Origin: Podospora anserina
Taxonomy: Eukaryota
Length of the DNA stretch: 64,000 nt
Direction of reading: 5' to 3'
Assembly (NCBI GenBank): GCA_017654855.1
Contig: CM030334.1
Location: forward strand, 2,418,001-2,482,000
Shown here: in pieces, positions 1-64,000 of the stretch
Position numbering within the stretch: position 1 is the stretch's first letter
How the letters are laid out: each line of letters starts with the position of its first letter
Notes under the pieces: generated by a model
What the model was told of the DNA's origin: nothing
The model's input: only the letters and a program-made list of their open reading frames with translations
The model's database searches: none
Made by a program: the position numbers and the translations under genes

Positions 1-71
1 TTTTCGTCAAAGTTGCCACTCTCAATGTTGGTCGACAGCGCGGGAGCGCCGGTGGTCGAGTGTTCGGCCAT
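1..71 (-). CDS. pma1: Plasma-membrane H+-ATPase, N-terminal 23 codons (gene continues off the left edge)
   Basis: The reverse complement from ATG at 71 reads MAEHSTTGAPALSTNIESGNFDE(K), nearly identical to the recalled Neurospora Pma1 N-terminus (MADHSASGAPALSTNIESGKFDEK). The start context is CACAATGG. It is too short to appear in the ORF track. Confidence 0.88.
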   Translation of the reverse strand, partial: MAEHSTTGAPALSTNIESGNFDE

Positions 72-108
72 TGTGACGCGGTTGTCGGCAGATAAGCTCT
101 GCTCGGGG

Positions 109-360
109 CTGATCGGGACGAGGAGAAATAAAGGTGATCAGTAGGGCGCGGAGTGATCAAGTGATGCTTAGGTAGATATGGTTGTAGGTGGTGAACCAAA
201 GCTAGGTGGGCGGACGCGGCCTCAAAGGTTGTTTTGTTGTGACGACCTTATTAATAGGTGAGGTGGCGGTGATGCGGTGTTGGCGACCACAAAAACCGAG
301 AGAGAATTAGGGTGTAGAGAGGAGAGTTGAGTTTGGACTCGAGGGAGAGCGAGACCTCAC
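109..360 (-). other. Possible 5'-UTR intron of pma1
   Basis: On the minus strand there is a GTGAGG donor at 360, a TACTGAT branch-like motif near 137-143, a pyrimidine tract, and CAG at 111-109, just upstream of the ATG. Sequence signals only. Confidence 0.35.
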
Positions 361-2019
361 GTCGAAGGGAGAGTTAAAAAGGGCCTTCAAGCGTGAAGCA
401 AAAAGAGGAAAGAGAGGGGGGAGGGAAGCGGGCAGTCCAAGTATTTCAACCTTTCCAACAACGCCGCGAACCACGAGCGACCTTTCCCGGCCCTGATCAA
501 AGCTTCCTTGCCCGCTACAAGCTGCGCTACCGTGGGCACAGTACGGAATTGCACGTCCAAGCGAAGGTACCCAGGTACCACCTACTGGACTGGTGGAACC
601 TTCACCCGCTCACCCACTCATCACCCACCCACCCACACTCCATTGCTCCTCCAAAATCCATCCATCCCATCAATCAATCCACTCCAACTCGCCCACTCGT
701 CAAACCCGCTCTTTTGCCTGCCCGCTGCTGCTGCGTGCCTGCCAGTCCAGTGCCCGTGCTCTGTTCCAGCTGCTTGCTGCTGCTGCGATTACCGCTTCTT
801 TCTACCTTCAGTTCCAGGTTTCCCCGACTCGCTCTTTGCCTCCTTCCCCGTCCTTCCATTGGGATGAATGCCTTACACTGTGTGTGCCCCCGACCCTAGA
901 CTGTGCGCTACTGGGCGTTCCTGCAGCATCGGCGCGTGGTCGGCGTTCTGCCGTCCCAATTGGCACTGTCCTTGTCTGCTCTGCCAGTCCTGCTTTCCTC
1001 TTCCTCCGAGACCCCAAGCAACCAAGCAACGGGCATCGCAACCCACAGCAACCACTTGCTACCCTGGTCCTTGAAAACAGTGGGTCGCGCAACTGCAGGT
1101 CACAATCAACAGCGAGGTACCTGGGGTGCGCAATCTGGCCTTGTACCGGCTCCCCACTCTTGTCTGTCCTAGCCCGCCGAGGATGCCGCCATTGCCTGGG
1201 TCCTCGGTACCTTGTCGTGACTCCACTGCCAGGTACCTCCGTCATCCATTCACAGGCCTTGCGTGCGGGATTTTCTGGCTGTGCCTCTGTGGTTCTGAGA
1301 AGCTCTCTGCTTCTGGCAACGAGCTCTCAATGAGCAGAAAAGATGCAGGCATTCAGAAAGGCAAAAAGAGCTGCAAATGCGCGCTTATAGTGAGCCACGC
1401 CCATTAATTCCCTCGCCGCAAGCTGGTACGGCCTGTCCAGAATCCAATTGACACCATGCGCTCCCCGCGACGGCGCTGCCATGCACTGAAAAATCAGATG
1501 AAGAGGGCGAGGCCCGGGGTTGTCAGCGGCGCTCGAGACCTCGTTCGCCAGGCATGAGAAACTGCGAACCGACAAGCTTTGGGGTGTTGGCTGCCCCGTC
1601 ATGGGTCGCCAACCTGGGCCCCCCATGCCCGCCCAGTCGCAATCGGTTTGGCCTGCTCGTCTGACCACTCAGAGAGCGCCTTGTCCTGTGATTGGCCTTA
1701 TCTCACTGGTCGGACCAAGAAACAGAGAGAGAGAACGATTGATGAGAAGCATCACATCACAAGGCGATCAGAAGGACGGGCTTCGGCTTCGAAACCGAAA
1801 ATCCCACCGGTACCCGGCGGCGAGGTATCTTGATGGTTCCTGTGCTCATCCTCGCCCCTCGCCTTCGTCCCTTTTTCGCGGGCAGAAGCCAGCCGGCTCT
1901 TCTCGGTGCGGTGGGGGACCATCCCGGTGAGGAAGGCGATGGAGCCGGGAAGGCTTTCCATGCTCTGCTCACCGGGCGATGGGGCAATCGACGAGCCATT
2001 TGTTTCTCGGTCAATTTGG

Positions 2020-2023
<4 letters not shown>

Positions 2024-2067
<44 letters not shown>
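2024..2067. repeat. (GA)22 microsatellite
   Basis: Read directly from the sequence. Confidence 0.95.
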
Positions 2068-2075
<8 letters not shown>

Positions 2076-4935
2076 AACGACGATGCGATGCTACTACGAG
2101 CATGGCTGCTGCTGGCTGTTCAGACGGGCACACCCGAGCTTTGACAGCACAGCAGTCTCCATACGCTTGTGTTTCCTGACCCTGCTTGCATTTCGCATCT
2201 CGCATGTTATCCCATTTTGGCATGGCATATCCGTAGTCTACATCGGCCTCTCCTGTCTCTTCCAATATCCAATTCAAGATGATGGCAATGCGGTGTTTCG
2301 CTGCTGCTGTAACTGCATATCTGAGCGAGATATTGGCTCCCGCCCCAAATTGCCTCACATGTCGGCTCAGTGGCTCACTCATATCCTCTCTCACACTCTC
2401 ACATATCTCGCTCTTGTTGCCTCGGAAGCCCCGCGGGAATCTGTGTATCATTGGTAAAACCATGAATGATTCCTCCCTCCGACTGGACGGTAACTGCCCG
2501 CTACTGTTACTACAAAGCACACCATCCCACCACACACGACAATCCACCTATATCAAATATGCATGGCAAGTCGCGTGGAGGCGAACAATAAGAACACACA
2601 ATGAAAGGACAGGTCAGATTTTCTTCAATTGTTCGGCCAAAGCGGAAGTGCCGAGGTGTGTGGTCGGCCGCCCTTTCCACTACGTCATTTCTTCCACACC
2701 CATGGGAACCATCGACTCATGTCAGCAACAACTTCCATCCCCGATGACGGCGGCGGTGAGCAAGAGATACCCTACAGCACAGAAAGAGAGAGCCTTGCCT
2801 GTGATGATGATGATCCGGGCTCCCCTTTTTTGGATATGATATTATCAAATCCATTGATCATCAGCCCTGTTTCGGGCCGCAACCCTCCCATTGAGCATTT
2901 ACGACAGTCATGTGGCTTATGGAGTCGCTTATCGACTGTTATTTGTTCAACACTGAACTGACGAGCAAGTTCCCTGCTTGTTCCCGGCTTCTTGATAGAA
3001 AGAAGCATATTTCGGGACTGCCGTTGATGATGTCTTGTCTCCCGGGAAGGTCCCCTCTTTCATCAACGCTAGGTGACCGGCATGAACCAACCCCCATATG
3101 CCGCCCCGTTGTATGGCTGGGGGAAGGGGGTAAAAAGGGACGGTTGTGGCTACCGCTCCCGAGTCGTGGCAAGTTGCTTGTTTTGTCCACGCCCGCTCAC
3201 ACATCAACTGCAATTCCCACTTTGGCGTGGGAGAGGCGAAGAATTCGAAACAGCCGACAGACTCGAGTTGATGGGATCAAAGCAGATGATTTTTCCGATA
3301 TAAAAACGAGCAGAGCAGGAGAGGTGTGGTGGAAGCAGCAATGACAAAGAGGCAATCGCCGCTTTTGCGCTTCAAACATTCATCCAATCTCAACGGTCAA
3401 ACCTCCGTGCCCCCCAAACGGCACTTTGGGGGAACTCAAAAGCCAAGAAAAACAATATTCAGCTGTTTGATATATCGCTTTTGATACAGAGTATATCCCT
3501 TCGGACTACAATTTGCCAGAAAGAACGATGCCCAAGCACACTGACGGGTTGCATCAACGGTACATATCTTGGCACCTTGGATAAGATTGTTGATCCAAGC
3601 CACTTGCATCTACCTACAATGGCAAAAATCGCCAGAAAGTGCGGACATTTCTGACATCTGTATTTTTTTTTTCTTTCTTTGCATGTCGTCTGTGAGTTAC
3701 ATTGCAGCCTCATATCTGTTACCGACCGATTGCATATATACCTCTTTCTCATACTGTGTACCTCTGGGTGTGATCGACATGAGACATATTTCCTACTTTG
3801 CGTGCGTGTCTTTTCTTACCTACCCTCTTCTATCTGGCTGGATGGGTGGATTTAGTCACATAGCTTACGCACTTACCATATCATTATGCTACTCTTACTC
3901 GGCCGCGGCCAAAGAGATGTCGTTTTCTCGAGACTATTGCCCTGGGCGTGAACAATAAAGGTTGCCCAGCCCGGTCCCCGTTTCGCATATATGGCTGCTT
4001 GGTCGGTGTCCATCCAGGTAACAGAGCACACGACAGTCCCCTACGCTACCGCTGTGCACGCTTGCGGTAGTATAGTGATATCCGAACGACCGACCGGTAC
4101 TTATAACACTTGCTTCTCTTTTTGTGCTACCGTTCAACGAATGGCGAATAATAATCTGATATTTGATGTTCAAGTTTTCAGTTTACACTTATCCTTGGCT
4201 TCCCGGTTATTCTCCGGACCCGAATATCAAGGTCAAATATTTCAATCTCAAATTTTGCAGCATGAAGGAAACTTCCGTCTGGGGTTATGCGTATGTGTGC
4301 CGTTGATTTTGGATTCCTTCCCCAGATATGGCAAAATCTGGGGGAACCTCATGCTGTTACTGCTTGCTGTCACGATGGACGACCCGGGGAAATGGAAAAG
4401 CGATGAGGGGGATGTGCTCTCCAGACATGGCTGGCTACATTATCCCGCAAACTGGCGGTCAAGGAAGAATTCTAGAATGTTTCTTGTCAATGCATTCTGC
4501 AATCCCATTTTAGGCGAATCGCATAACCCCGTAAATTCTGTCATATATCTAGCTCATACCCAACCCCGAGGGTTGTTGTCAAAAAAGTGAAGCTGATTGT
4601 TGACTGGTCAATGGCTCGTCGTTTGTCGGAGATGCTGGGCATCAAATGGGAGAACGGCTTTTCGCGGCCGAACAAGGGAAGTCCCCGCGCCCGTGCTTTG
4701 CTAGCATGCTCCGGCTCGCAGGTGTGTGTTGCTTGGCAGCTTGATGGGGGATCCATCAACAGCGCGGGGAATATCCTCGCAATGGGGTTCCTCCAATGAT
4801 CAGGGCTGGAAAAGAACAAGCGATTCGGAAGGAGAACGGGATTCGAGCTATCGAAGGGGAAAACGTGCTCAACGCCCTCTCGTAAGGTCTTGGGACCTGC
4901 TGATAGGAAAGCCTTCCTTCCTTCTTGGTTCTGCC

Positions 4936-4959
4936 AACACACACACACACACACACACA
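4936..4959. repeat. (AC)n microsatellite
   Basis: Read directly from the sequence. Confidence 0.9.
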
Positions 4960-7900
4960 ATACGAAACCCAACCTTCGTCCATGCGGCGGCGGCGGCGAC
5001 GGCGGCGAACAAATGGTGGGATAAGGTGGCTGGAAATGTGTCAATGGCGCAATCCGATGCCTATCGCGGTAAAGCTTCAAGCTCTACAGACCCTCAAGGG
5101 TTCGTCTCGGCGGCCGTTTGACGGTGAACGCACGGGTCACACACAAATCGACAATAACACCCTTGAAGATCAAGTCTTGACTTCTCTCGGCGTGTTGGTT
5201 AGCAGGAGTGGCAGGCAAACGTTCACCGATCCGGGGCACGGTCAACAAGCAGGATTTCAGCGGGATCTTCCGCCGGTCGTGGTTCAAATTGAGCCCCCCC
5301 CCCGGCTCGAGTCGTTCGCTCACCACTGTGGCGATCGCCGACGGTTCCGGCTCCGATGACAGCAAGCGGCGACGACAATGATGGCAACGGCGGCAAGTCC
5401 GGGGAGTATGTGCAATTTTTCTCTCCTGTTTGTCTGGCTGTCCAATGCTGCAGACTGAAATTATGTTGATCGGATCTCGGGGTGATTGGATAATGGCGAT
5501 TGGACGGTGCAGTTGAATAAGTGCACAGACCACTAGCCAAGCACTTTTATGCAGAAGAATGTTTTGTTGCCGCATCGGACGCCGCTCCTTCTGCAGCCAG
5601 CATATGCAAAGGGCGGCATAAAAAGTCTCTCTCGTCCACATTTTCTGTCTCCACCACGTGTGTGGGGTTTCTTCGCGATGTTGCTCGCAGTGGGCACCCG
5701 CTGGTCCCTGCTGCTGAAAGCTCTCCGGCGCTCCACGGGCCTGCTTCTTGGCTACAACTGATCGGGGTTGGCTGGATTCAACTTGGAGCTGCCTGGCCCA
5801 GCGGCGACTCCAACGACAACGGCCCTTCTTTTTGCAGGCTTTCGTAAAAGAATACAACGAGCTGCCGTTCTTGTCTCTTTGAAAAGTCCCGGGGGCTCCG
5901 CTCGAGCGGACATGTTCGGACATTAGCAGCAGGAGAATCTCTCACCAAAACAGCGACAAAGGTCAAACGCGACTTCGGCGATGCGCGGAGTTTTTTTGGA
6001 GCCTCGTCTAGCAGATGATAAGAGCGGGAGAATCGTCAATAATTGCAGAATGTCAGACAATTCGGCAACGGAGACACAAGCCTGCAACCCCCCAACCCAG
6101 CATGGGCCATGGGCCATGGGCCGGCCATACGAGAGATTCTCGACCTCTTCCGGCCGCCTTTCGATTTTGACTGTTCCCGTTCACCACGTCACATCCATCA
6201 GATTTCACAACCTGCCAGTCGCCCAGTTACAAAATTGGCCTTGCCGTTGAGCCGCCCCGGGGAGATGGGGGTTTTAGCGGCCGGGGGATGTTGGTCAAGG
6301 CCCAAAAACGCAACCTCCCCCGCATTCCCCTCATGAGTGAAGTGGCTAGCCAGCCTTGACCGAGAGCTGTTTTCTCCAATCGATCGCCGTGCCGTGTGGA
6401 CAGCAGCGCGGGCGGCTGAACCATTACGCGGGACAGACACCACAATGTGTCAGCAAAGCAGCCAGGCCAGTGAGAAGTTGTTGATGAGTGCTACGAAACG
6501 AAACGAAACGAGCGAACACGGGCAGCACCACCAACCACGTTCACGATCCGTTTTTTTCCATTTTTCCCCTTCTCGCTCGCTTGGGCCGTGGGGGTCAAGG
6601 CAAGCAAGCTTACAGCGGTTGCATCAGGATCAACATCAATAGCACAGGTCTCCAGCAAGCAGAAAGCGGCTAAATTGGTGTCAGGCTGATTAGCTTTGCG
6701 AATTTCTGTCCACGTTTGTGGAATTTCGAAACAGCGCAACTGGGGAACCGAAGCCGCGTTCGTTATAGACCACCTTGCTGGCCTCCTCCCCCTCCCGACT
6801 TCTTCCAGGAGTTGGACAGGCATCCGTGGTGTTTTGGGTTGCTGGGACGCTGACTCTGGCAAGCGGAATCCAACATCCACTTCCCGTGAGCAAGAAATGC
6901 AGGTACCTACGCAAGGAACAAGGCGAAGACGAAGCGCTGGCCCAAGAAGGAAACTGGTCTGACCCATGCCGGGATATGATTCGCCAATCGAACTTTTTTT
7001 CTCTCTCTTCGGCTTTTGTCTGGGACCCACGTTTCCGTCCGGGCTCCGCTCCGCGACCCCTTCCATTTCGCTGGTTTTGCTGTGATGGGAGACAAAGGGC
7101 AAGCTGTGTGTGCTCGGGGCAGCAGCTGGCTTTTGGTTCACCAGCCGCAGCGTAACACGACGGACGACGAGGACGACACTGCAACACGCCCGGTGGTGCC
7201 CCGGCCGCTTTTCTGCAACGCAATGGTGAGGCACAGGCCGGTATTTTGACAGGGCCAAGATAGGGTCCGGGTGATGAAGATGCCGGCTACGATTGCTTGC
7301 TTCCTTGCTTCTGCGGTGTATTAGACAAGGCAAGGTGCAGTTTTAACGGGCGACGGCGGCGAGATGCCGATGCAGCCGCACAGCATTAGTAGCACCTGTC
7401 AAAGCAGGCTGGTGTGGGCCGGTGTGATATACTGCCTGCTGCGTATGGTTCCAGTGTTTTCGATGATCAAGATCGGTACCTTTCAATCTATCTGGTACTG
7501 CGTGGGATGCACGCAGGGTCTATCGTCTAGGATGCCTCGGCATATCACGTTTATTAGAACGTCTGAAAGCTCGAGCTAACGGTTTCGTGCGAGGCGAGGG
7601 GTTGAGTATCCGGCCAACTTGAGGGCATGAGACGGCTACTGGAAGTATATTGCCTTTCGGTTAGCCTTTCGCAGCGGAGACATCTCAGCATTGATATCAA
7701 ATTATTGCTCGTCAAGGGCCTCGGTCCGGGGGCTGAAGAGATAGTCGAAGAAGGAGCATCACAGCCAAGCATGCTGTGGTCTTTCGTTCTATACAAAATA
7801 CGTACGTTGTACATGTCTGTGTAACTTAGTGTAGCTTCTCAGACACACTGTATCACGGCTGGGCACGGATGGGGGAATCGCGTGGCTAGAGGTGATTTGC

Positions 7901-9384
7901 CTCAATCAGTGTATGGCAAGCCAGACTGCTGGTCTTAGGAGGAGGAACCGCACTTCTGTTCCCTATACCAAGCCCGTTGTGCTGGTCGGCTGCCGGGACT
8001 TACACCTTTGATATCACCACCCAAGAGCATACACAAGGTAACTACCCACAGCCAAGGAACGACACGCGGATCTTGGAGTTGTTGTCAGACTGGAACTGCC
8101 GGTGACGCTACACAGGCCATCATCACCTTTCCGTCTGGGCGCCGGCACCATGGTTCATACACATCCATCATTGTCGTTGGAATTCCCTCGAGTCTGACGG
8201 TCTTGTATTACACATCTTTTCCTATCTGTTACACCTTCTCTTTTCTTCCTCTTCCTGCATAAGGTATCTCACTCAGCCAGCTTTCTTTTTGCGCCTCTGT
8301 ATCACCTTGCCCAGACGACCGCGTAACCCACGACGAGATGTCTCATGGGACACATCGTATATTAAAACACACCCACGAAATCAACAATTTAGGTCAGCTG
8401 GTCAACGTATATCACTTCTTGGCGATGGGCAACGTCTTCTTGGCTGTCTGAGGCAAATATCGAGCATCGTGAGGAGGCGGGAGGGGGGGGGGTTGAAACT
8501 GGCATGGTTTGAGTTCATGATTGTGGAGACAAACTTTCAAGCCACCATAAGCACCGGGCCGATTATTGAAGAAACCCGTTGTTATCGGAACCCCATCCAT
8601 GACCCGGGTCTGTGGTTCGTGTTGTTTTTGTCATCAGAAATGCCGGCTTGATATGACTTGGCATTCCTGAGGTTTTTTGGGGGGGGAGTACACTAGGTGA
8701 ATCTGAGACATTGGGTGCTGGTGATCGACTGGCCAAGGTTCTTGGGGCTGGGTTCATATTCATCGATCTTGCAAAGATTGGGGGTCTAAAAATAAGTGAT
8801 TTTCACAATCCCAAGGTGAGGTTCTGGTGATGTTGACAACAACGACGACAACATTGACGATACTCACGACCACCACCACCAACCCTTTGATCAAATGCAC
8901 AAAACCGGCCAAGCTTCCCTTTCCGGCGACTAGCCTACCTAGACTATAACAAACCCACATTATCTAATGTAGCTTGTGCATAAGGTACCACTGGTACCTG
9001 CAGTGGCGTGAGGAGTTTAGGTCCTTCCGGCGCCGGCGGCATACCACTTTCACCCACTTCACACGAAAAAAGGTAACGACAGCATTTTGTACTAATCATG
9101 TACGGGGGCGGCAGCAGAGAGGTAGTATCTGACTCCACAAAAGGGGGCCGCATCGAAGCGCGCCGCAAGGCCGGTTTCCCGTGGTCAGGACTCAGGAAGC
9201 AGTTCATCCGTCAGTGGTCACGCTGTGAGCGCCGTACCTTACTTACATCAGCGCTGGCGCTGGTGTTTGTTTGTATGTTTGTCGCGAGGAGAAAAGGAAA
9301 AGAAGGCGGATCCCATAGATGGGTACCTAGCGATATCAGGATTCCCACTTATGGGGTTTTTGGATGGATAGTGGATATGAGAAG

Positions 9385-9408
9385 CACCGACCGACCGACC
9401 GACCGACC
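9385..9408. repeat. (ACCG)n tetranucleotide microsatellite
   Basis: accgaccgaccgaccgaccgaccg read directly. Confidence 0.85.
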
Positions 9409-10524
9409 GGATAAGAGAGAAAAGAAGCGGTGATGTGTTGTCACTTTCTGTCGGTCGTTGTCTTGGGGACACTCAGAACAGGTTGGCGGGCGGGATGGAG
9501 TCAAAAAATGAGAGCAAGTTTCCAAATGAGCGGTGGACAACAAATTGCATAACTCTCTAGCTTAGCTGTACCGTACTTGTTGGTTTGATGGCTGACCGGT
9601 CCCACACGAGGGCCGGACTTCCCAATGCCGGATCGGACCGGACACTGACACCATCGAAGCATCGATTGGCACCGGCGGTTGTCATGGTCAGCTTCAATGT
9701 TTTGCCGGTTTGGGTTTTCCTGGGGATGAGTTTTGGTGCGTGTATGGGGTAGGTTATGGGGTTTGATGGAGTGCAGTTGACTGACTCCATAGATACTGGA
9801 CAAAAAGGTGGGGATTGGGAGTTTTGGCTGCTGATGAGCGGTCTGGAGATGGGGTGAGGGTATGTTCTGATGCAGTGGGTGGTGGTTTGGTGACATGAGG
9901 GTGGTGATGTGTGCTTTTCTAGGTGTGCTCCGTAATAGGGGTGAGTGTTGTTGTGGTCTGGTGGCAGTATCTCCGGTGTTGGGTTGTTTGGGAGTCATGA
10001 AGGGCTGAATCACTGCCGTCAGGACGATGATTTGACTTTGCTCGTTTGGTTTGGGCGAGTCTCTGCCTCGTGAGGAATATTAGTGCTGTCGCCTGCTGCT
10101 TGTAGCTTTATATGATACCAGGCAGATGGATGGTCGACTTATGACTACTATATATTTTTGTAAAGGACATGTGAATTCAGTTAGACCCAATCAACCCAGA
10201 TTTAGATATACCACGTCAAGCCCCCGAGTCTTCAGCACCGGATGTGACGGAGATGGCCATCACGACGGCATGGGGTTACCAACATGTCTGATCCAGCATA
10301 CAAAGTCACAAGCCATCACACAAACTTACCGAGGCGAAATTCAAGACAGAGACAGCCGTCGGTCTATATTCACGTATAATTCCACATCTGCGATAGCCTA
10401 GCCTAATATACATCATGCCCCAAGAGGGAGTCAAGACACTCTTCTCTTAACTCAAAGATAGCAAGAAAGTTCCTTATCCAACTCGACACTCTACAACCGT
10501 GACCACACTTCCGACTTTCTTTTC

Positions 10525-10830
10525 AGGTCATTTAACCATCTTTGAAGGCCTATCAACCATATTTAAGGCCTTCTACTTATCCTCTAAGGCCATTTAACTA
10601 CCCTTAAAAGCCTCTCAATTATTCTTAAACACCTATATCAAGTATTCAAGGCCTTTTAACTATCTTTAAAGGCATCTGAATCATATTTAAACGCCTCTTG
10701 ACTATCCTTCATAGGCCCCCAACTATCCTAGAAGGCCTACTAGCTATCTTTAAGGGGCTCTTGACTATCTTCGAAGGCATCTTAACTATCCTTAAAGGAC
10801 TCTTGATTATACTTGAAGGATGTTAATTCT
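10525..10830. repeat. Degenerate ~21-bp tandem array, about 15 units, consensus roughly AGGCCTCTTAACTATCTTTAA
   Basis: AGGCC-like anchors start at 10525, 10546, 10566, 10587, 10608, 10629, 10649, 10670, 10691, 10713, 10733, 10754, 10775, 10796 and 10817 (spacing 20-22, mostly 21). Confidence 0.85.
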
Positions 10831-11300
10831 GTCTAGGGCATGGGCCTATGAGGTAACATTGTAATGTGTTGGGAACTGAAGTCGAGGCTGGCATTGAAGC
10901 CCAAGTCATAGTAAGATGGCTTAGGTGGCTGGAAGTTATTATCTTCAGTGACTATTTACGCCTGCAACAAATCTTCAATGGCGATGACTTGGTTAACTTC
11001 TCTCTATTATCTGTCCATAGCGTGAGACCCTCAACCCATAACTCAGAAACACATTCTAGGTCATCAAATCACGCTTCATAATAATGCAAGGGAGCTTCTC
11101 AGCCTGTATCAATAAGTATTTAATATTGCATTGCATACATTTACCCCAACTTCTCTACACAATTATACCCATCCCCGCTACCTCATCTTCTTGACTCCCG
11201 TCCCTTCTCACTCCATAATAACCAAATGCTTGCTTGCTCACAAAATTAACAACAAATGCAAATGCCCCAAAAAACAGAACCGCCCCGTCTAAATCTAAAT

Positions 11301-14300
11301 CTAAAGCTCATCCATATCCTCGTCCTCATCCTCATCCCCATCTCCCTCTTCCATCTCAGGCAGCTCCTCATACGGCAAGGTGTACTCTCCCAGCAACTCA
11401 AAATCCACCTCCCGTTCCAACTCCCGCTTGGTATGCTCAGGCAAAGAGTTCAAGTTAAGAACATCCCTGCTCATATTCCGAAGATGCACCTCCCCAAGCC
11501 CCGGCTGCTCCCTGATCGGCTTCAGGGACAGGTGGCGTATCCTAGATGAGCTCCCACGGGATGTCGCCTTCTCTTCTTGTTGATTGCAGAGCCATTGTCC
11601 CAACAACGGCGCGTTGGGGTCGCCATTCAAATGTGCCTCAGCGCAGAACAACCCCGTGGACGAGTAGTTTGGGCCTTGCACCGCCCCAATGGTGCGCTTA
11701 GGGTGCATAACCAGCTGTCCCGACGCCAGATAAGCCCTGGCGATTGCCCAGGGCGTCTCAACCTCGGGCGGCGGGAGCGCCCGACCTTCGGCATCCTGAG
11801 CCGGGGGCTCGGGCTCTGGGTGAGGAATTATTTGATGCGGGCGTTCAACTTCCCGCATCATGCCGTTGGGCAGTTTGATTTTGTCTTTCGGTTTCGGGTT
11901 ATCGTCCTCCTCGTAGACTGATAGGACAAACACTCGACCACTTGCGTCGCCAACGACCAGTCTTGACTTGTCTGGAGAAAATACGCCGCAAGCTATAGGC
12001 GCTGGTGCTTCAAGCAGTATTCTCACAAGTGGTTTATCGAAAGACCTTATGTCCCACACTTTGACCACACCATCCGACGAGCCGGTGTAGAAGCGGTCAG
12101 GTGAAGTGCCCCAAGCCGTGAACTTCACGCCCACATCGTATTTCTCTCGATCACCCTCACACTCATCGATTGGCTGGCCATGCTCTAGTAAGTGAACGAG
12201 ACCACGGCCGGGAGCAGTATCCCAAACGTACACCTTGCCGTTGGTGCACCCAGCGGTGACGTAACAATAGGCTGGGCTATTTGGCATAATCGTCAGCTCA
12301 TTGATATCCAGAGCCGGGCAGTCCAACACCTTGATAGCTGAGAATTGGGCGGTCCCATCTTCAGCGGGATCGGTGGGCCGAAAAATTCGAATTTGTGTCT
12401 TCGTCTTGGGCTCCAGATCCAAGCCCGAGGGCGACGTGGCTGCAATGAAAGATGCTTGGTTTGGATGCCATAGTACCTCAAAGACGTTGGACTTCTCCGC
12501 TGACAAGATGTTGAGCCTTTTGCCCGTAAGGCCATCCCACAAACAAAGCTCGCCCGAGTTTTTCCGGTCCTCGGGGATGTCGAGGTCATCTCCGGTTCGA
12601 CTACGCGGAGAATACCCAACCAGGAGCAAATGCTGAACCTCCTCGCAAATACCCCATTGCATAGTTGCCGGATAGTATGCCCATTTTTCCGTCGACACTA
12701 AGTTTCCTCTCTCGTCCGTAACGCGGGAGCAATAAAGCCTACCAAAAGGGCTTCCAGAGATATCCTCCTCGTTGATCTTGTACACTCTCACTGCACCCGC
12801 AGCAACATCCGCAGCAGTCGCCACCATGCCGGAGCTGTGCTTGGAGGCAATGACAAAATTCACGTTGCCTTCATGCTTCCACTCCCCTAACAGACTCATC
12901 GAAGCGCCTGATGGTTCCGCCCTCCAGACTTTCACACAACAATCAAAACCAGAAGTGTAAGCCCTGTCATGAATGGCGTCGTATGCAGAAGACACCACGG
13001 AAGAGTAGAGCCAAGGATCCTGGCTCTGTCTCATAGCATCTGTTGAATTCTCGCCCCTCCCAACGATCGGCCGGACAATTCGATGGTCGGGATAGGCTCT
13101 GATAGTCTTCAAGCTACAAGAGCCCAGGACCAAGTTGCCGGGTTTGTTGTACTGCTGGTTGTGGGAGTCAGAGTGTTCGGTTGTCCCACAGATGAAGCCA
13201 TCATCTGATATCCAGACAATCGTGATGATATCCCCGGCACCGCCTGCCCACTCGGCTCGAAGAGCCAGCTCATCTTCGCGGCATTTTCGAATTTCGTTGT
13301 CCAAGTTCTGTGGCCTTCTCATCGACCCATAACCACGAGACCCCACGATTTCCCTGGCAAATAGCAAGGACGAAATCTTGCTTTCCCGCAAGAACTTCCC
13401 TTGTCGGTTAGCCTCGTCCTTGCGCAGGATGATCGACGCAGGGCGGTCGTTGAGTTGTCTGTTTTTGAGATCCTTTAGAAAGTTTTCGAGATCCTCCTTT
13501 TCCCTGCCTGGAAACAGTATCCTTCGATTAGGGTCAGCTTCCCATGCGCCTAGAAGGCTCGACAAAGCATCCGGAAGTTTTTTATTCTTCAAGAGCTTTG
13601 CTAGATGAGAATGGCCGTCCCTTTTTTTCTTTTTGAATTCGGCAGGAAAGACTCTAGAAGCAAGGTCGTTCAGCGATTGGATTTCTCGTGCGGTGAGGTC
13701 CACATGCAATGTGACCGGATCAATTGGGCTCGAAAGTAAATCGTCAAAATAGCTGTGGGCATAACTGACAGCAAATGCCCGGTCTTTGAAGTAAAGGTAG
13801 GGCCGCCGCTGCGTTAACTGGATGGGTGGCACGCTGGCAGCATGACGCCAGACTGGCGCAAACACCCTCCTTTGAGTCAAAGACGGTGCGGCAGATTTCT
13901 GCGGAGCCAGCCCATCTTCGTCGCCCGAATCATCATCAATAACAATGGCCTCCTCTATTGAGCGACCGGTCGCCTGCACCCTCGCCGGTGGGAGGTGAGG
14001 AATACGCGGAAGAGGGATAGGAGACGTCGAAATCAGGGCAGCCTGTCTCACGCTCGCCTTCGCTGGGTTTCGTACTTGGTCTGGCTTTTCGATTTTTGGG
14101 GGAATATTCGGAGGAGGTATTCTGGGCAGAGGAATTGGGGATGATGAATGTATAGGACCGGAGGAGATCCTCGCAAGCTGCTTCGGTATGGACGCCTCGA
14201 GCGAGGTGTTTTGAGAATTCTACAGACACAAGTTAGCTCAAATTGTCACTGCCTGGTAGCTGTGGGGAAGGGGGAGGGGTACATGGCAACCAAGCAGGTT

Positions 14301-14850
14301 TTGGAGTTCGTAAGGCACGCGCGCGGCTATCTTGGCTTCTAGGGCGGCGGAGATGTCTCCTGTTGCCCTAGAATGATACTCCTGAGCAAACTCGGAGCCC
14401 GGGGAGGTCAAGAGGAGGATAAGCTAGGGCGCGCGGTGTGTAAGGGAAAGCTCGGTACAAAGGTATTTAGGACAGGTTGACACAAGTGGTGGAAATGTAT
14501 ATATAGCAAGAACGCATGGTGGCACCTACTTCTCGGCCAAGCTCAAGAGTCTTGTCTTCATGCTCTCGGAGAGTATCAAGACACTTGAAAATATGAGGGA
14601 AAACCTGCTTCTGCAGGCACCTATTCAGCGCATCTTCTCGGTCGGGTTGTTCTCGTTCCAGGCGGGTTCGTTTGGCGGGAGGCTCGCCGTTGGAGGGCGC
14701 CAGCCCGTTGCTCGGCGTCGCATTATTTGGAGAGATATCTGGCCTAAAAGAAGTTGTTAACAGTAAACCACTTCGACCAGGCACTGGAAGCGCAGTGCTC
14801 TGGAATGGGAAGCGTGTGGGCGAAGTGGTCGCTGTCACTGTCGAGCTCAT
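11301..14850 (-). CDS. WD40-repeat DCAF-type protein, about 1126 aa, Raf1/Dos1 (S. pombe) or DIM-9 (Neurospora)-like; exons 14850-14530, 14423-14283, 14219-11301
   Basis: A 916-aa ORF carries WD repeats (TSGFDCCVKVW, GCTNGKVYVWD, TGSSDGVVKVWDIR, which includes a WDxR motif) and an acidic C-terminus. Two upstream exons join in frame through phase-0 GT..AG introns. WD40/DCAF is well supported; the Raf1/DIM-9 orthology is from recall. Confidence 0.75.
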
Positions 14851-15059
14851 GGAACCTCGAGTAGCGGTGGAAGACGCGTTGAGAAGCGCGTATCCCAAAA
14901 ACGCCCAAAAATCGTAAAAAAGTCGATTAAAAGTACAGACCCATCTAGAATCATACAAAATAATAAACCGGTAGAAATACAAGCTTAAAAAAAGGAAAAT
15001 ACATACCAGTTCATGTTGCTTGCTTTGCCTGTTTGTTGGTTGTTGTTTTAGGCCTGTTA

Positions 15060-15310
15060 CAGAAGCCTGATAAGTAACGACTGCTAAGAAATAACCTGCC
15101 AAATAAATACTACTAAAATTACGTAATAAAATTGGACTAAATAAATCCATTTAATCTTTTACTTGAAAACTACTGCTATTTTCTACTAATATTCTAAATT
15201 CAATCTATAATTAAAAGTATTTGTAGTTATTAGGTAAAATTTAATTGGTTTTTTTAATATGATCATTAGCATAAAACATCATCATTACAAATATAGATCT
15301 CGAATTATGA
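15060..15310. other. AT-rich, TpA-rich patch, likely a RIP-degenerated repeat relic
   Basis: GC drops sharply relative to the flanks, with many TA/TAA/TAAT dinucleotide runs and no credible ORF. Confidence 0.45.
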
Positions 15311-15361
15311 AGGTGTGATGAACTCCTATCTAGAACCTCTAACAGAGATACTAGTTGAAGG

Positions 15362-15711
15362 CACTTCTGAACAATCCTGGTTCGGTACAGCTAAACAGTG
15401 TACAACAAATAGCTTGTCTCATTCACAACAGTCTAGATACCAACGATTGTGATTTGTATTGCATACTGCGGAACTGTCTATCTACACCAGCCAGTTCCTC
15501 CGTATATATAGACCTAGGGACTGTGGACCGTTGACTTCCAGACAGTCCTCGCTTATTGGCCGATACTGGACCGTGGTTCGTGAGCCCTGCCGCGGTCCCC
15601 GGTCCAATCCCATTGGTCCATCCTGTCCACCTGGACCGTGAGCCCCGCTCAATCGCCCGGTCCAGTCCTGATTGGTTCCTTACGTCCCCACCGTCTCCCA
15701 AAACCGTGACG
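15362..15711 (-). mobile_element. Putative solo LTR, about 350 bp
   Basis: The minus strand begins CGTCACGG (close to a TGTCACGG LTR-type end). It has a GC-rich part with repeated GGACC/GGTCC, then TATATATA, then CAATACAA. GAAGG occurs on both sides (15357-61 and 15712-16) as a possible target-site duplication. The ends are not canonical TG..CA. Confidence 0.4.
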
Positions 15712-16851
15712 GAAGGCTCTCTATATTAATTCTGCATCAAAACATGTCTTTCTGCATCTTTCCGATACTGTATATCATACTCAAGCTGCGAAAAGCCGGC
15801 CTTTTGCTCTAGAAGTGCAGCATGAAGCATGGTGCTGAAAGGGATGGTGCTGAACAGCCGTTTTCCAGGGCTCTAGCTCTGAGAGTGTTTCTAGCTACAT
15901 GTCAGGCATAAAAGATAAAAAGCCCAGCGAGGCTTTCAGGAAGAAAGCTTTATCTTACGCTGCTTAGATAAGAACGGTGCCTGAAATCCCGCACTATACA
16001 GTGTCTTTGTCTTTTTCTTCCTTTTCATGCAGCTTTGCATTTTCAAAACCCATCAGATGATCGGGATACGCATCTGACACTGGCTAGAAAGAGGTCGCTT
16101 GTATTACACAACCTTCTGCAACCTTCTACCAATGTGCAACACTGATGCGCCGCGCAGCACAGTCTCTATAGCAGCTCCGCGGAATGATGCTCCAAGTCAT
16201 GTGACAGCGCGTCAGCTACTTAACACGCCCTAGCTTTAAGCACTGAAAGCTTATTAAGGGCCTGTACAAAATAATCAAACAACAGCATAATACAAGATTA
16301 GGTATGCAATCCTCTTACTGATGACAATGTGTGTAACTATAATTTACAAACTAATTCTTCAAGTCTATGCATGATGGTTCTGTAACTTTCTCATTTGTAA
16401 AACTCCCCTCAAGGATCCCTCAAGGAACCCACAATATGGATAGAGGCTCTGATGATATAAATACACCAACGCCTCGAGTCAAAGTCCGCCGACCATTGAT
16501 GCATTATAGTTGGCAACGCGCCTTACAATTATAGTGTGTAGATTGTGTATCTAAGTGGGGAACTTATCATCCAAAAATCTGCTTAGTTTTTCTCCTGTCA
16601 CAGTCGGTGGTTCTTGTCCGTTTCTCTTCCCCTACTTGTTTCCATTCTTCTCTCTTCTTTCTTCCGTATCGTGTTTTTCGCAGACAGTTATTACCTATTC
16701 ACCGGACTAACAACCTTGATTTGCGATGTCTGCTCGTTGCCCCCCTCCGTAGAGTATTTGAGCGTGCAGGCTAACGAAGAGAGTGCGGAGCTGTTTGCCT
16801 ACCAACGATCTAGTCGAAAACCCCAATGGAAGCACAACCGCGAGAATTACC

Positions 16852-18563
16852 ATGATCCTTGGTCTGTTCCTTCCCTTCTCGAGAACCGAACAGCGCCAAA
16901 CGACCGTGCCAAAATCCACAAGAATTGAAGGCATACAGAATGCGTCACAAAACCTGGAGGCGTGGGGTTCGTCAATGCTGCGTTGCAAAGCTACCTGGAG
17001 AACCCCTTCTACATGCTCCCTGACACTGTGATCTTCAGAATCATGAAGTTGTTAGACATAGTCAGCCTTGAGTGTCTTCGCCGGGCCGGTCGGTTATTTC
17101 TTCAATTATTCGAGAAATGCGACTTTTTACCAGCGAATTACATATCGGTGAATTATCCATGGGCCAGATTTCGCCGATATCTCACATCTCAACAACGGAC
17201 TACTCTCACGTTCTTGTTAGCGAGAGACTTATACTGTACTGATTGCTATGCCACGAAGCTCGCCAGGAATTGGGCCCAGAGAGTTCACTATTTGACCAAG
17301 GTGTACTTGCACTGCTTGGACTGCAAGCTCGACCACCCTGTATGCCTGTTCCTCCCATCTGAGCGCTCCAAGGGCAGGGACAGCCGTCTTTGTGTTGGGC
17401 ATACGGGTTTTATCCGATTGTGCTCGCACACGGTTTTCCGATGGTCTGATGTCCAAAGGGTGTCGTCTACCAGGTTCTCATGGGAAAGGCTCAAGTGCAA
17501 GGGGGTGAATGACGAGACGGTGGTAATGTGTCGCGACAAAGACCACATGCAATCATGCCAACAGCAACCAAATGGATGGGTCGTTTCCGTTTTTGTGTTT
17601 TGGAAAAAGTTGGCAGGAAGGTACATTTCCTCTGCACCCCCGTGTACCCATACGCAAGAGGCAAGGCATATCCAATCACGCAAGGACCGAGATACGCCAG
17701 AAGTTTATACTGTACATATCTTGGATGGCACACGTCGACCTGAGCCCCAATAATCACAGCCTCACGCCCGAAATGTTGGACGAGAACCTTGCTAAACTCC
17801 GAGAGCGGCAAGCAGGTTTTACGTGTCCCGAGGCAGAGCCTGGACGACTCATCGAGACGATGCTCTTTGACCTCAACCGTTGCGATTGCCTGCGTTACAC
17901 ACAACTAGATCGGCTTGGTGGAACATGGCATCGTGCTCAGACACCGCTGCAGACAACTCTTCGGTCACTAGCTAAAAGCTGTTTGTTTGGGAAACATTGC
18001 CAACGCCTTGGCCCGCTGACAAAAGCCCAAGTACAACAGCACTGTCAGAACAAACCGACCCGAGGACAAAGGCAAGCATGCAGAAAAGACTTTGTCAAAC
18101 AAGCGCACGTCATGACCGTGGGTATATCGAAACCGGGCACCGAGGATACAGTTCCGTTCTGCATGGATCGAACAATAGCTCTACCATGGTAGGTCCTAGC
18201 ATGATATTTGACCTAGAAATTCCACAATGCCTAGATTGCTAATCGGTACCTAATATTGATATTATCAGCCGTGGTGGCGGGCTGTGTCTACAGATCAACT
18301 TTACACGAATCGTGGACCTGGCATCGGGACCAGATGACAGCGTCGCTAAGATGAACAGGGCTTGGTTTCAGGCCCTTGACCCCCAGTCTTTTTTGGACGA
18401 TGTCAAGAAGGGTGAAGATGGCCAGAATCAGGATTGTGATGATGACAGTGACACCCAAAACTACGCGGACGGGTATGACGATGGGTATGGGGTGTATTGG
18501 GGTAAGGAGAAGTCAATGTCAATGCCACTGCCTCTCAGTTTGATGTTTGAGAGATTCGTTTAA
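16852..18563 (+). pseudogene. F-box-like hypothetical gene split across reading frames (probable pseudogene)
   Basis: An F-box-like segment LPDTVIFRIMKLLDIVSLECLRRAGRLF is followed by Cys/His-rich blocks (YLHCLDCKLDHP, CVGHTGFIRLCSH, FDLNRCDCLRY, WFQALDP). These lie in ORFs 16783-17031, 16962-17753, 17572-18192 and 18312-18563, in alternating frames, with no clear introns to join them. Confidence 0.5.
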
Positions 18564-21492
18564 ACCGCTTTATAACCAAAATGCACATAAAAGTACGTCT
18601 TGTATAAAGGGGGTGACAGACGGGGGATGGGGAGAGGAGGTGGTAGCAGAAAGGACTGTCTAAGCTTGGTAATGGTTTCCATGGCAACGCAAAGGGGCTA
18701 TCGTGCATGGACTCAATCAGTGGTTAGGGCTGTGCGCGGAGTACAGAAATTCCTATTATGGCCATTCTGAGTGTTTCCCGGATGCTTTAAAGAAAAGTTG
18801 GATATCTTGGAAGATAGCAAGTAAATAGTGTGGTCTATAGCCAGTACATTCCTTCTACTAGCTGTTACTGAAAAGGTCAGCCTGTTGCCAGTGTCGATAC
18901 CTCATGTATTGCGCTTGCTAGTTTGCTTCTTTCCTCAGGTGCCTGCTTCCTGCCCTGGATTATTAGCGGCAACGCAACGGCTTGTCTTCTAGCCCATGTG
19001 CAGGCAATGTCCTCCGGCTTTACTTCACTGTCGCGCCTCCACTTACTATCCTCCTAGTAGAATTGAAGAAGGAAACTTGGCGGTGCCTGCCATATAAGAC
19101 TTGACCAGCACTACAGGCAAACCTGAAAGATTCTGCGCCTTTCTCCCGCCTTCCATTCGAAGCACTAGGTATCCAGCACAAAGCCCAATAGCCTGATTCT
19201 ATCGACGTTTAGCCCCCTGTCAACAGCGGGTTCTCGGGTTCATGCTGAAAACAAATCCAAAATAAAGCCCATTCATATCACTTGACCTAGTCAAAAGATA
19301 GTCAACAGGCCTTCACAACTCCCTCAGCACCTCCCCCACCGCCTCCTCACCATCCTCTCCGCCGTCATCTCCATCACTTTCCTCACCATCTCCTTCACCA
19401 TTTCCTTCACTCATATCACTCCTCCACTCCATCTTCATCCCGGCCTCAGTGGTGGGTACGGTCTGGTCGGCCATTGTGATGGTGGTGTGGTTGGTCTTGG
19501 TGTAGTGCTCGGATTTGTGGCAATGGCGGGAAAGATGGGGTGCTGATAGAGGTAATATCAGCTAACGGTTTTAGTGACAGTGATAGATAAAAAGTCTCTC
19601 TACCAAAAGCCATCCCTTCCTCGTCCTCCCCCCCCTCCCTCTCACCGGCACCAACGGAACTGCATCCTCTTCCATCCCCGAGTTATCCCAGTTACCCCCC
19701 ATTCTCTTCCTCGCTACCTCTCTCTCCGCGCAGTGTCATCCGGTTTCAGACTCTGGTGCCCATGTACCACCATCACCGACCCAGCCCGTCGACCACCTCG
19801 GAAATGTTACCAATACTCTCGTGAATCCCTGTGACGGCTGCTAGGGATTGGGAAAACCCAAGACTGAAATGCGGCGAGGTCAAAGAGGGGGGTCATCGTA
19901 GGACAGGGGTTGGCGGTAGTGGCTATAAAAGAAATGCCTGGAGCAGGAGCCGAAGGCGAAGCCGGGAAAGAAAACAACGGAGCCTGGCACAATAAAGAGA
20001 ACCCGAGAGCTGTCGCAATTCAGCTTTGCTGAGCTGTTTGCGCACTCTATTGTTTTCGTCCTTCAAGATTTCATCTTTTTGGGAGGGGAAAGGATTCTGC
20101 CACAAGCTTGCCCTGTTCGAGTTATTGGCGGGAAAGGGCGACTTCTTAGGCTCGGCATAGAGTTCTTGTTCTGATCAAAACAGACGCGCTTGCTTCTTAC
20201 TGCCTCCCTACTTTCCCACATACCTGCCCATGCTGCTTCTTACCTTAGCTTATTGGCAAACAGCAATGCAAAGAATCCGCCTGTGGTGGTTAGTGTGTTT
20301 ATTGTAGCAGACAATGCTGGAATGACTGCACCGGAGGCTTGCTCATAGGCTGGTGGAGGACAACTGTTGGAGAGGGCGCTGCGGTCTGGCGGCAACGAGT
20401 CATGGGCCAGAGAAGGAACAGCAATGTGGCCTACACATAATCAAGGGATGAGGAATGAGGATAGTCATAGAGCCTTAACGAATAGTCGAAAGGCTTAAGG
20501 GATGAATTAAGACCTTGAATGAACTTGATAGCCGTCAAAAGGTACTGGAGTAGCCTTCTCTAACTAATATTGCAAAAGTGTTAGAAGGGGTAGATGAGAT
20601 ATGAATTTAATTATGCCTGTTAGGTATGGACCCATTGTGCAATATGACTGTCTATCGTGGACGCCGAGGCCAGAGAATCAGTATCACTGAGCGGAGTCTC
20701 ATACCGTCACTGGGAAATATCACGATACTGGTAATGCCGACGTTTCTGGTGGAGAACTTGCAGACTGATCGAGGGTCCAAAAGCTCATCGGCAGTCGGTA
20801 GTGGTGGATCGCTTGCAAAAAGTGTGTGGGTCATGCCCACGTATGCCAAGAGCTGTCAGGTGGGGCTCTTTATTGGCCGGTTCTTTAGACGACAACGACT
20901 GGGCGAGGTGAACAGCACCAATCAACAAACTATTGCGTCCACCATTGGAGGTGCTCTGGAGGGGAGGGGCCAATGTGTAAGAGATGTATAGTCGGGAGGG
21001 GTTGCGATAATGAGGTGATGAGTTGATGGACGGACTGGAATGCGACAGCGTGACACAATGGCCACGGTGAAGTGGTATCAGACGACAAATGCAGCAACTG
21101 AGATGCAGCCGGACCTATTGCACCGGAGATGCTGAGTTTCGTGACTGAGCTGCTTATTAACCTAAGTATCGTTGTCGGGGTTCTCGGATGGAGGGGCCGC
21201 AGTTCGAGAAATTTCTCGCTTTGGGCGCCTGGTCTTTGCTGTGCCTTGCTTTGGTCCCCTTGAGCTGCCGCTTTCCGTCGCCTTGACTTGTCCGGATCAG
21301 TCCAAGGTCCAAGACATCATCGACTTGTCCCCTGCGAAGAAATTGGTATAAGTTGTTCTCCCTCCCTTCGATTTCTGGGTACTACACCAGTCAACATCTC
21401 ACAACCATTCCAAACGACTTGGGTATCTCTCGAATACCACAACAACATCATAACCCACCCCTTACCCACGAGGCAACAGACACCAAGTCAAC

Positions 21493-22368
21493 ATGTCCCA
21501 GATTGTCCCACGCAACGATGCCTGGCGCACGCACCCGCCTCCGGGAAGCAACCAATACCTCAGCGACAATGGCTCCAACTGGCTCTTTGCCGTCGCCGCC
21601 CTCTTCGGTGTCACCACATTGGGCCTTTTCGCCCACAAGTTCAAGGCCCGCAACGGTGAACGCTTCTTCCACTACCTCTTCATCATCGCCGCCTTTGTCG
21701 GTCTCATCACCTACTATGCCCAGGCCTGCGATCTCGGCTGGGATGTGATCGCGCAGGCGAACCAGATTAATCGAAGCGGTCTCACCCGTCAAATCTTTTG
21801 GCCCAAGTATGTCTTCTGGGTTGTCGCCTTCCCCGCCGTCGTTATCGCTCTTGGTGTCCTCTCCGGTGTCTCCTGGGCCACCATCCTCTTTAACGTCTTC
21901 CTCACCTGGATCTGGCAGCTCAGCTATCTCGCCGCCGCCTACACTCCATCCAACTACAAGTGGGGCTTCTTCGCCTGGGGTCTCCTCGCTCATCTCTTCC
22001 TCCTCTACTCTACTTTGATCCACAGCCGCAGGAACGCCACCCATGTTGGCATCCGCAGCGACTACACCAAGCTTACCGGCTATGCCAACTTCCTTTGGCT
22101 CATCTATCCCATTGCCTGGGGTCTGTCTGATGGCGGTAATGTCATTGGTGTTACTGCCAGCTTCATCTGGTTCGGTATCCTCGACTTGCTTCTCATCATC
22201 GGCTTCGCTGCTTTCACCATTGTCCTCTCCCGACGGTGGGATTATGGCAGACTCAACATTGCCTTCACCCAGTATGGCCGTGTCCCTGTTCACGCTGGCA
22301 GCTTCCCCGAGAAGAACTCTCCCCATGCCAACGCTGCCGTTGCCCCCAGCACCCGCGCTGCTGTTTAA
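21493..22368 (+). CDS. Opsin-related 7-TM protein (fungal rhodopsin-like, HSP30/YRO2/ORP family), 291 aa
   Basis: Seven hydrophobic helices with motifs RQIFWPKYVFW, YKWGFF and LWLIYPIAWGLSDGGNVI; strong codon bias. Helix G reads DLLLI, with no retinal-binding Lys. Confidence 0.88.
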   Translation: MSQIVPRNDAWRTHPPPGSNQYLSDNGSNWLFAVAALFGVTTLGLFAHKFKARNGERFFHYLFIIAAFVGLITYYAQACDLGWDVIAQANQINRSGLTRQIFWPKYVFWVVAFPAVVIALGVLSGVSWATILFNVFLTWIWQLSYLAAAYTPSNYKWGFFAWGLLAHLFLLYSTLIHSRRNATHVGIRSDYTKLTGYANFLWLIYPIAWGLSDGGNVIGVTASFIWFGILDLLLIIGFAAFTIVLSRRWDYGRLNIAFTQYGRVPVHAGSFPEKNSPHANAAVAPSTRAAV

Positions 22369-22988
22369 GTGATTGATGAATAGCAATGCATCATCAATGA
22401 TGCTTGTTGGAGTGGTCACCGTCTCAACTTGAAGCGGAGGAAGGAATAGGTGACGGAAGCCACTCATTTACCCGAAGCTTATGTCTGTTGTTATCAATTC
22501 ATGGGACAGGTCTGCATTTCAGAGATACCCAAAGTCACTCGCTAGTTGCGTTGGTCATGTAGGATAGAATTGGATTGGCTTGGATTGGAGGAGGCGGTAA
22601 TAATGTCTAATATACGGCAGACGTAATGGTATAATCAATGAACTATTTTGATGAACTATTTTGAGTCAAATATCTTGGAACCAAGATCTCGTGTGGTGAT
22701 CTCTACATTATGTGAGCAATGTCCAAGACTCACGACGATGATGACGGTTTTATGGGCGAATGCCTTCTAAAACCACTCCGTGTAAGTCCCAAAAAGGAAG
22801 GAGCTATGACCACCACCCACCCATGCACCCCACTTTTGCGCAACCGCCAAGCCCGGAACACCCACAAGCTCCAAGCTCGCCTTGGTTGCGCAGCCGTTCA
22901 ATTGGGATTCTTTTTTGAGAAGTCCATCATCAGACGATCTTCCACACCTACCAACACCCACGGTCACCACCATTCGGTCACACCAAAC

Positions 22989-23794
22989 ATGAATTCAATA
23001 CCAAGAATAACCCGGCGCCTAGCCGCCACTTCCCAGAAACGCTTCTTCACCCCCAACACCCCCCGACGAGCGAACCCCCAGCAACACCCACACTACCACC
23101 AACCCACCCCCTCCGGCTCCAAGTCCTCCAACCCAGAAATGGACAGGATACACCAGCTCTACCGCCAGCGGAACCGTTCAACCGCCTTTTACACCATCTC
23201 TGTGATCCTCGGCACAGTGGCCTTGAGTTACGGTTCAGTACCAATGTATAAAATGGTTCGTCCCCCCTCCCCTTTCCTCTTCCCCCTTTACTCACCTCCC
23301 CCCGTCAGATCTGCCAAACAACCGGCTGGGGCGGACAACCCGTCCGCGCCCACGGCGGCTCCTCCTCCTCCTCCTCCCCCGACGAAGACATAACCGCCAA
23401 ACTCATCCCCATCACCACATCCCCCCGCATCCGCGTCTCCTTCTCCGCCTCGGTCTCCGACCTCCTAGACTGGAAATTCGTTCCACAACAGCGAGAAGTT
23501 CGGGTTTTACCGGGAGAGACAGCGCTGGCGTTTTATACCGCGACGAACAACTCTGACAAGGACATCATCGGGGTGGCGACCTACTCTGTCACACCAGCAC
23601 AGGTGGCGCCCTACTTTAGCAAGATTCAGTGCTTCTGTTTTGAGGAGCAAAGGCTCCAGGCCGGGGAGACGGTGGACATGCCGGTTTTCTTTTACTTGGA
23701 TCCGGATCTGCTAAATGATCTCAACATGAGAGGGGTGGAGAGCGTGGTGTTGAATTATACATTTTTCAAGGCTAGGTATGATGATCAGAAGTGA
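22989..23794 (+). CDS. cox11: Cytochrome c oxidase assembly copper chaperone Cox11; exons 22989-23255, 23309-23794
   Basis: LSYGSVPMYKM|ICQTTGWGGQP, YFSKIQCFCFEEQ and VDMPVFFYLDP motifs; Arg-rich presequence; a GTTCGT..CAG intron restores the frame. Confidence 0.93.
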
Positions 23795-24160
23795 AAAAAC
23801 TCGCCTTCTCAAAGAGGGAAGAGTCGCCATTGGGGTGGTGGAGGAGTGGCGTTTGAGAAAGGGGTAACGTCACGGGAAAGAAATGAAAGAAATAGGGTGT
23901 AAGATGGGGTGTGAGATATTATTGTTATCAGGTTTAAAGGCATCATCATAGGTGGGGGGGGGGGTTACATAAAAACATTTTCCCGACCAGAAGGCAGGAA
24001 AATTCCTGGTCGGTTGGCATACAGGAGTGTGGGCGGCACAAACTATGAGATCTCATCTTTTTTGTATATATACATACACGTTACACGTACACTTATATTC
24101 TACAAGAGGTGATACCCGAAATCTTACAACATTATCTGTACAACTTTTCCTCTGACAAAC

Positions 24161-26590
24161 CTAACGTGACCCCCCACCACCACCCCACCTCCCCTCACTC
24201 TTAGCCCCCTTCTTCACCCCCTTCATGCTCCTCCTCGGCCTGCTGAGCTTCGCCTCCTTGCTCTTGAGCTCCTTGTTCACTAACCAGGCGTTCAGCGGGG
24301 GGCGATAGCCGATGAATTTCCCTTCGGGGGAGTAGACGTCGATGACAGGCCAGTTTGGTTCCGGCTCTGCAGTGGTGTCTTGTTCTTCTTCTTGTTGTTG
24401 TTGTCTCTGGTCAAATTCATCTTCCCAGTCATTTTGACTTTCTTCTCTTGGTGGAGAGGGCTTCTCATCCCACGCGGCCCAGAGATCTTCCCTCAACTGC
24501 TCGTCAGACATCCTCTCGTGTCTGGGGGTGTAAGCCGGTTTAGGCTTGCGTTTCTCCTTTTTCGGTTCCTTTTCCCGAGAGAGGGAGTTGACCGGTTCGG
24601 GCCGGAGGTCAAGCGTTGGGTTGGTGGTGGTTGCGTCCGTTGCCGGAGAGGTGAGCATGTGGAATGGGTCCGAGGAGGGGGGTTTGGCGTATACTGGCTT
24701 TGGGGCGGAGGTGTCGAATAACTTTCTCGTGCGGACTTGAACAGCTAATTCTACCCAGCCGACGCCTTCAATGAGGATATCGATGCCCAAAACGCGGTAG
24801 GGGAGTTGATCGACCTTGAGACCGACGGCTTCTTTCCTTGTCAAGGGTCCAGTACGGGCTTTGGTGATGTCGTATCTTAACTGGAACGCTCCCGCATGCT
24901 TGATCTTCTCGCCCGTCCCAGGGAGGGCAATGTTGCCTACTTTTGGTGCGTTCGGGTCTTGGGTTTGCGTTGCGATGGCCTTCTCGGTGGAGGTGAGATG
25001 CGGGTCGATGGGGGTGAAGGCGTATGCCAGAAAAACAAGCTCTTCGTCTGGGGCGACGTTGCGGGGTGTGATGCGGATGAAGCCGCCGATGAGCAGGGAC
25101 TGACCGGGTTTGATGGTTTGCTGTTCTGGAACAATGCGTTGTTTCATGACGAGAGATGTGCGGCATTCAGGGCGGACGAAGAGTTCGATGTCGCCTCTCG
25201 ACAGGCCGGGGAGATCGATCAGCTCGCCTTTGCCAGATCCAAAGGGAATCCTGATGGGGGAGGCGGTCGTGCCAGGGAGGGAAGAGACGATGGGCATGGC
25301 TGGGTAGGCGGTCTCTTCTTGCGGTGGGGGTAAGAGGTCGGAGACCGTGTGGAGACTGAGGCCGGGGAGGAGGGTGTTGCGCGCTTCTTCATCCTCGGGG
25401 TTTTCAGTAAAAGAAAGTGGCTCGGCTGTCCTCTTTGCGAAGACATTAACGGGGGCAATCTTCTTCTTGTTGAGCAGCACCGCGGTAGCCTCTGACATGC
25501 GGTTCTTGGGAAAGACTGCTTCAAAGAGCTGCGATTTTCCAACGTTGACTTTGCCAACCATCCAGCATGCGCCGCCACGCTTCCAGACATCTTCCTTGAG
25601 CTCCTTGGTCCACCATCCTCGCTTGGCGCTGACGCAGTGGACGTTTCCTAGTCTGACACGTTGACCAACCCTTCCCAGGGCGTCACGGAGGGTCTCTCGA
25701 ATATAAGGCATCATGGAGTCGACCATTTCCTTCTTGGGCGCCAAAAGATCGGAGCGAGTGACGATAAAGCTCATCTCAATTAACCTGCCACGCTTATACT
25801 TGTGTTGCCCTCCTCTTCGGTTCTGCGTACGTAGGGTGATGTCCAGAATGCTGTGGAGCCTGGGCAGGAGAGACATTGGGAAGTCGGCGGCGTCAATGAT
25901 ATGGTAGATATGGTTGTATTTGTATGGTGATTCTTCGATGGTCTCCTGGATAGACTCCAGAGTCGGGTGGTAAATGGAGTTGCCCGTAGAATTGTGAACC
26001 AGATTATGGCAGCGATCGCACAGCGGTGGACTTTCAATCTTCTGCAGTTCGCGTTTGCTTGGGGGTTGTCGTTCCTGGGGTAGAAGTGATTTGAGATCGA
26101 TGCCTGCTTGTGCCAGCGTGTCAAGGTCCAGCCCACTCAATGCATCTTTGATAATATCATTCTGTTCCAATTTGTCCGGTTTGGTTGTTTTATCTAGTCC
26201 CAAATATTGTCTGATGCTCTTCCGTGACATATCATAGTAGCCAGCTTCGTCGGGGACGGCGGTTTGCGACAGGGCACCACAGCCATGGCATTGAGGCGGT
26301 AGTTTCTTTTTGGGTGCAACTTCGAGGCTCGTGATTTCTTCTGGCGCATCCGAAGTATGCTCGAGACCACTTGATTGCTCGTGGAGTCTTCGGAGTTGTT
26401 GGAACTGACATGGCGCATTCTGACGATGGTGTGGGATGGAAGGTCGAGAGTGAGGGGCATTTGCGACAGTCGATAGCGATCGAAAGGCGGGGCATAGGTA
26501 GAGAGGCACTGAGGTTGGGGTGAGATGCTCGGCATTAAACACACTCCCCAGCCATCTTGAAGACGCAGTCCGGGCCGGCCGAATATGCAT
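24161..26590 (-). CDS. gep3: Mitochondrial circularly permuted GTPase Gep3/Mtg3 (YqeH-like)
   Basis: CHGCG and CDRC zinc-type motifs, then motifs in G4-G1-G2-G3 order (TRSDLL, GKVNVGKS, PGTT, DLPG). The start is placed at MHIRPAR, which looks like a presequence. Confidence 0.85.
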   Translation of the reverse strand: MHIRPARTASSRWLGSVFNAEHLTPTSVPLYLCPAFRSLSTVANAPHSRPSIPHHRQNAPCQFQQLRRLHEQSSGLEHTSDAPEEITSLEVAPKKKLPPQCHGCGALSQTAVPDEAGYYDMSRKSIRQYLGLDKTTKPDKLEQNDIIKDALSGLDLDTLAQAGIDLKSLLPQERQPPSKRELQKIESPPLCDRCHNLVHNSTGNSIYHPTLESIQETIEESPYKYNHIYHIIDAADFPMSLLPRLHSILDITLRTQNRRGGQHKYKRGRLIEMSFIVTRSDLLAPKKEMVDSMMPYIRETLRDALGRVGQRVRLGNVHCVSAKRGWWTKELKEDVWKRGGACWMVGKVNVGKSQLFEAVFPKNRMSEATAVLLNKKKIAPVNVFAKRTAEPLSFTENPEDEEARNTLLPGLSLHTVSDLLPPPQEETAYPAMPIVSSLPGTTASPIRIPFGSGKGELIDLPGLSRGDIELFVRPECRTSLVMKQRIVPEQQTIKPGQSLLIGGFIRITPRNVAPDEELVFLAYAFTPIDPHLTSTEKAIATQTQDPNAPKVGNIALPGTGEKIKHAGAFQLRYDITKARTGPLTRKEAVGLKVDQLPYRVLGIDILIEGVGWVELAVQVRTRKLFDTSAPKPVYAKPPSSDPFHMLTSPATDATTTNPTLDLRPEPVNSLSREKEPKKEKRKPKPAYTPRHERMSDEQLREDLWAAWDEKPSPPREESQNDWEDEFDQRQQQQEEEQDTTAEPEPNWPVIDVYSPEGKFIGYRPPLNAWLVNKELKSKEAKLSRPRRSMKGVKKGAKSEGRWGGGGGSR

Positions 26591-26903
26591 GATTGAAAAA
26601 TATCGATTTGACAGATCTGACGTTGAAGAACTGGCAGCCTTTGACTTTGCGCAACCCGCATCTTCATCCAAAATTTCTGGACCCAGGAACTTTTTTGGCA
26701 AGGGTTGCGGCCGGCAACCTGGGCTTGGCATCGATAACAGAGCTCCCGGCAGGCAAAAGCGGTGAGCTCAGTTCCTGAAAATTATTACGGGGTCACTCAG
26801 TAGCTTGAAGGTGGTGCTGCCCGCGCGATAGCCATCATCGTCGAATACCCCCGCCTATCACATCCCGCCTGTTTCGAGCCTAGCCACTCGAGACATCTTC
26901 ACC

Positions 26904-27713
26904 ATGGTCGGCGTAATAAGGAGATTACACAAGCTCAAGGCTGTAAGTGTTACTGTGTGCTGAATGAAAGAATTGCGGGACTAATTCGATTTCTCTGTTA
27001 CAGAAGGTTCATCTGCCCCCCAGACCCCTCGTCGACTAACCACTGCGCCGATGGTAGACAGCCTACTGCCCAGGGTACAACTTGCTAACGATATTCATAG
27101 CTCCTTGACATCAGGTGCGGGCCGGGGGCTGCCATCTTCCCCAGCGATGTGACCAGGATACACCTCGAGTTTGCCTATGGTCTGGCAGGACACTTGGGAC
27201 CAAGGTACGGCAAATATGGCTACGAGCATAGGGGAAGATATTGACGAGTCTTTTCTTAGGAAATTTTGGAACACAAATCTCCCACGACTGAAATTCTGGA
27301 ACCCCGCTATTCCGATGATTGTCAACCGAACAACAGACGTAACTGGGCCAGCGGTGTTGAGTGTCTACTTCCGCGAGCCAGGCTCGATCCTGCAGGAATT
27401 GCAGACGCCAAGTTCATCTTTCCACGGGTTCGCCAAGGCCCCACAACCAGCCGAGGGCGAGCGTGTCCTTACGATTGATATGAAGAACCTGCCGTCCGAG
27501 AAAATTCTCGACGAGCTCATCAGCAAGAGTGGCGCGGTTCCAGTAAGACCAACACCGCAAGACGAGGCCGACTTGGCCGAACTCAGGGACTTGGAGCGCA
27601 CGGGAGAGATCGACCGGGAAAGAGTAAAGAGGAAGACGGATGCTGAGAAGAGGGAGAAGAGGCTCATTGCCCAGGCGCAGTCTGAGGCTGCCGCTATCAG
27701 GGCTGCGCTGTAA
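26904..27713 (+). CDS. mrp49: Mitochondrial large-subunit ribosomal protein Mrp49 (mL61); exons 26904-26942, possible 27004-27006, 27101-27204, 27260-27713
   Basis: The spliced protein reads MVGVIRRLHKLKA..LLDIRCGPGAAIFP..GHLGPRKFWNTNLPRLKFWNPAIPM, the L51/S25/CI-B8-type signature. GT..AG introns with CTAAY branch sites. Confidence 0.8.
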
Positions 27714-28768
27714 GCAGCTTGGTGGTGTTGGGGACAGTTGGTTGAGCGTCACTCTGGGCTCGGAAAGAGCCCGGAGCTTGTATATCATCATATGTAAAGC
27801 ATTACCCAAAAGAACATAAGATTCCACAATGTTTCTGGGCTTTATCTGGGATACTGGAAGTTTTACATGGCAAAGGGCATGGAATTCATGAGTTTCCTAT
27901 TCTCCGATACCCCACCAAGATGTTTCCTCGAGGGAGCTCCGAGCGCGCCACTTATCAAAGATCTGTCCAGACGGTTGACATGTGAGCCGCAAATCACATT
28001 TCTGCAATGTTTCGTTTCGTGTAAGGGATCGAGTAATTGCTGGTGCTACGGCAAAGGGATGAAGTGCCTTACCCACATCCATATATACCTTCAGGAGCAA
28101 CCCTAGGGTGAGGTTATCCTTGAGATGCCAATACGCGAGCAGTATATCTCATCTGCATTACCGATAAACACAAGGCTAAACCAGGAAAGAGGAATTGATT
28201 GAAAGGCTTGGACTCAACATAGGGTACCATTAATCAAGATGTTGGTTGACAGGCTCGTGTGCGACGGCTTACAGGGCGCTGGTACGAGGGAGGACCCCTG
28301 CAGCCCACACACTATTTCTGGGGAACAGGGGGGCCAGGGGGCTTCGCGCCAAGCCCAACCTGGAAGTGGTGCTCTCGTTCGACGGGGAAAAAAGGCCACG
28401 ACTGCCTTGGGCGAGCATCATCCCTTTTTCCCTTTCAGCTGAAGCTCTTCAAGCTCGACTTCACTTGCGCGAGAGCTGCACGCTTTCTTCTTCATCGCCT
28501 GCCATCAAGTGTCTCCATTTCTTTTTGGGGGACACTTTCTGTTGGGTGCTTTCTTCAACCAATCTAGGTACTGGACGGGACCAAACCTTGTTCCAGCACG
28601 CACTTTATTCTTTTTTCGACACGCTCGTTTTAGCCATTTTATGATCTGCATCTCCATATCAAGACAACCACCAACACCGAGGCCCGTCCGCAACCACCCT
28701 GAATATCAACACCACCACAAACCCAATTCCTATCAACGAAGCCGAATTGATTAGTCCCCTTCGCCATC

Positions 28769-31368
28769 ATGGCCGCCGTCAACGACAGAGGCCCTGTCGT
28801 CACTGGCGCTGATCTGGGCGATGCCCGAAGACGTAACGTCCCAGGCACTCCCCAGACAGTTGCCGTCGTCCCAGAGCCTGATGATAAGAAGAAGGTCAAG
28901 AAGGTGAGCACCAATTGCCTCTATCTACACTTTCTCGGGTGTCCGTATCATCACTGGCAATAGGATGCCCCGCCAAGGCATTGGGCAGCTTGCGCCAGAT
29001 CGTCTCCTTGTGGCCATGTGCTAACAGCTTGTGTTTGACAGGAACCGTCCTTCCTCGAGATCCTGGACCAATGGGAGTGGATCATTGCCCCCATCGTATT
29101 CACCGCGCTCGCCTTCTTCACACGTCTCTACAAGATCGGTCTTTCCAACATCGTTACTTGGGACGAAGCCCAGTTAGTAGACCCCCCGTTATCTCGTCGT
29201 TGTCTTGTCGTTGCAACGGTGCCGCTAACCTGACGGCCTGCGACAGTTTCGGAAAGTTCGGTAGCCACTACCTCAAACGCGAGTTCTACTTCGATGTCCA
29301 TGTATGTTCTCCGAGTATTACAACAGCCAGAGCCTTTGCTAACCGGGCTGTCTTGCTAGCCCCCCGCTGGAAAGCTTCTCGTCGGTCTGAGCGGATATCT
29401 TGCCGGTTACAATGGGTCCTTCGAGTTCAAGTCGGGAGAGACCTACCCTCCTGAGCTCAACTACACTTTTATGCGCCAGTTCAACGCCTTTTGGGGTGCC
29501 ATTTGCGTCCCCCTCGCCTACTGGACTGCCAAGGAGCTCAAGCTCCGCCGCAATGCTGTCTGGCTCGTCACTCTTATGGTCCTCTGCGAGAACTCATACA
29601 CCACCATCTCCCGGTTTATCCTCCTCGATTCTATGCTCCTGTTCGGTACCGTTGCCACGACACTCTGCTGGGCCAAGTTCCATGGCCAGCGCAAGAACAG
29701 CTTCGAGCCCGAGTGGTTCTTTTGGCTGTTCATGACTGGTCTTAGCATTGGTTTCGTTACCAGTGTCAAGCTGGTGGGACTCTTCGTCACTGCTCTGGTT
29801 GGTCTTTACACCATTGAAGATCTCTGGAACAAGTTTGGCGACACCAAGATGCCAATCTCCACCCTCGCCGCCCACGTCGGAACTCGCGTCGTTGGTCTCA
29901 TCATCCTGCCCTTCCTTGTTTACCTTCTCAGCTTCGCCATCCACTTTGCGGTTCTCACCAACAGCGGTCCTGGCGATGCCCAGATGTCTTCACTTTTCCA
30001 GGCCAACTTGAGGGGGACTGAGGTCGGCAGGAACAGCCCATTGGAAGTGGCCATCGGTTCCAAGGTTACCATCAAGAATATGGGCTATGGTGGCGGTCTC
30101 CTCCACAGTCACGTTCAGACCTACCCCGAGGGCTCTGGCCAGCAACAGGTTACCTGCTACCACCACAAGGATGCCAACAACGACTGGTTCTTCTACCCCA
30201 ACCGCCGCGATGCCGATTACGATGCCGCTGCCGAACCCCGTTTCATTGCCGACGGCCAGACCATTCGTCTCCTTCACTCCCAGACCGGCCGCAACCTCCA
30301 CTCTCACCAAATCGCTGCTCCCATCACCAAGGCCGACTGGGAAGTTTCCAGCTACGGCAACATCACTGTTGGCGACGAGAAGGACCACTGGAAGATTGAG
30401 GTTGTCAGCGATGCTGCCTCCAGGGACCGCTCCAAGATCCGCACTCTTACCACCGCTTTCCGGTTAAAGCACGAGGTTTTGGGCTGCTATCTCCGCGCTG
30501 GGAATGTCAACTTGCCCCAGTGGGGCTTCAAGCAGATTGAGGTTACCTGCACCAAGGACAACAAGCCTCGCGACACCTACACCCACTGGAACATTGAGTC
30601 TCACATTAACGAGAAGCGTAAGTCAGGATTATGAAGTGTGACAAGACCCTTACTAACTGTCGATAGTCCCTCCTGGAGACCCTGGCCAGTACAGGTCGCC
30701 CTTCTTTAAGGACTTCGTGCACCTGGTAAGTGACTGAAAACCGGCCGCTGAATCTCGATGACGCATGCTAACTCTGCTAGAACGTTGCCATGATGACCTC
30801 CAACAACGCCCTTGTGCCCGATCCCGATAAGCAGGACGACTTGGCTTCTCAGTGGTGGCAATGGCCCATTCTGCACGTTGGTCTCAGGATGTGCGGCTGG
30901 GACGACAAGATCGTCAAGTACTTCCTTCTCGGCAACCCCCTCGTCTACTGGGGCTCGACTGCCGGGCTCGGTGTCTTTGGTCTTTTGACCGTCTGGTACA
31001 TCCTCCGCTGGCAGAGAGGGTACAGGGAGCTTTCCCAGTTCGACATTGACCAGATCCACTACGCCGGCATCTACCCCGTCATTGGCTGGTTCCTCCACTA
31101 CTTGCCCTTCGTCATCATGGCTCGTGTCACCTACGTCCACCATTACTACCCAGCCTTGTACTTCGCCATCCTCACTTTCGGCTTCCTCACCGACTGGTTC
31201 ACCCGCAACCAGAAGAAGATTATTCAGTACGCCACTTATGCCGTGCTCGACGCGACGGTCATTGGGCTGTACATTTACTTTATTCCCATCTGCTGGGGCA
31301 TGACTGGTCCCAACAGGCAGTACGGCTACATGAAGTGGTTTGACACGTGGAGGATGTCGGATGCTTAA
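28769..31368 (+). CDS. pmt2: Dolichyl-phosphate-mannose protein O-mannosyltransferase, PMT2 subfamily; exons 28769-28903, 29042-29172, 29247-29301, 29360-30617, 30667-30725, 30781-31368
   Basis: VTWDEAHFGKF, FFDVHPP, ISRFILLDS, MIR domains (LLHSHVQTYPEGSGQQQVTCYHHKD) and RVTYVHHYYPALYF. Five canonical introns keep the frame. Confidence 0.93.
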
Positions 31369-32445
31369 ATTCTACCACCAAGGGGATTAGGAGGATGCAA
31401 AGGGGGAAATAAAAGGGATATGTGGAAACATGTGTTGTTGAAATGTTTCTTGTGTTGCTGTACGATGTTTTCAAGGCGTGTGTGGAATGGTTGATGGCGC
31501 GTTTGGTGTTGTGTGCATACCTCCTGTTTTCTTGATCGACACAAATGGCTCATCTATCTATCTGGCTTGGGCGCAACAAAATCTGGAAGGGGCGTCTGGG
31601 TGGGATAGGTAGGGCTGTTGTGTAAAGGGAGGGGGAAGGTGTGCGGCGTTATAAAAGGGAGAGGACACGCCAAAACAGCGAAGGGAAAAACATTCATCGG
31701 GGCTCTATGAGAGCTCTCTGTCTCGTCGTCACTATCTCTAGACATTAAAACTCTAATGTTTTGTTTTTGTTTTTTTGTTCTTCTTTTGTTTTTGAGGTGG
31801 GGAGGGGAAGGGGAGGGTGAGGTTAGATAGATGAATGTGGATGTCTGTCGAACTCGTGTGCCTGGCTGCTCTGAACAAAACTTGCAATGCGAGATGCTGT
31901 ATGGCTCTCTAACTTCAACAGCCCTCGACCATTCACGGTTGTCAGAAGCCAAGTTGCTAGGTAAGCAGACTGGCTTGCTCCTTGACCTGGGTCAAATCAT
32001 CACAGTATAGTCAAGTCGAAATATCCATTGGTCAATAAAGGAAACTTTGACATACGTCCTCCCTTCCAAACAGACCCAGTGATTCAGCCCCCTAACAAAG
32101 GACAGTAAACCACCCAGACCACTGCAAATGACCTCGAGTAAGCATAACTCAGATGAACGAGATTTGTGCCACGAATCGCAGTAGATATACTCCCAAATAT
32201 ATCTTTTTGCAACCCGTCACACCTAGCCCCTCCGAAATCTATCACTCAGTGGGTTTCCATCCTCGGAAGGGGCCTGACCCCCTAGGAGCTTCGACAGTCG
32301 AAACCCTCAGTCACTCAAAACGCTTCAACGCTGGATGCAGAAACCTAGTTACAATTGCTCTCCCTTGTCCAGTTTGTTTAATCAAGTAAAATGATGAATG
32401 AATAAAAAGGTGAGGGGGTATCATCTAATCTCTCCCTATGCTTTG

Positions 32446-32467
32446 ATGTGTGTGTGTGTGTGTGTGT
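32446..32467. repeat. (TG)n microsatellite downstream of the Rab gene
   Basis: Read directly from the sequence. Confidence 0.85.
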
Positions 32468-32635
32468 CTTTTGGACCCTTGTGTATCTTTTTGCTCCGGT
32501 GACTTGCCTTGCTTGCTCTCGACAACAACACACCCTGCTCCCTTTTGCAACTCAACCCCCAGCATTACTATTACAGATCCTCCTGCCCCTGCTCCCCCAT
32601 AGTAACTCGCCCTCACCCCCAACCAGACTCATTAC

Positions 32636-33481
32636 TCAACAGCACCCGCCCGAGCTCTTATTCGCACTGTTCGTCAACCTCACCGGCTTGCCCCCCGAGC
32701 TCCCTGGCGGCCCCCCAAAGTTCGGTCCCTTCACGCCTGACCTCCTGTCATTCAAGTCGTATTTCCCCTGTTGAATGTTCCCAAAAATCTTTTCGGCTAC
32801 TCTCATAAAGGCCTTTTCTACTCCCTCCCCGCTCTTTGCGCTAGTTTCGACGTATTCAAGCACGCCATTCCTACGGGCCCACTCCTCCGCTTCTTGCCGT
32901 GAGACCTCGCGCTTGTTCTGCCCTCCCTCTGCTTCTGGCGAGGCCAGATCGGCCTTGTTACCCACGAGAACAACGACGATGTCGGGCTCGGCGATCTGGC
33001 GGAGGTCGTTGAGCCAGTCGGTGACGTGCGTAAAGGTGGACTTGCGGGTGAGATCGAAGACCAAGAGCGCACCGGATGCGCCGCGAAAGTAGGATCTCGT
33101 GACGGACTTGTACGTTTCTTGTCCGGCAGTGTCCCAGAGGGAAAGCTTCATGTGCTTTTGGGAGGCAGCAGCGGCTGCTTCGGACTGGGGGGTAGGGACT
33201 GTTGGGGGTTTGGGGAGGCCGGCTGGGGGCTTGCCGTTGGCAGGTTTTGGGGAAGACGGAGTGGACGGTATTGGGGTTGAGGTAGAGCACTCTTCTGTGG
33301 TGGTGGAATAAGGGGGACCGACGGGGACGATGCGGGAGCCAAACTCCACGCCGATGGTTACGTCATGATGGGTAACGAAGCGGCCTTCGCAGAGACGTAT
33401 GGTCAGGGAAGATTTACCACAGCCTGAGTCGCCTATGCATACTAGCTTTGCGATATAGTCCCAGGCGGGTTGGGAAGTCAT
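32636..33481 (-). CDS. Rab-family GTPase, Rab2-like, 281 aa, intronless
   Basis: GDSGCGKS, TIGVEFG, WDTAGQE, GNKAD and ETSAK motifs; C-terminal GGCC prenylation signal. Confidence 0.93.
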   Translation of the reverse strand: MTSQPAWDYIAKLVCIGDSGCGKSSLTIRLCEGRFVTHHDVTIGVEFGSRIVPVGPPYSTTTEECSTSTPIPSTPSSPKPANGKPPAGLPKPPTVPTPQSEAAAAASQKHMKLSLWDTAGQETYKSVTRSYFRGASGALLVFDLTRKSTFTHVTDWLNDLRQIAEPDIVVVLVGNKADLASPEAEGGQNKREVSRQEAEEWARRNGVLEYVETSAKSGEGVEKAFMRVAEKIFGNIQQGKYDLNDRRSGVKGPNFGGPPGSSGGKPVRLTNSANKSSGGCC

Positions 33482-34875
33482 GAGGGTTGGTGGGGGAGGG
33501 GGGGGATTTGACGGGAGCGAGGACGGAGGAGGAGGAGGAGGAGGAGGCGAGGGTTGGGACTTGGGAGAGAGAGGGAGGACGGATGTGTGTCTCGGGGTTG
33601 GTTTTGTGTCTTGTGCGTGTGTGTGTTGCGATGGAGAACCTGCGGGCTATCGACAAAATCGAGAGGCTATTAGCGTTCGTCGGCGTGGATCAGGCGAGTT
33701 GATGCACGTCGTTCCGTTAGGACTTGGCGGACAGGGGACTTGGTCTCTGGGTGATCAAGAGATATTATCCGTAGCAAAGGGTGTCGTACAGATGTCGGGC
33801 TTGCTGGTGTCGGGCAGTGGTACGTTTTGGGCTGGCTACTGGTTGACTGGTTGGTTGGTTGTGTGATGTGAGAAGAGAAAAGCGGTTTGGCAGTTGACAG
33901 TTGACAGCTCCTGATGTTTGAGGGAAGGGTTGAAGCTTGGGTGGTAAGCTCGCTCCCATGTTCCACTTGTCCACGGGTGAATCAGCATCCAGCTGATGTG
34001 CGTTGCAGCAGGTGATGGGGCCTGGCCAGCCGTTATCAGTGACGCAAGATGCCGATAACACTCCCCTCCAGTTGCAGATGCATTATGGCGGTCTGGCTGA
34101 ACGATGTGACTGCGTCATGGGACACTGTGCCGGTATGTCTTCTTTCATCTGGCCGTAGGACTGAATAGCTGCAACAAAGACGGAGATAACAGCATTCTGT
34201 ACTTACCGGTATATCTAAGCTGCTTTGTGTTGCTGTCCTGGACCTCTGACTCAAGAGCTCTCTTGTTCGGTGGGTAGGCTAATATGTAAGTAGTGAGGTC
34301 TTCCCCACATAGGATCAGCAGCCTATGTGGGATAGTTGCATAACCGCAAGGGTGCTTTGAGCCTAGCGAGTGTCGGAAAAGGTGCATGGGGGCTTGCAGC
34401 ACCTGGTCATCGGCCGCCAGTCACGTCCATCGCCTGCGTCGGTTGCGTCTTGCGTGGTGAGCAATGCCGGGCACAGTGCACTGGTTGCCTGCCCTTCCAC
34501 GCCTTCTCATGCGACAGCTGTTTTGACTTTTGCACAACAACCGTCTCTCTACTTCTTCCCTGGGAGGCAGCAGCAAACCTTACCGTATCTTCGGAAACAT
34601 CTCCTCTCCCCGGAAACTAGACCTTTCGAAGACACCGGAGTCGTACTGATTTGAGGAACTATACTGTCCCGTCTCGAGTCATCATCATTACATATCTCTG
34701 AGGTGCCCGACATACTGCTCCCATCCACAAGCTATTAGCCAGCCGCCCTGCCCGATCCTACCCCCTCTCCTCGTTCTATTTCCCCTCTGGACCACTCAGC
34801 AACTGCCAATACTCAATCGAGTGTGTCTGCGAGGAAACAAACGCCCTCTCTGGAGGGTGACGGGAGTTTATCGAC

Positions 34876-37184
34876 ATGTTCTCTGAATGTAAGTTTGCCT
34901 GGGGTCAGCCGCTGCTGCTCTCGTGTTTCACGGACACCCGCTTATGCCATTTCCAGATGCCTCTAAATTCCTTGCGCAGTCGCAGTCGAGGTTCTCCAAC
35001 TTTGCCGGCCAGCCAGATAACGCCGACAGGCCATCACAGCCGTCCGGATGGCAGAATAGAGGCGCGCGATTCGGGGGACGTTCCTATCTCGGTCGGGGCG
35101 GCGGTGGGAACCCGTATCAAACCAGCAACTCCCGGTTCGGTAGTATGGCAGCCTTCGGTTCGAGGTACAATCAGGATGCCCCGTTGTTCCAACCCCCACT
35201 AGATCACGATGAGGAAGACGAAGAAGAGAGAGATCGAGAGGCCGCAGACATTTATGCTTTGCAACAATCACGCCGTGTTCTCGCCGCCGGCCGACTCGAA
35301 GAAAGCACCGAAACAGATAACGATGGGAGCCGCGCTTCGATAGAACAAAGCCAGGAGTATGAAGGATCTGGGTCTCTTGGGGAACGTCTCCGAGGCATCC
35401 GGAGTAGCTGGAACGGCCCCAAGAAGTACAAGAGGGCGACCATGGAAGAGGAGCCACCAACAGAACGGCCGGAGCCGAGGAAGCACATACGCGAAATATC
35501 GAGGGATAGCACGGATACCAAAGGGATGGAAGATGTTGGTCTAGAATCAACCATCGCCTACAGCGAACCACCAGCGGACTTGATGATGGAGGACAGTACC
35601 CCTCCGGCCTTCCAAAAGTTCAGGTCGCCTGGCGGTCCGTCGCGCCCGCTGCTTAGGAGAGATTCTGGCGAGGATTCAGAGCTTGGACTGCGACCGCCCA
35701 GCTCAGTCGGGACAGAAGTTAATGCCACTGCGCTGCCGCCAGCATCGGATGGAGAAATGTTTCGACACGACGCCTTCTTTGCCTGGATCTACCTGATCGC
35801 CCAAGCATCCCTGTTTGCTACCTTTGTCCTAATCTTCATGCATACAAGTGGTAACAAGGCATCTGGAGACACTATCTACACCACGCTAAAGGCATCTTTC
35901 CATCTGCTGGCTGTCGACACTTTGGTGGCCATCATAGTCTCCATGGTATGGTTGGCGGCGCTGCGGTCGTTCGTCCGACCGCTTGTTATCCTGGTGTTGG
36001 TGGCGGTGCCAATAATCCTCTTATCGTTTTCGTTGTATCCGTTCATTTCGAGTTATCAGGAGACTGGTGGCAGTTCACGATTCCAGGATACAGCCATGAG
36101 ATCGGCAGCGACAATCCCTGGTATATGGGCACTGATATGGGTATACATGGTTTGGAAAGGCCGCGAGTCTATTCAGTCTGCTATGAGCATTCTCGATTTC
36201 TCGAGCCGCATCCTGACGGCGAATTCAGCTCTTATTTTAGTTGGCATGGGCTGCCTTGCTGCTGTGGTGCTCTGGACGTGGACTTGGCTTTTCATGTTCA
36301 CTAGAGTATTTCTCGGTGGAAGCTTCTCCAACAAGCTCGCCAGGTTCATCATCAGCGCTTCGACTTGGTGGCTGGGGGCGTACTTTATACTCATGTACCT
36401 CTGGACGCTGTCGATCATCTCCGCGGTTCAGCGGAGCACAACAGCGGCGACGGTGTCGCAGTGGTATTTCCATCGGAATGCGGTTCCAGCTCCATCTAGT
36501 AGGGACGTTGTTTCCGCTGCCCTGAGCCATGCCATGACCACCATCTTTGGAACCATCAGCTTGTCGACGTTGCTAGCTCTTGCGATCCGCCTACCCCTAC
36601 TGGTTTTACCGCGGAGACTGGCTCATATTCTGACCATGTTTGTCTACTCGTTCATTCCGACCCCGATCGCGGCGTTGACGAACCCGTTGACCTTGACATA
36701 TGCGGCCATCCACTCGCAACCGCTGTCGATTTCGGCCAGGGGTCTGTCATCGATGGAATTCCTGGCACCCCAACGGCCTACCACTACTCTCACACCTGCC
36801 GCGTTGCCCAAGCATAACAGGCATTCGCCTCTTCTTCCCTACCGGCTTGCGAAGCTGATCCTTCACGCCACGCGCTTCATGATGGCCATTGCGCTGGGAT
36901 TTGCGGGGTGGGTCATGACTGCGAAGCAACTCGAAATCGAAAGGCAGGGCAAGGTGGGCATCCGGGGAAGCGCCTATGCGTATGTGGTTGGGTTAATCGC
37001 CAGCTTCATAGGCTGGGGCATTTTGGGAGCCATGGAGGGCATTCTCAGCGGCATTGTTGATGGCGTAGTGGTCTGCTATGGCAGCGAGAAGAGAATGTTG
37101 ACCGGAGCGGGAGGATACTGCATGGAGGCGGCGAACCTGTTTGGGGATAGAAGGGGACAGGGTGACAGAGAGTCTATCTATTAG
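34876..37184 (+). CDS. Choline transporter-like (CTL/Pns1-related) multi-pass membrane protein; exons 34876-34888, 34957-37184
   Basis: A 13-nt first exon (GTAAGT..CAG intron) gives MFSEYASKFLAQSQSR. A disordered N-terminal half is followed by about 10 TM segments with TVSQWYF, FGTISLS and LTYAAIH motifs. Confidence 0.8.
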
Positions 37185-38082
37185 AGACTTTTTTTTGGGG
37201 GTAACTTTTTTGTTTTTTTTTATATGCTCAAGCGCGGCGTTGTTGTGGATTATCATTATTATGGAACACACATTAGGAATGGGATGAAAGAATGATTAGT
37301 TTAAGTATTCTTGTTTATTTTATAGTGGTTCTAGGGATTACCGGGAGTAAAGAGTATTGCATGGACTGGTGTCCGGTAGAACGAAGACGGGGTTGTATAA
37401 GGGTTGACTCTAACTTGAAGAGCAGCATCGTTATAGTGAACAGGATTACCTGTGTCGTTACAAACTAGAATTGAATCATGATATTCTATTTTGTTACTGC
37501 CGCACGCTGCGGGGCTGTGTAGGTCTGGGCAGGAGGGAGAATGCGACTCACTCTCTATGGAATCAGATGGACAGCCATCTCATGTCACACGTCCGGAGCA
37601 CGATGCCATGGCGCCTTCCCGTCCCGGATCGAACCAAGAAGGGGGCTGTGCAAATGGTCGGGTGAAGTCGAAAGTCCGCCGTTCGTCTTTTGCCCCTCAC
37701 TGAGCAGCTCTCCCTCCAACATCATCATACGCCACACTCGACTACGTATGCTTGTCGACCAGGTGTAAAAAAGGTGCCTCCTCTTATCAAGCATCTGTTA
37801 TAAAAGGGTATGTACATGAATTCTGTTTTTATTCTCGTGTTGTCTTGCTCAATTTTCGAAATATTTTTCCCTTACATTGACCAAACTTCCCTCTCTTATC
37901 GATTGCCCCTCTTTCGTCATCATAGCTCGCTCTTGATCACTGTGCCCCGCCATTTCCCCTGACAAGAGACAGATCTTGCCACTTACACCAAAGTAGTCAC
38001 GAAAAAGATATCCTAGAAATCGGCATTTTCAGCATTTCATTTTTGCCGTTCGACAATCAGCTTGCTATTATCCCACAAAAAC

Positions 38083-39113
38083 ATGGCCGACTTTGACGCT
38101 CCTACCGGCCCTCCCCCGCCCAAGGTGCCAGAAGGCTGGGTCGCGCGCTGGAACGACCAGTACAAGGAATGGTTAGTAGCTTCTTCCCCTTTCCCCCCTC
38201 TACCCAATCCCCATTACTAACATTTGTTAGGTTCTACGTAAACACCTACACCAAAAAGTCCCAATGGGAAAAACCCACCGAGCCGGCCATCCCGCCCCGC
38301 GATGACGCTCCTGCCGGTCCGCCCCCGAGTTACACCGCCGGGGATAATAAACCTGTTGTTGTTTCTGATGCAAAGGTCAATCCTTACGATAATACCAACC
38401 AGTCGACTACGGGCGGTGCGTCCGGATCTGGGACCCATCAAACCGAAAGCGAAGACGAACGCCTGGCTAGGCAGCTACAGGCGGAGGAGGACGCTAGGGC
38501 GCGGTCTCATGGGGGTACTACAACGCCGCAGCAGAGCTTTCCGGGACAGCTCCCACCTAGACCGGATAATCTTGAGAAGGGGAAGAGTTTCTTGGGGAAG
38601 TTGTTTGGGGGGAAGAAGGGGGGCGGTGGTAGTCATGGGTCGGGGGGGACATTGGGTGGGTTGGGGGGGTTGATGGCTAATCGCCCTGGGAGTCACAGTC
38701 AGTATCCGGGGGGTTATGGAGGGCCGGCGCCGCCTCCTCAGGGGGCTTATGGTGGTGGTGGTTATCCTCCTCAGGGAGGGTACGGCGGTTATCCTCCTCA
38801 GCAGGGGTATGGAGGTTACCCTCCTCAGCAGGGTTATCCGCAGCAGGGTTATGGGGGTTATCCTCCTCAGGGGGGGTATGGGGGTTATCCTCAGCAGGGC
38901 TATGGTGCTCACGGTAGGCCCGCGAAGAGCGGTCCTGGGATGGGGATGATGGCTGGTGGTGCGGCGTTGGGTGTGGGTGCTGGATTGCTTGGTGGTGCGT
39001 TGGTTGCGGATGCGATACATGACAATCAGCAGGAGGCTTATCAGGAGGGGTATCAGGATGGGGCGGAGGGGGATTTTGGTGGGGGGGATGATTTTGGGGG
39101 TGGTGATTTCTAG
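38083..39113 (+). CDS. WW-domain protein with GYPPQ(Q/G)GY repeats (Wwm1-like); exons 38083-38171, 38231-39113
   Basis: VPEGWVARWNDQYKEW|FYVNTYTKKSQWEKP forms a WW domain across a GTTAGT..TAG intron. Gly/Tyr/Pro/Gln repeats, GLLGGALVADAI, and a GGDF-repeat end. Confidence 0.88.
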
Positions 39114-39976
39114 ATTGGCTTCTAGAGTTGTGGTGGTGTGAAGAGGAAGAGTTGGGCGGTTGGTTGTTTTCTTGTTGTCTCTATTACCCCTCTGTGTTTT
39201 TCTTTGCTGTGTCTGGTGTTTTCTGTGAACCTATGATTGGGATGGCTTAGCATGGTGTCTACGAAGAGTTGCAGATGGTGTATGTTTGTATATACATGTT
39301 ATGAATAAATGAGACCAGACTGTTATGCTCTCGGGTCAACGTATGTCTGCTATTGTGTTGCGCAACTCTGGCTGCTATAAAAAGTAGTGTGAGTAATGGA
39401 ACGCCATTATGAGCTGAGACTACAGAATGTGTATAGTCAGTTACACGTGGTTGACTAGCAGAACCGTGATGTTTGGTTTTGGTTGTGATGACTTCATATT
39501 CCAAATACGTATCATCCTGAGTCCGAAGAGAAGGGGACCGAGGGCTGGGAGACGTCCGAGATCAGCAGAGGATATGAGGCTTGGGTTGTTGCCTTTGCTA
39601 TTATTACCGCCAACAATAACAAGAAGGGGCGGTGGTGGTAGTGTAGCTACTAGTTCCGAGGTAGTAGATGAATGTGTGGTAAAACTGTCACCGGCTTCAC
39701 CTTCTTCGTCTTTACCTTAGAAGTCAGGTAAAGGTTGCTGGCGCGTTTCGGGAAGATCTTATTCTCCAGTGTTTGCTACTGTGGCCCTGACAATGAACAG
39801 CAAGATACCACAAGTGTCTCTCATCGTATATGTTGACCATTCTAACCAAAAAACACCCAACCCATGCAAATACATTTGCCCCCTCTTCTTCCCTTTTGCT
39901 TCCCACGCTTTATACAACTTTCTATACATATACCATATCCACAACCCATCCCTTCCCTTCCCAACCCCCCCCCCAT

Positions 39977-40817
39977 TCACCTGTTCTTCTTCTTCCCCCC
40001 ACCATTATTCCCCCCCTTATTATCCTCCTTACCCCCACCGCTCCCAGCCAAGAAAGCAGCCATATCAAAATTCCCCATCCCCCCTCCCCCCTGCTGCCCG
40101 CTTGCCGCCCCCATCAGCGCATTCATCGGGTTGCTCTTTTGCTGCTCCTCCCACTCGGCGCGCATTTCCGGGTCCACTATCATTCATCACATTAGCAATC
40201 TATCCCACCCCTGTTTTTTCCTCATCAAGAAACCTACTATTCTCAATCAACTTTGGCATCCCAAAAAACAACCCCATCGAAACCAAACTCAGCAGGATAA
40301 TCGGGTTCTTGAAGATGCTCAGCACCGAAAACGAACTCCTCTCCATGAAATAGCTCTTTTGGCCGGCCATCCTCGCCACAACCACCATCATCCCCGATTT
40401 CCCGTCCGACACCTCAGTAGAGACCTTCTCCCCTTTGTTTCCCCAGTCGTTGCCCCTGAACGTCTCCCATGCTTCAATCTTGATGGGTGATTGTTCTGAC
40501 GGGTCCGAGGAGGAGGAGGAGGAGGGGGAAATGTCCACTCTGAGGGGAAGAAACGCGTGGGTGAGGCAGTGGATGTCTAGCAGATAAGAGCCGGGGGTGA
40601 CGTTGTGGAAGTGGAAGTTGGATTTGTCCGACAATGGGGCGGAGTGGTGTTTGGTTAGGGAGTTGAGGGTCGCGTGTGTTTGGGGAAGGAGAGCGGCCGG
40701 GTTGGGGAGGGGGGCCGAGGGGGGGATGTGGACTGTTAGGGAGGTTTGAAGAGGGGGGTTGTTGTGGGTGAGGGCGGTGGCTGCTCCCAGGAGGGAGAGG
40801 AGGGTTGGTATTCTCAT
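39977..40817 (-). CDS. ER membrane protein complex subunit 7-like (DUF2012); exons 40817-40238, 40176-39977
   Basis: Signal peptide, FHFHNVTPGSYLLDI, WETFRGNDW, ERSSFSVLSIFKNP-TM-MPKLIEN|MDPEMRAE, FDMAAFLAG. Confidence 0.82.
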
Positions 40818-41247
40818 CGTTGGGGGTCGTGGCAAAATGTCGTTTGGATGGCTCGAAAGTTTGTGTATTCGGTAGGGAACTCGACACTGGTTAAACGGGC
40901 GCGCGCGTGTTGGGGTGGTGGTTGACCGTTGATGCTCTTTGGGTGGAGGTTGGACAAGATTCTGTTGTCAAGTTCCCTTGCGGAGCGGCAGCTACCCAGG
41001 TCCAAGTGACGAAACGCGGCTTACAGGGGGGCAGTGTGGGGTCTGATTGGCTGTTTCAGGGCTGGGGGCCCCTGCTGTAAACGACATCTTTCAGCCTTGG
41101 GCTGCTTGCTCTTTACATGGGTTGGATCACAGAGCTCGCAACATTCAAGATGGTATAATGGGTTGAAAGTTGAATTCTTTCTTTTATTTATCATCCAAAA
41201 AAAAAAAAAAAAACCCGCTCGCTTAGGTATTACATCTCATAAATCAT

Positions 41248-42732
<1,485 letters not shown>

Positions 42733-44662
42733 GATGACTGTGGTGTTGGTTGAAGTAGGAAACGGGGTATCAACGGGGTATCAGAAAAGACACAAGTAAA
42801 AGAAAAGCACCCTTCAAACACGAGGCTGAGGCTCGAGACAGGGACGGAGGTCGAAGTATGGAGGGGACAGGAACAAGGAGTTCAAGGGGCGGCGAGGACG
42901 GGAACAGGAGGCCTTTTTACATTTTTCACTTCTGGGGGTCCCCGCCTGTGACAACCCACCCACGTTCTCGGAATGATCGTCACACGTCCCAACACACAGC
43001 AACAGGCCAGGGCCCCGTTTACCTCACACCACAGCAAGGCTGGCCCAGGATGCATTTCCATTACCTGGGGCTACGAATTGGCATGTTTTTCCCGCGTGGT
43101 GACGGGCTTGTAGTTTACAGGAGTGGGTGTACTTTGCATGCCACTTTGGGAAAGGGAGGGGGTGAATGTCCAAAGCACGCAATCGCGCCATCGACTCATG
43201 GCGTGGGGCAGCAAGTCACTTTTTGGGAGCTGCGATGCGCTGTGTACGAGCCTGATCACCCAACAATGAAGACTGCTTCTTCGGTTGTCAGTCGAGGATG
43301 AGAAGGGCATCCATTCTTATTAGCATCAAGGCCCGTCATTGTATTGCTTCAAGACGTGTTTCGTTACTTGAGCTTCTACTCTCTTGCCCATCAAGGTTGT
43401 CGACGATAAGGCCGATAGTCGGAGGTTGCCCCACCATCAACCTTTTGTAAGTCGCCAAGTGTAGGTACATGCTGCAGGAGTAGGAGATTGTGACAGATGC
43501 TAGCCGAATCTCATAGACCACCGGATTGGGTTTGGAGATGGGATGAGGTGATATTCAAGTGGACTTACACGAGAGGATCAAGGCGGGGTAGCTTTCTCCA
43601 ACGAGGGGTTCAGAGTTAAGCTGGCCGATCACTTGCTGCATTTCGACTGGCTGTATTTCGATTTCGAGGTACATGGCGAACAATGAATGGTGAATGTGAG
43701 ACAGAACAATGCAGTGAGGCAAGCTCGCAATGGGGACCCCAAGTGACACCAGGCGCCTGCTGCTGTGGTGGCTCTGTTTCTCGATAGTAAGTCAAATGGA
43801 ATCCAGACGGGATCAAAGATGGGACGGTCAAGAAGAGAATAAATAGAGGTCCGAAGTGAGGCATAACATGGCGGCTGAGAGAACCACCCAGATCTGGTAA
43901 CCATGAGACTGGCACGATGTTGTAAGACGGGAAGATGGGTTCAGAAGAGCGACCCCCACATGAGTGATCCATGTCTCATCCCATCCCATCCCATCCACAT
44001 GCGACGACCTCAGGTAAGAAATTAGGTAATGTATGGGGACTTTCATATATCGGAGCTAGACTTTTCCTGTCATGTGCCAACGAAGGAGCGTTTACCCATG
44101 AAGAGCATTCGAAGGCAAAGTTCATACATAACATCTTTTGTTGGTATTTTCATCAACAGCTCCCAGGATTGTCATCTTTCCCAAAAACCAGCCACCCAGA
44201 AACACTGCCCTCATAAAGCGCCAGCTCAAAAAAGAAACGTTATAAGATAAAAATGTGACCGACTCTAGCCAGCCGTCAAGGCTGGAGCAGCCAACATCGA
44301 CAAGAACAGAATCTAAGCAAAAGGAAACCATCAAATCATACCTATCCAAAACCATCGCCCGCCCGAGCCATGTCCTGTTGTCCGTAATAAACCTTCCCCG
44401 CCAGGGCCGAATCCTTCTCGCATTCCAGATCCGAGCACCGAACCTCTGGTAATTCCGAGCAGCCACCACTCCCACCACCACGGAGCGCATAGAACTGTGC
44501 CGCATTCCCGCCAGCCCCTGAGAAGCCACCATCGCGAAGGAGCCACGAAAATCAACGGCCCGGTCGATCCCCTAGGAATCCTCCCGCATCCCCAGAAAAC
44601 TGGCTGGTCTTTGATCAACCTGCACCGGCACGACAGCTTTTAACCTCAGTCTTTCCAACATC

Positions 44663-45248
44663 TTAAGCCTCCTCCTTGTTGGTAACAGGAACCTCCACCG
44701 CCGCCGGCTCCTTCCTCTTCCAACTCATCAACCCCCCCTTCTTCACCACCTCCCTCACCATAATCACCCCCGACCCAGTCCACACCAGCCACGCCGCCGC
44801 AGCAAACGCAACGTCAGCCTGCGCACTTTGGCAGACGCTCCCCCGACAAAACAGCAGTTTGCTCAGGAAAACCGCCAGCCCGACAAACCCCGCGAACCAA
44901 AAGAGCACGTTTGACAGTTCCACCCCCAAAGCGATGTAGTTACTGGCGGCCGTCTTGGGGGCGACGAAGCGAGGGATGAGAAACTCGAGAGCGAGGATGG
45001 AGAGGAGGGAGTAGAGGGAGGCGAAGAAGAGGAAGTTGATAGAGGAGGGGGAGGAGATTACTGTTGTTGTGTTGTACCAGTGGGCGACTGTGGAAAAAGG
45101 TTAGTTTCAGGGTGATAGATATAGGAGAGAGAGTTGATTTGGGAGGTAAGGAGGGGCGAGTACCGTATGATGAGAGAGCAAGGACTAGGAGAGCAAAGAC
45201 GCCTTGGATGGCCCGGAGGGGGAGGATGACTGTCTTAAAGAGGGACAT
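44663..45248 (-). CDS. MARVEL-domain 4-TM membrane protein; exons 45248-45164, 45087-44663
   Basis: LRAIQGVFALLVLALSSY|VAHWY..PSSINFL..LFWFAGFVGLAVFL..CRGSVC; a GTACTC..CAG intron with an ACTAAC branch site. Confidence 0.82.
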
Positions 45249-47572
45249 GGTTGTGAGTTTTGACGTTTTGATCTCGTATTCGTGATAGCTTGATTTTTAT
45301 AAGATGTGAATATTTCGATTTCGGAGAATTCAAAAACAAAAAAAAAAAAAAAAAAAAAAAAAAGCAGTTGCTGGCCTGCTTGCGTATCGAAGAGAAGGAT
45401 GAATGTATCAAAGGAGTGACGAAATGAAGAGAAAGAAAATGTCTAGGATAGACTGGACAACAACACCGCAGATGTCTGATGGAAGGAAAAATGAAAAAGA
45501 ATAGCAAGAGGAACCATAAGAATCAAGCAGTCTTGACTTTTGTCCAAGTCAATGAGTGAAGTGACATTATCCAAGCCGTCAACGACCCCCCTGAAACGCA
45601 AATCATCAGACATTTTCATTCATGCTAGATGGGGGGGGGGTCGTAGCTACTGGGCGCGCGAGGCCACCCAATGGTAGATGGTACCATTGTTTAAAACAAG
45701 GCTGTGAAGTAGTGTTGAAGTTGCCCTTCAAGACCGGCTAGGGGTGACTCCGTGACGGGAATATCCACCCTGATCGCTGCGTTGGTGGTGACGAAGTGGG
45801 CATGGGGGTTTTATCTGGAACATGAAACGGGATGACAGGAGACGGGCTATAAGAAGGGATGGGTCCCGCCTCTTGTTGTCTGAATTTGAGGTGTCGGTTT
45901 TTCTTGCCTTTTTTCAAGATCTGTCTTTCGAGTTTTCTCGCTCAGGTCCCCAAGAAAAATGCAATTGGATATCTCGAAAATCGCTGGACAAGCAGAGTAA
46001 GATGGCAGGTGTCTGTCGACAGTTGTTTGGCTTGCTTGAGCTTGAGATGAGAGGTGGAACTTTACACAAAAGCGACTCACACAAGCTGCTGGGTTGGTTT
46101 CCATCTCAGAAGGTCCGTCATATAGAATCTTCGGGTCATCTCCAACTGCGATGTTGAGCCCCATTATCAAGAATCAAGGAGGATGTTTCATCTGATGGCT
46201 CGATGCTCTTGGATGTCTTGGCGGTTTCGAGTTGTTCAGTTTGAACTTGATGGCTCGTGCGCGATGCCAAGACCAAAACATCAATGTGGGGCATCTGAAT
46301 CGCGGGGTGAGGCTGGGCGTTTTCATGGCTCCCAAAGGCGACTAGGTTGTCCCAGCTCGCCCGAGTTCCATCCCAGCCGAGGTCGATGGCTGTCCGAGGC
46401 TTTTTGAACGTCTGCCATCCTGACGTCGACAACCGCCAGTCCCAACCGTCGGTAACTGTTCGATTTAGTTTGTTTCCGAAGGCCTGTTTCTGGATAGCAG
46501 TAACCGTCCTCCCGGCGCAACGTCCCAACGTCGTGAGCCTCTCCAAACGCTCACACGCTGTTCCTGACCCCCACCCCCGCAGTTACAAAGTCTGGAGTGG
46601 ATATCGACATTGCCAGCCACGGGTGCTTTCTTTGTTGACTTCACTTGCTGGTGGGCTTTTTCAGTAAAACGAAATGTTTGCTTCTCCGCACCCCGCATTC
46701 TCAAAAGATGGGATCCCCCGCGTGTCATCTGTCTTGTCTGGGGAAATCTCCCTCTGCGCATGTGATGGCCGTACCGGGAAAGGGCCTCCGCGCATCTTCG
46801 TGGGAGGTCGTGGAATTTGTCGCTTGGCGAAGCCTTGGATGTCGGCCCCATGTTCCAATCCGGTGTCCCGTTGCCAGTTGCGGATTCCAACACCGGCCAT
46901 TGCCTCCACGCCCAAAAGCATTGGGGAACAACCGCCATTCGGCGCCACAGGTCCACTGTTGTCGCTGGACCAGCCGAGGCTGACCTCTGCGACGAGGTAC
47001 CCAGCCCCTAACAGAGTCGTCAACGGCCATGCTGATATTGGGCCTCCGACATAGAGTTGAAGCGTGCAGAGTTGACAGTAATGTTTAAAAGACATAGAGA
47101 AACAAGCTCAACTTTGAGGGACAGCTTTTAGCCCACGGTTTCACATCAAGGCGCATCTGCAAACCAAGACTCATGATGGCGTAGCAGGTCTCTCATATCC
47201 AGTCGCAACGCGCTGATTTGGCAGCCCGGACAACCCGGTTAGCTCCCACACCCCTGTCGCACTCGGCTCAAGACCAACTTGGACGAGACACATGCTGCCG
47301 AGCGCCGACCCTGTTGACGAAAAGGAGACCATCTCCCCGTCAGCTTGTGGCTTTTTTGGGCCGCTTCTACTCAAAACCATTCCTCCATCCTCCAAACGAC
47401 CGGTGACGCCAACCTCCCCCTTAGCTGCCACTTGTGTGTTTTGACGAATTGCTGTTTCTTGTCTTTGTTCGTGCGGGTCACATCTACTAGACGCCGTTCG
47501 ACCTTCCCCTCCTTCAACCACCGGTACGAATAACGACGCTCGTTTTGAGTTTCGCCGAAACACCTCGCGGCC

Positions 47573-49750
47573 ATGGCTCCCAGCAAGCAGGACACGACGG
47601 CTTACATCAACGCCATCGCCCAACCACCCCCTCCGGGCACTCCCTACGCCCTCCCCATCCCCGGCACCGAGCGCCCCAACCGGACTCCCATCTACCGCCA
47701 TTGGCGCTTCCAGAACGGCCCTCTTCTCGAGACCTTCGACCCCGCCATTCGCACCGTCCACGATCTCTTCGAAGCTTCCGTCGCGCGGGTCCCCAGAAAC
47801 AGATGCTTGGGCCACAGACCCTGGAACCCTGTCTCCAAGACATGGGAGAACAAGTTTGTCTGGACGACATATACCGAGGTTGCTGAGCGCAGGAAGAACT
47901 TTGGTGCTGGCATCGTTGAGCTGCACCAGCGGGTTGGCGTCACGGCTGACAAGAAGTATGCTGTCGGTCTCTGGGCCCAGAACCGCCCCGAGTGGCAGAT
48001 CACCGAGTTGGCTCTGCTCTCGCAGTCCTTGTGGCCCGTTTCGCTCTACGAGACTCTCGGACCCGAGGCGACCGAGTACATCATCAACCACAGCGAGCTG
48101 ACTGCCGTCGTCTGCTCGCTCCCTCACATCCCCACTCTCCTGAAGCTTGCGCCCCGCGTGCCCAGCCTCAAGTTCATCATCTCCCTGGACCCCCTCGATG
48201 CCGGTGAGATGACCGGCCACTCCAAGCTGTCGCTCTTGAACGCTGCGGCCGCCCAGGTTGGCCTTGAGATCTTCTCCATGGAGGGCGTGGAGGCGCTGGG
48301 TGCCCGCTCCGGCCGCCCAATGCGCCCTCCCCAGCCCGAGGATGTTTTGACCATCAACTACACCTCTGGTACCACTGGTGACCCCAAGGGAGTCCTTATC
48401 ACCCACGCCAACGGTGTTGCCGGTATCTCGGCTGCTCGCTCCAACCAGAGCATCACGGCTGGCGACGTCCACCTGTCTTATCTTCCTCTTGCGCATATCT
48501 ATGGTCGCATGGCTGACCAGACTGCTCTCGCTGAAGGCGCCAGCATCGGTTACTTCCACGGTGACATCACCCAGCTTGTGGAGGATATCAAGCTCCTGCG
48601 CCCAACTGGTCTCATGTCGGTGCCCCGTCTCTTCAACCGCATCAACTCTGCCATCCAGGCCGCCACGGTTGAGCAGGAGGGCTTCAAGGGTGCCCTCTCG
48701 CGCCGTGTCATTGAGGCCAAGAAGGCCAGCATGAAGCTTCCTCCTGGCAAGGCCACCAACAAGCACTTCCTCTACGACAAGATCTGGACCCCCAAGGTCC
48801 TCAAGGGTGTTGGTCTCTCTCGCGCTCGCACCATGGTCAGCGGTTCCGCCCAGCTCGACCCCGACGTCCACGAGTTCCTCCGCGCCGCCTTTGGCAACAA
48901 CTTCGTCCAGGGTTTCGGCATGACCGAGACCTACGCCGTCGGTACCGTCCAGATGCCCGGCGATTTCACCACCGGCAACATCGGCCCCCCGTGCCCCTCG
49001 GTCGAGCTCTGCATCGAGTCCGTCCCCGACTACGAGTACACCGTCGAGGACAAGCCCAACCCCCGCGGCGAGCTGCTCATGCGCGGTCCCATCATCTTCA
49101 AGGAGTACTACCGCAACCCCGAGGAGACGGCCAAGACGATCGAGGCCGACGGGTGGTTCCACACCGGCGACATCGTCGAGGTGGACAGCATGGGCCGCTT
49201 CAAGATCATCGACCGCAAGAAGAACGTGCTCAAGCTCGCGCAGGGCGAGTACATTTCCCCCGAGCGCATCGAGAACGTCTACCTCGGCAGCTGCAACCTC
49301 CTCGCCATGGCCTTTGTGCACGGCGAGCCCAAGGAGTCGAGCTTGGTGGCTGTGTTCGGTATCGACCCTGTGCACTTTGCTCCTTATGCCAGCAAGATCC
49401 TCAAGCAGAACATTTCTGCCGAGGACAAGGCTGCGCTCAAGGTGGCGGCGAACGACCCGAGGGTCAAGGGGGCGCTGTTGAAGCTGTTGGATAACATTGG
49501 AAAGAGCCACAAGTTCAACAGCTACGAGAAGGTGAAGAATATCTATTTGGATATTGAGCCTTTTTCGATCGAGAATGAGCTTTTGACTCCCACGTAAGTT
49601 TTTCCGAGTCACTGTATTGGATACAGTATAACTAACGAGATGAACAGCCTCAAGCTCAAGCGCCCGCAGACGGCGAGGGCTTTCCGCGCCGAGATTGACC
49701 GCATGTATGAGGAGATTGCGGCCAATGCTGGTTCCAAGCCCAAGTTGTAA
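47573..49750 (+). CDS. Long-chain fatty acyl-CoA ligase (Faa2-like); exons 47573-49593, 49648-49750
   Basis: YTSGTTGDPKG, SYLPLAHI, GFGMTE, GWFHTGDI, IIDRKKNVLKLAQGEYISPE and LLTPT|LKLKR. The protein ends SKPKL*. Confidence 0.94.
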
Positions 49751-50720
49751 GCTGTTAGGGGGGGTGGGTTGATCTAGGGGGGATGATTTACTCTGCCATA
49801 TTGTGTAATACCCAGCTGTTTTTGGATATGTCGGGGAGGATGGGGGCGGGGGCGGTTGTTTATTTGAAGCGGGTTTCATATAGTGTTATTGTATACACAC
49901 TTGTACTTACAGAGTAGGAGTAGGGAGGAAAAACAGGACGAAATATCTTTTATTATAGTGTATATGTGTAAAGTATGAATCGAGAGAATGCCATGAGATG
50001 AGGTACCGTCCATCGTGTGCCTGTACATCTGTTCTTGCACTTGTTCCTTTCCTAACTATCTTGGTGTAATATCTTGGTGTAGGCAAAGCGCTTTCAATCC
50101 CATGATCTACACCATGTTGGAGGCTAGGCTATGAAGACTGTCGAGCCGAGGATGGTTTTCTTCTGCAGTCAATGTGTGTGGGTTTGGACAGTTGTCTGTC
50201 GCATTTTCGTAGAGGAGCTGCAACCGAATATGGTACCAGTATTCAGATCGAAGCTCTTCGAAAAGATCACCAAACATCACCACACATCAAAACCCCATTG
50301 CTTTTTGAACAGCTTTTTATTTTGAAATCTGAAATATGTACACAACCTTACAACAAAAATGCCACAGCGACAAAAAAGAAAAAAAGAAAATAAAACTACC
50401 AGAAAATGCTCCCAAATGCCAACCCCCCCGCCCGAACCAGCAGAAGAAACATAGCAAAGAGAAAAAGAAATACCACAAATTTCACCTCTCATCCATCATC
50501 CCCCACCAGCCAGATAACATTTTTGCAATGAACAACGAAAAAATGGTATCGCATCAAAGAAAAAAAATCATGATTCCCTTTCGCTGGAGAGAAAAAACTC
50601 TGATGTCGTGTGATCGCGCTTCCCCCCCTTCTGACCCATGTGAGAGAGAGAAACCCATGCTTTCATTCCTCGTCATCATTATCGTTCCTTTCAACCGCCC
50701 CCGATTGTGTTCACTGTTGC

Positions 50721-53700
50721 TCAAGCAATAGCAGTAAACACCTCCTCAGCAGTCCTCTTGACAATACCACCAGTGACAGGCAAGCTGGTGTTCTTCTCAA
50801 GATACAAATCAACCTCGCGAGCAGCCTGGCGACCCTCATTGATACCCCAAACGATAAGCGACTGTCCACGACGGCAATCACCAGCCGCGAAGACACCCTC
50901 CACATTGGTGCTGTACTTCCCAGCAGGAGTCTTGACGTTCTTGCGAGCGTCCTTCTCGATCTCGTCACCCAAGACACGAGCCTCAGGTCCCAAGAAACCC
51001 ATGGACAAGAGGACGAGGTCGGCAGGGAAGAACTGCTGAGAACCCTCAACCTTCTTCATGTCCCAACCACCGCTGGCAGACTTGGTCCACTCAACACGGA
51101 CGGTGTTGATGCCCTTCACCTTGCCGCTGCCGTCGTCGACAAACTCCTCCGACATGATGCAGAACTCACGGGGGTCCTTGCCTGTGTGTTGAGCCACCTC
51201 AGTGTGACCGTAGTCGACACGGTAGATGCGGGGCCACTGGGGCCACGGGTTGTCGCGCGCACGCTCCGGGGGAGGCTGAGGCAGCAGCTCAAAGTTGACA
51301 ACCGACTTGGCACCGTGGCGGACAGAGGTACCGATGCAGTCGTTACCGGTATCACCACCACCAATGACAACGACGTGCTTGTCCTTGGCAGATATGTAAG
51401 AACCGTCAGCCAGCTCGGAGTCAAGCAGAGACTTGGTGTTCTTGTGAAGGAACTCCATGGCGAAGTGGATGCCCTCGAGGTTGCGGCCCTTGATGGGAAG
51501 GTCACGAGCGACAGTGGCACCGGTGGCGATGATGACAGCATCATTCTCAGCCTTGAGATCCATCAGCTTGATATCGTCGCCGATGGAAACACCGGTCTTG
51601 AAGATGACACCCTCGTCGGCCATGAACTTGGTGCGTCTGTCGACGATGCGCTTGTCAAGCTTCATGTTGGGGATACCATACATGAGCAGACCACCAAGAC
51701 GGTCAGCACGCTCGTAGACGGTGACAAGATGGCCAGCCTTGTTCAGCTGATCGGCGGCAGCAAGACCAGCGGGACCAGAACCAATGATGGCAACCTTCTT
51801 GCCGGTGCGGACCTCGGGAGGGTTGGGAACCATCCAGCCCTTCTCGAAACCTCTGTCAATGATGGCGCACTCGATGGACTTGATGCCAACGGGGTCTTCG
51901 TTGATGCCGAGAACGCAAGCACCCTCGCAGGGAGCAGGGCAAACACGACCAGTGAACTCGGGGAAGTTGTTGGTCATGAGGAGACGGTTGAGGGCGTCCT
52001 GCCACTGGTTCTGGAAAACAAGCTCGTTCCACTTGGGAATGATGTTGGAGATGGGGCAACCAGTATCAGACTGGCAGAAGGGGACACCGCAGTCCATGCA
52101 GCGAGCGGACTGATACTTGAGCTCGTCCTCGTCGAGTCTCTGGGAAAGCTCGGCCCAGTCCTTGACACGCGTCTTGGCGCTGCGGTACTTCTCAGAGCGG
52201 CGCTGGTACTTCATGAAGCCCTTGGTTTTGTCGAGCACAAGAGCCTTCTTCTTGTCACGGGTCTGGTCACCGAAGCTCTCTTCGATATCAGCAAGCTTCT
52301 CGGTGTGCTCCTTCTTGACCTCCTTCTTGGCCTCCTTCTTCTGCTCAACGCCAGAGATGATGGGAAGGTTGTACTCAGCACGCTTGGCCTCAGCAGCCTT
52401 AGCAGCCTCCTCGGCAAGGACGCGCTTGTAGTCAACAGGCAAGACCTTGATGAAACGGGGAAGGGCGCGGTTGAAGTCGACCAGGATGCGGGCCGCAAGC
52501 TCGGAGCCAGTGTAGTGGTGGTGATCCTCGATGAGACCGCGGAGGTAGGCAACTTCCTCGGGGTCCTCGACGGGGCCAGCCTCCACCATTTCGGTGTTGA
52601 GCTTGGTGAGGAAGTCCTGGTGGATGTCAAGGACGTAGGCGATACCACCAGACATACCGGCAGCGAAGTTGCGGCCAGTGCTGCCAAGAATGACGATGCG
52701 GCCACCAGTCATGTACTCGCAACCGTGGTCACCAACACCCTCAACGACAGCGGTGGCACCGGAGTTGCGGACGGCGAAACGCTCAGCAGCAACACCACGG
52801 AAGAAGGCAGTACCGCTGGTAGCACCATACAAGCAGACGTTGCCGATGAGAATGTTCTCCTCAGCCTTGAAGACGGCCGAGCGAGGAGGGTACACGATCA
52901 AGCGACCACCAGACAAGCCCTTGCCGACATAGTCGTTGGCATCACCCTCGAGCTCCAGGGTGATACCAGGAGCGAGGAAAGCACCGAAGGACTGACCGGC
53001 TGAGCCCTTGATGTTGACGTGGATGGTATCCATGGGGAGACCAGCCTCGCCAAATCTCTTGGAGACGTGGTAGGAGAGCGAAGTACCCATGGCACGATCG
53101 GTGTTGACAATGTCGCACTCGATGCGGGAGGGAAGACCCTTGTCAAGAGTCAACTCGGCCTCGGAGATGAGCTTGTTGTCGAGGCGGACGTAGAGGCGAT
53201 GGTCCTGCTTGCGGACGTTGAAGGTGGCGACACCGGGGCGAAGCTTGTGGGCAGGCGTGAGAATGAGAGAAAGATCGATGTTAGCGGTCTTGTTGGTGCG
53301 CAGATCCTCGCGAACCTTGAGGACCTCAGCACGACCGATCATCTCGTTCACAGTGCGGAAGCCAAGCTTGGCCATGATGGCACGGAGCTCGTTGGCAACA
53401 TAGTAGAAGAAGTTGATGACGTGCTCGGGAGTACCAGTGAACTTCTTGCGAAGCTCAGGATCCTGGGTGGCGATACCGACAGGGCAAGTGTTCTGACGAA
53501 AAGGTTAGCAAAACTCGGGAATTGGGGATCTCAAATCACAAACCAAATGACAATTGTGAGTAACGAGGCCATTCCCAAGCTGAAATAGGGACCCTGAGAC
53601 CTGAATCGCGCGATAATCATCCTCCTCAACGTCTGTGACCGTGAAGGGGCGGGCATCGTCAGTGTAATAGGTCTTGGCCATGTTCATCCTCTTGCGAGGC

Positions 53701-56700
53701 ATGAGGAGGTATTGCTGGAACTTAGCAGACCCCTTGCCAAGGTAGCAAATGAAGACATCGCCAGGAATATCTGACCACCCATCCCCAAACTTCTGGTTAT
53801 TGATTTCTCTGTCAATGCCTGTGACAGAGATACCGCAACTCAATGCCAAGTCGCGGAGATCCTCCACGATTTTCCTATGCTCATCGGTGCGCTGCGTAAA
53901 ACGGTAGGTATTGTGTGACTTCACATAGCAGCCATCAGAATCGATGAGGCCAGCGATGACAGCCAGCCGAGTAGCCTCATCCGCAGTCTTGTAGCAGTCG
54001 GGGATACCACCACTCTTGTCACCAAGGAGACCAAGGGAACGGAGGCCATCCTGGATGGGATTCCAGTGATACCCAGGCATCCCCTCCTGACTGGAGATCC
54101 TATATGTGTAAGTATTGTGGTTGGCATAGTGATTAGTCCCCGGAATAGCATCACCAGCCTTCTGCTGGAGGTGCTCGCTGACGTGGAGCGGGCGAGCCCC
54201 GGCTGGCCTGCTGGCGTTGAGCTCCGCAACATGGCTATGAAGCCAGACTTTGACCTCAAGATCGGAGCTGGAGACGATCGGGCCGCCTGTGGACCCATCA
54301 CCAAGCCAGAAGCCCAGGAGCCAGGGGTCGATGGGGACGGACCTCTGGACGTTGGCCGGGTGAGAAGCAAAGGCAAGGGGGGCGCGGTAAAGCTTCAAGT
54401 GATTCTTCTTGACCTGCTTGCTGCACAGCCCCTCGTACCGAGTCACGGTCATCCTGAAGTCATCACCATCTCTGACAATATAAGGGTCAACGAGATGATG
54501 GTGTTCACTCCTCAGCAAGTCATATACCAAGCGACCTTGCTGCTCGGTAGGGAAACGACGACAGATTCTCCGGACACCACCGCATTGGCACCCATTATTC
54601 AGCCCACTTCTCAATTTGGCGAAGCGATCGAGTGTAGCTGACGGGAGTGACATGAGTGATGACTCGCCCAGGGTTGACATAGCGTCTGATGATGCAGCAT
54701 CTGCTTCATGCAATACTGGCATCCTCGAAGGCTGTCCATTGCTGCCTCCAGTAAGCGCCGACTGACTACGGCTGAAGGGGCGATGCCCAAGGGGAATTGG
54801 TGGTGATGAGCCCCCATTCGAGTTGTTCCCTGCGTGTCCAAGGGACGAGTTTGGTCTAGACGTATACTGGGAAGAACCAGGACGGTAAGATCCTCCATAT
54901 GTCGAGGACGGGAGCTCAATGTCACGGAACTGTTGTCCTATCTCAGGTCCGAGGTCCACCAGCTCGACATCATCTACCTCTAAATCTTCCATGGGAACGT
55001 CTGATGGTATGCTGTCCAAATATTCTTGCACAGCACTATGCAGTGCCTCTCTAACCAGGCCAGGCTCATTCTTAAGCTCCTGGTTAGCAATTTGGCGCAG
55101 AAAGTCGTCAAACTCAGGGGGGTTGTCGTCGTGGCCGGCTTCGTGAAAATGTGCTTCCACACGACTGTCGACATAGCTATGGACCTCCTCTTCAGTCGGG
55201 GTATGGTCCTGACTATCGACAAGGTCACGGTAGAGGAAATGAGCAGCCTGATCCCACCTCAGACTGCACGACTCTCTCTCAAGACCGGAACGGTCACAGC
55301 GTGTCAACCAGTAAACCTGCCAGTCGACCCTGTCCCCATTCTGGGAGCAGACAAGGGAGGGGGCAGTGCCATATGTCCGCAGGGGGAGGATATGATCAGG
55401 AGTGCACTTGAAGCTTTTCTTCTCACGAGAATCAAACTCCTTGTAGTGTATCTCCTTCATAGGGCCCCTCTGGACCTCATCCACGGCGAGGACCAGGACC
55501 GGGAGGTGGTTGTCGTCGAGGAGGGTGTCGCCGACATTGATCTCGGCAATCGTCGTGACGCCGGCGAGGGTGCGGACAGTGGTGGAGGGATGTAAACACT
55601 TTCTCATCTTCACGCGCTCAGTTAGCTTGTATTCAACAAGAAATCATCATGGGATGGTGGGCGGTGGATGAAGTGAGGCATCCAAAAGACAGTGACAGGC
55701 GTCCAAAAGACACCTGAAGGCATATTTGGATGTGAAGGAGGCCTATTTTCAATTCAAACAGGCCTTCTTCAAATCCAACCACGCCTCTCTGCATCATTCG
55801 CACGCCTGAATCCATCCGGGCCAGGTGTGAAGGGGTAACAAAAATATCAAAAAGTGATCAACTTACCATGATGCAACCCATCGCAATCAAGGGGGTGGTA
55901 GCGAAACCCCATTCCTCGGCACCAAGCAAGCAAGCAAGGGCGACATCGCGACCAGTGCGGAGCTGACCATCAGTCTGGACAACAACACGGCCACGAAGAT
56001 CGTTCAAGACCAAAGTCTGATGAGTCTCGGCAAGACCCAACTCCCAAGGGAGACCGGCATACTTGATACCAGTCCAGCGCGAAGCACCGGTACCACCATC
56101 GTGACCAGAGATCAAGATGTGATCAGCCTTGGCCTTGGCCACACCAGAGGCAACAATACCAACACCAGTTTCGGACACAAGCTTCACTGACACACGCGAG
56201 CGAGGGCTCGAACACTTGAGGTCGTAAATGAGCTGCTTCAAATCCTCGATCGAGTAAATATCGTGATGAGGAGGAGGCGAGATCAAACCGACACCAGGGG
56301 TCGAGTGACGAGTGCGGGCAATGGACTTGGAGACCTTGTGGCCGGGCAGCTCACCACCCTCACCGGGCTTGGCACCCTGGGCCATCTTGATCTGAAGCTC
56401 ATCAGAGTCGGCAAGGTAGGCGGACGTGACACCGAAACGGCCAGAGGCAACCTGCTTGATGGCAGAGCGCATGGTATCGCCGTTGGGCATGACCTGCGAG
56501 CGCTCAGGATCCTCACCACCTTCACCGGTGTTGGACTTGCCACCAAGTCTGTTCATGGCCACAGCGAGAGTGGAGTGAGACTCCATGGAAATAGAACCAT
56601 AAGACATGGCACCAGTGCAGAAGCGGCGCACGATCTCGGTCCAGGGCTCAACCTGCTCGATGGGGATGGGAGTGGTCTCCTCAAACTTGAAGTCGAGCAT

Positions 56701-59600
56701 GCCGCGGAGCGTGCAGGCCTTGATCTGCTCATACTCGGAGCGGGAGTAGGCCTCGTATGACTTGTCGTTCTTGGTGCGGACGGCGTCCTGGATGTTGGCA
56801 ATCGACGTGGGGTCGTTGATGTGAGCTTCACCACCATCACGCCAGTGGTACTCGCCAGACTCGGGAAGGCCAGCAACACCAACAGTGTAGCGCGAGGGGA
56901 AACCACGCTCGTGGAGGCGGAAAGCGTCCTCAGCAATGAGCTCGAAAGTGATACCCTTGATGCGGGAGGCAGTGCCGCGGAAGCAGCGGTCGACAACGCT
57001 GTCGTCAACACCGAGAGCCTCGAAGATCTGAGCACCCTTGTAACTGGCGAGGGTAGAAATACCCATCTTGCTCATGACCTTCAAGATACCGCCGTCAACA
57101 GAGTGCTTGTAGTTGTGGATCAGCTGCTCGTCGGTGAGCTTCTTCTTGATGAGCTTCTCCTTGTTGAGCTTGAGGATGCACTCCATCGCAAGGTAGGGGT
57201 TGATGGCATCCACGCCGTACCCGAGAAGCACACACATATGGTGAACCTCACGAGCTTCGGCAGTCTCAACGACGAGAGCAGCCATGGAACGCCACTTGTT
57301 GGCAACAAGATGATGGTGAACCATACCAGAAGCCAACAGGGCAGAGACAGCAACGCGATCCTTGGATGTGTTGCGGTCAGTCAGGACAATGATGCGATCG
57401 CGAGCCTCGATGGCGGCAGTGGCCTCCTTGCAGATGTAGTCAAGGTGGTTGATGTAGCCCTGGACACCCTCGGTCTTGGGGAAGGTGATGTCAATGGTCT
57501 TGACGGTCCACTCGGGGTAGAGCTTGGACATGTTGTTCAAGGCATTGAACTCCTCAATGGAAAGGATGGGGCTGGGCAGGAGGAGTCTGCCGCACTGGGA
57601 AGCATCCATCTCCAAAAGGTTGCCCTGAGGTCCGACATAGCACTCTAGAGACATGACGATGGACTCTCTGATGGGATCGATAGGAGGGTTGGTGACCTGA
57701 GCGAACAGCTGACGGAAGTACTCATAGAGCAGCTTGGGGGCCTGAGACAGGCATGCAAGAGGAGCATCGTTACCCATGGAACCGAGAGCCTCCTTCTCGT
57801 CAGAGGCCATCGGAGCGAGCAGCAAGCTGACCTGTTCAAAGGTGTAGCCGAAAGCATGCAGAAGAGGGTCCTCCTGGAGCTTGAAGTCATCAGGCTTGGC
57901 GGCGAGCACAACGCTCTTGTCCTCGCCAACCTTCTCCAAGACATTGGGCATGGTAATCAGGTTCTCATCGAGCCAGGATCTGAAGTCCTGACGGGTGGAA
58001 ACAGCAGCCTTGAGCTCGCTGTCATCGATAATACGACCGGCGTGAGTGTCGACGAGAAGCATGCGGCCAGGCTGCAGACGGCCCTTCTGAATGATTCTTT
58101 CGGGCTCAACGGGGATGGTACCAACTTCGGAAGCGCAGATGATGCGGTCATCATCCATCACGTAGAAGCGGCAAGGGCGAAGACCGTTACGGTCAAGGTT
58201 GGCACCGCAGAAACGACCATCGGCAAAGGTGAAGAGAGCAGGACCGTCCCAGGGCTCCATCTGGCAAGCAGCCCACTCGTAGAATGCGGCCTTCTTGGGG
58301 TCCATGGCACTGTTGCCCTGCCAGGCCTCGGGGACCATGAGCATGACGGCCTCTGGGAGAGAAAGAACACCATTGATGGTGAGGAGCTCCAACACGTTGT
58401 CAAAGGCAGCGGAATCAGAACCACCATCCTCAACGACCGGGTAGAGGTCCTCGAGCTCATCACCGAAAATGTCAGACTGCATGACACCCTCACGAGCGCG
58501 CATCCAGTTCTTGTTACCACGGAGAGTGTTGATTTCACCTGGGGTTGAAGTTAGCATGTGATGTCGGCCTTGCAAATCCAGTCTACTGCTTACCGTTGTG
58601 AGCGGCCCATCTCAGGGGCTGAGCACGGTCCCAAGATGGGAAGGTGTTGGTAGAGAAACGCGAGTGTACCAAGGCAAAGTGCGCCTCATAATCAGCATTC
58701 ACCAAATCGTGGTAGTATTGGTAGACTTGTACTGGAGCCAACTGTCCCTTGTAAACAATGTTCTTGTTCGACAGAGAGCAGATGTAGAACCAGTTCTGAA
58801 GCCCGACGGTGCGGGTGGCACGCTTCCGGAGGACATAGAGTTGTCTCTCGAACAACCTGTCATCGAACTTGTCTGCGTCCGTAATCTCAGGAGCATCCCC
58901 AGAGCCATAGGCAGACTGGAGAACCACAAAGGGCTGCAGAATGGTAGGCTCGCGAGAAGCAGCAGCCGGACCAAGGAGAGTGGAGTCCACGGGAAGCTCT
59001 CGCCACCCGAGGACTCTCAAGCCCAAGGACTCGGCAATATCTTCCAACTGCCGCTTGGACTCTTGCAGGGTCTCTGGATCAGGCTTGAAGAACAGATTGC
59101 CCACAGCGTACTGTCCCAATGGAGGAAGCTTGATGCCCTCCTCACGCTCAAAGTTCTTGACAAAGAACTTGTGGGGAATGGATGTCATGACACCAGCACC
59201 ATCACCATCTCGCGCATCAGATCCCACGGCACCACGATGGGTCATGTTGCATAGAAGGTTTCGCGCTGTCAAGGTTAGTTATTGATTCGACATGACCGCT
59301 GTCAGGAGAACTCACCATCGCTAACGATTTTGTGGCTAGCCTTGCCCTTGATGTGGCAAGCAAAGCCCACACCGCACGCATCTTTCTCGAGTGAGGGATC
59401 ATACAACCCCCTGGAGGTAAAGTGTTAACAAAGCAAAGTATTCAGCCGAACCAAGGGGACACATACTGCTTCACCGGAAGAGCACCAGCCCACGAGTCGT
59501 TGTTTTCTGTCTGGTATTCATAGGGCTGGTAGTTGTATTGCTCAGACTCTAGGTGAGTCTGTCGATCATCAAATTCTGGGGTCAGCTTGATCTCGCCCAT
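50721..59600 (-). CDS. glt1: NADH-dependent glutamate synthase precursor containing an intein; exons 59600-59467, 59410-59316, 59265-58594, 58538-55867, 55607-53544, 53492-50721 (2802 aa precursor, 2120 aa after intein removal)
   Basis: DACGVGF (Ntn Cys), [27 protein letters not shown], Fe-S motif GCIM|MRK[intein][13 protein letters not shown], GltD-like C-terminal part ([23 protein letters not shown]). The exon lengths sum to 8409 nt, in frame. Confidence 0.96.
53553..55598 (-). mobile_element. GLT1 intein with LAGLIDADG homing endonuclease, 682 aa
   Basis: An in-frame insertion splits the conserved MRK^CHLNTC. It starts CLHPST (block A), has block [18 protein letters not shown] helices [11 protein letters not shown] and [12 protein letters not shown], block H-like [14 protein letters not shown], and ends LVTHN followed by +1 Cys. 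Confidence 0.96.
55676..55828. repeat. Exactly 21-bp-phased hexamer array with internal dyad symmetry, inside glt1 intron 4 (55866-55608)
   Basis: AGGCAT 55676, AGGCGT 55697, AGGCAT 55718, AGGCCT 55739, AGGCCT 55760, ACGCCT 55781, ACGCCT 55802, AGGTGT 55823. 55726-55744 matches the reverse complement of 55760-55778 at 17 of 19 positions. Confidence 0.8.
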
Positions 59601-62600
59601 GCTAGGCAAGCTTCTGCTTGTCAAGACGCGAAGGAGTGTCGCTTGTCTGACGTGACCTGGCCAACGGGCGGGGTATCAAAAAGCAGCTTGATAACTGCGG
59701 ATGATGGAAGGGTCTACAGGATACGAGATATGATTAGCTCCAAGACTATACGAAGTGATTCTTTGATCCAAGGTGTTAGTCAAAGACAAGATAGTGAGTG
59801 AGGTATCCTCGAAATCCGGCGCTGTGAGTGAAATCTGACAGATGGGTGGTGGGAAACTGTTTAAAGTTCGAGGGAGAGGACCAATGGTCCAGTGTGGATG
59901 TGCGGGTTACGCCAGGTCGCCGCGAGACAGGTGAAAAGCCCTGAAGGCAGTCACGGAACTCAATTGAGGGCTTTGTGGCCCAAAGCTTGAGCTGCCAGCT
60001 ACGTCCCGTATCCGAACGCTGTGTGTAGCCACCAGACAGGACCATCACCCCACCCAGAGCCGGTCAACCACAGCCAGAATGCTGAATAGTTGTTATCAGA
60101 GGCAGAAGGTGGCCGACAAATGCCCAGCGTGGGATCGTCCCAAGTATTGGGGGACGGGTCTAGAATGTCTCGAGGCATCGGATATTGGCGTGGCATGATG
60201 CATGCTCCTTGATAGGCAGCTCTCCTGAGCCATAGCTCCCAAGACTTGTGATGCAATCTGGACCATCCAAAGAACGGTAGAACCCCAACCGGCGCGGGAT
60301 GACGACAGGCGTGTAGCACCCAGAGGCCTTATCGTGTGTCCATGCGGCTATATTCCCGCAGCTCTGATAGGAGCACCCATCCTATCATCGATAGGCGAGA
60401 AGCGAAGCCTTTCATGACGCCTGGCTGTCCTTGCCGACATGTACCAAGCACCAAACGGCGTCGGCACGTCGTAACGCAATATGGAGGCGGGGTGGGAGGG
60501 GCGGGGGGGCCAAGACCGGGATTGGGAGTGTGAGAGCGGGGGAGGGTGTGTGTGTTCCCCCACCACTAGCACCACCACCCCCTCCATTCCGCATCCACAT
60601 GCGAAATCCACCATGTCATATCCACACTTCGGAGCACAAGCAGAGACGCCCGCGTTCGCCCGTGTTCGCCCGGTGCCTGCCGCCCAAATATGAATGGCAG
60701 GCGAGGAGTTGCTTGTTTCTTGGGAGGAGGGGTTTCGGCTTCGTTGTGGGATAAATTGGATGCGCCGGAGTGGTTATCGGGGCCCCGCAGTTGGGTGGAC
60801 ATGCTGAGTTTCGACGTCATCCAGAGATAGAGCTTCGGAAGATCCCTTGGCGGCGCCCGAGACCTTGGTGGGCATGGAGCGGGGTGTTGATGTTTGTCGC
60901 ATGCTGGCCAGATTGTCCATTGCCTTCGATCAAAGGCTGTCGTAGTTCTCACGAGGTGGCCGAGCTCTTGAGATACCTCGAAACATATCTTGTCTTTCAT
61001 CACATCGTGTCTGGGGCTGGGTGTTGCGAGGGGGATGGGAAGGGTTGCCGATCCGAAGAGAACTTACCGTTAGAACTAGCTATACACTCCAAGAGAGAGT
61101 GCTGTTGCTTCACGGGTCGAGGTGGGACTCGAGGTTGAGTGGTGGTTGTTTGGAGGGGGAAGTGCGGAATCGTGAAAGAAAGAGGGAGGAGGAGGAGGAG
61201 GAGGAGAGAGAAGGTGGTCGTGGAGGGGCGGCAAGCCTGCTTTTATGAAGAGAGCTCGGAGACGGCCGATGGCAGCAAGCTATCCGTTCTGGCCAAGGAT
61301 GCTGCCCAGGAGCTTTGCGTGTTGGATCTGGGGTTCTCGTTTCTCAATTGAGGCAGAACAACCGGAGCGGAGAGCAGACGTAGCCAAGACAACCTGGATA
61401 CAAGGGGGAAGATGGATGGTGGAAAGTGACCCGAGTGCTAAAGGCAATGACATGTGGCTGCTGGTGTTGAAGGTGTGTTGCTGCGAAGGGTGAGTGGGGG
61501 GAGGTGGGGAGACACCTTCCACCTGGTCGCTTATTCGTGGGTGGGGTATTCATCCAGTGCACTCCATCTGCTACTAGCTACCCTACATCTGCCATCTCGG
61601 ATGGTCTCCCACATGCTACAATATTGAGTGGCATTCATAGCTCACCATCTCTCTCCTCTCCTGCAGGTTGCTACGGTTTGTGTAAAAAGCGCGCACGCAT
61701 TTGAAGCTGTCTGACGGTGTCACCGCATGGAAGAACTGTCCGTTGCCCTGGTCCGGTGGCTTGTCATCGTCCTATTCATGTCGAATCAGAATCACTGGAC
61801 ACCGGCAATGTGAAGTGTTTGATGTGAGTATTTCCGCGGTCACAGTAACTTTATACACTTGTAAAATAAATCCAGTAATACCATCCGAACAGTTTCAGGC
61901 GTAATACCTAGGAGTAGGACACATCAAGACGGGCCGACCTCCTTCTCGGCGTACTGGAGAAAGTGATGATAAAGAACACGAGCCTGAAGATTCCGGTCAG
62001 CATGTTCTCCGCTTCCGGCTGCCAAGCATAACAGATATTGATGAGAGATGATATTGCCAGCGAATCTGGGAGGTTGAGTGAAATCACTTGTGTAAAAGTG
62101 TTTTGCCATGGAAATACAGGCCTGATGCCCGGTTGGAGGCGTTGGTAGGTGTTCTTCATGAACACAGCGGGTTGTGCACCCCACACCATGGCTGCATCTT
62201 GCAGAACCAATAATGGACTAGCGCAAGATCCACTGGCATCGCCTGCATGCGAAGCATCCACAGCATGCCTCAGCATCCTACCATCCCTGTCCGGCGCCAG
62301 GGTTCAAAAAAGTTGGGCCGTCCCAGTCCCGCAACATTCTCACCAATCAGATAACACCGTTTTCAAAGACGACCGGCCGATGTCGCCAGCTCAAGCGCCA
62401 AACCCAGGACACCAGGGAAAGCGTGCGGAGGAACGTCTCTGGGGTCCCTGTCAGCCGGTATCGTTCAACATGTCCGAAAACACCAGACAGCAATCACGGC
62501 GATCCGCTTGAATAGACATGGAAGTAACAGAGAAAATCGCTGACACATGATACCAGCTAGCCAGATCAACATGGGGATCCCACCACGTGCCGCGAATAGG

Positions 62601-64000
62601 TAGTGTAGTGTAGGCATCTTCCTCTCACCTCATAAACTCCCACTCTGTATGTCTTCCTCGAGAATGACGACTACCTAGGGAAAGCCACACGCTCATCATC
62701 GCCCCCTACACCATGCCGGAGGTTGGACCCGTCTTGGCCCAATCTAGGGAGCTGGTCAGAAGAGCACAGAATGCTCGATTGGCGACGGATTGGCCAATGG
62801 AAGATGAATGAAAATTCATCCAAGGTCACGACTGGACGGCACTGCACTGCAACAGAAACCAAAAATGGCGAGAGAAAAAAAGGACCGCATCCCATCTGCC
62901 TGCCGCACGAGAGGGTAAACTGAGTTTCGGCACATCTGCATGCAGCTTTCTCACTGTGACCTCACCAAGTCCAACGAGTCGTGGAGAAGGCTGCTGTAAA
63001 AAGATTATCACAGAAAAGGCAGACTCTCAACCAATCACAACACACCAAGACCAGCCTCAACGTTCCTTATCTCGAACGAAGGGGTGGCCCCCGCAGCCCG
63101 ATCGCCTTACGCACAGACGTCACTGGTCTTTAAGACTTGGCCGGCTCCCCCTCCTCCACCACCACCACCCCATCTCATCCAGCGAAGGCCTGGGTTTTAA
63201 GCATATAAAGTGTGGTAGCTACTCACCCTACCTTGTCATCCCGAGATCACCGATGGTCGGCCGTATCGCCGCGGGTGGAAACAGTCCCATCAGGACGGAA
63301 ACTCTCGTCCACCTTCACCACACCCTCTGGCACCCGCATCATCTGAAGTTGGGAAAACGGTTTTCAGACCACGCGACAGCATCCCGCGGTGGAACGTTGC
63401 ATATGTTTGGCTGTCTTCTGCTGTGTTTCCCGTCTCAGCCAGAGCCGCAGGGCCGTATTTGGGGCAGAGGGTGATCCTGGCGACCTGAGACTCTTCCCGC
63501 AACGATGAACCCAAATTCCCCTCAAGGCGGGGTAGAGAGACGCGCAGTGGAACCCTGGCTTGGGCAAGGGGATGGGAGGCAAGGCTCCACTTCGTGGGGG
63601 GCGTTGCTGGAGGGTGACTGTATGAATAGACAGCAGCCATTCATCAGCAGCATGTTTGAGAGCCAAACATCTGATCTGCGTGCTTGTTCATGCCCGGAAT
63701 CGCTCCACCGGAGTTGGGAGTCATCGTGCTCTCTCCTTCTGGCTTCTGAGCTGTCGCCCGTTCCGCTGGCCGAGATCGGCGGGTTCCCGGTCTTTGATGG
63801 ACCTTGCCATCCAGACCGCCCGTTCAGCTATCGCCCGAGAATACCCTTTGACAAGGCTGCAAGGCCAGCTGTATGTGCCTTATTCCCAGCAGCTTTCCGG
63901 CCAGTCATGTTTAACAAGACGTAAGAATATTCTTTTTCCCTCTGTTCAACTGGTCACGGCAAAGATTGAGCACACGACCGGCTACGCGGCTCCCTCATGT

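Follow-up and report, generated by a model that had tools for sequence, protein, structure and literature searches.

Inteins in the fungal GLT1 gene were reportedly described by Poulter, Goodwin and Butler in 2007, among them 'Pan GLT1' of Podospora anserina, and the prp8 gene of Eupenicillium, reported by Elleuche in 2009, is said to be another case of an intron in the place of an intein. The GLT1 intein work of Poulter et al. is cited in the excerpted text of PMC5056185 and PMC1508164. In the available portions of two papers on other host genes, 'intein-primed' intron gain is proposed for Bathycoccus PRP8 (Monier et al. 2013, PMC3749507), and introns are proposed to act as homing barriers in paralogs of Anaeramoeba (PNAS 2023, PMC10710043); the excerpt of PMC3749507 also carries the resistance idea for other inteins.

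The window analysed here, a 64-kb (64,000-nt) stretch of P. anserina DNA, contains the gene for NADH glutamate synthase, GLT1, and this gene carries an intein. Because the window holds GLT1 of P. anserina, the intein is the previously described Pan GLT1 intein; the two share host gene, MRK/C insertion site, full length, a LAGLIDADG endonuclease, and the block C and block E aspartates, no intein difference was found between them, and the organism is P. anserina itself. The gene, the intein, and its motifs are placed as follows.

50721..59600, minus strand: GLT1 coding region in six exons, which join to an 8409-nt CDS with one terminal stop
53553..55598, minus strand: intein of 682 aa (2046 nt), from Cys1 to His-Asn (TGT...AAT), placed by translation and by kinship with GLT1 inteins
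55392..55406, minus strand: CTPDH, putative splicing block B (TxxH), by sequence motif
54291..54320, minus strand: first LAGLIDADG motif, acidic residue kept, by sequence motif
53928..53960, minus strand: second LAGLIDADG motif, acidic residue kept, by motif, Pfam, and alignment to PI-SceI

The GLT1 precursor of 2802 aa comprises a host protein of 2120 aa and the intein of 682 aa. The intein-free host protein shows 0 differences from the public 2120-aa model P0045 (P. anserina strain S), so the P. anserina junctions were already annotated publicly. Insertion is after codon 1194, between K1194 and C1195, in the host motif GCIMMRK/CHLNTCPVG, and removal of the intein yields GCIMMRKCHLNTCPVG, the same as in intein-less homologs and in P0045. 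The insert is thus in frame and its excision restores a conserved host motif, as is characteristic of class 1 inteins. The splicing residues are all present, namely Cys1, CTPDH at residues 65-69 (which we take to be block B, the TxxH motif), THN at residues 680-682, and the following Cys+1, and by analogy the precursor is predicted to splice itself through Cys1, TxxH, His-Asn, and Cys+1. Within the intein, the Pfam LAGLIDADG_3 model matches with an E-value of 1e-4 and 22.9 bits against a cut-off of 22.5, and the endonuclease part is 46-68% identical to that of 14 relatives, generally on a par with the splicing parts; endonuclease activity is predicted accordingly from conserved residues. Inteins occupy the same site, after MR(K/R), in 24 other GLT1 proteins at 40-62% identity, and the P. 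anserina intein clusters with those of P0002 to P0005 with a support of 99. By motif content and placement, the insert is a class 1 intein with a putative LAGLIDADG homing endonuclease of PI-SceI type, and by sequence kinship it is a member of an allelic family of fungal GLT1 inteins.

The original prediction for this locus was a nested architecture in which the intein sits in a micro-exon, with a phase 0 spliceosomal intron 9 nt away on either side. The relevant features are listed below.

59411..59466, minus strand: intron 1, position 44.2, from contigs (cut +1)
59266..59315, minus strand: intron 2, position 76.1, conserved, from contigs and locus comparison
58539..58593, minus strand: intron 3, position 300.1, conserved in other filamentous ascomycete-like loci, from contigs (cut +2)
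55867..58538, minus strand: exon 4, ending ...TGC ATC ATG (...GCIM) at codon 1191, from sequence and contigs
55608..55866, minus strand: intron 4, 259 nt, GTAAGT...GTGAAG, phase 0, position 1191.0, skipped in RNA-like contigs
55599..55607, minus strand: host codons ATG AGA AAG (M1192, R1193, K1194), the N-side half of the micro-exon, from sequence
53544..53552, minus strand: host codons TGT CAT TTG (C1195, H1196, L1197), the C-side half of the micro-exon, from sequence
53493..53543, minus strand: intron 5, 51 nt, GTTTGT...GTCAG, phase 0, position 1197.0, skipped in RNA-like contigs
50721..53492, minus strand: exon 6, opening AAC ACT TGC CCT and running to the stop, from sequence and contigs

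Intron 4 ends 9 nt upstream of the intein, with a branch-like GCTAAC 12 nt before the intron end, and intron 5 begins 9 nt downstream of it, with a branch-like TGCTAAC 11 nt before its end. The mature mRNA consequently contains an exon of 2064 nt, in which the intein has 9 nt on either side. Contigs from three of three RNA-like runs (X1, X3, and X7, from three studies), a label that is a tool's guess, lack exactly 53493-53543 and 55608-55866 and retain the intein; the same runs also lack the three 5′ introns of GLT1. As the loss of five GT..AG stretches has the look of spliced RNA, these runs are read as RNA. The contig from the single DNA-like run, X15, is collinear with the window, with no joint and with intron 4 present. 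Introns 4 and 5 show the features of the U2 type: they begin with GT and end with AG, have a branch-like CTAAC close to the 3′ end, and are removed from RNA, as ordinary spliceosomal introns are. The nested arrangement, its numbering as introns 4 and 5, and the micro-exon peptide MRKCHL were therefore all predicted correctly, being borne out by the sequence, the intein-free CDS, the agreement with P0045, and the transcript junctions that had been proposed as a check. Such sites can mislead gene models, and one public model loses six essential residues along with the intein.

The two flanking introns differ in character. Intron 4 is five times longer than the other four GLT1 introns (50-56 nt), and it contains a long inverted repeat.

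55696..55808, minus strand: inverted repeat in intron 4, with 53-nt arms that are 72% complementary and a 7-nt loop, from repeat comparison

The fold of the whole intron is predicted at -93.8 kcal/mol (z -5.9), and none of 200 shuffles was equally stable. Position 1191.0 was found solely in the window and in P0163 (P. bellae-mahoneyi), and this hairpin-rich N-side intron looks young and confined to the P. anserina group. In being longer than regular introns, with long inverted repeats, a very stable, symmetrical predicted structure, and a Sordariomycete host, it resembles the introner-like elements and symmetrical (stw)introns of the excerpted PMC3609843 and PMC8469720, respectively. Those elements are defined by many similar genomic copies; for intron 4, the search covered the 64-kb window and L001-L019, a sample of 19 fungal-like metagenome loci, and revealed no second copy. 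Intron 5 occupies one of the old and widespread positions, and introns at 1197.0 are also present, with no intein, in L005 and L018.

Two of the five GLT1 introns of the window fall within 19 nt of 6360 (binomial P = 9e-5), and the same stretch is crowded in other fungi. In the DNA of the 19 metagenome loci, a tblastn search with the intein as query found no intein (0/19), and 14 of these intein-less loci carry an intron at the insertion site or beside it, namely at 1192.0, 1193.2, 1194.0 (the insertion point itself), 1196.0, 1196.1, or 1197.0. Locus L018 has two introns 3 nt apart. L008 and the yeast-like L006 and L019 have none at the site. Together with 1191.0 of the window, seven DNA-verified positions of 41 called lie within 19 of 6360 nt, a clustering with a binomial P of 4.4e-11 that was matched in 0 of 200,000 random placements. 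It has been proposed for intein-less alleles, in the available text of PMC10710043, that introns at such sites could be shrunken intein remains which, having gained splice signals, are today spliced out of RNA. An intron lies exactly at 1194.0 in L007 and six predictions, as this idea would have it. Most positions, however, are offset from the insertion point, where excision of a remnant would not restore host codons, the tblastn search gave no intein match in any of the 19 loci, and intron lengths are ordinary (34-98 nt), save 337 nt for one in L018, all of which makes decay of inteins a very improbable source of the swarm.

A wider view came from protein predictions that read through unspliced introns, a set of the best 120 unspliced-type predictions in which ORFs ending near the junction are favoured, so that it lists positions from which frequencies are not derivable. 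Of these best 120, 99 sort into 18 positions; among the rest are six without an assigned position, nine contiguous ones of undefined kind, and three without the motif. P0017 contributes an additional position, 1197.2, which brings the count to about 19 positions within 32 nt, 12 of which come from protein read-through and seven of which are verified in DNA. The concern that the read-through classes are assembly errors, contig ends, or quirks of the gene caller, leaving just the DNA-verified positions as real, draws on this dependence and on the fact that predicted stops are indistinguishable from contig ends in protein records. It appears far-fetched, since the read-through rule was correct for all 19 of the cases with DNA, several classes gather many member sequences from long contigs, and the signatures are specific, in that immediately ahead of a stop, or of Tyr-Val, His is replaced by Gln or Cys by Trp, the outcome expected of a phase 2 GTAAGT or GTATGT; moreover, the seven DNA-verified positions alone give P = 4e-11. 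By position, the two introns of the window are members of a fungus-wide swarm, present in intein-less alleles and in some with the intein, that is spread over some 30 nt around the insertion point.

The swarm could also be a neutral coincidence, in which an old intron near codon 1196, or a pair of them, slid or was lost and regained for reasons of local sequence, for example the many near-consensus splice sites in ATG ATG AGR AAR TGY CAY YTN AAY, and the intein merely shares a conserved site, with no bearing on homing. The commonest positions, 1196.0, 1196.1, 1196.2, and 1197.0, do lie within 3 nt and take up 63 of the 99 classified predictions, and all seven basidiomycete-like loci have 1196.1, which indicates stability and no swarm in that clade. 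Hints of common descent come from intron 5 of the window, which is slightly more similar to the 1196.0 intron of L001 than shuffles are (z 2.8), and from L010 against L018 at 1196.0 (z 2.5), in a setting where intron sequences are saturated even at conserved positions and independent gain is not separable from sliding. Other GLT1 introns, by contrast, do not slide; the control intron 2078.2 gives a single signature in 17 of 17 broken predictions and one position in five DNA loci, and 62.2, 76.1, and 300.1 are position-exact across loci. Where two introns lie side by side, 3 nt from each other in L018 and 18 nt in the window, they are separate introns; sites on the N side and right at the insertion point are also occupied, and the clustering is centred on a site that was defined in advance. 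A purely neutral origin is considered rather unlikely.

Turnover at the site is frequent. Near-site intron states changed at least 40 times among 121 intein-less rows when only branches with a support of at least 95 were kept, from a FastTree topology that is weakly supported overall (67 of 147 inner branches below 80), and states often differ between close relatives. Between -6 and +5 nt of the insertion point, introns occurred only in intein-less alleles of this sample, and mutual exclusion of intein and intron holds in the sample for this interval alone: intein and near-site intron occur together in the window and in P0002 to P0005, P0016, P0017, and P0018, and P0059, P0124, P0136, P0150, and P0156 are unspliced predictions with neither. 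When intein and near-site intron were compared in phylogenetically matched pairs, no significant association was found (five pairs, none the same way and about two the other way, median p 0.5), which fits the neutral account.

Flanking markers are co-converted during homing, and introns no more than 9 nt away might simply be hitch-hikers or helpers, carried along with the intein each time it homes, so that their positions would mark allele lineages spreading sideways within species groups and would have nothing to do with host defence. Intein and intron states are indeed interleaved among near-identical host proteins, and the intein of P0007 groups with inteins of other classes while its host protein groups with L010 and L002. 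The majority of intron positions, on the other hand, are in alleles without an intein, and flanking introns are wholly absent from nine unspliced predictions that carry the intein and come from outside the yeasts, so co-conversion is an improbable explanation of the swarm as a whole.

The reading preferred here, with a probability of roughly 0.55, is that the swarm records a drawn-out conflict with the intein's homing endonuclease, the introns breaking up its DNA target or arising at it. The cysteines of the motif at the insertion site presumably bind a 3Fe-4S cluster, and the amino acids of the motif would not be free to change. Given an invariant protein motif, the only escape from cutting would be for an allele to have its recognition sequence interrupted by non-coding DNA. 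Mis-repair of the endonuclease cut may also, or instead, create insertions that would survive only if spliced. Lying 9 nt from the insertion point, introns 4 and 5 would be co-converted together with the intein. More tentatively, and with the odds somewhat against it, the conflict may have been a full arms race, in which the endonuclease cuts the invariant motif, hosts escape by new or shifted introns, many perhaps born from mis-repair of the cut, and the endonuclease or its allele follows, leaving about 19 positions in 32 nt and an intein walled in by introns, as in P. anserina.

The original prediction had offered host resistance as one reason for the flanking introns, and this idea survives. 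As far as the order of gains was compared (seven DNA-verified and about 19 inferred positions, with the changes counted above), introns near the site are neither ancient and fixed nor ubiquitous at one place, so the pattern named in advance as speaking against resistance is not what the comparison shows; in the window they coexist with the intein and so do not now protect the P. anserina allele. The related suggestion, that repair by homology must bridge a pair of divergent introns, is relevant only to transfer between species; inside one species, co-conversion would just carry the introns along.

The origin of new spliceosomal introns is an old open question, for which double-strand break repair is one of the leading proposals, with little direct evidence. 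If the arms race took place, it would represent natural, repeatable intron gain by double-strand breaks and selection at a site known beforehand. A site-specific endonuclease, a protein-invariant target, and what may be dozens of intron states of independent origin come together here at a single known site. P. anserina can be crossed and transformed, which makes the link between breaks and introns testable.

Among solved structures, the best relative of the Pan GLT1 intein is the distant PI-SceI, the yeast VMA1 intein (1um2 and 1dfa among other structures; E 7e-7). Residues 512-682 of Pan GLT1 align to 283-454 of PI-SceI, a stretch that takes in the second LAGLIDADG motif as well as the His-Asn at the C-terminus, but the host gene is different, Pan GLT1 is larger, with a poorly conserved middle of about 290 aa, and the yeast gene has no nearby introns, unlike P. 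anserina GLT1. The excerpts of PMC5056185 and PMC1508164 make no mention of the introns flanking Pan GLT1, which Poulter et al. 2007 may already describe; the intron-barrier idea is published for other inteins, and its scale at GLT1 was not found in the literature covered. A nuclear fungal intein in the available text of PMC1508164 (2006) is similar to Pan GLT1 in having a spliceosomal intron near its C-side, also at some empty sites, yet the intron there is on one side only, and the excerpt reports neither a second intron on the N side nor shifting positions. Bathycoccus PRP8 and Anaeramoeba, as far as the excerpts describe them, share with GLT1 spliceosomal introns at or a few nucleotides from the intein site in intein-less copies, but there one or a few positions and mutual exclusion are described, whereas GLT1 has about 19 positions across fungi, repeated changes of state, and coexistence of intein and introns. 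Next to these systems, the fungal, intron-crowded context of the GLT1 intein site appears new.

The GLT1 intein of Podospora anserina is enclosed in a micro-exon between two spliceosomal introns, with the following elements; the two introns were read from the sequence together with transcript-like contigs, and the remaining elements from the sequence.

55867, minus strand: end of exon 4, ...GGT TGC ATC ATG
55866-55608, minus strand: intron 4, a 259-nt GT..AG stretch
55607-55599, minus strand: host codons ATG AGA AAG
55598-53553, minus strand: intein open frame, TGT to AAT, 682 residues
53552-53544, minus strand: host codons TGT CAT TTG
53543-53493, minus strand: intron 5, a 51-nt GT..AG stretch, followed by AAC ACT TGC CCT

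Joining the six GLT1 exons gives an 8409-nt coding sequence with a single terminal stop, and the host protein has 2120 amino acids, with the intein after codon 1194 and introns at 44.2, 76.1, 300.1, 1191.0, and 1197.0 (codon.phase, in host-protein coordinates). Contigs from four public runs were aligned to 50500-60000, the run kind "RNA" being a guess; three runs, from three studies, were taken as spliced RNA because five GT..AG stretches were absent from them. In contigs from all three, exactly 53493-53543 and 55608-55866 are missing, as are the three 5′ introns, and the intein sequence is retained; the single DNA-like run is collinear with the window and has none of the joints. Both introns are removed by RNA splicing, and the mRNA retains the intein. 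As a second, independent check, the C-terminal exon matched proteins labelled Podospora anserina at 100% identity, and the public model P0045 (2120 aa) is identical residue for residue to the predicted intein-free GLT1 protein, so that the junctions were already implicit in public annotation. The original prediction, which placed the intein between two introns 9 nt away on either side and proposed to check both junctions by RNA, is borne out by the three of three RNA-like runs, in which the skipped stretches match the claimed introns 4 and 5 exactly, and by the identity of P0045.

A second public entry, P0044 (2114 aa, labelled P. anserina S mat+), lacks MRKCHL and otherwise matches the host protein; it runs GCIM directly into NTCPVG and treats the whole stretch from intron 4 through micro-exon and intein to intron 5 as a single intron. 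In the closest named relatives, Cercophora samala, Apiosordaria backusii, and Triangularia verruculosa, the models have 2116-2120 aa and retain MRKCHL. The corresponding direct joint of exon 4 to exon 6 is absent from the contigs of the four runs, and contigs drop rare forms. One RNA-like run (X1) also contains a separate 160-nt contig at 55652-55811 within intron 4, at a depth of 2.3 versus 38 for the spliced transcript contig, which may derive from precursor RNA before splicing or from the excised intron. Transcript contigs of the other two (X3 and X7) diverge from the window at 59714, which is 114 nt 5′ of the ATG, into unlike sequence, where X1 is collinear; this may be a 5′-UTR intron or an alternative first exon.

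Introns also occur at this site in other fungi that carry no intein. Metagenome contigs were searched with the first 197 aa of exon 6, and among the best 80 of 577 relatives the junction was read in 22 loci (L001-L022), with introns mapped in the fungal-like L001-L019 (≥69% identity). The intein is absent from all 19 mapped loci, and 14 of them have an intron inside the motif, at differing positions. Every near-site intron of these 14 loci has GT..AG ends and leaves exactly GCIMMRKCHLNTCPVG after removal.

Near-site introns of the intein-less metagenome loci (locus; position; place)
L009; 1192.0; after MM
L004; 1193.2; within the Lys codon
L007; 1194.0; exactly at the intein insertion point
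L001, L010; 1196.0; after His
L011-L017; 1196.1; within the Leu codon
L005; 1197.0; after Leu, same as the window
L018; 1196.0 and 1197.0; apparent 3-nt exon CTG between

Positions 5603-5999 of L018 read CAT, a 58-nt GT..AG intron, CTG (Leu), a 337-nt GT..AG intron, and AAC; read as one 398-nt intron, they would lose the invariant Leu; in this allele, which carries no intein, CTG seems to form an exon of 3 nt. A near-site intron is absent from five mapped loci (L002, L003, L006, L008, and L019), of which L006 and L019 are yeast-like, and L002 and L003, being intron-free throughout and mRNA-sized, are probably transcript contigs that are uninformative on introns. In the same loci, introns 62.2, 76.1, 300.1, and 2078.2 have an identical place wherever present. 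Seven of the 41 called positions lie within 19 nt centred on the insertion point (binomial P 4.4e-11), and random placement put seven positions into any 19-nt span in 0 of 200,000 trials; the count of 41 includes doubtful calls, such as those at codons 1580-1596 in a variable linker, which are probably indels and whose inclusion is conservative. The introns of L009 are very short (33-37 nt), with 34 nt both at the conserved 300.1 and at 1192.0.

A wider sample comes from metagenome and run-assembly proteins, many of which are plain ORF calls on genomic DNA that begin after intron 76.1 or 300.1 and end at 2078.2. Intron phase was read from the first read-through residues, with Val (GTN) marking phase 0, Cys, Arg, Ser, or Gly (NGT) marking phase 1, and a change of the expected residue to its xxG neighbour, then a stop or Tyr-Val (GTAAGT or GTATGT), marking phase 2; checked against DNA in the window and 18 loci, this rule was right in all 19 cases. 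Among the 120 best exon 4 matches, 99 define 18 intron positions from 1191.0 to 1201.1, and the rest comprise three with the intein, nine contiguous (kind not assignable), three without the motif, and six that are not classifiable. The database protein P0017 supplies an extra position, 1197.2, giving 19 positions in 32 nt, at offsets from the insertion point of -9, -6, -5, -4, -3, -1, 0, +2, +4, +5, +6, +7, +8, +9, +10, +11, +13, +14, and +22 nt. Seven of these were read in DNA, and the other twelve come from protein read-through. Intein-less ORF calls with no site intron exist as well (P0059, P0124, P0136, P0150, and P0156). Since the exon 4 search is biased to ORFs ending near the junction, it enumerates positions, not frequencies; the control intron 2078.2 gives one signature in 17 of 17 broken predictions, and we consider it very improbable that the swarm of positions is an artefact. 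Two gene models, P0056 (Immersiella caudata, MRKCHCLNTCPVG) and P0112 (Eutypa lata, MRKCHCPVG), are odd exactly at the motif, probably through mis-set splice sites of a near-site intron.

In the host-protein tree (IQ-TREE, 42 rows), the window falls together with Fusarium and Diaporthe proteins in a clade of strong support and lies nearest to L001 (intein-less, 1196.0) and the database proteins P0002-5 (intein, 1196.1). In a larger tree (FastTree, 163 rows) the states are interleaved among near-identical proteins. With branches of support ≥95 kept and all others resolved most favourably, a minimum of 40 changes among 20 states is required across the 121 intein-less rows, and a minimum of five for intein presence on the 163-row tree. 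An N-side intron is found in none of the intein-bearing ORF calls, and in nine of these from outside the yeasts the C-side intron is absent too. C-side introns do stand beside the intein in P0002-5 and P0018 (1196.1), P0016 (1197.0), and P0017 (1197.2). The only sources of position 1191.0 in the sample were the window and P0163 (named P. bellae-mahoneyi, from a cluster of 24 sequences), whose model ends within intron 4 (GCIM+VS). Given this distribution across sampled alleles, the C-side intron of the window occupies an old and common position. The N-side intron appears restricted to the P. anserina group, and no other allele sampled has introns on both sides of the intein.

Intron 4 is five times as long as the gene's other introns and contains an inverted repeat with 53-nt arms; its fold has an energy of -93.8 kcal/mol (z -5.9), with none of 200 shuffles as stable. 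Within 53400-56000 there was no Rfam match at E up to 1. Great length and stable symmetry are reported as generic traits of introner-like elements (PMC3609843) and of the symmetrical introns of Hypoxylaceae (PMC8469720). Intron 4 shares both with them, but their defining trait is many copies per genome, and within the 64-kb window and L001-L019, the range compared, it has no second copy. Resemblance to the empty site is not significant for intron 4 (reached by 395 of 2000 shuffles) or intron 5 (114 of 2000). At 53531-53552 on the minus strand, intron 5 opens with GTT TGTGATTTGA, a near copy of the preceding exon sequence (TGTCATTTG), as in a small tandem duplication; this is just a hint, since those 114 shuffles match it. 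Two post hoc observations concern intron 4: it holds two ATGATG copies, the host codons of its own junction (about 0.08 expected, estimated from the window-wide rate), and over 15 nt close to its 3′ end it shows 80% complementarity with the 5′ splice-site region.

The intein in the window is the GLT1 intein of P. anserina, which is among the fungal nuclear inteins described in 2007, as cited in passages of PMC5056185 and PMC1508164. It has an N-terminal Cys and a C-terminal His-Asn followed by the host Cys, matches Pfam LAGLIDADG_3 just above the cut-off, and has PI-SceI as its closest solved relative (E 7e-7, residues 512-682). A search with it found same-site inteins in 24 GLT1 proteins at 40-62% identity, with carriers named Fusarium lateritium, Diaporthe citri, Elaphomyces granulatus, Cirrosporium, and Sclerophora, and chitin synthase inteins were matched too, with identities of about 34-42%. 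Compared with 14 relatives, identity is 46-68% in the endonuclease part and just 25-55% in the middle part (~290 aa). Identity of the endonuclease is generally on par with that of the splicing parts and its acidic residues are intact, which suggests that it is still under constraint. The window intein clusters with the P0002-5 inteins at support 99, a placement consistent with descent inside this small group. In the intein tree, rooted on chitin synthase inteins, the Diaporthe citri intein (P0024) is the first GLT1 branch and stands apart on a long branch, and the intein of P0007 groups with other-class inteins while the host protein of P0007 falls with L010 and L002; these placements hint at transfer between sites or lineages.

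We favour, at a probability of about 0.55, the reading that the intron swarm is the outcome of conflict with the homing endonuclease, whose role here is taken from comparison of sequences. No homolog seen differs in the motif, its three cysteines (C-x5-C-x4-C) are ligands of the 3Fe-4S cluster, and the genetic code offers a single codon for Met and two each for Lys, Cys, and His. Synonymous change is scarcely possible in an invariant motif with so small a choice of codons, and an intron would therefore be the main means of altering the DNA target. The precursor protein would splice itself, the endonuclease would be active now or have been so recently, and mis-repair of its cut could also provide insertions. 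In the alleles sampled, the positions from -6 to +5 nt occur only without the intein, which fits this conflict. Against it, a paired test of intein versus near-site intron is not significant, one clade holds 1196.1 stable, and intein and introns occur together in at least five lineages. Also against conflict, the intron sequences are too diverged to tell gain from sliding; same-position introns of even the closest pair give z of 0-1.5 only, and intron sequence homology is uninformative. Neutral sliding of introns is a possible, if doubtful, source of the same positions. Hitch-hiking of the introns by co-conversion is an unlikely explanation, and intein decay a most unlikely one.

The recognition site of PI-SceI is ~31 bp, and a LAGLIDADG target of 14-40 bp with the insertion point at its centre would probably extend beyond the micro-exon's 18 bases and into one or both introns. 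Such an intron-spanning target would be harmless within a species, because alleles share introns, and would hinder homing between species.

The GLT1 intein with its junctions, an intron beside an intein site, and the idea of a barrier are already known. Our literature search, outside which lay the 2007 description and supplementary material, found no paper on introns around the GLT1 intein, on an intein walled by introns on both sides, or on a many-position intron swarm at one intein homing site. What appears to be new is the two-sided walling of an intein and, above all, the swarm of intron positions at one homing site. A similar proposal of introns versus inteins has reportedly been made for Eupenicillium. 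Comparable proposals appear in passages of papers on Bathycoccus (PMC3749507) and Anaeramoeba (PMC10710043), and the conflict model for the GLT1 site agrees with those for all three.
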